A DNA stretch of 64,000 nt. Origin: Ascidiella aspersa (lineage: Eukaryota). The position numbers were made by a program, and so were the translations under genes. The stretch is taken from the NCBI GenBank assembly GCA_963924565.1, contig OZ004608.1, forward strand, positions 9,238,001 to 9,302,000, read 5' to 3'. Shown piece by piece: positions 1 through 64,000 of this stretch. Position 1 is the stretch's first letter. The number at the start of each line of letters is the position of its first letter. The notes beneath the pieces are model-generated. The model saw nothing but the letters and a program-made list of their open reading frames with translations, did not search any database and was not told where the DNA came from.

Positions 1-335
1 ATACGTTTGGAAATATATGGTTTATTTATTTAGAGAAGGCTTGTAAACAAAAGTTCCCTTAAAATTGTATCTTTTCATATCCGTTTAAGTTAAGTTGTAC
101 TTATCTCGAAAAATAACTGAGCTAATCGAGAATACACGATTTTATTGTTTCATTGCCTAAAATTTTCAATGACACTTAATTGTAAAGCGAGCTGTTTTAA
201 AATACAGTCATATGTGCCATCCATCGTGATGATAAAATATGCAAGGGTGTTGACATTTTTGACAAGGCGATACTTGCAGACCAAATAAAGCGTAAAACCG
301 CTAAATTAGTTAAACCAACTTATTTGCTCCATCAG

Positions 336-1412
336 ATATGCCGTTGTATTCGCCCAGCCGTGGATTCCAGGGATCACCGTTGGCCAGCTCTCGCGCTGGA
401 GCGGTTGGTAAGAACGCGCGGCAGCAGCACGGCGCCAATGTGGGCAAACTGAGGGGGCCCGTAGGGGGAGTCCCGATCAACGGGGACACGCGCCCGGGCT
501 TTATCCAGATCTCGCACCCGCTCCACATCCCGCAACAGCAGCGTCCCTCTTCCGCGGAGGCAGGCAAGAGGAACAAGATCTACGACAGCTACATGAGAGA
601 GCTGAGCACACGCGGGGAGCCGAGGACCATTAGAAGAAAAGGAGCATCTTCCGCAACCGAATCGGCTCCTCGTCCTTCCGGAGTCATCGTTAAGAGCCTT
701 GGTGGTTCCTCGGGCAAAAACCTTCCCAACCACCAGGGATACAACCGGAGCCAAACTTCAAAGAGCTCCTTTGGGTTTTCGGCGCAGGCCGGCCGCCGTT
801 CAGGCCTGGCCATCGCCGCCGACGCCCCGGCGCACCCGAGCGTGGTCAGCAGCGCCAAGTCGGCTGGCCCGATGAAGCTCGGTCTCCAGGGCGACACGGT
901 GCGCCTCAACCTGGACAAAAACATCCACGTCATCTACCGCGACCTCGGTCTTCTGAAGAAGAACGGCGGGAACGTATCGCTCCCCTCCTCGCCCAAGCAG
1001 TCCAGCATTATGACGTACGACGAGGTACGCGCAGCCAATGGAGGCTCGAGGCCCATGAGTAAGCGAAGCGGGGAGAGCAGGTCCCGGGCCGCGTCGGCAA
1101 AGTCTGCTTTCGAGGACGCTGCGTCCAGTCATTCGGTTGTCACCATCCCGACAGCCGATGTCCTACCAGAGAAGCCCGACTCGTCTGCCGTCCAGTTCGA
1201 CGAAGATCGGCCAGATCGGGAACAAAAAGAAGCTACTGATCACCAGGAAATCCAGGATCCAATAGAGGACGTGGATATGAAGCAAGTCGATGCTACTACT
1301 GAGAGACCTACATCCGCCAAGGCGGTTCGAGTATCGAAGAATTTGAACGAGGTTGCCGACTCGGGAACTCAGTACAATCCGCCGGACCCCGAACCCGGAG
1401 CACAGCTTGCTG
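336..1412 (+). CDS. Large coding exon of an unrecognised low-complexity/disordered protein (S/G/A/R/P-rich, several RPxSA-like motifs). Internal exon, or first exon if ATG 338 is the start.
   Basis: 363-aa ORF 338-1429 with GC-rich codon usage against an AT-rich background. Acceptor tttgctccatcag ends at 335 and donor G|GTAAGT is at 1412/1413. Exon length is 1077 nt, phase 1-1. Confidence 0.8.
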
Positions 1413-1742
1413 GTAAGTATGCAAACTAAACTGGCGTTTCTCTTTCATGGCAACATTTATAGCACATGCCAGAATGAAATTAATTATCCAGCGTATTTGT
1501 CTGGAACACTTGACTGAAAATACTGCTTCAGGTCAAATTTGGAATCGTTGAATAAGGATAGCTTATATCTAAGCCTAACAATCTTGGCTAATTCGAGTAT
1601 CACGTAGTCATATTGCTGGATAATTAGTTTAAATCTGGCTTAAAGTAATAAAATCAATTACCTTAATTTAACCTTGCTGTCTCTTAATTATTGCAAGTCT
1701 GACAATTGCCGAACATTCGCATTTGCTTGGATACCCTATTTC

Positions 1743-2093
1743 CAGTGTTGTACTTACATAAACCAAAACTTGACTTGACTTAAGTGCACTTAAGTCACTG
1801 TTTTCAAAATGACTTGACTTGACATGACTTAATTCTTTCAGACAAATGACTTGACTGTGAGTATTTAGGAGAAATAAACGAAGTGCTTTTATTAGGATAT
1901 TTTTATGTATAATATTTGCATATAAAACAATTGGACTAGTTTACCAGTTTTAATAGCATAAAGTTGTATTTTCATGATAATTACTTGACTGGGACTTTTT
2001 ATTGATTCTAAAATACTAAATGACCATACTAGGACTGTTTTACAAATGACCATACTAGGACAAGTGGTTCGAATGACTTGTTTGACAACACTG
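1743..2093. mobile_element. Non-autonomous DNA transposon/MITE with GACTTGACTT internal repeats
   Basis: TIRs CAGTGTTGT...ACAACACTG; flanks cctatttc / cctattaa (degenerate 8-bp TSD). Related GACTT-rich copies lie near 40140-40322 and 62540-62660. Confidence 0.7.
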
Positions 2094-2113
2094 CCTATTA
2101 ATTTTACGCGCAG

Positions 2114-2676
2114 AACACTCTGATCAAGACGCACTGGCAGTGGACGTAGAAACGAAAAGCGGAGCAAAGAAGAATGAAGATTCCTTCCCGATCCGTATGG
2201 AACTGGAAACCGGTCACGTGGCAGAGGACGAACCAAATACTGACGACCTCGACAATAAGGACGCTCGGCTAGCTTTGAAGGAGGAAGATCAAAGCACTGG
2301 ACGTGAGAAAGCTGTCGCTCTCGAAACTGATATTACCGAAACGAATCCGGTAAATGACAAAGAGCAAAAGAGTAACTCGCTTCAAGAAATTAAAGAGAGT
2401 GACAAAGAGAAAAGGGGTAAAACAGAAGAAGAAGAAAGAGAAGAAGGCGGAAAAAGAGAAGAAAGCGGAGAAAGAGAAGAAGGCGGAGAAAGAGAAGAAG
2501 GAGAAGAAAGAGAATACAAAAGCGAAGGAGGAGAATTGAAAGATCGCAGAAGCGTCTCGGAGTCGCACCTCGACCAGATTGGCAAAGAAGACTTTGAGGA
2601 AGAAGTACACGAAGACGATCCGGAGGTAAGAGGAGTCACCAAAGTAACTGTGAACATCCCTCCTCCGTCCAGTTAG
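2114..2676 (+). CDS. Terminal coding exon of the same gene: highly acidic E/D/K-rich tail ending ...VTVNIPPPSS*
   Basis: Acceptor attttacgcgcag ends at 2113. The phase-1 join (G|AA=Glu) is in frame with ORF 2140-2676. Stop TAG at 2674-2676. Confidence 0.8.
2434..2514 (+). repeat. Coding 18-nt tandem repeat, about 4.5 copies of GAAAGAGAAGAAGGCGGA (EREEGG)
   Basis: Units start at 2434, 2452, 2470, 2488 and 2506. Confidence 0.9.
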
Positions 2677-4814
2677 TAAGTGGTTGTGGTTACGCATCTC
2701 GACGTCCAGGTAAAAGGCAAAAGTCAATCCCACGCAAGCTGTGGTCTCTTATTTGACAAAACTGGTGGAAATGAATTTAAACACAGTTGCCTTTAAAATG
2801 CATAAAGATGGTACCAATTCAATATGTTTTTGGTCGTTTTTCTGGTGAAAGTGCCAACTTGATTTTATTGTACCACGTTTGTCTTTTCTGATTGTGCCAA
2901 AACGATTCCACATTCTTACGAGTGTAATATGACACAATTCTTTTCTTACTTGTTTCAAATTTGTCGAGTGTTCGCAAATGTATCTGATCTGTTGTTTAAA
3001 CGGTGACTGTGGTTGAATCGTTAAACATTAGAGATGTGTTTTTTAAAGTTGTTTTAAATCACTGTGAGGTTGCTGTTTTTGTGAGTGTACTGTGCGTGTT
3101 CAAATGGTAATTTTATTGACATCCAAAAAAAAAATACAACTTACTTTCCAGAAACTGTGAGCTCTACCTGGTTACCGTCAATTTTATCTTTTTAAAATGT
3201 AGGCCTACACAGGTTGCCGTTTTTCAAACACAGGTTACTGTCCATTTAAATGTTTGTAAAAGGTCCAAGTGACAGGTTAGTTTTGGGTGGAGACAAGAAA
3301 AAAAATCCATTTTTAGCGTTATAAGATCCATATATTTGGTAAAAGAAGAAGAAACTAAAAGTGTTTGAAACTTACTAAAATGACTAAACGTCGTATTTAA
3401 GAATTATTTTTTCGAATCGGTTAAAACCAAACCGGGCACTTTCAACAAATTGCTGAAGGAAAATACAAAACAAAGCATTTTTTCATAAAAAATTCTTGAA
3501 AATTTTATCAAAATCAAAAACTTTTATAAAAGCCCTGCTAAAATAAAACAAATTAGGTCAAAATAATTTTAAATTCTGATTTATAAGTGATTTAAATTAA
3601 TGCAATTTCTAATCCGAGGAATTTCTCTTCGAACTTTCATTAGAATTTAGAAACAAACTATATTTTAGTAATTTGTTTTTCAACAACCTTTTAGAATCGC
3701 CTCAAATTGGTATATTCCAGAATTTCAAACCGGAGCACTAATTTGATCGTGAGTTAGAACCTTACTACAGTTTTTTTTTAACCTGGGGTTGCTTGCACTG
3801 TACTATGATTCTAGATCGCAGTTCTACACACTGACTTGTTCGACAATTAGTGAATCTTTTTGCTTTTTTTTTCGAATATAATTTTTATTTTGCAGATTTA
3901 TGAAATTTTTTTTAAACTGTGGCTATTTGAAACAAAGAAGATTGGACCATGAATTTATGACCTTGGCAAGGCCACAATAGTCCTGGCTGTTTTATGTTTT
4001 ATAATATTTTTTTAAATCCAACGATTTGCGGTAATTATTGCTTGTTTTTCCAAATTTAAAGAAATACAAACTTTTTCGTTCCCGGGGTAAATTTTCCGAT
4101 TTGCAACCTGTTTTGGGCTTTAAATGCATTAGGTTCGAATTGCAATTGTTTTGGGCAAAATTTTGTTCTATTTGTTAATGCCAGAAGTTTGATTTGGTTA
4201 ACATCAGAAAATTAAAAAAATCGTTGTTCAATGGGAATTTCCAAATATTGGTTTAGCTTTTTTTTGGTCTTTTGGTTGAAAAAGTTGTTTTATTTAAAAA
4301 TTAAATAAACGTAATTATGATGGTCAGTCAATTAAAGAGTACATTCAAAAGATTTTATGTAAAACTGGAAAAAATTATATTCAATAAAAAACTTTTAAAA
4401 AACTTCCATGAGCTGGTTTCAAGCGGAACTTATTTCGTTTTTTGGGGCAAATTAGTTAAAAAAAATTTACAATGACCATTTTTATTGAAGCAAGCTGGAA
4501 ATACAAAGGCAATGGTGAAAAGCCTTTTGAAATTGTTGAAAATTTAGTTCAAAATCGGGACTATTTTGCTTTATAACAAGTATTTTGGTGTATCTGATAA
4601 TACGCTGTAAAATATCAAGATAAATCCCGTCATAAAGTTGTAAAATACATAGAATTTTTTCCTTAAAATCTTAGCTTATTGATTGATGGAAAGGCAATTT
4701 CATATAAAAAAGTTGATTGCCTTTTTTAATGAGGCGTAATGGCTGGATGATGTAGTTAAAGACGTACAATGAATATCAAGCTCATGCAGAATGAAGGAGG
4801 TATTTTCTTTAGCA

Positions 4815-5125
4815 CAGGGGATCTTAAACTGTGGTCCATGGACCCCTTGGGGGTCCGTGAACTAGTTCTAGGGGGTCCATGAAGGTTTAATTGAAACATT
4901 AGTGTAGCGGTAATCAATTTATTAAAGAAAATAATTTATTTAAAAATAAAAAGGTTTTGAACTAAATGTATTTAGACTCCATTTCACTTTCACATTTTTG
5001 GACCAAAATCAGCAAGTTGGTGAAGTCTATTTGTACTGTGACGTCTTTTTCTTGGCCTTCAGTGGTCCACGCGAGATGAAAGAAAATTTTAAGGGTCCGC
5101 GGTAAAAAAAGTTTAAGAACCCCTG
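4815..5125. mobile_element. hAT-like MITE, family A (CAGGGG..CTTAAAC termini)
   Basis: TIRs CAGGGGATCTTAAACT / AGTTTAAGAACCCCTG, with tttagca on both flanks. The subterminal GGACCCCTTGGGGGTCC is shared with the 48667-48957 copy in opposite orientation. Confidence 0.8.
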
Positions 5126-5629
5126 TTTAGCATAATTTGAAAGTGTCGAATATTTATTTTTTACTATTCTTCTCATTTTGCTAATGTAAATACAACACAC
5201 AAGAATGTCGGGAGAAAATTACATTTATTTGCCGGATCAAGACTGTTGGAACATAATTATTCGCTCTTATAAACAAGGCAAGCAGAAAAAAACACAAGAA
5301 CGGGGGATTTGGGGGGACAAGGCAAGAAATGCTAAAAAACATAGCAACGCGAAAAGAACGAAAATTAGAAGAAAGAATGCTTCGTAACAACAAGTACTGC
5401 AAACACAAAAACAGAACAAGCTGTAGGAATATATAGTTATTTGCAATACGACGAGTTGCAGGGGGTCAGAAAATCACAGCTGCGAATGTTTGGGTGTAAG
5501 ATTATAAGATCAGGGTTTCTCAACCTTTGTTTTGCGGCGACGCAAATATACTTAGCGAAAGCATAACAACGAAGCTTTGGCGTCTTAATTATATTCACCA
5601 AACTTTTTGGAAGAAAACCAAACATTTGA

Positions 5630-5670
5630 CGTCAATAAGCTCGAATTGGTCGTCAATAAGCTCGAATTGA
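5630..5670. repeat. Short tandem duplication (CGTCAATAAGCTCGAATTG x2)
   Basis: Direct repeat read from the sequence. Confidence 0.85.
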
Positions 5671-6106
5671 AAATGAGCCATGTCTGCAATTTTGTCATAT
5701 ATTGTATAAAATATGTTCAGAACCAATCTTGATAAATCTAACCAAATAGAATGACTGTATTCTTCGAGCCAGCCAGATTAAACTACGACCCAATTTAAGG
5801 TCGCGGGCCATGGGTTGAGAAACACTTTCCGAAGAGGACATCGTTAGAAAACGTGACGAAAACATATTGTTGGGGTGTTGGTAAGCAAACTTAGAAAAAA
5901 AAGCCACAGAAAAAATTATTTTTGTTATAAAAGCAACGGCAGTGGCTCGACAGGTGACTAAACTTGCCATCTTTAGAAGCGAACCGTTAAAAATTACGAG
6001 CGCCGAAAAGAGGCTTTGATGAAGAAAATCGTTTTTGGTTGACTTTTTTGGTTTTAAACCAAGTATTACGCAAAATACAGTGACCAACGAAATTTTCGCA
6101 AAAAGC

Positions 6107-6191
6107 TGACGTCACACGTGGTCTCCCACGCGTCACGCCAATGACGTCATAACGGGGATGTGAAGAAAACGCGAGAAAAGGTTATAATATA
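6107..6191 (+). promoter_or_regulatory. CRE - E-box - CCAAT - CRE - TATA-like cluster
   Basis: TGACGTCA 6107, CACGTG 6115, CCAAT 6138, TGACGTCA 6142, TATAATATA 6183; function is inferred only. Confidence 0.3.
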
Positions 6192-6754
6192 GGGCAACCG
6201 AAAACCGCAACAAAAAACGGCAAAAACTAAAACGCGAACCAGAAAAACGACGAAACGCTGCTTGTATAATTCTGAGAGTATTCATCTCGGTAAACGTTCC
6301 ACGATAGTCGCGTGGAATAACACAGTTTTCTATACAAGAGTTGTCGAACACACAGGGGGATAATAATAATACGAGAGGATAGACAGCGTGCAAGCGGGGG
6401 TGAATGGGTAAAAAGAGCGCTTTGAGGCTATATAGGACAGATAAACACTTGTAATGTGTACTCGGCGTGATGCTGTGTCTAATGCGCGGCCACCCATTCA
6501 TTGGGAAAAAGCTTCAATCGACTGACGGAAAAACGAATATTTTGGCTGCCAACAAATCGTAGAAAGCAGTGCTTTAAAGGGGTAAAACGCCCGGAATTTG
6601 TTACTATAGGAATACTGAGCCTCAGTGGAAGCGTAATTAAGGTGCAGGCTTCGTCTCGCGCGGTGCCACGTAAAACGCGGACACTGTGCGTGTTCTAAAG
6701 GAAAAGATACTTGCGGAATCGACGGATAACACCGGAACATCTTCTACAAAAATT

Positions 6755-7013
6755 TAGTGGTTCTCAAACTGTGTGCCTCGGCTCGAGAAATTCTCAAGTG
6801 TGCCACGGAACTGATTTAATTTAATGAACTGGCCTGTATTACAAATAAGTGTGGCCTTAATGTACGCCTTGATTACCGATAATAATGGTATTTACTTATT
6901 GCAGTGCGGCGTAGTAAGGGTGACATTGCATTAAAATTTGCCTAACAATTTTCTTAAAGCAACTTTGTTTCGTGGAACGTGTGCCGCAAGCTGGACGAGT
7001 TTGAGAACCACTG
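6755..7013. mobile_element. hAT/Charlie-like MITE (CAGTGGTTCTCAA termini) about 125 nt downstream of the TESK stop
   Basis: TAGTGGTTCTCAAACT ... AGTTTGAGAACCACTG inverted termini. Confidence 0.75.
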
Positions 7014-7137
7014 GTCTAAATTAACAAAGGGGCATAATAATACTCCCAATGGGCGATAAACACTTGTAGCTAAACGGCGTGACCGCCTCTTGCTTCTAAC
7101 ATAGCTTATTGCATAAACGCCAGATCGGCGTTATTCG

Positions 7138-8345
7138 CTAAAGGACGGCGTCAGACGATCGCAGATTGTACTTGGAGGAGCGCACGAAGTTACTATGATT
7201 GCAGTTCCAGTCAGTAACCAGGGAACCACCATTGGGGTCAGGATTCAGACCGGACTTCGCTCCCAAGGAGCAGCTGGAGTACATCGAGTCCGGAGGCTCG
7301 GATGCGGAAAGTTCGTCCTCGTCTATGCTCCAGACCAAGTGGTGGTTGCCACTCGGGAGGAGCGAAGGATGAAGATCGTCCTCGAACCCAGAGTCCCGGT
7401 TGCGGAGCTTGGATGGATCAGAAGCGCCGTTGCAAGAGGCGTGGTTGATGTTGCTGTTCGAGAAGTTCCTGGAACTTATTTCGTTTCCTTTCGCTTCGGC
7501 ACTTCTTCGTCGCCTGCGTGTGATTTCGGCTGCGGCCACCAGGATCCCGGTGGAGGAGCTTTCGGAAGAGGATGCGGAAGTCCGCTCTTCAGGAGCATGG
7601 CCGCAGTCCGAGCAACCAGTGGACTCCGAAGCAGCTCCTTGGTCAACGGCACCATGATTTGCGGCGGTTTTATCTAAAGTGGTAATTTTCGCTTCTTCAG
7701 ATGTGGAGAATCGCACGTGGTGTCCTCCGCTTGATTCTCCGGAGACGCTGGAGTGATCGCTCACAACGACGCAGATCGATTTAGGACGCTGCTCGGGAGC
7801 GTTTTCCGCCGCGTCGGTGAGGACCAATTCCTGCTTCTCGGCGTTCTGGTAGAAGACCTCGTCTCTGGTCCGGGAGCGGCTCTTTCGCGGCGAAGAGGCA
7901 GCGGAGGAGGAGGGAGGAAGAGCGGCGATCTTCCCTTGGCCGTGGAAGAGCGTGCTGATCTTGGAGATGTCCGGAAGACTGATGCTGCGGCGCACGGAGC
8001 AGGTCATGTTCCGGGCGAGGACCGACATGACGGAGGCGAGGGACCTCCGTTCCACATCCTCACTCACCTCCGCGTCGGCTCTCTTCCGTGCGCACCACCA
8101 GGAGGCGAGGTTATTGCCGCGAGGAGAGAGTATCATGGATCGGCGAAGAGCCATCTTGTACTCGTCGCTCACTGAAGTCGGATGTTGGGATGTGGTGGAA
8201 CCATCCGGAGTTGTGCAGTTGGACGCGGGAGCCGAGTCTAGGCTGTCTGAGGAGAGGTGGTGGACGGTGTGTGCCGGGGATGAGAGGTTCAGCGACATTC
8301 CTTGGTGGTTTGGGGAGTGCGGGTGAGGAGCCTGGTTGAACGTGG
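7138..8345 (-). CDS. TESK: TESK-like terminal exon 11 (Ser-rich disordered tail with RSISLP)
   Basis: ttttatcag acceptor; the phase-1 join is in frame with the 386-aa ORF 8298-7138; stop TAG. Confidence 0.87.
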
Positions 8346-11300
8346 CTGATAAAATAGTAAATGCTTCACGTTAAAAATAGGTTTACATTGCTAAATTTCA
8401 ATAGTTTTATTTATAATGTTCTGGCAGTAAATAGAACTGATATTTTTGCGCTATGTCCAGCCCGTGTAAAAATCCGCTTTCAAACACTTTACCAGACTGA
8501 AAAACGTACAAATTGATCTAAATCAGATTTTAAAGACACTAGTAAATTTGGTTTGGTGAAATTAGGTTAAAAAAGTATTAGGCAAGTATTCCTAACCTAT
8601 ATAGGGTCTGTCAGCAGGCGTTATGTTATAATATGAAATTGACAATTAAATATTATTAACAAGTTGCGTTTGTTTTATACTATAGCTTACAAATCTGCAG
8701 TTTAAAAAGGTCGCCGCTTACCAAAAACTACAAAATCGTTGCGCGTTAAATTTTCAATGAACTTTAAAAGCCAGCTGGCCCAAGAAAAATATTTTGAAAT
8801 TTAATATTTCGGTTGACATGAGGGCGTGGTCGCAATTAAACAAGCAGTTTAAAACTTTATTTTAAAACTTCCATAAAGCGTAAAAGCTGTTTAACACAAA
8901 TACGCCATCACGGCTTAATCGTTGCGCGATAAATTTTCAGTGAACTTTGAAAGCCAGCTAGTCAAAAATTGATAAGAGGTTTTATTTGGGAATTTCATAT
9001 CTTTGATCGACTAAACAAGCAATTATAAAATTTTGTTTAAAATTTTCCATTGAGCGTAAAAGATATATTTTCAATGAACTCTGAAAGCCAGCTAGTCCAG
9101 GACTGATAAGTGGTTTTATTAGAGAAATTACATATAGCGTAAAACCAGTGTAACACAAATACGCCAACTTACCGAAAACCGACTTGGGCCTGTGTTTGCG
9201 TCTTGGCAGTGACCTGCTTCCCTCAGTGAACTGACAGCTCTTCAGATGCTCGCTGGTGGCGATGTCAAAGGTCATCTCGAGCAGGGCAAGGCTCGGTTCG
9301 TCTACCAGCTTCATACGCCCACCATTCAAATGCTGGAAAGATGAACGAAGGGTTAGGTTTGTGCGTTATGGGGGCCAGATGGCATGATTTGACAGAAGAG
9401 TTTTTGTCAGTTTTTATGGACTGTTTGAAAGCACCCGTCTCCCTTACCCAGACACACATTTTGGCCTTTTGCACGGCCAATTTACATGTCCCCTTCCTCG
9501 GTAAAGAGCATACTGTTATAGTAATTTTTACAAATGTATGTCAGAAAATAGATGAAACAAATGTGTACCAGAAAAAAATTTACACGTACAAAATTTGCAA
9601 AACCTAAAATTCGTATAAAAATCTCCGTTGTGGATTGTGGAACTGTGGCTAAGTTTATCTATAGACCAAATCCGGATCGGGTGTTACGCCCCTAAATAAC
9701 ATATCGATCTCGCAAGCTTTGTTTTCTTAAGTTGCTTGGCTAATTAAAAAGTCAATCCCGATTGGCTTGCAATGTATATGTTTGTTCTTTCAACGTGATA
9801 TTAAGTAAAGACCCGAGCATATAGCTCACCAGGGCGGCCTTAAACGATGTAATAGCAACCGTTTTTGGAATTTTTATCTAAGAATTTATATTGAATGACA
9901 TGTTAGTGAATAACTTGGGCATTCCAAATACTAAACAATTGTGAAAATCCCAGTTAGGCCAACGCAGAAGTGGTACAAATGTCGGTATGGTATGCGATTT
10001 TTCTTTAAAGCGATGTGAACCACAATTTAGTTTTTTTTTAATTATCCGGACGTGATTTGCCGTGTTTAAAATCAACCAGTGCTAGTTTTTAGGACGCTGA
10101 TTTTATGTTAGAAGCAGACCAGTAATGAATCAAACTTCTTAGTGCATTAAATTAGAAAAATGATTTAGTCGTACGGCTAGCCTACACTAGCACTAGCCTT
10201 CTGCAAAACAGAAATGGTTTGGCCGCTTTTGTTAAATAGAGCAAGATTGCAGCAGTAGCAGCAGCACACATGACGTCAAGCACGTTGTTACGTCATCGCT
10301 GTAGCTCAGCGTGAACGTCACGTGACACAACATCCGCTCAGGGAGGGGATGGGCCATTACACCACATTCAAGAAATGTATAAAAAATAAAAAAAACTCTA
10401 ATCGGGGCCTTTGTTCGTGCAATGATAGCCTAGGGTGAAAGAACAGTTTTGTAGATGACGAATTCGACGAGATCACACGAAGAGTTGTCGGTTAATTGAG
10501 GTCAACTGCTGGTGGTTTCGAAACGATACAGTTAGTTGAGCAAGTGATTTTTGAACTTGCAGAACCGCCATTGTACGATATACCAGGTCCCTCCAATCTT
10601 TTACTCAGTCATCGCGTCATTTTAAAAAAAAATCTCTCCGCGGGTCACAACGGCTAGAAAAAATAAGAGTTTCGCGAGACGTATTTTGTCTTTTATTTTG
10701 TTATTATAGAAAAAAAAATGCAAGATGTCAAAATAATTTATTGTATTGTAGGTTGAGCAGCCTTGTGATATAGTCTTTGCTTTGCGAAAAACCGATCAGT
10801 AACTCGAATTATTTTTCTAAAACACAAAAATGCATAGAAATATACTTGAGCATTTAATAGAAAAAGAATAAAAAAAAAAGAAAAAAAAGAATGGAAACCC
10901 AAACCAACGCGCAAGAAATCCAACACGTACCAAGGTGTTACCACGCAAGGCTGGCGAGTTAAATGTTGAATAGAGACCGGGCGAGTTTAGAATGATTCAG
11001 AAGACGACCGGAAGCTAGCTGGTAAACACGGGAGCATCCGGACTGACAGCTGGCAGTTTGGTCGGGCCGTTTTTTTTCTATCAATTCTACTGCTTTTATG
11101 GACGCCGAGTGCTCTTGGCTTGTCATCGTGCGAAATAAGTTGGGCCATTTCTGCGGAGGATTTCTTTCGTTGCATAACTAAATGTAAGACTTTGATGCTA
11201 ATGGGATATAAAAGCCTGATTGCAAAAGGGTTTTAATTTTTGACTTAAAACCAGAAAGGATGGCCATAGGAGAATGTGATTAAAAGTTAACCCGTCCGCG

Positions 11301-14300
11301 GGTTTATAACTAATGCGCCTTCAGTCATCCTAATAAACTTAAGATAAATAAATAAAATTTTATTTTAAATTTTAAACATTCATGGTGTAGCTACTAACAA
11401 ACTGAACAAACAGTTAAGAAAGCCCGGGAATATATATATAATATATTAATAATATGCAAAAGTAAATTTTATACCGAACCCCCCTTTTTACCCCCAAACT
11501 GTTCAAAACAAGGGAGGGGGCTCTTGAAAAAACTTTGGTGTGACACCATAATATACAACGTCAATGAGTTTTCGACGAATTGGTTTGGTCGGTGTCATCG
11601 CTCACAGGAAGGTAATATTTAAACAAGACTCTAACACAGTGGTTCTCAACCGCCGGTCCGCCAAACATATAACAATTTTAAATCTCAATTGCAAATGCAG
11701 GATGCTGAAGGCTTGACCATCAAATTTAGAACTTCGCCAGTTCCGTAATTTGCATCATTGTGACGTAATATAGAGTTAATGGTCTACTTTGGACTTTATT
11801 GTACGCCACAATGCTGCAAGTGTTGTGTCAAACTGTTTAAAATTAGGTTACAACTCGTTTAAGTCTTAAACTTTAGGACCAGTTGTCGGTGAAAAACTTC
11901 AATGGAACCACGTATAACACGTATGACACCGAAAAGAAAGCAGCATATTGCCCATTAAATAGAAGTTTCCATTATCTGCTTTTAAGTTGCATAGTTTTGT
12001 CATAATTACATGTTGGGTTGATTTTGAAGGTCCACCACCATTATTTTAAAATAAATATTTTCCTACATGTTTAAGTTGATTGTGTTGTTCCAGTTCTAGT
12101 TCAATTTATAGAGCATTTCAGTAAATTACTCAACGAAAATTCCAGTCGGGGTGCCGAATGCCCGAATCTATTTATTTTTGAGGGGTGCCGTGAGCCATAA
12201 AAGGTTGAGAATCACTGGTGTAGAAGTTATACTAATCTAAGAGTGGTGCTGATACACGTTCTTTAAAAAGTGTCCAAAATCGCCTCCTTGTTCTGATAAT
12301 AATGTGCCGAAATGATAGACGGGCAAAGCCATGCACACCAGTCGATCAAACAAATCCAGAAATTTTACCTCGAGCGTTGAGAAGGGGTTCGAAAAAGTCC
12401 CCTCGTCATCAGATCCCTCACCCAGGAGCTCTGACGCGTGACTCGATGACGCCATGATGGCGGCGTGAGCGAGCAACTCACGTGAGATGTCCGAGAAGCT
12501 TCGTGATAGGCGTGACGCGGATGACGTGCGACGGGTCTGCGTGAGCAAATCACATGAAGACGTGTAAGTGAATCACGCACGTGGGTCGTGAGTGTCCCGG
12601 TAGGGTGAATTGGGTTTGAGAGTTATGGGGTTTGGAAGGGGGAAGCAATTAAAATTTATTTGGGGGGAGGAATTTGAGAGATAGAAAACCCACACTTTGG
12701 GGGTAAAATGTCAGAAACCTCTAATATGGAAGTTAACCCTAAAAATGCCCAACATTTTGAGAATTAAAAACCCAATATCCCACATTTGGGGAAGAGGTCA
12801 ATGTTTCAACTAAATTGTAAAAGCGATTTTAGTTTTGTTTACGAGACAGATCGGGCAAGAAAGGTCGCATGTAGTTGCTTTGCCTGGAAAATGAACGCCA
12901 CATGTTTGTTTTTATGGATGTTTTCACCAATGCACAAACGCTGAAAACAAGCACAATCGCTAGTACGGCTCGAGTGATTAAAACCGGGGTTACTCGGGGT
13001 TATCCGTGGTTACTCGGGTTCGGTTTTGGGAGATTTTGAGATTACGAATCAAACAGAGACACACGTCGTCTACTAACTGTTGTGTTGGGTTATTAGGGTT
13101 GGGTACACTCACCCTGTTCCTGAGTGGGGGCTTGGACGGGGAACAGCTGGGGCTCGATCCTGATTGGCTGCCGCCCGAAGCTGCGGGGGTGGAATAGCGA
13201 CTTCGAATGGCGGCGTCGGCAACTGAAAAGAAAAAGTGGTTTTAGACCTTAGAAAACGGTTTAGACCTTAGAAGCTTTAACATTAACAATGTAGCGCATA
13301 TGAACATTGTGTCAAATAATGTGGTAGAAAAAAAAAGAAATAAGAAATTAATGTTTATATAACCATATACTAAAAAGAAGTTCTCTTACGTTAGCCGAAA
13401 CGTCGGATAAAAAAATTAAGTACCGGATCTACTTATTTTCAGTATATACTATGCCTGGTAGTAACAGAATATTTTTAGTTTAAATACCCAAGTTGGTAAT
13501 TCAGCGCCAAATTCACTTAATTAAATTATGAAGACGAATGCGCGTGGTAAACGTAAAAGAATTCGGCCGATACCAAGTCAACACATTCCACGGCATGTTT
13601 GAGCGTTGAAATGATTTATATCACCTTTGGTAGTCACACATCGCGTGCTTTTGATGCGGTAAACACCCGACCGCTTTTTAAAGGATTTAATTGCAAAAAG
13701 GGAGGTGTTTAATCCAAACGGGATTATTAAACTTGGAACGCAAAGACAAGCGAGCGTGATTTAAAGCTCCCACGGTGCAAGTCCAAACAACGCACGTTAA
13801 ACGGCACAGCAGTAAATTTAGACCCTATACGAGCCATTACGGGTCATTTTAACAGCTCTGTTAAGATGTTTACTTGGTTGTACATAAAGTCAAGGCCTAA
13901 CTTCTAAGGTCTATAGGTGCTTGGTACCAAAAAGCGAAATTGCGGTAGGTCATACAACCGAGTCTTGCACATACAAAGTAGAGAGCTTAACAACATTGGT
14001 AACAGGTTATTTCGTTTTACCGCATTCCAAATATATTGGCCGCCACAAATTTACGAACTCAGTTCTTGCATTAAGTGATATTACTTTGTACCACAATTTT
14101 ATACGGACATATAACTGACAATTTGTAAGGCGAAGGTTTCGTGTTTTAAAGCAGCTAAGATTAGTGGGAGTAAAATATCGCGGCTACAGTATAGAAGCGA
14201 TGCTGTTTATGCACGGTTTTCAAATAGTTAAAACCAGTAATATTAAGCTGCGTCAACAGTCGCTCATCGCTTATTTCAACACATTAAAATCTCGCCCAAT

Positions 14301-17300
14301 AAAGACACGCATTTCAACTTTACAGCACGGATGCACGCAGTTATTGTATATGTTGATATTGGGCACAGCTGCACAGTGATTGACGTGCCATTGAAAGCTG
14401 CTTTCCGAGTAATTATACTGTTTAGTAGGTGCGATAACCAGCACTGCTCATGTGATATAACGATTAATAGAATTGCTCTGGCCCGATTACAGATTACAGT
14501 GATCAGTATATATGCAAAAATTACGCTTAACGATACGCAACTATACCTACGCCAAGCAGAGCCAACGCATCAAAGTTTGATTTTGATGTAACGGCGCAGA
14601 ATAAACCATCCCAAGGGTCACAACGCACAACTAGCATGAGAACATAAACAAACAGACAGATGCGACGGTACAGTCAATGCTTGGCTGACAATAAGGACAC
14701 AGTAAACTAATGCAAAGCGTAGTGACCCGAACGCCGAGTCGGATGGATTTATGCCGGCGAGCATTAAAGGGCAAGAAAATAAGTCAATCACACGCGCTAG
14801 AGCAGGGGTTCTTAAACTTTTTTTACCGCCGACTTCTAAATTTTTTTTTTGGCTTCGCGTGGACAACAATAGGCAAGATATTTTCAACAATGACGTCATA
14901 AATTGACGTCACAATCAAATAGATTCACAATAACAAATATGATGATTTTTCATAATTTTACATTACAATATAGATAGACTTTCAGACATATGCTGATCAT
15001 TTCAGTAAATTGGAGTCTACATTTAATGCTAAAACATTTTTTTTTTCTTTAAAAAATTAATTACTTCTCAAATATACACTAATATTTCAATTTGTCCTTC
15101 ATAGAACCCCCACTCTAGAGAGACACCTACACTTGTGATTTGACAGCAAGCGGCGGCCACAAGTAAAAGGCCAGTACACGTGACCACTTTAATAATACAA
15201 ATGGCCGGGTTAATAAAGAAAATTTGCGATGCTGTCCACCATACACCTAAATAAATGCGACATCTTCTAATGTAGTTAGCCACCTTTTTATTTGTGTTTT
15301 TTTTTTTTACAGTGGTCTAAAAAACATGGGGTGAAAAAACAGAGCCGGCCCTTGAAAACTGTCCCTGTAAACTGGCTTTTCAATCAAGTGATTTTGCTCA
15401 AGCCGTATTTCGTTACAGGCAGGAAGGAACACCGTGACTACCCTCAAACGGCTGGTGCTTGCAGTTTGCTGACTTAGCGCTTGCTCAGGTCGGCTCTGTG
15501 CTGCTGAAGGCACCCATGCATTGGCTCTGCGCACGTTTGCCAGCTATATTTAGGCCGTGTGTATGTTCGCGGGTGCGGGAAAAGCGGAACTTTGGGACTT
15601 TGGGGCGAGTTCTATGTGACTTGGCGCTGGTGGCGGTTAACTTCGCGTATGCTGCATGAAAGAGCGTTTGTATTCAGATGTGGCGGCTTATTTATGTTGC
15701 TGTCTCTGCCTTTAAACGTTCGTGTGTGTCACAGGCGTATCCGGCCATTGTGGCTTGCAACACTTTGGCGCAAAACCTCCGTGTGTGACGGAAGCCTAAC
15801 GCTTTTATTACGCAGGTTTGGAAAATGGTTTAATGCCGTTTTAAGCGATGTTTAATAGGGGGAAGAATGCTAATGATTATATAAAGCTATTATCATTTGT
15901 CTAGGGCCCACATACGTCCATGCAACAGGTTATCAACAGTTGAAAAAACAGATCCTATAATTTACTTTTTAACTTCACAAACATGCCCGAGTTTCACAAC
16001 GTACCCACCAATAACATTAAAGTTATAGGGATTGGTATGAAAATGAAATTAAAGGAGATTTGTAATGTCAAAACAGTTTTTAAAATACCATTATGTTGTA
16101 AAACCGTTAAAAAAAACATCATATAGTAAAAATAGAGAAATGCAACGATGCAATCAACTCCACTCACAGTTAATAGGACCAATACTTAACCCTCAAATAA
16201 CCCCGTTCTAAATAATTAAAAGGCACCAGGTTGCCATTCAAACTACAAAGTGTATAAGAATGGAATTGAAACTAAGAAAATAGCGATACAAAATTCAAAA
16301 AATTTTCACGCTTTCTTTGATAATTGCGCTTAGTCACCACTCCAGGACAAAAGTGCAAAAAATAACCAGCCGATACGCGTTGATGGTTGAATTTCGATAT
16401 CACGTTCAACCCCCAAAAGGCGAACAAGCCATTAACAATCTTTCGGCTTCTAATCGGAGGGTAATCGTATTGGCTGCGGCAAACCAGGATTCCTAGTAAC
16501 GACGTGAAAACCGTGCTGTTTACAAGCACAGCTGCACGCACTCAAGGCGTTCACTAAGCAGCTAAAGAGACAGTTCTTTGTTGCGTTCTCCGATTTTTAT
16601 CGTGATTGGCGACAAGAGATAAGTTTACATGAACGATTTATCCTTTAAACCCATGATTTTAAGTCACTTCCATGGCTTAAGTGAAATATTGAAGCCGACT
16701 GTTTTAGTACCGGCTATAAATATCGGCTTTCGGCACAAAACTCTTGTTGAAAACCAAAAAACTGCCCAGGAGCATTGTTTGCAGAAAAACACCGCGAAAA
16801 TAGCGTTGTTTTCGTCGTATTTCGAGCAAAATGCCTCGAGCGACTCTCATTTGGCAATATACAATGGCGCGACTGTGTTCGTGCCTCTTTCGTGTTGCAG
16901 GCAAACCTCGTGCGTGTATTTTTGCACGATAAGTTCGCCAGTGCGGTTTTTGAGTGCATTTCACGGGCGCCGCCATAAAGATACGCATCAGGTTTGCATT
17001 CCAACCGGTAGCTGTCTTTACAGCGCTGCAGACAGCCGAAGTAAACAATACCCCAACAACCACTATACCACAGCTTAATGCTGAGTGCTCTTAGGTTATT
17101 CAATAAACGCGGCATAGTAAGAGTTTATAAACTTTAAAAAGCTGATAAAAGGGTAGGAAAAATAAGTCTTGTTATAGAATTAAAACAATCCAAGTAAAGT
17201 ATACCCCAACAACCACTATATAATGCTGTTTAATGCTAAGTGTTTACTATTTAATTAACGCGGCATAGTAAAAGTTTTGAATTTCAAGGAGATGATAAAA

Positions 17301-20300
17301 GGATAAAAAATATGTCTTGCTGTACAATTAAAAAATTAAAAATTCTATATGTCGTACAAAAATGACTGTTTGGTAAACTAAAGTCATTTCATCAAATTTG
17401 TTAAACACAAAATTGACAATGCGTTTTGCTGTGCCACAGCATATATGTACACAAACAAAGCTACGTGAACGAAACGAGGCGGAAACATTTCAGTTTGCAC
17501 AACCCGCTGCGACGGTGTTCGTATATAGAGACAGTCAGACAAAAAACGCTTGATGTTTTTCAAGTTTGTCCTATGCAACTACGGCATTATTTCGTGATTA
17601 ACTTGCATTTGTCGCACTTTGTAACAAGAGTAAACATTATCGGCGTCAACAATGTGGTGACTTCATCATGCTTTTTGGCACAGAAAATATACGAACGAGC
17701 GTTTTGGACGACGTTCCTCGCATCGCAAACGCAGATTGCAGACGTTATTACAAAACGGTGCGTACTTTGCCAAAAAAATCGGACGCAACGATAACGCTGT
17801 GACGTAAGTTGATCTTGCGTTGCACGTCAAGAAACAACGCGGGTCAGTCACGCCAAAGAACTGCGCAAACTACAGCATTAAGTACATGCTTTTTGGTCGC
17901 GCTCTAAGAACAAGTAAATGTCAACATTACTGGTTTGCGTTTATAGTTTTGCAATAAGTACTCACAAAAATATAAAGTTGGCGATACAAGTTGTATATCG
18001 CTTTTTGTATATATACAATTGCTATAGCGGTTGTGTCTTGGTTAAGAACTGGTACCAGTTGTTTGATTAGTTAGGTATTTGCTACAGCACAAAATGCCTG
18101 CTATCTGTTTTAAATCCAGATCACAAGAGAAACAAATGAAAAATAACTGAATCGTGATGTGGCTGCAGTTTTACACCAAACACTCACCAAACAGAGTTGC
18201 CGAGTGACCTTTGACAAGATCGCTTTTGTGTGTGTATTAATGTGCTTCTTTAAGCATTAACTGAATAATGGTTGGGCAGATAGACAAAGCACGACCCTTG
18301 TCTATTCATCATATCTAAGTCATTAACCTATAGGATGTACCCTTCAATCGATTTTTAAAATAGAATTTAGCGTGCGATTAAGATGCGCAACGTGTAGGCC
18401 AAACAAAACCGAAAATAGCGCCGAAAATCAATTTCTAAATGGGTCCGCCCGTATTCGTTTGACTGGCTCCATAGCGGCAATTATCCCCAAACGAGCATGT
18501 GTCCACCTGGAGTTTGGCCGAAGATATCGCTGACAAACAGACGGGAATAGCTCGGCTCCGGTTTCGTTCTTGGGAAATCGAAGACGCGAAAGAGAAACTG
18601 GATAACGTTGGGCAGATCAGGGGCAGCCAATTTCGTGCCGGGCCCAGTTTGGCAAGTTTGCTCACTTTTATAACACTGTATGGCTTCCAGGGCAGAGCAA
18701 TAGTTGAAATGGATCTGTACGTCTTTAAATTTAAGGTGACGTGTAACACTGGTCTAGAAGTACAAAACTCTTACAGGAGTTAATAAATAGAGCCAGGCGT
18801 TTTTTAATCCGGCCATAAAAATCGGCCTTGTGGTAGAATTTTCCACAAAGACGGGGGTCAAAAGGGGTAGGTCAACCTTTGTAAGGCGGACATGCCAACT
18901 GGCCTATATACACTTGGTAGCTTCCGCCTAGCAGCTATAGACAATTGCTAATTCGGGCGCGTGTTTACAAACCGGGAGAGATAGCGTCTTTCTTGCAACA
19001 GCTTGCCGTTTTAGAGACGGTTGCCGACGCAAAGCCGGGCTAAACAAATGTGTGGGGATTCTTCGTTGGCGGCTTTTCATTTTTTTGAATAGGAACAGTC
19101 GCGGAAAAAATCGGCGAAAAATGAGCCAGCTTTTAAATTACGCTTGAAAATTCAACGTTATACGGCATTAGGCCACGCGAAATTGTATTGTTCTGCAAGC
19201 AAATTAAAGGACCCGTTTCGACCATTTGCAATCGATAAACAAACGAAGCGTTAGGACCGCGGCCGTTCAGAATAGCGCCAGTCGTAGCGGGAATTGCTCA
19301 GGGCAGCGCTTCTGCGAAACCTTCAAGTTTCATTAGAGCGATATACTTATATTTTTCTATGAAAGCAACCGATCGCCGTTTTGCAGTCCCAAAATCGAAT
19401 TGGTCCCTATTTCTCTCCCACCCTCATTTTTTTCGCAATTTAAAATGGCAAGATAAACTTACCGATCGTTTTTTTTTTAGTTCAGAGCATGTTTACACAA
19501 AAAAACAGGGACCAGGAATCACAACCTTACGTATAGCAATATTCTTCAGCCTATCTAAACCTTCTTAAAGTCAGAAATATAAAGATACATTTTTTCCGTC
19601 AAAAATATCATCATCAGTTCCTTACTCGGTGTCTGATAGAACAACTTACTAAGATTCTTAGATTGTAAGGCAGTTTGAAATATTTTCTGTAGATGGGGTT
19701 GTGATTTCATACCTATTTTGCTCTAAGCATTGGTCACACAAAAAACTTAACTAACGTAATGCGCTTTCACATTTGAATTGCTTGCTAAGTTGACCAGACG
19801 ACGACCTACCTCGGTACGAAGAGGCTCGTTTTATCTTCTTGAGACGAGTGAGGATGGCCTCCAGTGACGTCACCACTTGTTTGATCGTCGGTCGGGATTT
19901 GGGTTCGAACTGTAATAAAAACGTTCATGGTTACAGTTAAATAGCAAAAGAACAGCAATTATTATAGGTAAGCGGTTTTAGCTATAGACGTTTCGATGAA
20001 AGAACTTATCGAAACATCTTTCTCAAGATGATGTCGATTTACTCAGCCTTTTTGGTTTTTAAAGTCAATATTAAGCTACATTACTGATCCGTGTATAGTG
20101 TGAAAAAACGGTCTTAATGACCAATTTCACAGCCAGAATTTGTCCCCTTTTTCGGTGTCATTTTTATACCGTTAATTAAGATGAGTTTAAGGGGTGGAGT
20201 GTCAAAGAGCACAACAGTGTTATTAAAAGGGTTGCCCAACAGTCGTATATACTGCCCGGCTTTAATGAAAGCTGACCCACCAATAGCGCATTGATTGACG

Positions 20301-23300
20301 CGCGGTCGCTTTTTATTAATCGCTCGTCGGAGTCGGTTGCAAAAAGTATTGTTTCCAATTACGGAGATCGATCACACTCGAAGGTTATGCAAGTAGCACA
20401 CAGTGGGTTATCGAGCGCGTTCAAAAACGTAAAGAATGACCCTCAACAAAACTCGACGCCTCGGCATACTTCGATCGGCGGTTCCTAACGGCCGCAATCG
20501 CAAAACGGAAAATTAAAAATGTAAATGGCCGAGAAACAATTGGGGCGACGCAACGTTTTTTAGCTGTAACGTAGCGAGTGAGGTAACTGCGGGCCATATG
20601 CAGAACACAGTCAGACGCAGGTCGCGGGTGACTCACGCGGAACAATGAGCGATTAGGCATTACTGTACAGCGTTTACTACGTTCTACGCACACTCTGCCA
20701 TGCATTGTAGTGCCAGTGTATTAATTCGTAACCTTAATTAGGTCGGTTGCCAATAGTTAGCTCCCAGCGACATGTCACAACAGTTTTTTCACCGGCCGCC
20801 GAACGGGACAAGCTTAGGGGTTGTAGGGGTCATGTGTTTCCCTATAGTCCCCTAAAGTAGGCGGCCTCGTACGACCCCCTTAACATGGGGTAATTTGAGG
20901 TGTCAGCAACAGCACCTTGAATATACAACGCAAGAATTCTTAGATGTCCCTAAAGCAATGGTAAAACTTGTTAAATGACTATTTGGGCTTAAGCTTCATT
21001 GCAGACTTCCTATAGTTAAAAAGATTCCGAAGATTGACAAAATGAGCCCATATTTTATCCAAACGCGAAAAAGGTATTGCGTGTAAATAAGAAACGATAA
21101 TACAATCTTAACAATTACAGCAGGTATGTTATAACCTCTAACTGTCAATACATCTATAATTTGGCGTTCAGGTTATACAGGACCACATATTTTTGTGTAT
21201 TAAATTGCACCGTTCGACAGACAAGTAATCGGAAAAGAACTGAATGGGCCATTGATCCATTCCGACGGACACTTGATATGCATTATGCCACGCGCGTATT
21301 GAACGTTGTGCGACAGCATTGTAGCACACACCATACGTATCCATCTACACAGTGATAAAATAAACGGACCCAACCCTATTCCACAGTCTCGCAGTGTAAC
21401 GTTTTAAGTAACCGGACACTTGGTCTTTAGATTTGGAAACAATACGCGTTTCTTCGACGTGAAGTGTTCTACAGAAGCGTGGTCAAATTAAAGGCCGGAG
21501 GTCCACGTTTTTCCAGTACGCAATCTTTCTATGTATCGATTTATCGTGGTGGTAATAAGTCACACGAATAAACATAAGCAAAATCTGTCGAACATTCCTT
21601 TGAACAAGAACTCGGAACATTTACTTGCAATCTTTTTTCGAAACTGTCTAATTTGACAAGCTTTTGTTCATTGACCCACCGAAAATTAGTAATTTTACCT
21701 AAGCGATGTGTTGGAAAAGAAAAATACAAAAGAGAAAATAAAAGCTGCAAGTATCCTATAGCTTTATCAGGAATCATATTAAAGTTATTCCATGAAGGTA
21801 CGGGTAACTCTAAGAACTGAATATGGCAAACAATTTATAGAGAGAGCTTTATCAAATTGTCCTCATAAATAATCAAAGCTTTTAAGGTTTAGTTTGATTT
21901 GCATATGACGAGCATTTCCTATAATATAGCTGTTATTGACCCATTATAGTTTTATCAAGCAACACGCCGCGGGCAGGGAAAACAAACCAAGCGGAAGGTA
22001 GTTTAATGGCCACTGTCCTTGAGGCCCGAAAGTGTCTTGGAAAACGTTAACGATTTGTTTTTTTTTGTAAATGATGCTGAAGACTGCAGTTTTGAAACGA
22101 AGGAGGGAGGCAGTCGTGAAAATGTGACGTGGTTAAGGAGGAAATGTCAAATGTGTGGGTGTTGGATGGATGCAATGAAATCAAGGAAGTGAAAAACATG
22201 TGTGTCAGCAATGCATTGGCCAGAAACATACGGCAAAGGTCAGAATGGCAAAGTAAACAAAGAAATCGATCCCAAAAATGAGCAATAAATACCTAAAGTC
22301 GTCTACAATAAAGAATTAAGGTTCTCTAGACCAGTGGTTCTTAATCTTTTAACACGTGTGGGCAAGTAACAACACAAAAATATTTTCATGGACACAAAAC
22401 CAGAATTTTTAATGCGCGATTCCTTACTAAGACAACTAAGGCCAGTTATTAATGAACAACAATCACAAGGAGTTTAGTGTTGTACACGGTTACCACCTAA
22501 TCTGGAAATGTTAAGAGGAATTCAGAGATTTTAGGACAAATAATTATTTTAGCATTCCTTTTTATTCAAGTGCTTGGCGGTCAATTCTCTTGTCTAAATT
22601 TTATGGGTTAATCTCTTGCAGTAATGCGCCATTAAAACTTTTTAGCATACTCTTTCTGTGTGGTTTATAAACAGACAAACACTACAGAAATAGTTTTGCC
22701 GAACACATAACACAATACATTCACTGAGTTGGCAAACTTGTAGCCATAACCAAAAAACAGTATAAGATTATATACCACGGATATATGTGTTGTTATAATT
22801 TGGAGCTAGAATGCCATTACCTACTCCGGTATTACGAGCAAAACGGATCAACTAACATTGTCGGATATAGGACTATAAACGCTTCCTGACAATATGTAAA
22901 ATAGGACTAACGAGGTAGATTAACACACGGGAAATCGGTACAGTGTGTACACTACAGGTCCAAAAAGAAACAACTCTGCGCATTTCAACAAAGGCAATAA
23001 AAAAGCGAGGTCAACAAAGCAACAAAATTACGCGCAAAGCCACCGAAAGTGCCTCATAACCACCACGAGACGCAGTCTGGCTCTTCAAACAGCTGACACG
23101 TGCAGTTTTTTCGCCAGCAAAGGTGATAACCCGAGGGACGTGAGCCATTGTACTGAGCGCTGCGTACAATAAACGATCGCGTATATAATGGAGCGCGCTG
23201 AGCAAGCAAATCGCCCATATTTGGCCGATCAAATATGCGACGGCGGGCGCGTTTACATAGTTTACACGGACTTGTTTCACAATTTACAGCCTCGCATGCC

Positions 23301-26300
23301 AGTTTACATTGGGCCTTTCTGTAGCAGCCGATCCCCCTTTTTAATTACTCTGTTTTCCTTCCTTTTTTGTATGTTTTACCCGTTTAACAAAGATGTACAT
23401 CAGTTTTACCTCCAATATATATAGTGGTGCTCATTTAATAAAAAAAAACATAGGTAACAAATTACAACAGTTATATTCAGTGCGACGGCTGCCCTTGCTT
23501 TTTGGCAACGAGTTTTTCAATGTCTGGTAAAGTAGTTGGTAATGCACATCGAATATCAGATTTAAGTCGGTTTCGTGCTTTAGATTTTATAGTAAGCAAT
23601 GCAGAGAAGCCGCTTCGCATAGGTAAGTTGAAGAAACATGAAACCAGAATATTCAGAGCTTGAATACCCATCCTTGAATTTACCCCCTAAAACGTGGAAA
23701 TTTACCCCCTGGGGTAAATTTACCCCAGGTTAAGAAGGGCTGGCATAAAACGAAACAAGAACCCAAATAAAAAATACAGCTGTTTTGGAAGCAGCGGTGC
23801 TAACTGGCCGACACGTTAAAAAATGTAAAAAATGTAGCCAAACATAGCTTTATGCGTTTCAAAGCTGACATGTTTATTGGGCTTATGTCGTTTATACACT
23901 CCCGTTTGGCAAATACAGGAAAATGTTAAGTGCGTTCCGGCCTCTTTGCGTGCCTGCACCGTTCTCTCTTGAATTATTAACAAGAGTGCGCACGCGTGTT
24001 GCAATGTGGCAGTGCGGCCGTATACCGGTCTATCATCGGAACGAGTATTGAACTTGAGGCCAGATGTGATGGGTTGATTAAAATTTTTAATGAAATACAG
24101 ATCGCCTAAATCTTTCACAGAGCGTAACTTCGGTTCTTGAGTAGTTTATAACGCTTAAAAAATATCATTTTTAACTGTGTAAGTTCAGTGTTTCGCCAAC
24201 GCAACAATACCCTTTGAACATAATAACAGATCCTGCTCAAGCGTACTACAATGGGTCCAGTTTAAGAATGGTTAAAAAAATAGCAAAATACAAGACAAAA
24301 AACCCGAAACAAGATAACATGGGTTGTTTTAAATCGCGTTCAACGATAGATTTTATTGTAGGTATTATAAATTGTTGTTGTAAAAATTTTAAACATCCTA
24401 TCACTTTTTGAATTGTTATTGTAATACTATATCCCGTCATTTTCGATAAAATCGACATTTCGCTGTTGCAAACGTTTTGGCCTCATGCCATCATTGGTGT
24501 CTGCCACTGGCATGAGGTATTGTTTTTTTTTCAACACACACCTGGCAACAGTCGAAGGCCAACTGGAGAAAGTCGGGGGGTACAGGCTGGTCCAGGCAGT
24601 CCCGGGCGGCGCCGCTTCCCACCGTCACCATCCTCTTGAAGAGGTCGAAGGCGAGTCCGAAGTCATTGGATCGCGGCAGCTCCTCCGGATCGCTGGTTAC
24701 GAGGGCGATGAGTTGGCAGAGGAGGAGGCCAAATGCGAAGATGTCCACCTGGAAGAAGTAGGTATTGTTAGGATGAGACTTAAGAGTTTTGGGTGAGATA
24801 CTTTACAGTGCTTCCATCAGACTTAGATAACTATAAATAATTCTAGTTGTCTAATTTAATAAATTAGAGCAAAATGTGTCTAATTCTAATCTAGTTTGAA
24901 AATTGTATGTGTGCTCTAATTCTATTCTAATCTAATTCGGATTTTACCAAAGGAAAAAGATGATATCTTTAGGGTGGGATTTAGGATATTGGGGTAAGAC
25001 TATAGGAGTTGGAATTGTTGTTGTAGTTGACTTTTGGTTCAAAGGGAGAGTCCCAGTTATACCAGTTACATGTTGGATTGCAGTTTGTTATGTGTTGCTA
25101 TGAATATGCCATTTTCAAGTCAGTCACTAATGTTACTGAACATGCTTTACGACTCCATTAAAGTTTTAGACTTATTTTCGGTTTGATTTTTTAGTAACCC
25201 AGTGCTATTTAACCACGGGTAAAGGTTACAATAAGTACTCGGGGGTCCTTTGAGTAATATATAAAGGTATATTTTTATTACTCAGTCTGATCTGGTCATT
25301 TGCAAATAACTCAATAAGCGTTCTTGGCTGTAAAATTGGGTTATTAAATTTGTTAATCAAATATAGTGATTGTTATGTATAATAGTCTAAATAACAACAT
25401 GTTTTGTCATGTATGCTAAATAGTTTTACGCCAATAACTTGATCGAAGTTAATAAATAAATCAGGTCATTACAGTTACTAAAGTATCCAATGCGCACATA
25501 AGCAAACCACCATTAGATAAGCCGACAGGCTATTGTGAGGGTTAATCAGCAAAAAATATACTTCATTTTTGCACATGAAAAAACAAAAAAAAACATCACG
25601 GATGGCAGCGATGGATTAAATTTCGTTTGGTCGCCTTTTTACACCTTCTATTTTCGAGTACTGGGCGGTATCGTGCGTGTGTCTACACTCTACAGCCTTT
25701 GCGGCGTATATCCGCCGATTGACAACAACTGCTTCAGTTTTTCCGCCGTATTTCGCGGGATTGGAAAAGGACGCAGCAGGTAAAAAGGTGAAAGATGAGT
25801 CGTTTGACGCTTTAAGACGGTGACCATGCAGTGATTAGTCCTAATGCCATTATCGAGGTAATGACCATTAAAACGCATGAGTTGAATGTCATTCGTGCCA
25901 CGGCTCTTCAGCACATGCCTTGAAAGGTTCGAAAAGGTCAATCATGAAACTTGACTTCACGAAAAGCGAAGAAGGTCGAAAAACATGTGCAAGCCCCTAT
26001 GTAGGTTCTAGGTGCAGAGCGATGTTCGAAAAGCGTCCTATGCGATACATAACTTACATCTGGGATGCACATTTTTTTTTTATTAAAATACGTAAAACTG
26101 AAGCAAATTTGCAATTACCTGTGGGCATAGGAATATAACTACACATTTGCTGTTCATCAGGTGGCACTGTTATACATCAATTTGCAAAGTATTATCTACA
26201 AGCTTTTGCACAACTGTGGTTCATCGGTATGAACCTGTTCTGTCTTTCCATAGTACCACCTTATATATAGGATTTCAATTGGACAAATGCGGCTAGAGAT

Positions 26301-29300
26301 TGACGTCTACTTTTATTGTTTTACTAACCGCCAATCGTTATTGCGTGAACGGTCATATACGCCAGAGTTTCAGTCAGTCAGTCGGTAGTTCATGATATTG
26401 TGGTTGGGTGACTACAAGAGCCGCACGTTCACGTCAAAACATATCACTTTCTCGTAATCGATCACGAAAAGCTAAACCGAGGCTGGCTTGGCTTGGCGGC
26501 AGAATCAACAACACTGCGCTTCACTGGAAGCCGAATCTACAGCATTCCACGCATGGAGCGCACGCACAAAGACATCAAAGGGACAAGTTTACAAAACCGT
26601 TTTGAACGGCACTTTCCATAGGTCGGTTCTTCTTGGGCCGTATTTCAGACCTCGCCCATAATCGAAAGCCGCTACAAAAGAAGCCATGGCTTCTTTCTTT
26701 TAGGGCCATTTTCCAACGCTTGGCCATTCTCAACGGTCGAATAACTCTGCCATATACGATGGCCGCTAAAATGTGCCAAGGCTCCCGTTTTCAGCCATAG
26801 TTCAGGACCACCTTGCCAATTTTAAAAGCACTACAACCTGTTTTAAGGTTGAGGTATTTCTTTTTTAATAAGCTGTCAGACATTATCCAAAGCCAAGCTG
26901 ATTTCGTTGCGGACTATATGACGTAAAGCAAAAGGCATCGGCTGCCTTTGAAGAGGTTAGGTTAAGTATGTAATAAAACATTCGAAGAATGTGACAGGGA
27001 GGTGGCGACATGCGACATCTTGTCTTTGCTCGTGTGACAAGAACGCGACATGAGCGCGCGACACAAGGCTACACACAACACAAAATGCTGCTGCTGCTGC
27101 TGCCTTACGGTCGCAATTTTAGAAGGCGGCGAATCGCACGACTAGTCCGTGACACGCCCGACGTGCATTTACTCTCGTTCGCGCGATTACACAAAAGCAT
27201 CGAAATATCGCATTACATAATTGGCTTTGGCGTGCATTTTCGCGCGGAAGATGAAACGTACGCGTATTAATACAACAGGCGCATTTTGGTGCGATTTCGT
27301 CATATCTAAAACGCTAAAATGCAACGTTGGGTGACCAGTTTTGGCCTTGTAGAAAAAGGGTGGGATTTCTGGGGCAACAGGCGAGGAATTGCTCATTGAG
27401 TATTCTCGGAGATTTGAAACCTCGCAGGCCTTATATAGCTAATTTAACTGGTATTTTAAAGCCTTGCAATTCTCCTCGACGGGCAAATACGCCAACCTGT
27501 CAACAATGAACCGCATATAAGAATGGCGGCCGGAGCAATATTTGCTCAAAGGTTGGCCAAAAGATAACACACCAAGCCCCCCTAGGAAAGCGGTAACCGG
27601 GTAAATATGCTTTGTCACTCGGGTGTGGGTGGTATTTTCCATTCTACGACGCGGGAGGGGGGGTTACAATAGCTCAACGGTCAAGTAGACAATCACGAGA
27701 AAAGCGAATGGTACGCACGCGACAAAACGGAATTCCTTATGACTTTAAAGCTTCGGGCGCCATAATGTTTGCGGTTCCGGCTAAGTCCAGTTTACATAGC
27801 AAAGGCCCCTCTTTTAAGCCTATTTCTAACCCTTCACCTAGTTTTCAGTGTTTTCACAACCACTTCAAAACCAGTAGGCCGACACAACTTTGCCATAAAA
27901 TTAGTGCGTAAGAAAAGAGAGCTGTCTGATTTTGAAGTGACTGAATGACTATGCGAGCAGCTAATAAATACCGAATCGTAATAAACACCGAATCCAGCGG
28001 TTCTCAACCTTTTGTAGTTAATCCCACTTAAAAGAGGCGCTTGATAACCGAGGCCATCTGCTTGTCGTTTGTTCCCGTGTCTGGCATTTTTTAGGTGCTT
28101 TGATGTCTAATATGCTTATCGTCACAATAGCATAGGAAAGCGCAAACAAAAAAATTAGGTAAAAACTATGCTTTAAACGCAATTTGTGTGAAAACTGTTC
28201 TCGGGTTTTTAGAATAACTCCCAAGTAAAGTCACCATAAAAATTACCTAACTTACTTTCAAAGTAACCGTAATGCTGTTAAATTATTTAAGGCCATAAGT
28301 AGCAAGAGAATTCAAGCCAGAAATAAAATCAAAGTCAAAGAAAATTTTTATTAACCCATTAAGTAGAAATTTGGCCCTTGGAAATAGGTAAATCCCCCAA
28401 CCAGTTGACAAACTGAAAGCTAAACTTATGCGACTCAACAAATCAAAAATTTCAGGTAGAAAAAAAACTAGCGCTTACACTTTCGTTGTAGGGCTTTCCG
28501 TGGAGGACTTCGGGAGCCATGATGTATGGGGTCCCTACCATCGAGAGTCGAGACTCCTCCTCAGCGGATGCAGGAATCTTCTCCGCCAGTCCGAGATCGG
28601 CCACTAGGGCGCGGTATCGCTTCTTGGCAGCTCCTCCGGGACCCTTGAGGTTGCGAGAAGTGGAGGTGGTGATGCGGATCAGACAGTTCTGATGGCAGAA
28701 AAATTGCCCGTTTGAATACGATGCGAACGGATTAAAGGTTTGGGATTCGATGCATCGACTGCGGTTTGTTTTATATTGTTTTGTGCAAAGTTTACTGAAT
28801 CGAGTGACTATAGCGATTACAGAAGTTTTGAGACGACATGTTGATGGCGTAAAACGCCAAATCATTATGATATGCGTTTAAAGTAATAGTAAATAGAAAA
28901 GGGCTTGCAAATAATCGGCCTTTTTGTTGAAACAAAAAAACATGCAGCAAAACGACATATTCGTATGGTTTTCCTAAAATACTCTAACTAATATTTCCCA
29001 CGAGAAAATCGCTCAAGTTTTATGGCCCATATTGAACTGTTTTTAACCTGCTGTTTCACGTATATACTTAGCTCAAGCCAGAATGCGAATAGTTCGTGAC
29101 TTAGCAAAGGAAATGGCACAACATGGCCTCCAGCACAGCTCAGTAAAATTATTGGCATAATAATTCATTTCAAAACCGTTTCGGAAATATAGGAACAGCC
29201 AGGTAAGCCAGTCAATCGGTACTATGCGGTCAGGTTTATCAAATTACGGGGAAATTAGTCGGAAAAGCCGCAAACCACATCATACCTTGGCACTAAGGTC

Positions 29301-32300
29301 CCTGTGGAAAACGCCGAGCGAATGCAAGTAGTGCAGGCCTCTGGCTATATCGAGGGCAATCTGCACACGCTCCTTCCAAGAGAGACTGACTTTCCCCTTT
29401 GAAACGAGCTGCTCCAAGTCTCCGCCGTTGATGAACTGTTGTTTACGCAAGGGAAAATCAGATTTATGGTTTGGTATGGTTTTGAGGCATAAAACCAATA
29501 AAAGTTGTATAGTTTTTTAAGGTTATAAGCAATTAAGCCGTACAAAAATAGTCAGCGATATGTGAACGTTGTAGCTATTTTTGTTTTACTTTTAACATTG
29601 TGAAGTAACGATAGTAGAAAATGGCCAACGTATTACGCCAGTTGCAATTTCAAAATTCATGTTAACCGGCTAACGGGTGGGAAAAACACAAACTTGTACT
29701 TATAAATTAAAGTAAGGTTCACCAAACTACGGCCAGTGGGGTTAAATATGTCGCCAAGCGGCTTATTGCTCTACTCAACATAAAATACAGTATACAGATC
29801 AAATGTTTGTCTTTTTAACTTAAACAGTCTAATGGTAGAAAGTGGTTTCGCGCAGTGCTTATTTTAAGAAGGTCATTTCCTCCAGTTGTAAATGACGTGA
29901 AACGCTATGAATCAATTCCCTTTATAACACCTTTACTAAACTTAGCCGCATTGCAATGAACACAATGACTTTTCAAATCGAGAATATGTCACAAGTATTA
30001 GTGGTTGATTGGTAGCAACTCAACAGTCGCCGCTGTAGCCATTAATCAGCAGTGAATATATTCAGCGCTTAATAATGAATTGATTTTCAATATTTAATTT
30101 ACAAATATAAAAAATACCTCAGTAAGGCTGTGCAGTTGTCCATCGTCCACGCACACCCCTTTAAACCTGTGTAAAAAATCGTATATATTGAACAACAGCA
30201 AGCAAGCAGTTATGTGATGTTCGGGCATTTGACAATATCAAAACACACCAGAGTGCTTGGCGTGCTTTGAGTGCGCGTTTGAAGGCGCCAGGTCTGATAG
30301 GAAATGAGGTAAGAGGTGTTAGAGAACTATCAAGGAAGTGGTGGGCCCAGGTGGGGAAAATGCCCAGTTGAACACACACATGCACAAGGCACGTATTTAG
30401 CTCCGAACATTAAGCCGAAAAACGCGTTTCCAGTTATAAATTTCAAAAAAACATCGCCAACGTATCTATCGTTGCTCGTAACATCAAAGGCAGTGTTTCC
30501 CAAACTCGTCAGATCATATATATAAACTTCACGCCACCCACGTTTGAGAACAACAAACAAAACATTTCGTGTTGTCTCCTTATGCACACAAATGGCGACA
30601 TGATGTACAGCTCGAATGGGGAAATTGCGTTTGCCGTAGTTTTACCATTTACATATCGAAATTTATAAGTGTTTATACAGATGTCGCACTTGTAAAAAAA
30701 TGATATGGGCGCAATACATCTAATTAAAGGAACTCTGAGCTAGGGTACATTAACGTTACCAAACAAACAAATTACCAGTCGAAAATTTAACAAAAAACAA
30801 GCAAAAATCGCATATGTACACTTGCGGGCAACATCTAGAGTGCATTAACGCTATCAGTCGGTAACTGTGTGCGGTTATCAAGCTCTTGTAGCGTACCTAA
30901 TGGAATGCAAGGCTTAGGCAACGAAGCCGGGTCCGTTTAACATCGCAAAGGGAGCTCCAGCAATCAATGAGCGGTGCAAAGGGGATCGATAAAACAAGCT
31001 CGTAAGAAGCGACGCTTACTTGAGAATGTTGGGATGCGAGAGGCGGTTCATGAGCTGCACCTCGCGCAGGATGTTCATCTTGCTGTTGGTGTCCTTGTTA
31101 CGTTTCAGCACCAGCACCTTGCCGGTCTGCTTGTGGGTCACCTGGGGAAGCAAATAACAAATTGCGCTGATGAATTGCGAACGGGTTGAATCAGGTTCGT
31201 TGCCTTCCGCCCTATAGCGCGCGTGAGCACGACCCATTAGTGCATATTTAACGTTGCAGCGCACTTTGCAGCAGTAATGAATGCAATGCACGTCGATTGA
31301 AAGCCGCCCCGCCCCCCTTGACTTGGCTGTTTGAATGCGCACGTTACAGTACATGTACCGAATGTAAAATTTCTCTTACATGTACATTACTTCTATTGCA
31401 ACTGCAAGGCGTTCAAACGGTGTTCTGACAAAGGATTTGATACACCCCAATTAGGGATTTTACATAATAATATCGGGGGATCGTAGCCGATACTTGATGC
31501 CAAGTGATAGTATCGGTATTTGTCCGATACTAGGGTGGTATCGCTTCCGATCCTATACCAAATTAAAATAGGAATTTTTCACATAATTTACGATATAACT
31601 GACCCATTTTCACTCCAAAAGGTATTTTTTTAGATATAGCATATTAACAGTTAAAGTAACTAAATGTCCCATATATAAAGCAACAGTTTGTCAGGAACAC
31701 GAACAACATTACATTTGCACGTTTAAATTTGACTAATTTTCATTTCACCTTAGTAATGGCGTCATTCAGCAGCGGATCGGCGGTTTGCTCAAAACATCGG
31801 GTATCGTATCGGCACAAAATGCCAAGTATCGGACAAACGGACATCCCAAGCGGTGATATTTACCCAATATTTTATGGTCAATGTTACCCCTCATAGGCAC
31901 GTTTTTGTACGATTCAATAAAAAAACTATATTCATCCTGTTATTTGGTTTCCAATTTACGCAATACATTGAAGAAGAATAAAAACAAACCTTTTCAGTAT
32001 ACGCTGTTTCAAGTTTGTGCAGGTCGCATTTTGGCTGCAAGGCACCAATGTCTTAAAATAACGCGCTTGTAGAATCGGACGTTCGTCGGGTCGCAACTTT
32101 TCAACTCTGATTCGATGCGAATGGGTCGATTACCGATTCGGGGCTGTAAATCATCCTGGGAGCGCGAAAGTACGTCCGCTGCTTAATCTATACGTGTCAG
32201 CAGAGGTCGAATTTACAAGGGAAAGTGAGTGTGTGAGTTCGTCCCAACGATGACAAGGTAGGCAAACTCGAAAACAATAATAGTGGCACCTTCTATGAAG

Positions 32301-35300
32301 AAGGTATCGCAATACAAGCCAGCATAAGCTGTGAAAATACTTTAAGCGAGTCAAAAGAGGTCGAAAGCCGCCGAGTAATAATTGCACAACCCAGATTTTT
32401 TTTATAAAAATTGCACAACTCGAGTTAGAATAATTGCCTAACCCATATTCCGCCGCCATTCAGCCGACACGTAGTTATCCACAAACCATGTTTTCTCCAA
32501 CGGATTTCGGCAAAAAGGCCCGGTCAGCAAAGCAAACAACGAATGCTTTGTTCAGCTTCAAACACCGGTCGCGTTTTCCTGTAGAAGGGGCGGGTAATGC
32601 ACACAAAAACCTCCTTGCACAATTCGCTAAACGTCTTGCACAATCATACGAAACGACAGAAGGAAGAAAAGCCTCCCACAGCTGGTGTTGAGAAGGGTTC
32701 TGCGGCGGGCAACTGCCATCAACAAAGTGGCAAGCATGTTTCCTAAACGTGGCGGAACGTCGCAGCAAGCTAAGTGTAAACAAAACTTTGGTAGCATTGA
32801 GGATCGCAAGCACAGCAGCAAATTAACAGGCGAAAAGTTTCCACTTGCCAATGTGGTGAACGGATAATTTGAAAGCCAAATTTCTGCGGGCTATTTTATA
32901 TTGGTATACTAAATAGTTTGAGGGAGGGCGCAACGGTAACAAAATATAAACAACCATAAAACCATAATTAACTTGTCGCTATATCGCACGACAGGTACCC
33001 AACTAGCCATTGTATACAATTTTGGAAATATAACAATGATACTTATTAAAGATATAATCACAATAATTTTAGACGAGCAGAAAGAGACCCAGAGCGCAAA
33101 ATGACAGAAAGGGTAAACAAAACAACCCAACTCGCTCCAAAAAGTGCACGGCAAGAAACGAGTTGCAGACAATTTTGCAGACATTTAGCCGGCTAGAATG
33201 TTTTCACCACCGCCCTTGCGTCAAATTTCGAGCACGGGAGTCGCAGGCGCCAAAACACGCGGCGGTGGAAAGGTTTAATTGCCTCGCAATATGCTGGCAA
33301 CACGGTCGAGCGTCTGGAATTGTTTGCAGCAGCGAGACTTGGCAGGCCACAAAACGCGGAAGTGGCTTGCGAACAAATATGATCTGGTGGCTTTGGGCGG
33401 AAGCGGAGAAGTTTGTTCTGAGGGCTGCTATTATGTTGACGCCGTTCTGTAATCAACTTCGTGGGTCCCTTACACTAGGGTTTTCTAAGCTGCGGGTCGC
33501 TACCCTGCTGGGGGTCGCGCATCGGGTTTAAGAAAACGCTCTATAAAGTTGTTATTTTTTCTCTTTGATATGCTAATGGCAAACCTAATGCAAAACATAA
33601 CCCTTTAAATGTACATTATTTTAATTACAGTAACAAATGCGTGCCAAAGCCCCGTCTTACACATCAGTGTTATCACAGCGCGCACAAAACTCCGGAGTTC
33701 GCCAGATTTTCAGATATCCTGCAATGGTAGAATACCTAAACGGTCGGTAAGTTGCGAAGTCGTAATTTCAATAAAGCCGAAATCGTGGCAAATTATGCGA
33801 AAAGCTGGGATCAGCTTCGGACACGCAGCGTTACTGGGTGAACGTGTCAACAAACAACCCGTTTCTTTAGAATCGCAAATCCGAAAATTACATGGTTCAG
33901 TTCAGTGGGCGAGCTTCTGGCCGCCAACTCCCGCGCTATAGCCTGCATTTGGTTTCGCGCGGCGCCAACAATGCCCTTCGACCAATGTTTACCTTTTAAT
34001 ACGCCGGCGACGACAGTGCCCGTGAATTACGGTCGGCGCTTCGGCTATTCATAGACACAGGTTGGTAGTCGGCCAAACAGCCAGGCTAGGCGGGGAATCG
34101 TAAATTACGACTGCGGGCCAACCACGTTCGAATCGCCGCCTTTTCCTGGAACCAAGTCCCGGTCAAGAACCAGCGGGCGAGCTCAATTTACTTCCGCAAC
34201 CCAGTTTCGCGGTTCACTTGAAAAGCGAGGGGAGAAAATCTCACGAAAGTAACGAGAGGCCTGTTTAATCAGCCGTTGTAAAAAGTGCCAGGCTATACCG
34301 TTTTAAATCATACCTTGTGGTCTTTTTTGACATTTTAATAATACTTGACGTTTCATTGTGATGCAATTAGTCGAACTAGGACTATGCTATCCCACGCAAA
34401 AAAAATTCAACTCGGAATTAAGTTATTTTGTAAATGACTTCATTGGGATTTACGCAATTTCAAAAAGATTTGTTTACAACACTGACCATACCCAAAAAAA
34501 TCAGCATTTATTCAAATATACATGTGACCTGCGGCAGAAGAAAACAACATGTAACCGTACATTTTCGGTGCACATAACAGGCAAAACGACTTCTTTTATA
34601 GTAGACAAGTTACTTTGCCTAATATTGGATCAAGAAGGCAATTTCTCGATTATACCTCAAATAACTGGCCGTAAAATAAAGTTGTTTGCACTGCGAACAT
34701 CCGAGACGATTAAGTTTGGAGAAATAAGGTATTTATGACCATCAATAAACGGTTGCCCTGTCGCTGTTTTCCAAACGAAGGCAAATATTTTACAAAAAGC
34801 AAACGTAAGTGAATTAAGCCGTGGGTTGGGATGAAAAAAACCTAGGTTTTTTTTAGTAAAATGATTGCGAAAATATATTTATAAGAAAATAAACCAACAA
34901 CAACAATAAATTTCGGAACAGAAAGAAAACCCGTGTTTGCGTACTGTGTTCCACGGTTTATTGGTAGCGATCACGAAAACAAAGTAAGGCTATAAGGATT
35001 GTTTTTAGGTTTTTTTAACATGGGGTTCGGTGTTTTTATTAAAACAATAAATTCCTCTAAAAAAATCTCAGAAGCAGAAGCCTGTTGGCAATTTGAATTA
35101 TGACACGCCCGGTGAGCAGCTCGTAGGAGGTACACGTGCGATATAAATACTACAAGCCACGAAGCCAGAACTATTTAAAAACTGGGCGTCGGATTTCATT
35201 TAATTTGCATTGTCACACTGGCCGTTTCCGCTGCACTACCGCCGAATTGTGGCAGCGTGACGAGGCCATGATTGCCAGTACAGCAGTTGTTACAAACACC

Positions 35301-38155
35301 ACGTTGCTGCTTTGTATATGTATTTGAGCGCGCGGGTGTACTGTGTGTATATGAACGATAAAGTGTATACACAACGTAAACGAAACGTTGATGGAAATAA
35401 TGGGCCTTGTCAATAAGCCGACACGCAGCTCGTTCTAAAAATACTAAATTCTGCGCGACTTTATAATATATACATATATCATTGGTTGAATTCGGCATCA
35501 GCGCTATATATATATTCATAATGTTGAATAATGGCCGAGGTCTGAATACGTTTCAGGTCCCATATGTTTAAGTATGAAAATGCTTGCATAAATATCCGTA
35601 GTTTTGCGTGACACGGCCCTTTATTGAGTGCATATTTTCAATTTTGTAAAGTTTATAAAGCCGCATTTGTAATGTAAGTTAAATGATGTATGTGACAATA
35701 TGTCTTGCTCACTATTGTTAATACACTGTACATGGTATGTCTTATACACGATGTTAACATTGGGCAAGTTGACTTTCAGTGCGGGCGGTCGCGTGGGGAA
35801 TAGCACAACCGTTAAGATCGATGCTTCGAATGCAAAACGACCAACGATTCAAGACCAAACGCACAGTTGTGGCGGATATGGAATCTGTTGCGGCAATTAA
35901 TCCGGTGATTAACCCAGATCTTGACCAGCCGTCGTTCTGGCCAACAGCTCAGCTTAAACGCCAACTGGCCAATTTTAGTGGCAGCTTAGAAATGTACTAG
36001 GCTTCTTTTTTTAATAAATTTTGGGCGTTTTCCACTGTTAAGCCAATTTATTGTAAGGTAGATCGTCGCATTTTATAACACGATGTTAACTTTAGAATCT
36101 CTAAAAAAGCCAAAAACAAGGCTTGTGAAAAGGGAGCCGGCTATTTTTAAAGTGGCCCTGTTAACTGGCCTCGCATATCTTGACGTTTGGACGAACGAAA
36201 TTTGGATTTGCTAGAACAGCTTGCACGACAAGCGAAGGCAAACAGTGGCTAACAAGGCGACCTAATCAGCCGAAGTCAAGCGGGAAAGTTGACTGTCCGG
36301 GGACGTTTACCCAAGGTATAAAGGCAAGTGACACGCATACAACTGTTTGACTTGGACCAACAGATTAGCTAACTTCCGAACAGCCTGATATGGGTGTCCT
36401 CTGAAGTTCACAGACCCTGTAATCGACCTTTGTAGTGTTTATTTCTCCACACAAAAAGGCACTGTGCCATATGCTGCATTTTAACTCTATCACAACAGTA
36501 TGTTACTTCTTTGGTCCTTGACTCTATTGTTGGCAAAATATTCCCAATTAGGCTACTCACTACTTTATAAATTCAGGATATAATTTCTTAAAAAAAAATG
36601 TTTTGCACTACATCATGCCATTTCAGAAAAAATGATACAACACAGTTAATAGAGGAAGCTGTGTGAATGGGTTTAAACTGCACACAACTGTAGGTATAAC
36701 AATGATTTCCTGAATTTATAGTCAGCCTAAGAAGAACATATATAAGGAATTTGTATAAAAAACTAAATTTTAGGCCAAGAGTTTGATTTTTCAAGTTACA
36801 CACCACTGTACTATACAGAAACATCTTTTTTATAAGACCTTGCTTTTAAAACTTTTTTAGTAACCCCTTGCGTTTAAAGTATGTACCACGGTAAACAAAC
36901 TTCAAAGATGATACAGACTAAACCTAGCATGACTGAAATAACAAAACAAGGGTCCAAAATATTAGTTTGAACAATTGGGGAACATTATACCTATTGTGAT
37001 CTGCCAATTTTGAAAGATAAGAGTTATAATTTGAAGAGGCCATTTGACTGCATTTTTTAGATAAATATGCATACCACTGTCGGTTAAAAAGTCACTAAAT
37101 AAGCAGGAAACTATTACTCATAGACCACTAGGGAAAAAACTAAATGGATGCAACTGTGACACTAGTATTTTGCCTATAAATAAAGATACACAGAAAACTA
37201 TTAATAACAGACAAATATAGATCAAATATTAGCCCTAACATATTATTGTCAAACTAACTCAGTCATGTTTTACTAAATTTCCAATAAAAATGAACCATCA
37301 TTTTAAATAATTTTTACAACAACAACATCCGTCTCTATTTCACATGGTGTTTGTGTTAAATTATACTGAAACTATATGTTTTTTAAATAATTAAAAAAGT
37401 GGCCCTAAAACCAGAACAGCCAAACTTTATTTTGAGGGCTACAACTAGTCAACATTATTTAACTACTTCAGCGACACAAACTACAGACCTAACCCAACCA
37501 ACTGCATTCCATAGTTCTAGGGGCCGCCAAACACTTTTTTGGTTGTTCATTGTACACCAAAGTTCTGTTATATAAATAAATTATGTTATAGCCACTATGG
37601 AAAGTATGGAAAGTGCACCCACAACTATTTTCACAACAGACAAGACCTGCACCCCTAAAAAATAAATATGCACTTGGTTTTCCCATATGTTATAATATTG
37701 GGGTGCAATTTTGACCTCAGTTGCACCCGGTCATCCCAATTTTCGGTTGTGCTTCCACGAGATCTCGTTGAGATGTGCCATACTCTCTAGATGTGTTTGT
37801 GGGTGATATGTATTTGGTAAAGACAACTAGAATGCAAGCCTGCCTTTCCAATCAGATTTAAAATTTACAACACATCTAAAAATTGATGTCTTACCTTAAA
37901 AACATCAGAGAAGAAACCAAAGCCGAGCTCTTCGAGATCAAAGTCATCGATTCTTGCCAAGTTGGATACCGCATTTTGAAGAGCGTTAAAGTGCGACACG
38001 TTAAGGCTCCGTCGTCTTGCATAGGTGGATCCAGGATTGGCTGAGGAAGGTAACGAAGTCCTCATTCTAACCTGGGGAGGCATATTATTATTTCCCAAAT
38101 TTTGTGCTGGGGAGGCGTTGGGCATAGTTGTCGAATTTATTTTGTCAGCTTTCAT
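7138..38155 (-). CDS. TESK: TESK1/2-like dual-specificity protein kinase (LIMK/TESK family; cofilin kinase, Drosophila cdi-like). 11 coding exons: 38155-37895, 31141-31020, 30166-30118, 29435-29286, 28688-28479, 24748-24542, 19909-19810, 13222-13113, 12536-12369, 9332-9173, 8345-7138; 2745 nt, about 914 aa.
   Basis: The spliced product shows [141 protein letters not shown]-type C-terminal blocks are also present (RLSRSFSDI; [16 protein letters not shown]; RSISLP). All introns are GT-AG with consistent phases. Confidence 0.92.
8734..9167. repeat. Degenerate local tandem repeat (about 3 copies, about 150-180 bp) in the last TESK intron
   Basis: The blocks ATTTTCA(A/G)TGAACT..AAAGCCAGCT recur near 8750, 8933 and 9067, and AACACAAATACGCCA near 8893 and 9152. 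Confidence 0.7.
9173..9332 (-). CDS. TESK: TESK-like exon 10
   Basis: ctttccag|[24 protein letters not shown]...RPKSVF G|gtaagt; 160 nt. Confidence 0.85.
10271..10326. promoter_or_regulatory. Intronic motif cluster: CRE (TGACGTCA), TTACGTCA and the extended E-box GTCACGTGAC
   Basis: Motifs at 10271, 10288 and 10317; function is inferred only. Confidence 0.35.
11637..12217. mobile_element. hAT/Charlie-like MITE
   Basis: CAGTGGTTCTCAACC ... GGTTGAGAATCACTG termini. Confidence 0.7.
12369..12536 (-). CDS. TESK: TESK-like exon 9
   Basis: cacgcag|[18 protein letters not shown]...NPFSTLE|gtaaaa; 168 nt. Confidence 0.82.
13113..13222 (-). CDS. TESK: TESK-like exon 8 (S/P-rich linker)
   Basis: cttttcag|(V)[36 protein letters not shown]|gtgagt; 110 nt, phase 1 to 0. 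Confidence 0.8.
14803..15112. mobile_element. hAT-like MITE, family A (right end partly deleted)
   Basis: Starts CAGGGGTTCTTAAAC. The interior aligns by eye with 48667-48957, including TGACGTCATAAATTGACGTCA. Flanks cgctagag / ctctagag. Confidence 0.78.
17040..17335. repeat. Diverged tandem duplication, unit about 152 bp
   Basis: TACCCCAACAACCACTATA, AACGCGGCATAGTAA and GATAAAAGG...AGTCTTG/TGTCTTG each occur twice, about 152 bp apart. Confidence 0.8.
19810..19909 (-). CDS. TESK: TESK-like exon 7 (end of kinase domain)
   Basis: ttacag|[34 protein letters not shown]|gtaggt; 100 nt; carries the subdomain XI Arg. Confidence 0.88.
22332..22420. mobile_element. hAT-like MITE left-end fragment
   Basis: tctagac|CAGTGGTTCTTAATCTTTT; right end not found. 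Confidence 0.45.
24542..24748 (-). CDS. TESK: TESK-like exon 6 (subdomains IX-XI)
   Basis: ttccag|[15 protein letters not shown]...[10 protein letters not shown]|gtgtgt; 207 nt. Confidence 0.92.
28479..28688 (-). CDS. TESK: TESK-like exon 5 (DLG, activation segment, APE)
   Basis: atcag|NCLIR...[11 protein letters not shown]...[21 protein letters not shown]|gtaagc; 210 nt. Confidence 0.93.
29286..29435 (-). CDS. TESK: TESK-like exon 4 (catalytic loop HRDLSAK)
   Basis: caacag|[10 protein letters not shown]...FHRDLSAK|gtatg; 150 nt. Confidence 0.93.
30118..30166 (-). CDS. TESK: TESK-like exon 3
   Basis: acag|[17 protein letters not shown]|gtattt; 49 nt; not in the ORF track. Confidence 0.9.
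31020..31141 (-). CDS. TESK: TESK-like exon 2 (beta3 Lys, alphaC Glu)
   Basis: ccccag|[16 protein letters not shown]...[16 protein letters not shown](K)|gtaagc; 122 nt. Confidence 0.92.
31452..31848. mobile_element. Probable degenerate MITE with CCGATAC/GTATCGG subterminal repeats
   Basis: TAGGGAT...ATCCCAA ends, with clustered ccgatac/gtatcgg motifs at both ends. Confidence 0.5.
33476..33543. mobile_element. Tiny MITE-like element
   Basis: TAGGGTTTTCTAAG..GGGTCGC..GGGGGTCGCG..TTAAGAAAACGCTCTA; imperfect inverted ends. Confidence 0.4.
37895..38155 (-). CDS. TESK: TESK-like coding exon 1 (N-terminus and glycine-rich loop)
   Basis: ATG at 38155 with an in-frame stop upstream. Ends FSDVFK|GTAAGA. 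An upstream acceptor ttgtttcaattgcag starts the exon at 38205. Confidence 0.88.
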
Positions 38156-38274
38156 CAGATGGCAGTTGTTTCCTCAGACATAATTTTTTAATTCAGAACA
38201 ATTGTCTGCAATTGAAACAACATTTACTTTATTATTCTACATTAAACAACCTCACAATGGCAATAAACAACTTT

Positions 38275-38679
38275 GGCACTGGTCTAAAATTCTACAACAT
38301 TTTCGTCCAGGGGTTTATATTGCTAACACTATTTGGGTTTGAGTTTATCAAATATTATGGCGCTGGTCTAGAATCCTACCACAACGTTGAAATGATTATT
38401 AAGCAATGCATAATATGTGGGTTAGGGTGTCGGTTAGTGTTTGGGTGTGGGTAGGTCAAGTAATATTGTTTAACACTATTACTGGACTCACCCAAACCCA
38501 AACGCTAACCGGCACCCTAACCAAAATAATGTTCGTTGTGGTAGGATTCTAGACGAGCGCCAATATTATTATTATTGGGTCAAATATTATTATTATATTT
38601 ATTATCCTAGTTTGCAATTTTTTAATTTTGACAACTTGTTTTGTTACTGTAAAAAGTGGTAGGATTCAAGACCAGTGCC
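38275..38679. mobile_element. Nested fold-back elements: outer copy 38275-38679, inner copy 38359-38561 with 8-bp TSD AATATTAT
   Basis: Outer TIRs GGCACTGGTCTAAAATTCTAC / GTAGGATTCAAGACCAGTGCC. Inner TIRs GGCGCTGGTCTAGAATCCTACCACAACG / CGTTGTGGTAGGATTCTAGACGAGCGCC. Confidence 0.8.
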
Positions 38680-39753
38680 CAACACTGTTTTGAACTTTAC
38701 CTAAAAATCCACAATAATGCAAGTCCTAGAAATTATTATACAGAACTTCTGAATCTGTTTGTTATTAATGAGCAACTGCAGGGCTAAAGATGAATACGTA
38801 CCTACACAACTACTTAAGTTTGTCGTTAATTAATTACCTGACTTTCTCTAATAATTACAATGTAAAAACAGTATTCACTTGGCTATTAAAGTAAAATGCA
38901 GGCAAAAAAGCATGACATGTAGGGCCACCTACACCTAAACACAACCAAGCCCTTGATCGCAGGTTGCAAGTCAAGCGATAAACCGCAGTCAACTGTTTTT
39001 ATATCTTCACACGCTCGCGGCATTCTTGACCATAACACAATTACTCTTGCCTGCGACCTAGCGGATTTTATTGTAACATGTAGGACTACGATGCTAACTG
39101 GCAGTATTAATTTGATATCTTAATTCTTAAGAATTCCTTGTTTTCCAATTCGACGTAGGTAGCGCCGGGTAAACAGAACATGTGTGTTAGGAAATAAAAA
39201 GCAAGTGCGGAATGTCGCTTTTATGAGAGAAACTGCAATGATTTGCTCACCAGTCACGACCTGTGTCCGACACCAAGTCAATTTTGATCGCTTATATTTT
39301 GTGACAATAATTATTGAGATTTAAGTTTTTAGGTAAATTAAATACTAATCAATCGTTGATGTTAGCTATACAAGAAAGATTTTTGGGTTGAAATACAGGA
39401 AACACGAGAAATGTTTAAATCTATTTGAGTAGTATCTGATTGTCACACTTCACTGGTGTTGTTAACTTCATAGAATAGTACATACAGAAAAATCGCTGAA
39501 AAGCTATTTTTAGGCCTGTGAGGCGTCTGCATTTAAAATTTCTAAATATCGGATTAAATCGTAGTTAGGTATGTCAGATACTTGTTGTTTATATATCTAT
39601 AGGCCTACTTTATGTTTCGAGTATTTGGATAAAAATTACTGCGATCTGATCTAATGCCAATAATCATGTCATTACTATGGTAAAAAATGCAAAATGGATG
39701 AACTTGACTGCCCAAAACTAATTTCTCGCAGGTTGTGAGACCAAATTTGCTTC

Positions 39754-39969
39754 AGCGATCAGGAGTTTAGTTACCAGCCATTATTAACCTTCTATAATTG
39801 TTCAGGTATTATATTTTCAGGATGAAAGTCACAGCGTTAGATTGCAAGCATGTCTGAAATTCCTCATTGGTATAAGCATCGGTACAGATACCAGCTTGGT
39901 ATCATACGAGTAGCGCTACTGCCAGTTAGCATCGGTTAATAATGGCTGGTAACTAAACTCCTGATCGCT
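39754..39969. repeat. Perfect 36-bp inverted repeat with a 144-bp spacer
   Basis: AGCGATCAGGAGTTTAGTTACCAGCCATTATTAACC (39754-39789) and its exact reverse complement (39934-39969). Confidence 0.92.
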
Positions 39970-40139
39970 AAAACAAATGACTTTGGTTGAAATGAAGTGC
40001 TTTCATTCAACATTTTTCGTAAATGTGTAAAACAATTAGATTGCTATATGCTGTTTTTTGTTATTTTTTTTACTTGATTTATTGCTTATATTCGGATAAG
40101 TTTACCGATTTTAATAGTTAAACGGTTTATTTTTATATC

Positions 40140-40322
40140 AATGACTTAACGTGCTGGAGTTAACTTCCTCTAACAATGACTTGACTTAGAATTCATTTGG
40201 CGAAACTGTGATTTGGACTGGGACTTGACTTATTAGCTTTGGAAAATACTTAACTTAGGTTTTGTCTACCAATGACTGGACTGGGACTTAAGTTATTTAA
40301 AAATGACTTGTTTACAACCTGA
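40140..40322. mobile_element. Fragment of the GACTT-repeat MITE family
   Basis: Repeated ATGACTTGACTT/GACTGGGACTT and a terminal AATGACTTGTTTACAAC, like 2072-2093. Confidence 0.6.
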
Positions 40323-43300
40323 TTAACTGGTAACTTGCGGTCAACTATTCCCTACCCCTATCCCTATCCATGCTCAAAAAGTATACTTTTTATTATATAT
40401 TTCCACCTTTAGTCGATTCTTTTAAACCCTAAAAAACGGTCCACGGAAACATTTTAAGTTACAAGGGTTCTTGCAAGTCTCACGGGGACACAAATGTATA
40501 TTCTTAGTGCCAGATATGCCTCGATCAAGACCTTGCCTCCAAGAGATGTGGGAATATGATTTGATTGCCACACGAATACGTCTCCTCGTTTATTGTTGAG
40601 TTGTAGAGTATGCACTGCGTTAATTCCAAGATTGTCTATTTCGCGTGTTGAAATTCACTGAAGGAAAGGGTAGCAAAATTGTCGAACGCTTCTTGGTGGT
40701 GATCTTCTCCTTTGAGGTGATCTGGATCTGGAAAAAGTATAAAGAGTACATAAAAAGAAGGAAGTATATACCAGAAGTTGTGAATTTAGTGTAGGTGATA
40801 TAACTATCGCTATAATCATAGAGGAAGACTGTAATTGCGTGTTAGTCCTACACATTTGTAGGCCCCCTTTAAACTTAAAAAAAAATATTCTAAAAAGTAC
40901 GCTACCAGGATCCCCAAATTCACTAGGCAGCACAAAGTTGTCTCGCACATGTATCCAAACAAGCCATTTAAATAATGACAGTTGTTTTCATTTGAGCGAA
41001 AGTGATAACAAAATAGACTTTTTTATGGCTATAGCGAAGGTGCGTAAAACCTCTTTACGGGGGCCAACGAAAAACTTGTTTGTAACACTAATATCAAACA
41101 AATACCGCGAAACATAGAATGTTATCCTGGCTAAAAAATGTAGATTGTAAAAAACTCTGTCTCTAGGTGGCGATAAAACGCTGGGATAGTATAACTAGAG
41201 AAGCGTTCATATATTTTGAAACAACATTTAAAAAGCTTGGTTTTTTTTAACTGTTGAGTCGGAATTGGGCGCGGCTGAAAGACTTTGAAGCGTAGATGAG
41301 ATTACATGTGCTAAAGATTTTAGTTATTAGGAGTGCAAATATTCTGGGTACACTCGTCTAATATACCAGAATTTTGCCAACTGTATTTGTCCAGCATATA
41401 GAAGGCAGGCAGAACAGCAAAACAGTTGGGCACAACGCCCCAAAGCTAGGCTTAAGCTCGAAGGTGTTCAAGAACGAATTCTCCCTCGATGCCAATTGGC
41501 AATTGGGCGACTGCTTTGCACAAACAGGGCAAATCGCGGTGGCGGCAACGACGGTTCGAAGTTGCCTTTCAACAACACGCACTGACATCATTTCCACATT
41601 GCTTCCTGCCCGCGGCCGCAAAACGAAGCGCGGCCGCAGCAGAAAACGCGATCCTTCATAAAACGTGCATTTGAGGTGTGACGGGCCGCGCCCAACATCG
41701 AGCGGCAAGCAGTGGCAGTCAGTAGACTAGCTTCTGGCTGGTTGCAAGCGGATTGCGGGCGGGTCTGCGTCGCTCGCTAAGCGGTAGCTTTGCTGCTTGA
41801 TTCTTCGCTTGTAAGATGGGCGGGGCAACTAGGCAAGATGAGCGCATTGGTCATGTCCGGAAGGATAGGAGAGCGGAAAGATAACAGCGAACTTTCAACT
41901 GCGAACAGAAAGAAAGGTTGAGGTCGAAGGTTTTAATCATACGAGTTCGCACAGCAGGAAAAGAACTGGTTTTAGCGTTTGACGTCTTGTTGTGGGTTGA
42001 CTCACATATAGACTGGTGTTTTTAATTGAAGTGAACACGGCCGCGAAGATCGATCAACGCACTTACAGAGGCAAGGCGACTGGATCGAAAAGCGCGGATA
42101 AATAGGTGCTGTATTGTCGTGTTTAGAGTACCGGCGATTAGAGGCCGTCGTGCTTTCCCTCGCTTTTCTTGCTGCTTCTCAGACATTCCGCTCGTCGACG
42201 CAACGATATTTACTAAATAGCCCCGGGGAAAACGGAACGGCCTAGCTCGACGGAGAAAACGTTTGCCGCGCCGCAGTCGTTCACCACTGGCAAAAAGTCG
42301 CTCTTTTGCTGCGGGAAGAGCCTTGTTGGGTGCTGCAACGCTAAGCGATTCGCTCGCTGGCTGCAGTTTAAGTAGAAAGGGTGTTAAAGTGAAACGGCAG
42401 CGCGAATAAATGCAATCCTAATCGGATTTGAACAGTGTAATGCTAACGCTGCGATCACGCGCCGCCGATGAGCTAATGCTGCCAAACTTGGGCGTTAGAA
42501 ATGGCTGTGCTAGGCTGGGCGGCCGACCGACTGCCAGCAGCGACAGTGATTTACCAGGAAAATGAGTGCGAAGCGACAGCTATCCGTGAAAACGTCATTT
42601 TAGGCACTGCAGCGCGCGCGGGTCCATAAATCCACAGAAAATGCGGGTTAAAGAGTATGTGCCGTTATCGCACTTGGTTAGATGGTGACAAGCGCGGCGG
42701 TTTTACAGCCGTTGGCGACTGTAGTGCCGCGTACAGCTCGAAGGAACAATAAAACAGAGTCTGTCAGCCATTCAGTAACTACTTAGGATCGGTCAATGGC
42801 GCTTCAAGAAGGAGCGAAAGTTCTCTCCGATAGCGACAGCACAGCTAGCAGCAGTGGTGAAGCCCAGCGCACCCAGAGCACGCAGTTATTAATATCATCC
42901 GGAACCCAAAAGCCTCAGGAAACGGGCGCTGTCCGTGGCTGTGTATTTGCTGCTGTATCGCCGATTTGCAGTAATTACCAGTCGACTGGGGAGTAGGTAG
43001 GCTTAAGGTCGTCGGCGCAATCTCGGGCAGCCTAGGTTGGTTTCTTTGAGAAAGCTCGCGTTTAGAGTGTGCTTTTCAGTTGCGCCAGGTCGGCGGGAAT
43101 TTATTTCAGACATGGCGGGTCCCTGGGGAGTGGTTCCGCCTCGAAAGCAGCGGCTCCGGCGCTAAAGGGCTCGCATCGCGCGTCGATCCCGGCCGCGCCA
43201 CTGAATATTTCATAAGCGAGGCGATGCGAACAGATTGTGTAATGAGGGAAATTAACGCACGTACAGCTCGCCTGGCCACTATAGTTAAGCAAGCGCACGG

Positions 43301-43886
43301 GCGTGCTGATACCTGACGCGCCACTTAAACCGCCGGCCAATCGAATTCCGGCACAGAAGGATGCGCGGCCACCACTTGAGCCCCAATGGACTCTAGAGAT
43401 AGCTGCCTTGTGGAGACGGCTGGACACAGCGCAGCGCTCGGCCATCAGAGTGTCTTGTTTCTTGTGTTTCAAAGCGCCAGGAATGCGGTCTGTTGTGCCC
43501 CGGCCCTGCGCTGGCTTTCAGCCACTCACGATTAAAGAAAGCGTTTCATGTTTTAGCATCACGCCTTGCCTAAGCGGTTCATCAAGGGTTTTTTTCTTGA
43601 GGGCATGTGCCCAAGTCAATTAGACGCACGACGTCAGGCAAGTTACAGTTTTGTTAGGGCGATAGGCTGTTTACTCTGCAACTTTAACATACACTGTATT
43701 GATTTCTGCAGGTCTATTTTATACTTTAAACTTGTTGCTGCGTTCTACGGCCATTGGATTTTAAAACAACCAAACAACAGTCTCGCAAGTCCGGAATCTA
43801 CTAAATAAATCGTCAACAAAAGGACAAAGCTCCAAAGATCAAGCAAAGATCCAAAGACTCGCCCGAAAAAAATCAAATAGATCGCA

Positions 43887-44159
43887 ATGGGTTCAATCTG
43901 CGGCAAGGAAGCAGCTAAGACGGAAGCGAAGGCAGAAAAGAAGCAAGAAGAGGAAGCAGCAGCGGCCGGAGGAGAGGGAGAACAGGCCAAGGAGGAAGCA
44001 GGAGCTGAGGCGAGCCAGGAGGCAAATGGAAAAGCGGAGACGGAACAGGAAGCAGCTCCCGAGGGCGGCGAACAACAAGAGGAGAATGCCGAAAAACTGT
44101 CGAGCGAAATTGTGAACGACGCGGTGGCTGAGGCCAACGAGGTGCAACAGGAAAGTTAG
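43887..44159 (+). CDS. 90-aa acidic microprotein; predicted N-myristoylated/palmitoylated small AKAP-like protein (smAKAP/AKAP7alpha-like architecture)
   Basis: Purine-rich coding bias, with GCAATGG start context after an A-rich leader. Candidate acceptor tttctgcag ends at 43711. T-rich 3'UTR-like sequence follows, with AATAAA at 45433. N-terminus MGSICGK; C-terminal helix AEKLSSEIVNDAVAEA. Confidence 0.8.
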   Translation: MGSICGKEAAKTEAKAEKKQEEEAAAAGGEGEQAKEEAGAEASQEANGKAETEQEAAPEGGEQQEENAEKLSSEIVNDAVAEANEVQQES

Positions 44160-45432
44160 ACTTTTTTGTCGCCGCTGCGAAAACCTATTTTTGCGAAACG
44201 AAAACCAACTATTTTCCTACCCAATTATCTTTTGCCAACATTCCCGCGAGAGGTTTACCGCATATAATACAGTCGCTATATTATTTTAATACTATTATGA
44301 TGATTATGCTACAATGACACGCTAGTGCTTTCTCTTACGTTTTTTTTAACTGTAGCGTTTTCAAGTCATTTTATTTTTTGCGGCGTCATAACGGCGGGCG
44401 AGATTTTTACCTTGTTTTCTGTCTCGTATACCGTGAAGCAGTATTTTCTCCCCATGTGTCTGTGTGGAGCCCGCGAGTCGCCTCTGTAATTCAACGGTGG
44501 AAACCAGTTCGGCGCGTGGCCCAGTCGACATTCGCACGTTTTTTAGCCTAAAGTTTTTTTTTTTCCATATTCTAATCGTGGTTGCGCCCCTAGCACTAGC
44601 CTTGCGTAGTACAAGCGTATGTCATACGAAGCAAGTCGTTCTCAATTGACGATTACTGATAGCGGCCCTTCATATTTTGCGAAAGGCTCGAGGCCCTCTT
44701 CAGCGTTGTTGTGGCGTCGAAGCTGGCTCAGCAACCGCAGTTTACCTCGCAAGCTGACTCGCGCGCCCAGCAGCCGAATTTGGTGTAGAGAAGCCGCCCG
44801 GGCGACCTCGCCCAAAAGCGATGACGTCACTCGAAAGCGGCACAATTAATTGCTTTGCGCGCGGGGCGGCGAAGCGTGACGACTGTGCTGTTCCAAACGC
44901 TGCTATACTGTTTCGGTGAAAGTGCTCGCGCTTATGCACGAATCCCGGCACCTCGAAACCGGACCAATGCGTTTTCCGGGCGCTTTTTCTTTGGCCATTG
45001 CGCGAAATGCATTGCGCCCTAGAAAAAAGAAGGTAGAGCGACTGCAAATCGTGGAGCGTGTGTGAGCATCGCGCGCTTTCCCACTTGCGAGCGTTTGGCC
45101 CAAAACGAGTTTTCGCGAGCGCGCGCAGTGTTGTGTGTGTGCGTGCGCGTGTGACGCCGAATCGCCGAATGAACGCGCGCCCTTTGTCTCTTTTTTTCAC
45201 GTGTGTTTGTCGTACCGTCATGTACTACTACTTATTACTACAACTAATAGTACTACAGCTTCCCCCGTTTACTTCTCCCGTTTGCTACAACGACATTATG
45301 TTGTGCCCCCTCCTCCTCGCGCAGATTCACCCCCCGCACTAATACTCACAAGTGTATGACGTAATAATAGTGACACCGACCGATAACGCGCGCTGTTTAG
45401 AACATTATGTGCATGTTGTTATTTTCAGAACA

Positions 45433-45438
45433 AATAAA
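45433..45438 (+). terminator. Candidate polyadenylation signal of the microprotein gene
   Basis: AATAAA followed by GT/T-rich sequence (tgtggtcttgtattttt) where the CpG-rich UTR-like stretch ends. Confidence 0.5.
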
Positions 45439-48400
45439 ATTTGACACGACAATACATAAAATATGTGGTCTTGTATTTTTTATTTAGATGCAAGTGCTGC
45501 GTAAAATAGTTAGTACAAGTTTTGTTGAGATTACACATGTTTTTGCCAATCACATCAGAGAAGATTTCTTAAATTGATTCCTTTCTTAAATTGAACTAAT
45601 GACACGTAAAAATAGCAAAGGAAGTATTCAGTCTAAGATGTAACTTACGCAAATGCATAGCACCACTTGCGCAGTAATTTTTGATTCTCATGTGCAATTG
45701 CAGAATCATCTATATCAAGATTTGGCCATAAACCTTAATAAAGTAGGAAAATAAAAAGCTATGTAATTAAAATTTGTAATTCATTCAGAAATTTACAAAC
45801 TCGAGTTGGAAATATTCATACTGGAACACTGGTCAAGGGCTACAAGAGATTATAAAGGATACGTGACTATTCGCATGCCGCGTAAAACCACGTCAATAGA
45901 GAAGGCCATTCCAACACCCACCAGCAGATTATGGCCAAGTGGTCGTATCACGTTGGCATACAACTAAACAACAAACGTACGCGTTTGTGCACGTCGCACA
46001 AAAATAACGAGAATCCAGGCCGATGGTGGACTGTATTCAAGTTTAGTAACTTTCTACCGTACGCAGTGCTTGACAGCGGGCATACTCACGCAGCAAAGAA
46101 AAGAAGACCTTATGACATGGTGACCTGCTTTCCAGCAACGGACAAAATTCCGATGCAACGGATAAGAACGAGAGTGGTGCCAAATGCCCTGGGGGCGAGC
46201 GCTGGTCGGGCTTCAATGCTTCCAATAGAAAACGTAAGCCGACACCGGCGAGCCGATATTGCCTTGGCGCTGATATACGACTGTGCTTGAAACAGGAAAT
46301 CCTGGGTGGCAGACAACAAAGCGTCGTTGGCTGTTGAACTTGTGGGTATTACGCTTGTTGAAAGCTTTTTTTCAGACAATTTTTTTGAAATTATGACTAT
46401 TATCTTGGCGCGTGAAAATCATCGGACAAATGCGTTCTGGCTTTCTTCTGGCCAAGTTTGGGGATAATAAGTCCTAACGTGACGTTGTAAAAATAAATCA
46501 CGATGTCAAGTCACGTTTCGTCCAACTAACTTGCCTTGTTTGGGCTGCTGTGGGAATACTGAATAATGTTCAAGGCGGGCTGCACAGTCAAGGTCCCTCG
46601 CCAGCTTTAATTTAGGTTAGTTTGGAGCTTGATAAATTAATTGCACAAGACATCGTTCTTGCTAAGGCATAAATCAACTTGACACTAAAAAATCAACAGT
46701 AATTTATTGCAAATCGTGTATATAGCAGTTATATACGAATCTTACGGTTAGCTTATATTTCAGATTTTTAAGATGTCCAGTGTAAAATTGTCGTCTGGTT
46801 ATTTTTTCTTTTTTTAACTATGCCAAAACTCGTTACATTTTTAATATATATTAGCTCATGTTGAGATATTTTAGCAGTATAAGCAAGCTGTGCGTCTCAT
46901 GGCATTTTGCTAACATTTAATCCTTGAATGAATGTATTTATGTTTGATTTCCGTTGCATATATTTGCATATATTTTGGCATAAAAACTTAAAAAACGGCT
47001 TGCAATCAAAACTTTTGGATAACGTTTTTTTGAAATACTAAACATAAACTGTATTTTGAACATTTCTTGCCTACATTAGCAGCGCTTCGGAGCCGAAGGG
47101 GCTACGTTATCGTTGTTGTTATCTCAATCGGCAATCTTAACCGCTTTTAAGCGGACTGATTTAACGCATAGAATTTGCAGCGTTCCGTTTCTTGCGGAGT
47201 CTTGTCGAAAAGTCGGTTGCAAGGTTGAGATTTTGATCGCAGCATGCTGTTGTTGTTGTTACTTGACTAGATCAACCCAAAAAATCACAGGGGCCCCGCG
47301 CGTTAAGGAGTTATTTTTTTCTCTGTCTAGAACATGCCCACACAATTTAGGACGATACAAAGGTCGCATTTAAACATATTTTTCGTGTACCCCACACTAA
47401 CGTTGCTACGTGAATACAAGACGATAAGAAAAAACAATGAAAAAAATGCCCCAAACGGACACCTTTTCAAACCCGAAAAACAGCCGCATGTTGTGCAGCC
47501 CTAATTAAGAAATCACCCTTTTCGCGCATACGCATTCGGGCTAGACCGCACACAGCTTGCTCTTGTTGACATTCGTTTGGTGGAAACGCTGCTTCGAAAG
47601 CTGTAAGCTGTTGCTGCCGCCGCTCATCAATCAGCCAAAGCGCCGACAACGGCAGGGACGTCCTGATAGTTGCTGATATCATTGCGTTGCGCTAAGGCAA
47701 AGTCCGTTTCGGCCTCATCCCGTCTGTGCGTCAGCTGTGTGCGCAAATTGAATTACGCGCGCGGACCAAAAAAGGTCCGGCGCCTTATGCGAACCGTATT
47801 TGACCGCGAATGAAAAACTGGTCAAGCCGTGTTAGTGATTTTTTCTTAAACGCCTGACCTAGCATGTGGATTCACATTGCAAAACAATCGGCTACACAAG
47901 AGTTTTGAAGTATTTGTTTATGTAAAACAATCAAGGATGAAATTTCGCCTACTTTGGTGCAGTATTTGAACATAAAAAGTCGCTTTGAAACAGAATGAAA
48001 CAGCCCACTGGGCTTACGTCATACCATAATATGTTTGACTTGTAAAAGAATCGCGGGATTTTAGAATTGAAACCCGTAGCACACCGTCAATAAATGCCAC
48101 ATGTTGTCAGTACTTAAATGCACAGATGTTGAAAAGGTGCACAAATTACTCACCGGTCATCTGGGAACGCGTCGCGGCGGCCATAAAACCTGTGCAGTTT
48201 ACAAGCGCAGGTCGTGTGAAAAGCCGGTTTAGAAGGCGCCGTCCTTTTGCGAACGTATAGAGTGATTTACGGTGCGACGAAAACCGGATCTGGGATACTT
48301 TGTCGGTGCGTTGTAAAAGAAAGTATTTGCCTTTGAGCTGCTTTTGACTGAATTAAATCGAAACCTATAGTATGTTTTAACTCGGAGGCCTTATTTTTTC

Positions 48401-48666
48401 AAACACCATTCATGTCTAGAAGTCCCCCTAAAAGGAAAATGCACAGGCGTTATATTAAGATATTTCTCAATTTTTTTAGTTTCATGGTCGGGTGTCATCT
48501 TACATAAACTGCCTGGTACAAAATGCAACAGAAATGTGGTTGGTTCACAAAAGTGCTTTGGCAAAGTATGTTCCATATCCAGAAATATTCCATGTATTGT
48601 TTATGTCGATTTCTCTTGGAAGTCGTAGGAATAAAAAGTAACTGCCTTTTGTACCACGCTTTAAAG

Positions 48667-48957
48667 CAGGGGTTCTTAATTATTTTTTGCTTCACGTGGA
48701 CCCCTGTAGGCAAGAAATTATTAAAAATGACGTCATAAATTGACGTCACAATCAAATAGCCTGTCAGAAATGTGCTGACGATTTAAGTAAAAAGGAGTCA
48801 CATTCAGTGGTAAAACGTTTTATTTTTAATTAAACTCTTTTTTTTAATTTGATTACTTTTTAAACGTACACTAATATTTCAATTTGGCCTTCATGGACCC
48901 CCTGGAATTAGTTCACGGACCCCCAAGGGGTCCATGGACCCAGTTTAAGAACCCCTG
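48667..48957. mobile_element. hAT-like MITE, family A; intact 291-bp copy
   Basis: TIRs CAGGGGTTCTTAA / TTAAGAACCCCTG and perfect 8-bp TSD CTTTAAAG (48659-48666, 48958-48965). Confidence 0.9.
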
Positions 48958-51900
48958 CTTTAAAGCCTTTTTTCTCCTCCTTTGTTGCAACTATACCGTG
49001 TATAACTGGGAAAACGTCTGCTTTTCTAGCCCCTGAGAAAACAATGTGGCAAAATGAGTCGGCTGTTGTCACGGAGGGAAAATGAAATGACCAAACGTGA
49101 GATCAAGTTACCAAAACCACCGAAAAGCGGTTCACGTTATTCGAAAGTGGCCACCACGCAAAACTGGGATTTTATCAAGCTGCTAAAATTTGGTGCTAAT
49201 TTCGCGTTTTTTTAAAGTAGATAAGCAGCAAGTCGAGATTTCATTCGAAATATATTTACCGGAAAGAGAAAAACGCGAAAAAAGCGTCGCGGAGTTTCGC
49301 ACGACGACGGCAAAGGACACTGAGACAGGGAAAGATAATAATAATAGGTGGTAGAAGACGAACGTGTAGTAGTAAACGACAAAAAGAGACTTTTGCGCTT
49401 CGACCAAGCACTTAAGCGGAACCATAAAGCGGTAAATGCACAACGAAATTTAGGCATGAGAACTACAGTATAGGAAACGCGAAAAAAAGAACGTGACAAT
49501 TAAACGTTTCGATATCTTGTAAACATATGTCTTAGGTACAGCATTTTAAAAAGCTGTTGTACTTTAAAGCAGTTATAATAGGAACTTTTCATTTACCCGG
49601 CAATTGTTTATAACCTTTTTTCGAGCATGCTGTATTTCAATAAGCTTACGAAACAAATCGGTACAGGCGTATAACAGTGGCGGGTTAGGAAAACTTGCGC
49701 ATATATAGAACACAACGAGGGTTTTGCAAGCACACAAAGCTAATCAGAAGGTGAACATGCAACACCAGAAAGAACTGTATCAAAATCGAACGCGAAAATA
49801 GGGAGAAAAAGCCGAAAAAAATCACAAACAGGCACAAAAACACGCCAACCCGAAACACGTTATTTACTGTAGGTGTAAAAAAGAACAACGAAGTACCATA
49901 CACATTTGACTAGAGACACTCCAGTTACATTTAAATTATAGACTTTCGAAGTGTAAAAAACTAAACCTTCAAAATGAATTCCTACATCCGACAAAACCAA
50001 CACTACATTTTTTCATAGTTATTAGGTTTTTACAGGAATCGCATGGTTAAGTTAGTGATAATTTGGCCTAATTACACATGACGTCATGTGGTGATGAGAA
50101 AGGCACACTTAATATTTGCCGGTGAGCATTTGGAGTTTTCGTAACAACGATCTAATGAAATCCCTTCTTGATGTGGTTAGGGAAAAGCGCTTCGCATATA
50201 GGGCAACTATAGGTGAACCGCGCAACGCACTAGTTTAACGCATCAAAAATCAGATCTGCCTTAGTTTTTACCCTTCTGTCTTGACGACATGACCAACGTT
50301 TTTAAAGGTATTTTAAGGGACCGAAGATTTAGCAGTTATACTTCAGACGAAATAGTCACGGCCTTTCTAAATACCTCAGCGTTCCCATAACCAAGCCTTA
50401 AAAAACGGTTATGAATGTGACAGGAGCAAAACGTCACGTTGCCGAAGTTCGTCGAGTCAGGAGAATCTGCCGCCCGCGAGTTTTCGAGACGCAAGTTAAA
50501 CGAGTTTGAGCAACGGGTTGAATATCGAATGAACCGCAATACTCTAAATCGAGAGGAGAAGTGCACCGGTGGGGAAGTATGTGCGTTACATGTTTTGAAG
50601 GGTCGAGAACATGGTGCGACAAAACTCTGTATGATCAAGTATCAACGGTTGCTTTGCTAGGCAACGTGCTATACAGCTTTTGAATCAACGCCCTTATAAG
50701 TTTTTTCCAGCTGTGCGAACTGGAAAACGACCGTCAAAGCTATACATCAGTTGAATAAACGCCCATAGCACAAGACAGGTTAGTTGGAGCACATGTCTAG
50801 CAAAAATTCATCGGGCCATGTTTAATTGCACTACACTCTCAGGCATATGACTGTACAGACAAATCAAATCTTGGTTCATAGACATCGGGACTTTGTGCAA
50901 GATTTTCAACTGTCGTTTTGTTCTACGTTGGGCTCAAAGTAGAAGAAAATGCGCTTTGGGGGCCGAGGACTGGCACCGGATCTGCTGTGGGCGCGGGACA
51001 AGCCAAGTCAGCGTTCCGGCTCGTCTGGGCCAAGGGGAAGTAATAGAACGACGTGGGAGCGCCGCTTTCTCCTGCTTTCAATGCGACTCTGGGCCGTTTT
51101 GTGTGGCCATTTTGAAAGGACCAGGCTCCTTTTTTACACGTGGTACTAGGCCCCTTTGTTAACTTGTAAGCCAATATAGAAGGTGGCTTCGAAAAAGCGG
51201 CCGGAACCCTTTTTTCGTTCCGTTTTCGTGCAATTTTGAGCCGATACAGCTACATTAATGGCAAAAAAAACGGAGAGGCTAAAAAGAGAGCCGGCCTAGG
51301 TGAACATGGCCGTTTGCGGCTTGAGGAATTACTAATCGGGCGCTGCTATTGCCTCGCGGTTGGTGCTGAGCATTGCCTAAGGAGATTAGTGGTTGGATTG
51401 AAATAGCTGCGTGAGTCAGGGACTTGGAATTCCAGCGTTGGCGCGCGTTTCTTGTTTAAGTGCAAGTTTATTTAAGTGTACACAAGATTGTTGATGTGGT
51501 ACAGACTATAAGCCTTTCAGATGTTGGTATTTGTGTGGGATGGTGGATAATACACAATGTGGGTTAACACTAAATGGTCCACTGATAAAATGTCATTGGT
51601 CAGTGAGTTAAAAAAACAAATGAAACGTCGAGAACTTTGGTCGGTGTAGATATTTTGTGATCTTTCTTGGGTTGTCAGGTTACATTTATAAAATCGCAAA
51701 ATAGTAGCCTATAGCTAAAAAACATTAAGGCTGGAAACATTACGATGAATGGTCACCAAAAAGTTGACCTATTTCAGAGATAGACAACCTTCTGTGACAA
51801 AGAACCATGTTTTACTTTTGCTGCTGATCACAACTAACCAAAAAAACACCGAAGACTACACTGGGCAGCAGTATTTGGATCATAAAACATTTCAAATAGA

Positions 51901-53759
51901 AACTAATAGTAAAAATCAGCCTACAGTACAAAAAAGTGTGACAAAGTATAATTAACCGTGTATCACGTTGTGAGTTACTAGAACTGGCCCGAGTCTACAC
52001 CTGCCATTTGCTTGCAAGTATTCCCTAAATTTCAAATATTGTTTTAAAAATACATAGCTTAAAATCGGGTGTTAGTTTGGCGCCGTGGTCGGCAAAGGCA
52101 TGTGCACAGCCGACAACCATTACCAGAGTCGAATTCCGAGAATGGGAAAAAACGTCGCACGTCCACGTCACAACAGCAGCGCCAAACCTTGCGAGTAATG
52201 TGCGGGGCCGGTGGAGCAACTTGACGAAAGCCCTCGGTAAAGTTAAAAAGATCCAACGACACCACAATGTAAATGTTAGGCGAACCAAATCGGACAGTCG
52301 CGGTAATATTGGCCTAACACATGGCGAAGAAGCGTCGACCTTAAACGTTTGCCATCAACACAAAACACGACATTGGAATATTGAGCTTTTCCGGGTAATA
52401 AAATTGCTGTTTTGAGGACGCTTTGTGCTGTAATCGTGGTGTAAATTGCATTTCTCAAACTGCTGCACAAAAAAAACGTTACGGTTGCTTTTCTCGATGT
52501 AAAAAAGCGCGCTTTTAACTCATAACGGTGGCGTTTCTGATGGAACTCAATTGCAACAAAATCTGTAGTTAACGGCATTAGCATCTTGCAAAAGGATACT
52601 TTTGAAGATAGGCAAAATGGTGTTTCTCCTTGAGGTCGGCGCGGATTCGTCATAGGGTGGCGGTTTTGTCGGATAGGAAAAAAGTTATCTGCCATGTGTT
52701 GAAGGTTTAACTTTTTCTTATACTTGAGCACAATATATCAAAATGTTGTCTTTTCGTGTAACTGACTCGTATTTTCGCCGCATTACACAGAAAATCATAC
52801 AGTTTGTTAACTTGCGTAAATTGATAAGCCTGGTATTATTAGCGCACTATGTTCAATCATACTTGTACAGGTCATATAGCACCAATGTCGGGTAAAAGGT
52901 TGCGCAAAAGTATAAATAGCCTAAATTGCTTCCCTTAAATATAAATCATAATAGAGCATAACAGAGATAAGGGGTGCGGGTGTAGATTGACGCAAAAGGA
53001 GATTATGGCACTTGGGTAACAAACACAAACTAATTGCGCAAATAAATCGCGTTTCTCATAAAGCACAACTCTTTAGTGACGTAAAGAATACGTGTTTTCA
53101 CATCGAAATCGCGCACCGTTTGTTGTATTGCGTTTGTATAGTGGGCGAAAAAAGGCCACGGCGACCTATTCGGTTATTACGTAAGAATGAGCGTTTAAAG
53201 CCTTGTCCGCTGCATTTTGGAGAAACGCAACGGAAGGGTTGGTAAAAAGCGATTTTGGCCGGCAGATGAACCAAGCCGAAAACTGGCCTGGCAATTTTTA
53301 GTTGATTTCGGGTGGCAATACGCAATTTCCGCCTGTGCTTTTTCAATTTTCATGTCCCTTGTGGCGTCAGGTGATGGGACAAAACGCACAGCAAGACATC
53401 TGCGATCAATACGTCTACCACATGCTTTGTTAGGCAGAGGTTCTTGAATCGATTTTCGAATACGTTAAAATAAATAATTCGATCTTATTCTTTACCGTTG
53501 AAGTTTCGCAATAGTACATGGTTTCACATTTGTGTAACATTGCAATGACACAAATGACAAATGTGACTTTCGATGGGATATTCTTTTGTAACCTAGTTTT
53601 TTAATCATTTTCGTGCTCTTTTGGGGGCTACGCGACTGGTTTACGTTCGTGGCCACAAACGGGTGAAACAGAGAGAAAGTAGCCACGTGCGAATTTTGAA
53701 GGATACACTGCAACTGAGCCGAACAATTTCGACCTTTGAAAAACCCGAATAAAACGAAC

Positions 53760-53815
53760 ACACAAGCGACGCGCGCATGCATGCACGCACACACACAAAC
53801 ACACACGCACGCACG
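53760..53815. repeat. (CA)n/(CGCA)n microsatellite-like tract
   Basis: gcatgcatgcacgcacacacacaaacacacacgcacgcac. Confidence 0.7.
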
Positions 53816-54058
53816 ACCGCAGGTGAGTCGCTTCTTCATAAACGCTGTACAGAAAGAAAAATGAAAAAGTTTGCTACTAAATTAAACTATGTAGAAGCCC
53901 GGCGCCAAACCGCAACTCGCCGCCCTTAGTTCAGCGCCGAAATCCTTCAAACGACTTCATTTTTTCGGCAACGTATACGTCATCGGTGTTGTCTGGCGCC
54001 GGTGCTAGAGGGGGGTGGGAACCCCCCGCACTGGGTAACGTCCCTGGCTCCCTGGGGC

Positions 54059-54144
54059 CTAATTTCTGGGTCCTGCTTTGTTTTTGATGTTGCGCGATAA
54101 GGTTTCCTCTTCGAGCAAGGATCCCTCGAAGATTTCAAGTTTCT
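54059..54144 (-). CDS. KIF2: KIF2-like terminal exon
   Basis: ttcttcaacag|(E)KLEIFEGSLLEEETLSRNIKNKAGPRN TAG; 86 nt. Confidence 0.83.
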
Positions 54145-57100
54145 CTGTTGAAGAATTCGGATCGATCGTTAATAACAAGAAAGGAAACTTGATTTGTTCA
54201 TTTGGTTTAGTCTTCAATTCATACAAATAACGAAATCGGTATAATATATAAGGCGTCGGAATGGCGTTCTATCAGATTTTAGTTGGCCATTATGAAGTGT
54301 TTGTGTTGCCTGGCAGTTATGACGTCATATCACGTCTTCATCGTGACGTCACACTAATCAAGTGCTGTAGTAAATAGCTCATATTTCGCTAGGTCGCATA
54401 TACGGGCGTTCGCATAATGTCGCATATACGGGCATGGCAAAAATGTGTCGCACTGTTCATTTGGTTATACTCTTCAATTATTATAAAATACGAAATCGGT
54501 ATTCTTTAAATCGTATTACGCTCATTAAAGGGGCACTGGGTCTAATTAAGAACTAAACTTATGGTTTAAGGCGAGAAGCGCTTAAGTTACCTTTGATTCA
54601 GTTGAATAACAGCAATCATACCATTTTTATCCTTTACTTGGTTAAATGTAAAACGCAATTCATCAACTTATGAATAAAATATTGTCCAATGCGAAGTTTT
54701 GAAATTGATGAAAGTGCTTTTTGATAAGCTCAACACAGTGACTTTATTTTTTTCCAATTTTGAGAATTTGATTTTAATTTTATATTGCGACTTGATGTTA
54801 CACAACAATTTCGAGCTCATTACTGGATGGGAACAATTTTCGGCAGGGCAGGGTACTTAGCTTTGCCTCATTCGAAATGACATTGCAAATAGAACGATAC
54901 CCGTTGTACGACATTCTATATTAAAAAACGACCCATTATTCATCAAAGCGAGCCTAATCCGAAATTCAAATGCAGTGACTGAAAATTGATGAGAAAAGCG
55001 CAAACTAAAACTTTCGAACCGATTCACAATTTGTAATCACGTACCGAATTAACAGAAAGCAACCTTTGTAATTTGGGCATCTTACAACGAAAATTAGCGA
55101 TTTGAGTAGAACTGAAATAGACAACGAAATAGACAACCTTAATTTCCCTTTAATATGGTACCCAATCGCCCTTTCTGTCCCTGATCAGTTTGTATCGAAG
55201 GCTACAGTTTTAGGGGTTAAGGCACCCTACACATAAAAGATAAATCGGTGATTTGCAGACAATATAGTAAGTTTACAATCGCCCTTAACACACGACAAAC
55301 TACCTGTGAATGTTTTAATAACTGTGTCAAATTAATTTTGTAATGGATAGTGCGTATTTAAATCTGAAAAGCTTGCTAGTATGTCTATTGGTAATCCAAA
55401 CAACTATTTTTTTCAAAACGTTTCACGGGACACTTAACAATCTCTCGCGGTATACAGTTTGAGAATCACCGAGATAAATAGTTGTGGCCATCCTTATTAG
55501 CATTTTTGCTCCGTGTTTAAGCCCAAAAAACAGAGCAAAAAATTAAATACAAAATAGGGTACATTACAGTATATCTCGGCAAGCTTAAGAAGCGTCAGAA
55601 ACTGTTTGTAATCCAATGGCGTACACTGACGACCTGTCCCGAGGTAACCCCCATTTAGAAGGATATCTCAAAAACAAACGCTTTTAGTCGGGAGCGACCG
55701 AGAGGTGAAGCCTAGATGCGACGGTGGGCGGCTGTAGTTTGCGGGCGGGCGTGAATGACATTTCCCCTTCAGCAAATCGGGCTGTGGCGGGGGAGGGCGC
55801 GGAAACGAGGGGCGGTGGCGGTTCGCGGTGATGTCGAGTGTCGGGCCGTTGCTGTCGTCGCTCGCAGCTGGCCTGGCCTAGCCGGGGACTTACGTGATGT
55901 TGTTGTTGTGTTTGGTTCGCGTAGGTTTACCCGGATGAGTCAAAAAGAGAGATTTATGATTTTCTGTTGTTCGTCTTTTCCAGTTTTTACAAATTTCTTG
56001 CACTTGGCAGTTTTAACAATATTTTTAATTGGGCCAATTTTACGGATCACCTTTTTCACCAGGGGTAACCAAACTGCGGCCCACGTGGCTAATTCTGTCA
56101 GACGGTGGCATTCTGGCCAATCAAGCTAAAATGCCGTTGAACTAGTGTAGGATGCAATTTTAAACCAAATTTGTAGGCCAGGCCTACCCGGGGACTTACG
56201 TGGTGTGTTATTGTTGTTGTGTTTGGTTCGCGTATGGTTAACGCGGACGCGCCGAAGAGCGCAATACTGAGATTTATTATTTTCTGTTGTTTGTCTTGCC
56301 AGTTTTAACAACAATTTCTTCCTTGCCAACTGTACCGATAACCAGCCGGGGTCAAAAACTACGGCCCGGGTGGTTAATTCTACCGGTCCGCGGCATATTA
56401 GTCCAATCAAGCTAAAATGACGTTGAACTGCTGTAAGAAGCAGTTTTATTTAAATTTTATCCTGAACGACGCGCTACAATGTTTGTTTTACCAGCCTTAC
56501 AGTTATCTATAAATAAACTGCAAACCTACAAAAAATTGTTAAGATTTTATTTTTGTCTGTTCTGCCGCCCGCCTTCAGAGGTGTCGAGCTCCTATTTTAC
56601 ACATTTTTTCTTTTATTTATCTATTTTCAAGACTGAATCAAAAGCGCCTGTTATTCGCCTAACATTTCCACCCCTTCTTTTATCCGTTGTACAAGCATGG
56701 CACAAAACAAAAATACATAGGAGAACCGAGCAACCGCTTTCGGAAATATAAAAGAATTGGAAATTAAAACCTGCGCATTTTTAGGTGTCTATATAAACTG
56801 GCGGTTTGTCGAAACAAAGACCGACCCTAGCTCGGAGTGTATTAGGTCGCAATATTTACGAACGCGCCCGCTTTGTAAGTATGTGTGTATACTTTGTGCA
56901 TACGCAACAAGCCCCCGTAAGCGCGAGCTTAGAAAGTACATATTATGTGTCTAGGAAGCCTTAATGGGGCTTGTGAAATTTATTCCAAGAGGCTTTACTA
57001 AATAGTGCTTCCCCTGGTTCCCCAATCGGTCAACTGCTGTTGAATAAACTTCGAAATAAATGGTACTTATCCTGGTCAATTTTACAAGGGTTTATTTCAA

Positions 57101-60100
57101 CATGCAAGCCTGTAGAGCAAATTTAATGAAACGGCGTAATTTTTAAGAAACGTGTAAATACTTGGTTTTGGTTAAATCACTTGGTTAGGGGGATAAAGGT
57201 GTAAGTCATTTTTCGCTCAACTCGACCAAATATAACTCGGTGGTATATGGCATTAATAAAAGGATTTTATTTCAAACTGTGGGATTTAGAAACAGCCAAT
57301 GGTTTCGTTACCTACGAGAAGGACTGATAGATATAAGGGCTTAAGAAAACTGGTAAAATTTTGTATTATAAAAATATTACTGTCGCTGTACAATCATTCG
57401 TACGATGGCCGAAATAAAAGTATCAAAACAAATTTCGGCAGCCAAACTTGAATGAAAAACTCAATAGCCAGGAAAATGAACACTAAAACACGAGCTAAAC
57501 ATCGGCACGCGGCCGTAATCTATAACCCCGGATATGTAGCTTTGATATGATTAGCAGCCCGTCGTTATCTTTTAACCGGCGCGACATCAAAAGCATCGCG
57601 GCCAGCACGAACACGTATATACATGAGTCAGTTGATACAAGATAACACGAACCTTAGGCGGCGACAGGCTTTAAACACGCGGTGTAGATTGCTCGAGGAT
57701 CAAACGCACAACGCTAAAAAAGGACCTTACCTTGCAGATCGGTCCTCAGTTTCCTGTAGTCGTCGTCGAAGCGCGTCAGCTGCTCTTTCACTTTGGCCAC
57801 GTAAGCCTCCGGATCGAAATCGACGTCTTCCGTCATGTTGAAGAGGCTGCTCGAAGCCGCCACCGCGTTCGTTAGCTGCACGTTTTATTCAAATTTAAGC
57901 CACTGTTGGTTATATACGTGGTACACTATAGATCAGTGGCCGGCAAACGTTATTTGTCGTGGCCCAAAATACTCTGTCAAGAGCTTTTATAGGGCAACTA
58001 TACTTAAAATTTGGAACCACTACGATAGCTAAGGCGATTTCAAGATTTATTTTGCTATTGGGGCCATGAAAATTGTTAGAATGACGTCAGAAAGTTACGT
58101 CATAAAACATATAATCTAAAAAACAAAATGCGAACTCGGCCAAAAAAGGAACGGCTATCACGCGGCCCACAATCGTACGATAAAACTAAAATAAAAAAAA
58201 AAAAATAGCTCGTGGCCTATAGCAAAACTGGCTAAATGGCCCAAAGTTTGCCGACCACTGCTATACATAGTCCGGTCAATGCCGACATTTTTGTCCAGCA
58301 TGCCTTCGTTTTGGTGTAAAATATCTACCATAGCAAGGCAAGGGTAAATTGAGTATGGAAAATTTGGAGGTGCAAATGACAAAGCGCAAGTGTTTAGGTA
58401 AATACATTATAGCGCAGTGGTTCTCAACCTTTTCAGGTTTGCGGCACCCCCACTAGAAAGCAATTCACTGTATTGTCACAATAAACGGAACTGGAACAGC
58501 ACACACGAACTTTACACAATGTAGGAAAATATAGTTTGATTTATTGTACTTTAATCGTACACAGAAATATGCAAAAAGGCTCACCAAATAAGAAAAAAAT
58601 CACATTCTTAAAGATCCCCAAATATTCTCGGCACCCTTTAGCACCAGAAATGCCACCCGGTCGGGAACCACTGAATTAGCGGGCCAAGGCAACCATATTA
58701 AAAAAAATCTGAAAAAAACGCGAAAACCGATAGAACGCTATTAACAAGGCGTCCGCAAAACATATTTTTTAAACGAAGATCGATTGCTATTCAGCTTCAA
58801 AATAGAACGGTCTCATTGCCAATTGTTCGCTGCCCTAATTGCGCGCCGCACGTTGGCGAAAAAACAAGCGATCCTTTTGAGAAAAGGTTTCTCGTAAACA
58901 ACGTAGAGTGGCGCGGGTTGGGAACTGCACGATCGTGGATTAACTTTTGGGTGAAAGTAGATTGCGTGGGCGACAAAACGGCGTTTAAGAATTTTAAAGA
59001 GAAATTGGAAGGGCCAAGAGCTGGCGTTTAATACAACGCTTTTGCTTTTGTAAATATCCTGGCACACTTGGATCGTTTATACATCAACTTAAAAGTGTAC
59101 CAGTTTTTTCTTACCTAAACCAGTTTGTGTCGCCGTTTTTTTATACGAACAGCTTATAAAGCATAGGTAGGCTTTTGCAATCGGTACAGCGGCTGTTAAA
59201 CATTTACTTTGCAATATATCCTGTTACCATCTTCAAAACGTTAGCGTGTTCTTTCTTTACCCCAAACCAGATCACGGCATCTTTTTGTCCAACCCATGTG
59301 AGCCAAAATCGCTCACACGCAAAGGTTAACCTTTCGAAGGGACGCCTAACCTTTTAAACTTGCTAATTGCCGACCGACCAAAGTGCAATACGCAATTTTC
59401 GATCTTTGTTCGCAGGATAGGGAATAACTGATGACGTGAAGGCGGCGAACGGGGTACCGGATGCTATGTAACGCACGTACCGACTTTTTAAAAATTGATT
59501 TACTACGATATGAACCAGGCCTCTCAACTGTGGGTCCAAGGACCCCTTGGCTCCATGACAACCTACCAAAGGGGTCACGGGGTTTTCTTAACTAATACTT
59601 AAGAACCCGTATAAATAGAAGCAGATTTACAGTGTTATAAACTAAGGAAGGTAGAATTTGTGCATTAAAAGTTCAGTGTTATTCAAGTTTGTATGTTTGT
59701 TGCTATTTGCTGGGGGTCCAAAGAGTAATCTCAATATGCATGGCCAAATCGAGTAAAAATCACTGATATAGACAAAAACATATCGCTTCTCGGTTCGGGT
59801 ACTTACCCCTTGCAGGTAGTTGCGGTGGCACTCAACCGTTTCCTCCTCAACCTCCTGTAGGCTCGTCACGGTCTGGTGCACCTCGTACATCTCGCGCGAC
59901 ATCTCGTTCTCCTGCGTGGGTTTAAAGAGAAAGTGAAGGTTACTGTCGGGCACATAACGTTGAGTTTCGGATAGAAATGGTTCCGATGAAGGAAAAAGGG
60001 TGTCAGCTTTAATCGACATAATTACGACTTTTAAACAGAATGCCCAAAAGTATGTACAACCATTTTGATACTGAGCAATAAATTATAGCGATAGTGGGCC

Positions 60101-63100
60101 CAAGTATCTCCTTGCCTCATAATTATATTAGAATTAGAACTGAGGAGAATATTAACGTGGATGGGAAAGGGAGATCGATTGGTGACGACTGACGAGAAAA
60201 GCTATATCCCGAAAACAAGAAGCAAAGGGTTATATAGAGACCAAAACCGAAAGGATTGGATATCACGACAAAATACAAACGAGTCGTTTGCCATAGAAAT
60301 TGTGTTTTTTTCGGGGGAAACTGTGGCAAACCAGTTAGAACTTTTTGAGGGCGAAAATACTTGATTGTATAATTCCGATCAGGCCAAGACATACGTTTTG
60401 GACAATCACACGCGGCTGTGAAAACAAAAGTGGAAGCGGCAATCAAAACAAGAGCGATTTTCCGAATTTAAAATACGACGTCGAAAACTCGCGACAAGGG
60501 TCAATGCCCAGATGGTTTTTCGTGGAGGGTGAAAGTTAGGGGTCGATTTGAGGTGTTGTGATGTGTCACCGTTTACTTTCAATCAAACAACTTAATTTCA
60601 GGTAAAATATGCGCGGATATGTAAGGCAGTCTGAAAATGAATGTTAAAGCCAAATAGGTTGAGTATATCGACATCATTTTAAAAGAAAAACGGACATTGA
60701 CAAGAATTGTGTTACACCCTGTGAGGTTTGAACAGATTTGACTTAAAATAAATGATAATGATACAAGTGTGTATTTTTTTAAGATGATGTCACGATACCA
60801 ATCCAAAATGTGCCACAATGACGGAAAATTTTCTCACTTTTTGTGAACCACAGGGATTGTGGTGGCACAACACAAAAAACTTAACTGTTTTAACTTCTGA
60901 AACTATAATTTATATGTAAAGTAGTTAACCAAACATATCAGCGCGACTCACGATTTTGGTCACAACTGAGTTCGTAAATCCGATAGCAATTAAAACACTA
61001 TTTCAAAGATAACACAGACTTTTTATGAAAGCTGCGTTTTGGCAGGGTTAAAAACAATTAGGTTGCTATAAAAATTAAAGAAAGAGATCAGAATTTTCTT
61101 GTTTCACGTGTCGCAAACTGAACGTTCATCACCATGGTTTATATCTTCGAACAAGCCACTCAAAGCTTGAACAACGCTGGTATAACGTCAAATATACAGA
61201 GCACAACATACAGGTCTCGCGAGCTTTTCATTCACAAACCAGTAGACGCCGTTCGCCCTTTTCTTTCGGTCGCAAAAATATAAATAAGCGAGCGATCCTT
61301 GGGGAAAACCGACGGTCCATGCGGTTTGTTTCACCGATGGTGCCCTCCAAAGGCCTCTGCCTCTTAATGTGGCCTACGTGAGCTCTGCTGGTACACTATT
61401 GGTCGGAGGCGTCCTTAGGGAAATCGCGCGCCCAATTTGAGCTTTCGGTGGCTTGACGAAGTCCGTTGTACGTGGTGGCCAATTGAAAACGTGGCAGGTT
61501 TCTTTTTTACCATTTTTCGCCGCTCTGGGGTTAGTAGGCTTTTTTCGGCCAGTTTCGTGAAATTATCTCACTTTTACTGTAGCTGATTTAAAAGCGGATA
61601 GCTCCCTTTTGGATTTTCTTTTCTAGGTTGTAGGAACACATGAAAATTGCAGATTATCTTTAGCGAGATTTAGCTGAGGCGACAAAAGTATTCTTGCATA
61701 AGGGTTGTCTTCTAAGCGGCTATGTATGCTTTCCAGGTATATATAAATATAGACTGGGCGCTATATTCGTTTACCGATCTGCGTTTTCCCAGAGCGCTGA
61801 TGCGGTTAAGCAATGACTGACAGAAAACAAAAATAGGCGACGTTTTGGCCGCTTTGAAGTTTCAAAGGGAGAATAATGCCAAGACAAGTATCGGCCATTT
61901 CAAAAAAGTTCATCAGTGTTTCTCAAGCCTTCTTCGCGGCGACTCAGGCGTCAGTATAACAGCAAAGCGTTGGCGAACTAATTCTCTTTACTAAACTTTA
62001 GGCGAAAAAAAAATACTTTCAGCGAACAAAACATAAAACATTAACATTAATAAGTTATAATTTAATTATTATCAGACATGCCCTGGTATTGCTTTCATAA
62101 TGTTTTCAATTTTTGGAGAAATCATGCTTAAAAATTTTGGAGCATAATGGTTGGAGGTAGTAAGACGTAATAAGAATATCAAAGCCCATACAGAAGCAGG
62201 TAGCATTTTGGACGTTTCGAATAAACTCTTTATTATACATCAGATGTTGAAAATGAATAAAGCTGATGTTGCGCTTGCTCGACAGAAGTTGCGTAACTGC
62301 CAAGTCACGATCTCACAACGACAAATTTCGATTTGCCTTGAATCAAATTAAGCTATCCTTAGCGGTTACAGGATAAAAAAAAAACGCATTATATTTAGTT
62401 TTACAAAAGTAACACTGCTAACATTGTCAATGTAATATATCTCTGGCCCCCTTTTTAGATAAGACATATTCCTGGTTTGGTAGTTCTACCGTCATATTGC
62501 TGACGAGTTGCTATTATACACTTAAGACATTTACTGATTTTTGACTTGACTTGAGTGCACGTAAGTCACTTTTTACAAATGACTTGACTTGACATAAGTC
62601 CTATAGGCAAAATGAATTGACTTACGGAACTGGTGACTTGGATTTGTGTTTACAATCCTGCACAATACCAGTCTTTGTCACAAAAACGGCCAACAAGAAG
62701 ACTATTTTTGGTGACAAAAAAGTTTAATTTAAATCGAGTAACAACAAACGCCAAATGTCATCGGCATGTAAATTGTACATACTTTGGGATGCGTATTGGA
62801 TAACGCGTGGCATCAAGGTCGATCCGATAAGTATACAAACAACGCTTTTTATCAATCTGATAAATATACGAACAACGCTGTTCTGAACTTGTCAAACACG
62901 AGTGTTTGCCAATAAATTCCTCTACAGACCTTTATCGGAGGTATCAGGCATATACCGTTTATTGTAATCTGATGAGATCACTAATTAAAAGTTAAAACAT
63001 CGAACAGCCTAGCGTTAGCAGTCAGCTTTTCGACGATCTTAAACAAACGCGAAGCTACAAATAAAGTGTTACTCACGCAAAGCGAGCTGATGAGTGCTAG

Positions 63101-63266
63101 ATCGCTGTTGTTGGGCGAATTGAGGCTGACGCGTTGTTGCTGCTGATGCTGCTGCTGTTGTTGGTGCTGGAGTTGCTGGGGCGATTCGTCCAGACGCTCC
63201 AGGCCGGGACTGGGTCGCTTCTTGAACGCCTCGTCTCCCCCGTCGTCCACTGCTAGCTCCTTGACC
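54059..63266 (-). CDS. KIF2: Kinesin-13 family (KIF2A/KIF2C/MCAK-like) gene, 3' part. Exons 63266-63077, 59911-59807, 57875-57731, 54144-54059; the motor domain lies beyond the window end.
   Basis: Spliced: (R)VKELAVDD...SDLALISSLC|ENEMSREMYEVHQTVTSLQEVEEETVECHRNYLQG|LTNAVAASSSLFNMTEDVDFDPEAYVAKVKEQL...|EKLEIFEGSLLEEETLSRNIKNKAGPRN*. This matches the end of the kinesin-13 motor (RVKEL) and the KIF2 C-terminal coiled coil (MTEEVDYD, LQEEE-like tail). Phases are consistent. Confidence 0.85.
55870..56450. repeat. Diverged tandem duplication, unit about 305 bp, in the last KIF2 intron
   Basis: CCGGGGACTTACGTG, TTGTTGTTGTGTTTGGTTCGCGTA, TTTTCTGTTGTT and CCAATCAAGCTAAAATG each occur twice. Confidence 0.85.
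57731..57875 (-). CDS. KIF2: KIF2-like coiled-coil exon
   Basis: gtgcag|LTNAVAASSSLFNMTEDVDFDPEAY...TDLQ G|gtaagg; 145 nt. Confidence 0.85.
57934..58260. mobile_element. hAT-like MITE
   Basis: TIRs CAGTGGCCGGCAAAC / GTTTGCCGACCACTG; TSD ctatagat / ctatacat. Confidence 0.85.
58415..58673. mobile_element. hAT/Charlie-like MITE
   Basis: CAGTGGTTCTCAACC ... GGTCGGGAACCACTG; flanks ttatagcg / aattagcg. Confidence 0.75.
59807..59911 (-). CDS. KIF2: KIF2-like coiled-coil exon
   Basis: cacgcag|ENEMSRE...HRNYLQG|gtaagt; 105 nt. Confidence 0.87.
62540..62660. mobile_element. Fragment of the GACTT-repeat MITE family
   Basis: TTGACTTGACTTGAGTGCACGTAAGTCACT...AATGACTTGACTTGACAT matches 1769-1826. Confidence 0.7.
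63077..63266 (-). CDS. KIF2: KIF2-like exon (end of motor domain plus Q-rich linker)
   Basis: ttttaaaag|G GTC AAG GAG... TGC|gtgagt; 190 nt. Confidence 0.85.
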
Positions 63267-63472
63267 CTTTTAAAAAGAAAAAAATAGGATCGCGGGCGGC
63301 ACCAAGCGGATCGAAGGGCTTCGGTTCGACTGTTTTTTTTGTGTTGTTTGATTTTTAGATATGACTTGGAGATTTGATTGCATAAAATAGGTAGTTAATT
63401 GGGTGCGTTGAGTATAATTGAACGCTTTAGTTAAAATAAGGGTAAGTTCGAATACAACTGTGAAGTCTAGAT

Positions 63473-63771
63473 CAGCGGTTCTCAAACAGTGGGCCATTAG
63501 AACATTTGAGGTGGGCCACAGACCAATTCAATAAAGCTAGATTTAGTTTCATCTGTGTTACTATATTTAATTTTACAGGAATAATGGCTTGGGGAAGAAT
63601 TAAAAAGGAATGTAAATTTATTGTTCAGCCGCAAGTATCTCACTAATGCACGGTTGAATGTGTTTTGTTCTAAACCTATTTTACAGTTTTTTCTTTCATT
63701 AAGATTTATTGGGCCACAGAGTTTTTTGCAACATAAATGGGCAACGAAAGAAAAAAGGTTGAGAACCACTG
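63473..63771. mobile_element. hAT/Charlie-like MITE, intact
   Basis: TIRs CAGCGGTTCTCAA / TTGAGAACCACTG with perfect 8-bp TSD GTCTAGAT. Confidence 0.9.
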
Positions 63772-64000
63772 GTCTAGATTAAGTGTATACAGAGTCCCAA
63801 TACAAGAGTCAATGTGTATATACAACAGTATATATATAGAGTACACTTCAGCACTGATTTTTAATGTTAGTTCTAGCAACCGCAGTCATTCGAATCGTTT
63901 AAAACGATAAACAAAATATTTTACAACATACAACATAAGAAACACCCTTACAACATACAAAGGTAGTTATCACAACGTTTAGAAATGTTTAATGAAATCC

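Follow-up and report, generated by a model that had tools for sequence, protein, structure and literature searches.

A conserved microprotein of the sea squirt Ascidiella aspersa as a candidate membrane-tethered, smAKAP-like anchor of protein kinase A

We report a real, expressed and conserved protein-coding gene of the sea squirt (tunicate) Ascidiella aspersa at 43887..44159 of the window, by which we mean the whole stretch of 64,000 nt that was analysed (contig OZ004608.1, positions 9,238,001 to 9,302,000). With modest confidence, we favour the view that its 90-aa product is a membrane-tethered, lipid-anchored minimal anchor of the AKAP type. Judged from its sequence, the protein is a predicted PKA anchor and the first candidate relative of smAKAP outside the vertebrates.

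The coding region is an ATG ORF on the forward strand whose 90 aa, with the stop codon included, fill the interval exactly. The first-pass annotation had read it as MGSICGK, a spacer rich in E/A/G/Q/K, the segment ...AEKLSSEIVNDAVAEA... and a short tail, and our reading agreed with it in every part. The ORF occurs as a single copy in the 308-Mb, 75-contig genome. Its length alone is little proof of coding, because the DNA of the locus is rich in purines and several frames are open on each strand. The 5' UTR contains no ATG, so that the ORF starts at the first AUG of the transcript, and a TAG in the same frame, at 43878-43880, precedes this ATG by two codons; together, these features indicate that Gly2 is the true second residue of the protein. 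The start codon has a G at both -3 and +4, and no ATG ORF of the transcript is longer than this 90-codon frame, the second longest having 76 codons.

The first-pass annotation had proposed RNA support as a check of the gene, and stranded RNA-seq indeed covered approximately 43712-45436 on the strand of the ORF. These data came from one raw-read stranded run of the same species mapped over 41300-47200; reads resembling human sequence had been dropped from it, for which reason dips in depth are not findings. The first mate was on the minus strand in all 122 mapped reads (122/122), which in the usual stranded libraries corresponds to RNA of the plus strand; 55 of the 122 reads fit the region only in part, and no cis-splice joint was reported over 41300-47200. 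Depth rose from 0 at 43708 to 3 at 43721 and 18 at 43785, averaged about 10 over the 5' UTR, ranged from 5 to 16 up to the bin 45240-45436 and was approximately 0 thereafter. The 5' edge of the RNA lies directly after a canonical splice acceptor (ttgatttctgcag/G; ttctgcag/G), with its AG at 43710-11, and its 3' edge falls on the polyadenylation signal AATAAA at 45434-45439, which occurs nowhere else in the region, indicating a polyadenylated transcript with a mature exon of approximately 1744 nt (~1.74 kb). Short-leader trans-splicing is common in tunicates. The 5' end of the exon could result from a trans-spliced leader or from cis-splicing to an unseen 5' exon, and trans-splicing is a reasonable guess.

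Polymorphism was compared between the ORF and its own UTRs in three runs. The 273-nt ORF had 0 variants, with about 3 to 5 expected in it by chance, whereas the UTRs carried 27 SNPs or indels over 1471 nt. This comparison is only suggestive of coding constraint; as a test it is weak, since the first 170 nt of the ORF coincide with a dip in RNA depth. Specifically, depth was 1.5 over 43861-44057, between bins of 10-11; filtering of reads from this GA-rich stretch, or an allele of the spacer polymorphic in length in the sequenced animal, could produce such a dip.

Several other signals were recorded at the locus. One contig of run X3 extends unspliced from 41692 to 45334 with a mean depth of 167, as compared with 2-3 in neighbouring contigs, and the raw RNA run shows slight depth on the same strand at 42876-43269. 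The signal over 41692-43711 may stem from precursor RNA that is still unspliced (outron) or from a further exon upstream in the microprotein gene. A 209-nt contig from run X4, which carries a second organism label and has a depth of 4.5, matches 44006-44154 without mismatch, has 58 unrelated letters ahead of 44006 and contains a GA insertion after 44129 that would shift the frame after residue 81. An error of assembly, a rare allele or a rearranged copy could explain this contig. The features of the gene are listed in Table 1.

Table 1. Coordinates in the window of the microprotein gene and of the parts of its product
Feature	Position	Strand	Basis
Splice acceptor AG (ttgatttctgcag/G)	43710..43711	+	Sequence, onset of RNA depth
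5' UTR, 175 nt, ATG-free	43712..43886	+	Sequence, RNA-seq
CDS, 90-aa microprotein	43887..44159	+	ORF, single copy, homologue P0001
Residues 1-7, MGSICGK, predicted acylation start	43887..43907	+	7/7 in P0001, PROSITE pattern
Residues 8-65, acidic disordered spacer without aromatics	43908..44081	+	Alignment, AF2 pLDDT ~50
Residues 66-83, ENAEKLSSEIVNDAVAEA, AKAP-type amphipathic helix core	44082..44135	+	15/18 in P0001, AF2, peptide alignments
AF2 helix, residues 61-89	44067-44153	+	AF2
3' UTR, ~1.3 kb, ending past AATAAA 45434-45439	44160..45455	+	RNA depth, sequence

A full HMMER scan of 1.84 billion protein representatives returned a sole relative, P0001, an unnamed protein of 91 aa (E 5.3e-4) whose match spans both proteins from end to end; in pairwise BLASTP against the window protein, its E value was 1e-18. 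P0001 is encoded by one Logan contig of 1908 nt, a length close to that of the microprotein transcript. Word-index protein searches with the protein alone and with a two-sequence profile found nothing beyond P0001, and the exact window protein was absent from a collection of 15 billion proteins. Likewise, no relative was found in metagenome scans with the profile or with a back-translated pattern of the helix, the search of the ESM Atlas gave no usable match, and PDB sequence searches with the whole protein, the profile and the helix produced one chance match only (V-ATPase subunit E, E 0.35). The family is known from two members, the window protein and P0001.

The first-pass annotation had predicted conserved ends around a variable spacer, and the alignment of the two homologues bore this out: identity was 7/7 in the N-terminal MGSICGK, 15/18 in the helix segment (residues 66-83), 29 of 69 alignment columns in the spacer, which also contains five in-frame indels, and 1/7 in the tail. 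The helix segments share A-x-K-[LM]-SSEIVNDAVAEA, in which SSEIVNDAVAEA is an unbroken run of 12 identities. When the identity vector was shuffled, a run of at least 12 appeared in 0.9% of trials, and such a run together with seven identical first positions in 14 of 100,000. The combination of conserved ends and diverged spacer indicates that the parts under selection are the N-terminus and the helix, and that the acidic region is not. Within the diverged spacer, both homologues retain a QEANG island (residues 44-48, 44016-44030), which may be a short linear motif.

The protein has a net charge of -17, zero aromatic residues and one Cys, and all its large hydrophobic residues beyond residue 5 are within 71-86. 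In both homologues, Gly2 conforms to the PROSITE N-myristoylation pattern G-{EDRKHPFYW}-x(2)-[STAGCN]-{P}; Gly2 is therefore a predicted N-myristoylation site, with Cys5 as a candidate palmitoylation site and a basic residue, Lys7, close by. AlphaFold2, run on the two-sequence alignment, modelled a single confident helix over residues 61-89 (block pLDDT 75-89) and disorder elsewhere (pLDDT ~50). The hydrophobic face of the helix consists of L71, I75, V76, A79, V80 and A83. The docking register of AKAP helices, which are amphipathic and comprise 14-18 residues, is described by the degenerate pattern [AVLISE]xx[AVLIF][AVLI]xx[AVLI][AVLIF]xx[AVLISE], which begins at residue 72 of the window protein and at residue 73 of P0001. 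By itself, this motif is weak evidence, because shuffling the A/E-rich protein reproduces it in 14.5% of cases, and the hydrophobic moment of the helix is unremarkable, being exceeded in 28% of shuffles; what lends the motif weight is its conservation.

Among Pfam families, the best match of the window protein was SmAKAP (PF15127; E 0.019, 16.4 bits), aligning residues 1-82 with positions 1-79 of the 97 in the model; the other entry was a meaningless DUF (E 8). SmAKAP was also the sole Pfam entry for P0001 (E 0.077, 14.5 bits; residues 12-86 on model positions 8-82). Scores of 16.4 and 14.5 bits lie well below the gathering cut-off of 27 bits for membership in PF15127, and the two matches are not independent because both proteins are homologous to each other. 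Halves of the protein submitted alone had no Pfam match. A search of the whole genome with the SmAKAP model gave no match, even at the locus itself, and is hence uninformative. The motif models RII_binding_1 and AKAP7_RIRII_bdg, which the first-pass annotation had suggested scanning, were absent at E<=10 for both homologues, in scans whose HMMER filters may drop weak matches.

For a protein of a tunicate, smAKAP is the pertinent comparison. The closest resemblance in layout is also to smAKAP, which has approximately 90-95 aa, a Met-Gly start with a nearby Cys, an acidic middle and one helix in its C-terminal third. The two homologues share the acylation motif with a nearby Cys and have 90 and 91 aa, and the AF2 model of the window protein contains the single helix 61-89. 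In smAKAP, the N-terminal Met-Gly and nearby Cys serve myristoyl and palmitoyl anchoring (PMC13025221). The helix of smAKAP, with which the first-pass annotation had compared the segment, aligned in the register given there when we used the published sequence of the human smAKAP AKB peptide, whose L65P/L70P mutant is dead for binding (bioRxiv 10.1101/2023.12.10.570836). Residues 62-85 are identical to it at 7 of 24 positions (E66, A68, L71, S72, I75, D78 and A79), with conservative matches at K70/R, E74/D, V76/L and V80/L, giving the common core A-x-[KR]-L-S-x-[DE]-I-[LV]-x-D-A-[LV]. The proline-sensitive L65 and L70 of smAKAP align with L71 and V76, and its Ser66, whose phosphorylation by PKA disrupts binding (PMC13025221; PMC12203939), aligns with S72, placing K70-L-S72 at the position of R64-L-S66. 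P0001 has M, V and S at the positions of L71, V76 and S72, and in both homologues the residue at -2 of the S72 equivalent is basic.

Conversely, the marks of RI selectivity are missing from the two tunicate-type sequences' equivalents of helix positions 1 and 17. RI-selective anchors have F/Y-A at positions 1-2 of the helix (97.7% conserved), RI binding is lost when YA61 of smAKAP is changed to LL, and a Trp occupies position 17 without exception in 219 orthologues of smAKAP (PMC12083921). The corresponding residues are N67-A68 and A83-N84 in the window protein and S-A and A-S in P0001; thus the window protein has Asn instead of Tyr/Phe at position 1 and Ala instead of Trp at position 17, and of the RI determinants it keeps only the Ala of position 2. 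It further differs from smAKAP in having its Cys at position 5 and not 3, and in its host, the smAKAP family having so far been reported from vertebrates only. A survey placed the origin of RI-selective anchors, smAKAP included, at the base of the vertebrates (PMC12083921). As its score falls short of the Pfam threshold and it lacks the RI determinants, the protein is not assignable to the smAKAP family. Because the position-1 aromatic and the position-17 Trp are missing, binding to RII, or to both RI and RII, would be expected, rather than to RI only.

The helix also resembles peptides other than smAKAP. AKAP-IS, which is optimised for RII, is identical to residues 68-83 at 6 of 16 positions (E, L, I, V, A and A) in the same register (PMC11408856). 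As AKAP-IS is a synthetic peptide optimised in silico and not a family, this likeness shows only a fit to the general consensus for PKA docking, and it follows that the helix would be a good generic AKAP helix, not one specific to smAKAP. AKAP18alpha/AKAP15, the short isoform of AKAP7, has 81 aa, an N-terminal myristate with two palmitates, and an RII-binding helix (...LVRLSKRLVENAV...). This helix resembles KLSSEIVNDAV of the window protein; it lies close behind the lipid anchor in AKAP18alpha, whereas here a 58-residue acidic spacer intervenes. The likeness to GAP-43, BASP1 and MARCKS put forward in the first-pass annotation held for composition, that is, an N-terminal acylation motif followed by disordered, Glu/Ala/Lys-rich sequence without aromatics, but not for family membership, as there was no Pfam match at E<=10. 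Those three proteins carry a basic effector or calmodulin-binding domain, whereas the window protein has no basic cluster beyond K15-K19; conversely, they lack the conserved C-terminal helix found here.

Potential partners were sought with the Pfam RIIa model, which identified six loci in the genome. One (L003) is an exon of PKA RII, with the docking domains of RIIalpha/beta as its best PDB matches and 84% identity to an RII fragment from a shark in the part aligned by BLASTP; another (L006) is an exon of PKA RI, with RIbeta/alpha as best PDB matches and 18 of 21 aligned residues matching human RIbeta. Both docking domains are split by introns in this genome. We also observed a SPA17-like locus with a complete RIIa domain in one exon (L002:1459-1674, contig C1, ~14676441; 55 bits) and a homologue of TPGS1 in a single exon of 263 codons (L005:1411-2199, contig C6, ~10307276; Pfam TPGS1_C, E 1e-42); this homologue carries at its N-terminus a weak docking domain of the RIIa type and is another possible receptor for an AKAP helix. 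The remaining two loci are small RIIa-domain exons. For complex prediction, two copies of the docking domain of shark RII (P0002, residues 1-46), the only complete RII N-terminus returned by the search, were combined with residues 55-90 of the window protein. The three scores obtained with shark RII were 0.34, 0.32 and 0.32 against a mark of 0.34, and those of the controls 0.01-0.05; these values tip the balance in neither direction as regards binding.

From these features, we propose how an anchor of this kind might work. Met1 would be removed, Gly2 N-myristoylated and Cys5 palmitoylated, fixing the N-terminus to the membrane. According to its composition and the AF2 model, the disordered acidic spacer of ~58 residues could act as a flexible tether. 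The face of helix 66-83 formed by L71, I75, V76, A79, V80 and A83 would dock in the groove of the D/D four-helix bundle of the PKA R dimer, and docking on the R-subunit dimer would hold PKA at the membrane. More speculatively, phosphorylation of S72 might switch binding off, an idea suggested by the exact coincidence of K70-L-S72 with R64-L-S66 of smAKAP.

This proposal has to be weighed against other readings of the same gene. The ORF could be a chance frame in a purine-rich non-coding RNA or UTR from which no protein is made; the several frames open on both strands, the low complexity of the protein, its low Atlas recognition score and the dip in RNA depth over 43861-44057 (though such dips are not findings) would suit this, but it appears very improbable, given that a homologue of nearly the same length has stayed in frame across five indels and has identical ends, that the first AUG is in good context and opens the longest ORF of the transcript, and that variants number 0 in the ORF but 27 over the 1471 nt of its own UTRs. 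A protein of the BASP1/GAP-43/MARCKS type would act through its disordered region, in lipid/PIP2 organisation or in condensates, with the helix as a cap or oligomerisation element. The E/A/K/Q-rich, aromatic-free, disordered sequence and the N-terminal acylation motif agree with such a role; we nevertheless consider it improbable, as none of the BASP1, GAP-43 and MARCKS families of Pfam matched at E<=10, there is no basic effector domain, and the spacer is the least conserved part whereas the helix is nearly invariant.

A closer competitor accepts the acidic, lipid-anchored microprotein and its helix but gives the latter another partner, either a non-PKA protein of the RIIa/DPY-30 fold or an unrelated protein that binds amphipathic helices; SPA17-like, ropporin-like or TPGS1-type proteins, for example in cilia or sperm flagella, are possible candidates. 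AKAP-type helices can also dock non-PKA proteins with the RIIa fold, of which at least four loci exist here besides RI and RII, and the generic nature of the motif (14.5% of shuffles), the absence of the RI-specific marks of smAKAP and the below-threshold SmAKAP match all leave room for such a partner. We regard it as rather unlikely, however, for the register and key residues of the helix match two independent PKA-binding peptides (the AKB of smAKAP and AKAP-IS), the architecture of acylated start, acidic spacer and helix in the last third of ~90 aa is that of smAKAP, and neither homologue comes close to any Pfam family other than SmAKAP. A membrane-tethered PKA anchor is therefore the reading that we prefer.

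Whether such an anchor would share ancestry with smAKAP is a separate matter. True homology, rather than independent invention, is possible because the weak match runs from end to end, size and layout are the same, and tunicates are the sister group of vertebrates; we give it serious consideration while holding it at somewhat less than even confidence. Still more tentatively, the protein may be a true tunicate orthologue of smAKAP with an ancestral, generic helix for RII or dual binding, to which the RI clamps (Tyr/Phe at position 1, Trp at position 17) were added later in the vertebrate stem. Synteny with vertebrate C2orf88 (smAKAP, AKAP19) was uninformative, the sole identifiable neighbour being a protein-kinase gene on the opposite strand.

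The exons of this kinase gene occupy 7141-38173 of the minus strand, and the exon at 29283-29516 (-) matches Pfam PK_Tyr_Ser-Thr (E 9e-10); by eye, the gene looks like one of the TESK/LIM-kinase type. It is arranged head to head with the microprotein exon, with ~5.5 kb between the end of its first coding exon and the start of the latter. Two long open frames, 314-1426 (+) of 371 codons and 7141-8370 (-) of 410 codons, have no Pfam match; the second probably represents the kinase gene's large C-terminal exon.

AKAPs place PKA within the cell. If our preferred reading is right and the microprotein anchors PKA at membranes, the design of a lipid-anchored mini-AKAP would either go back to the last ancestor that tunicates share with vertebrates or have evolved twice. 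The case also illustrates how conserved proteins of low complexity and fewer than 100 aa escape standard searches. Were the protein a true homologue of smAKAP, this would contradict the published vertebrate origin and imply that RI selectivity was added onto an older generic helix; were it a true orthologue, it would offer a natural 'before' state for the evolution of PKA isotype selectivity. As a smAKAP-like protein without the RI-selectivity residues, it would in addition be a natural test case for the proposed determinants of selectivity.
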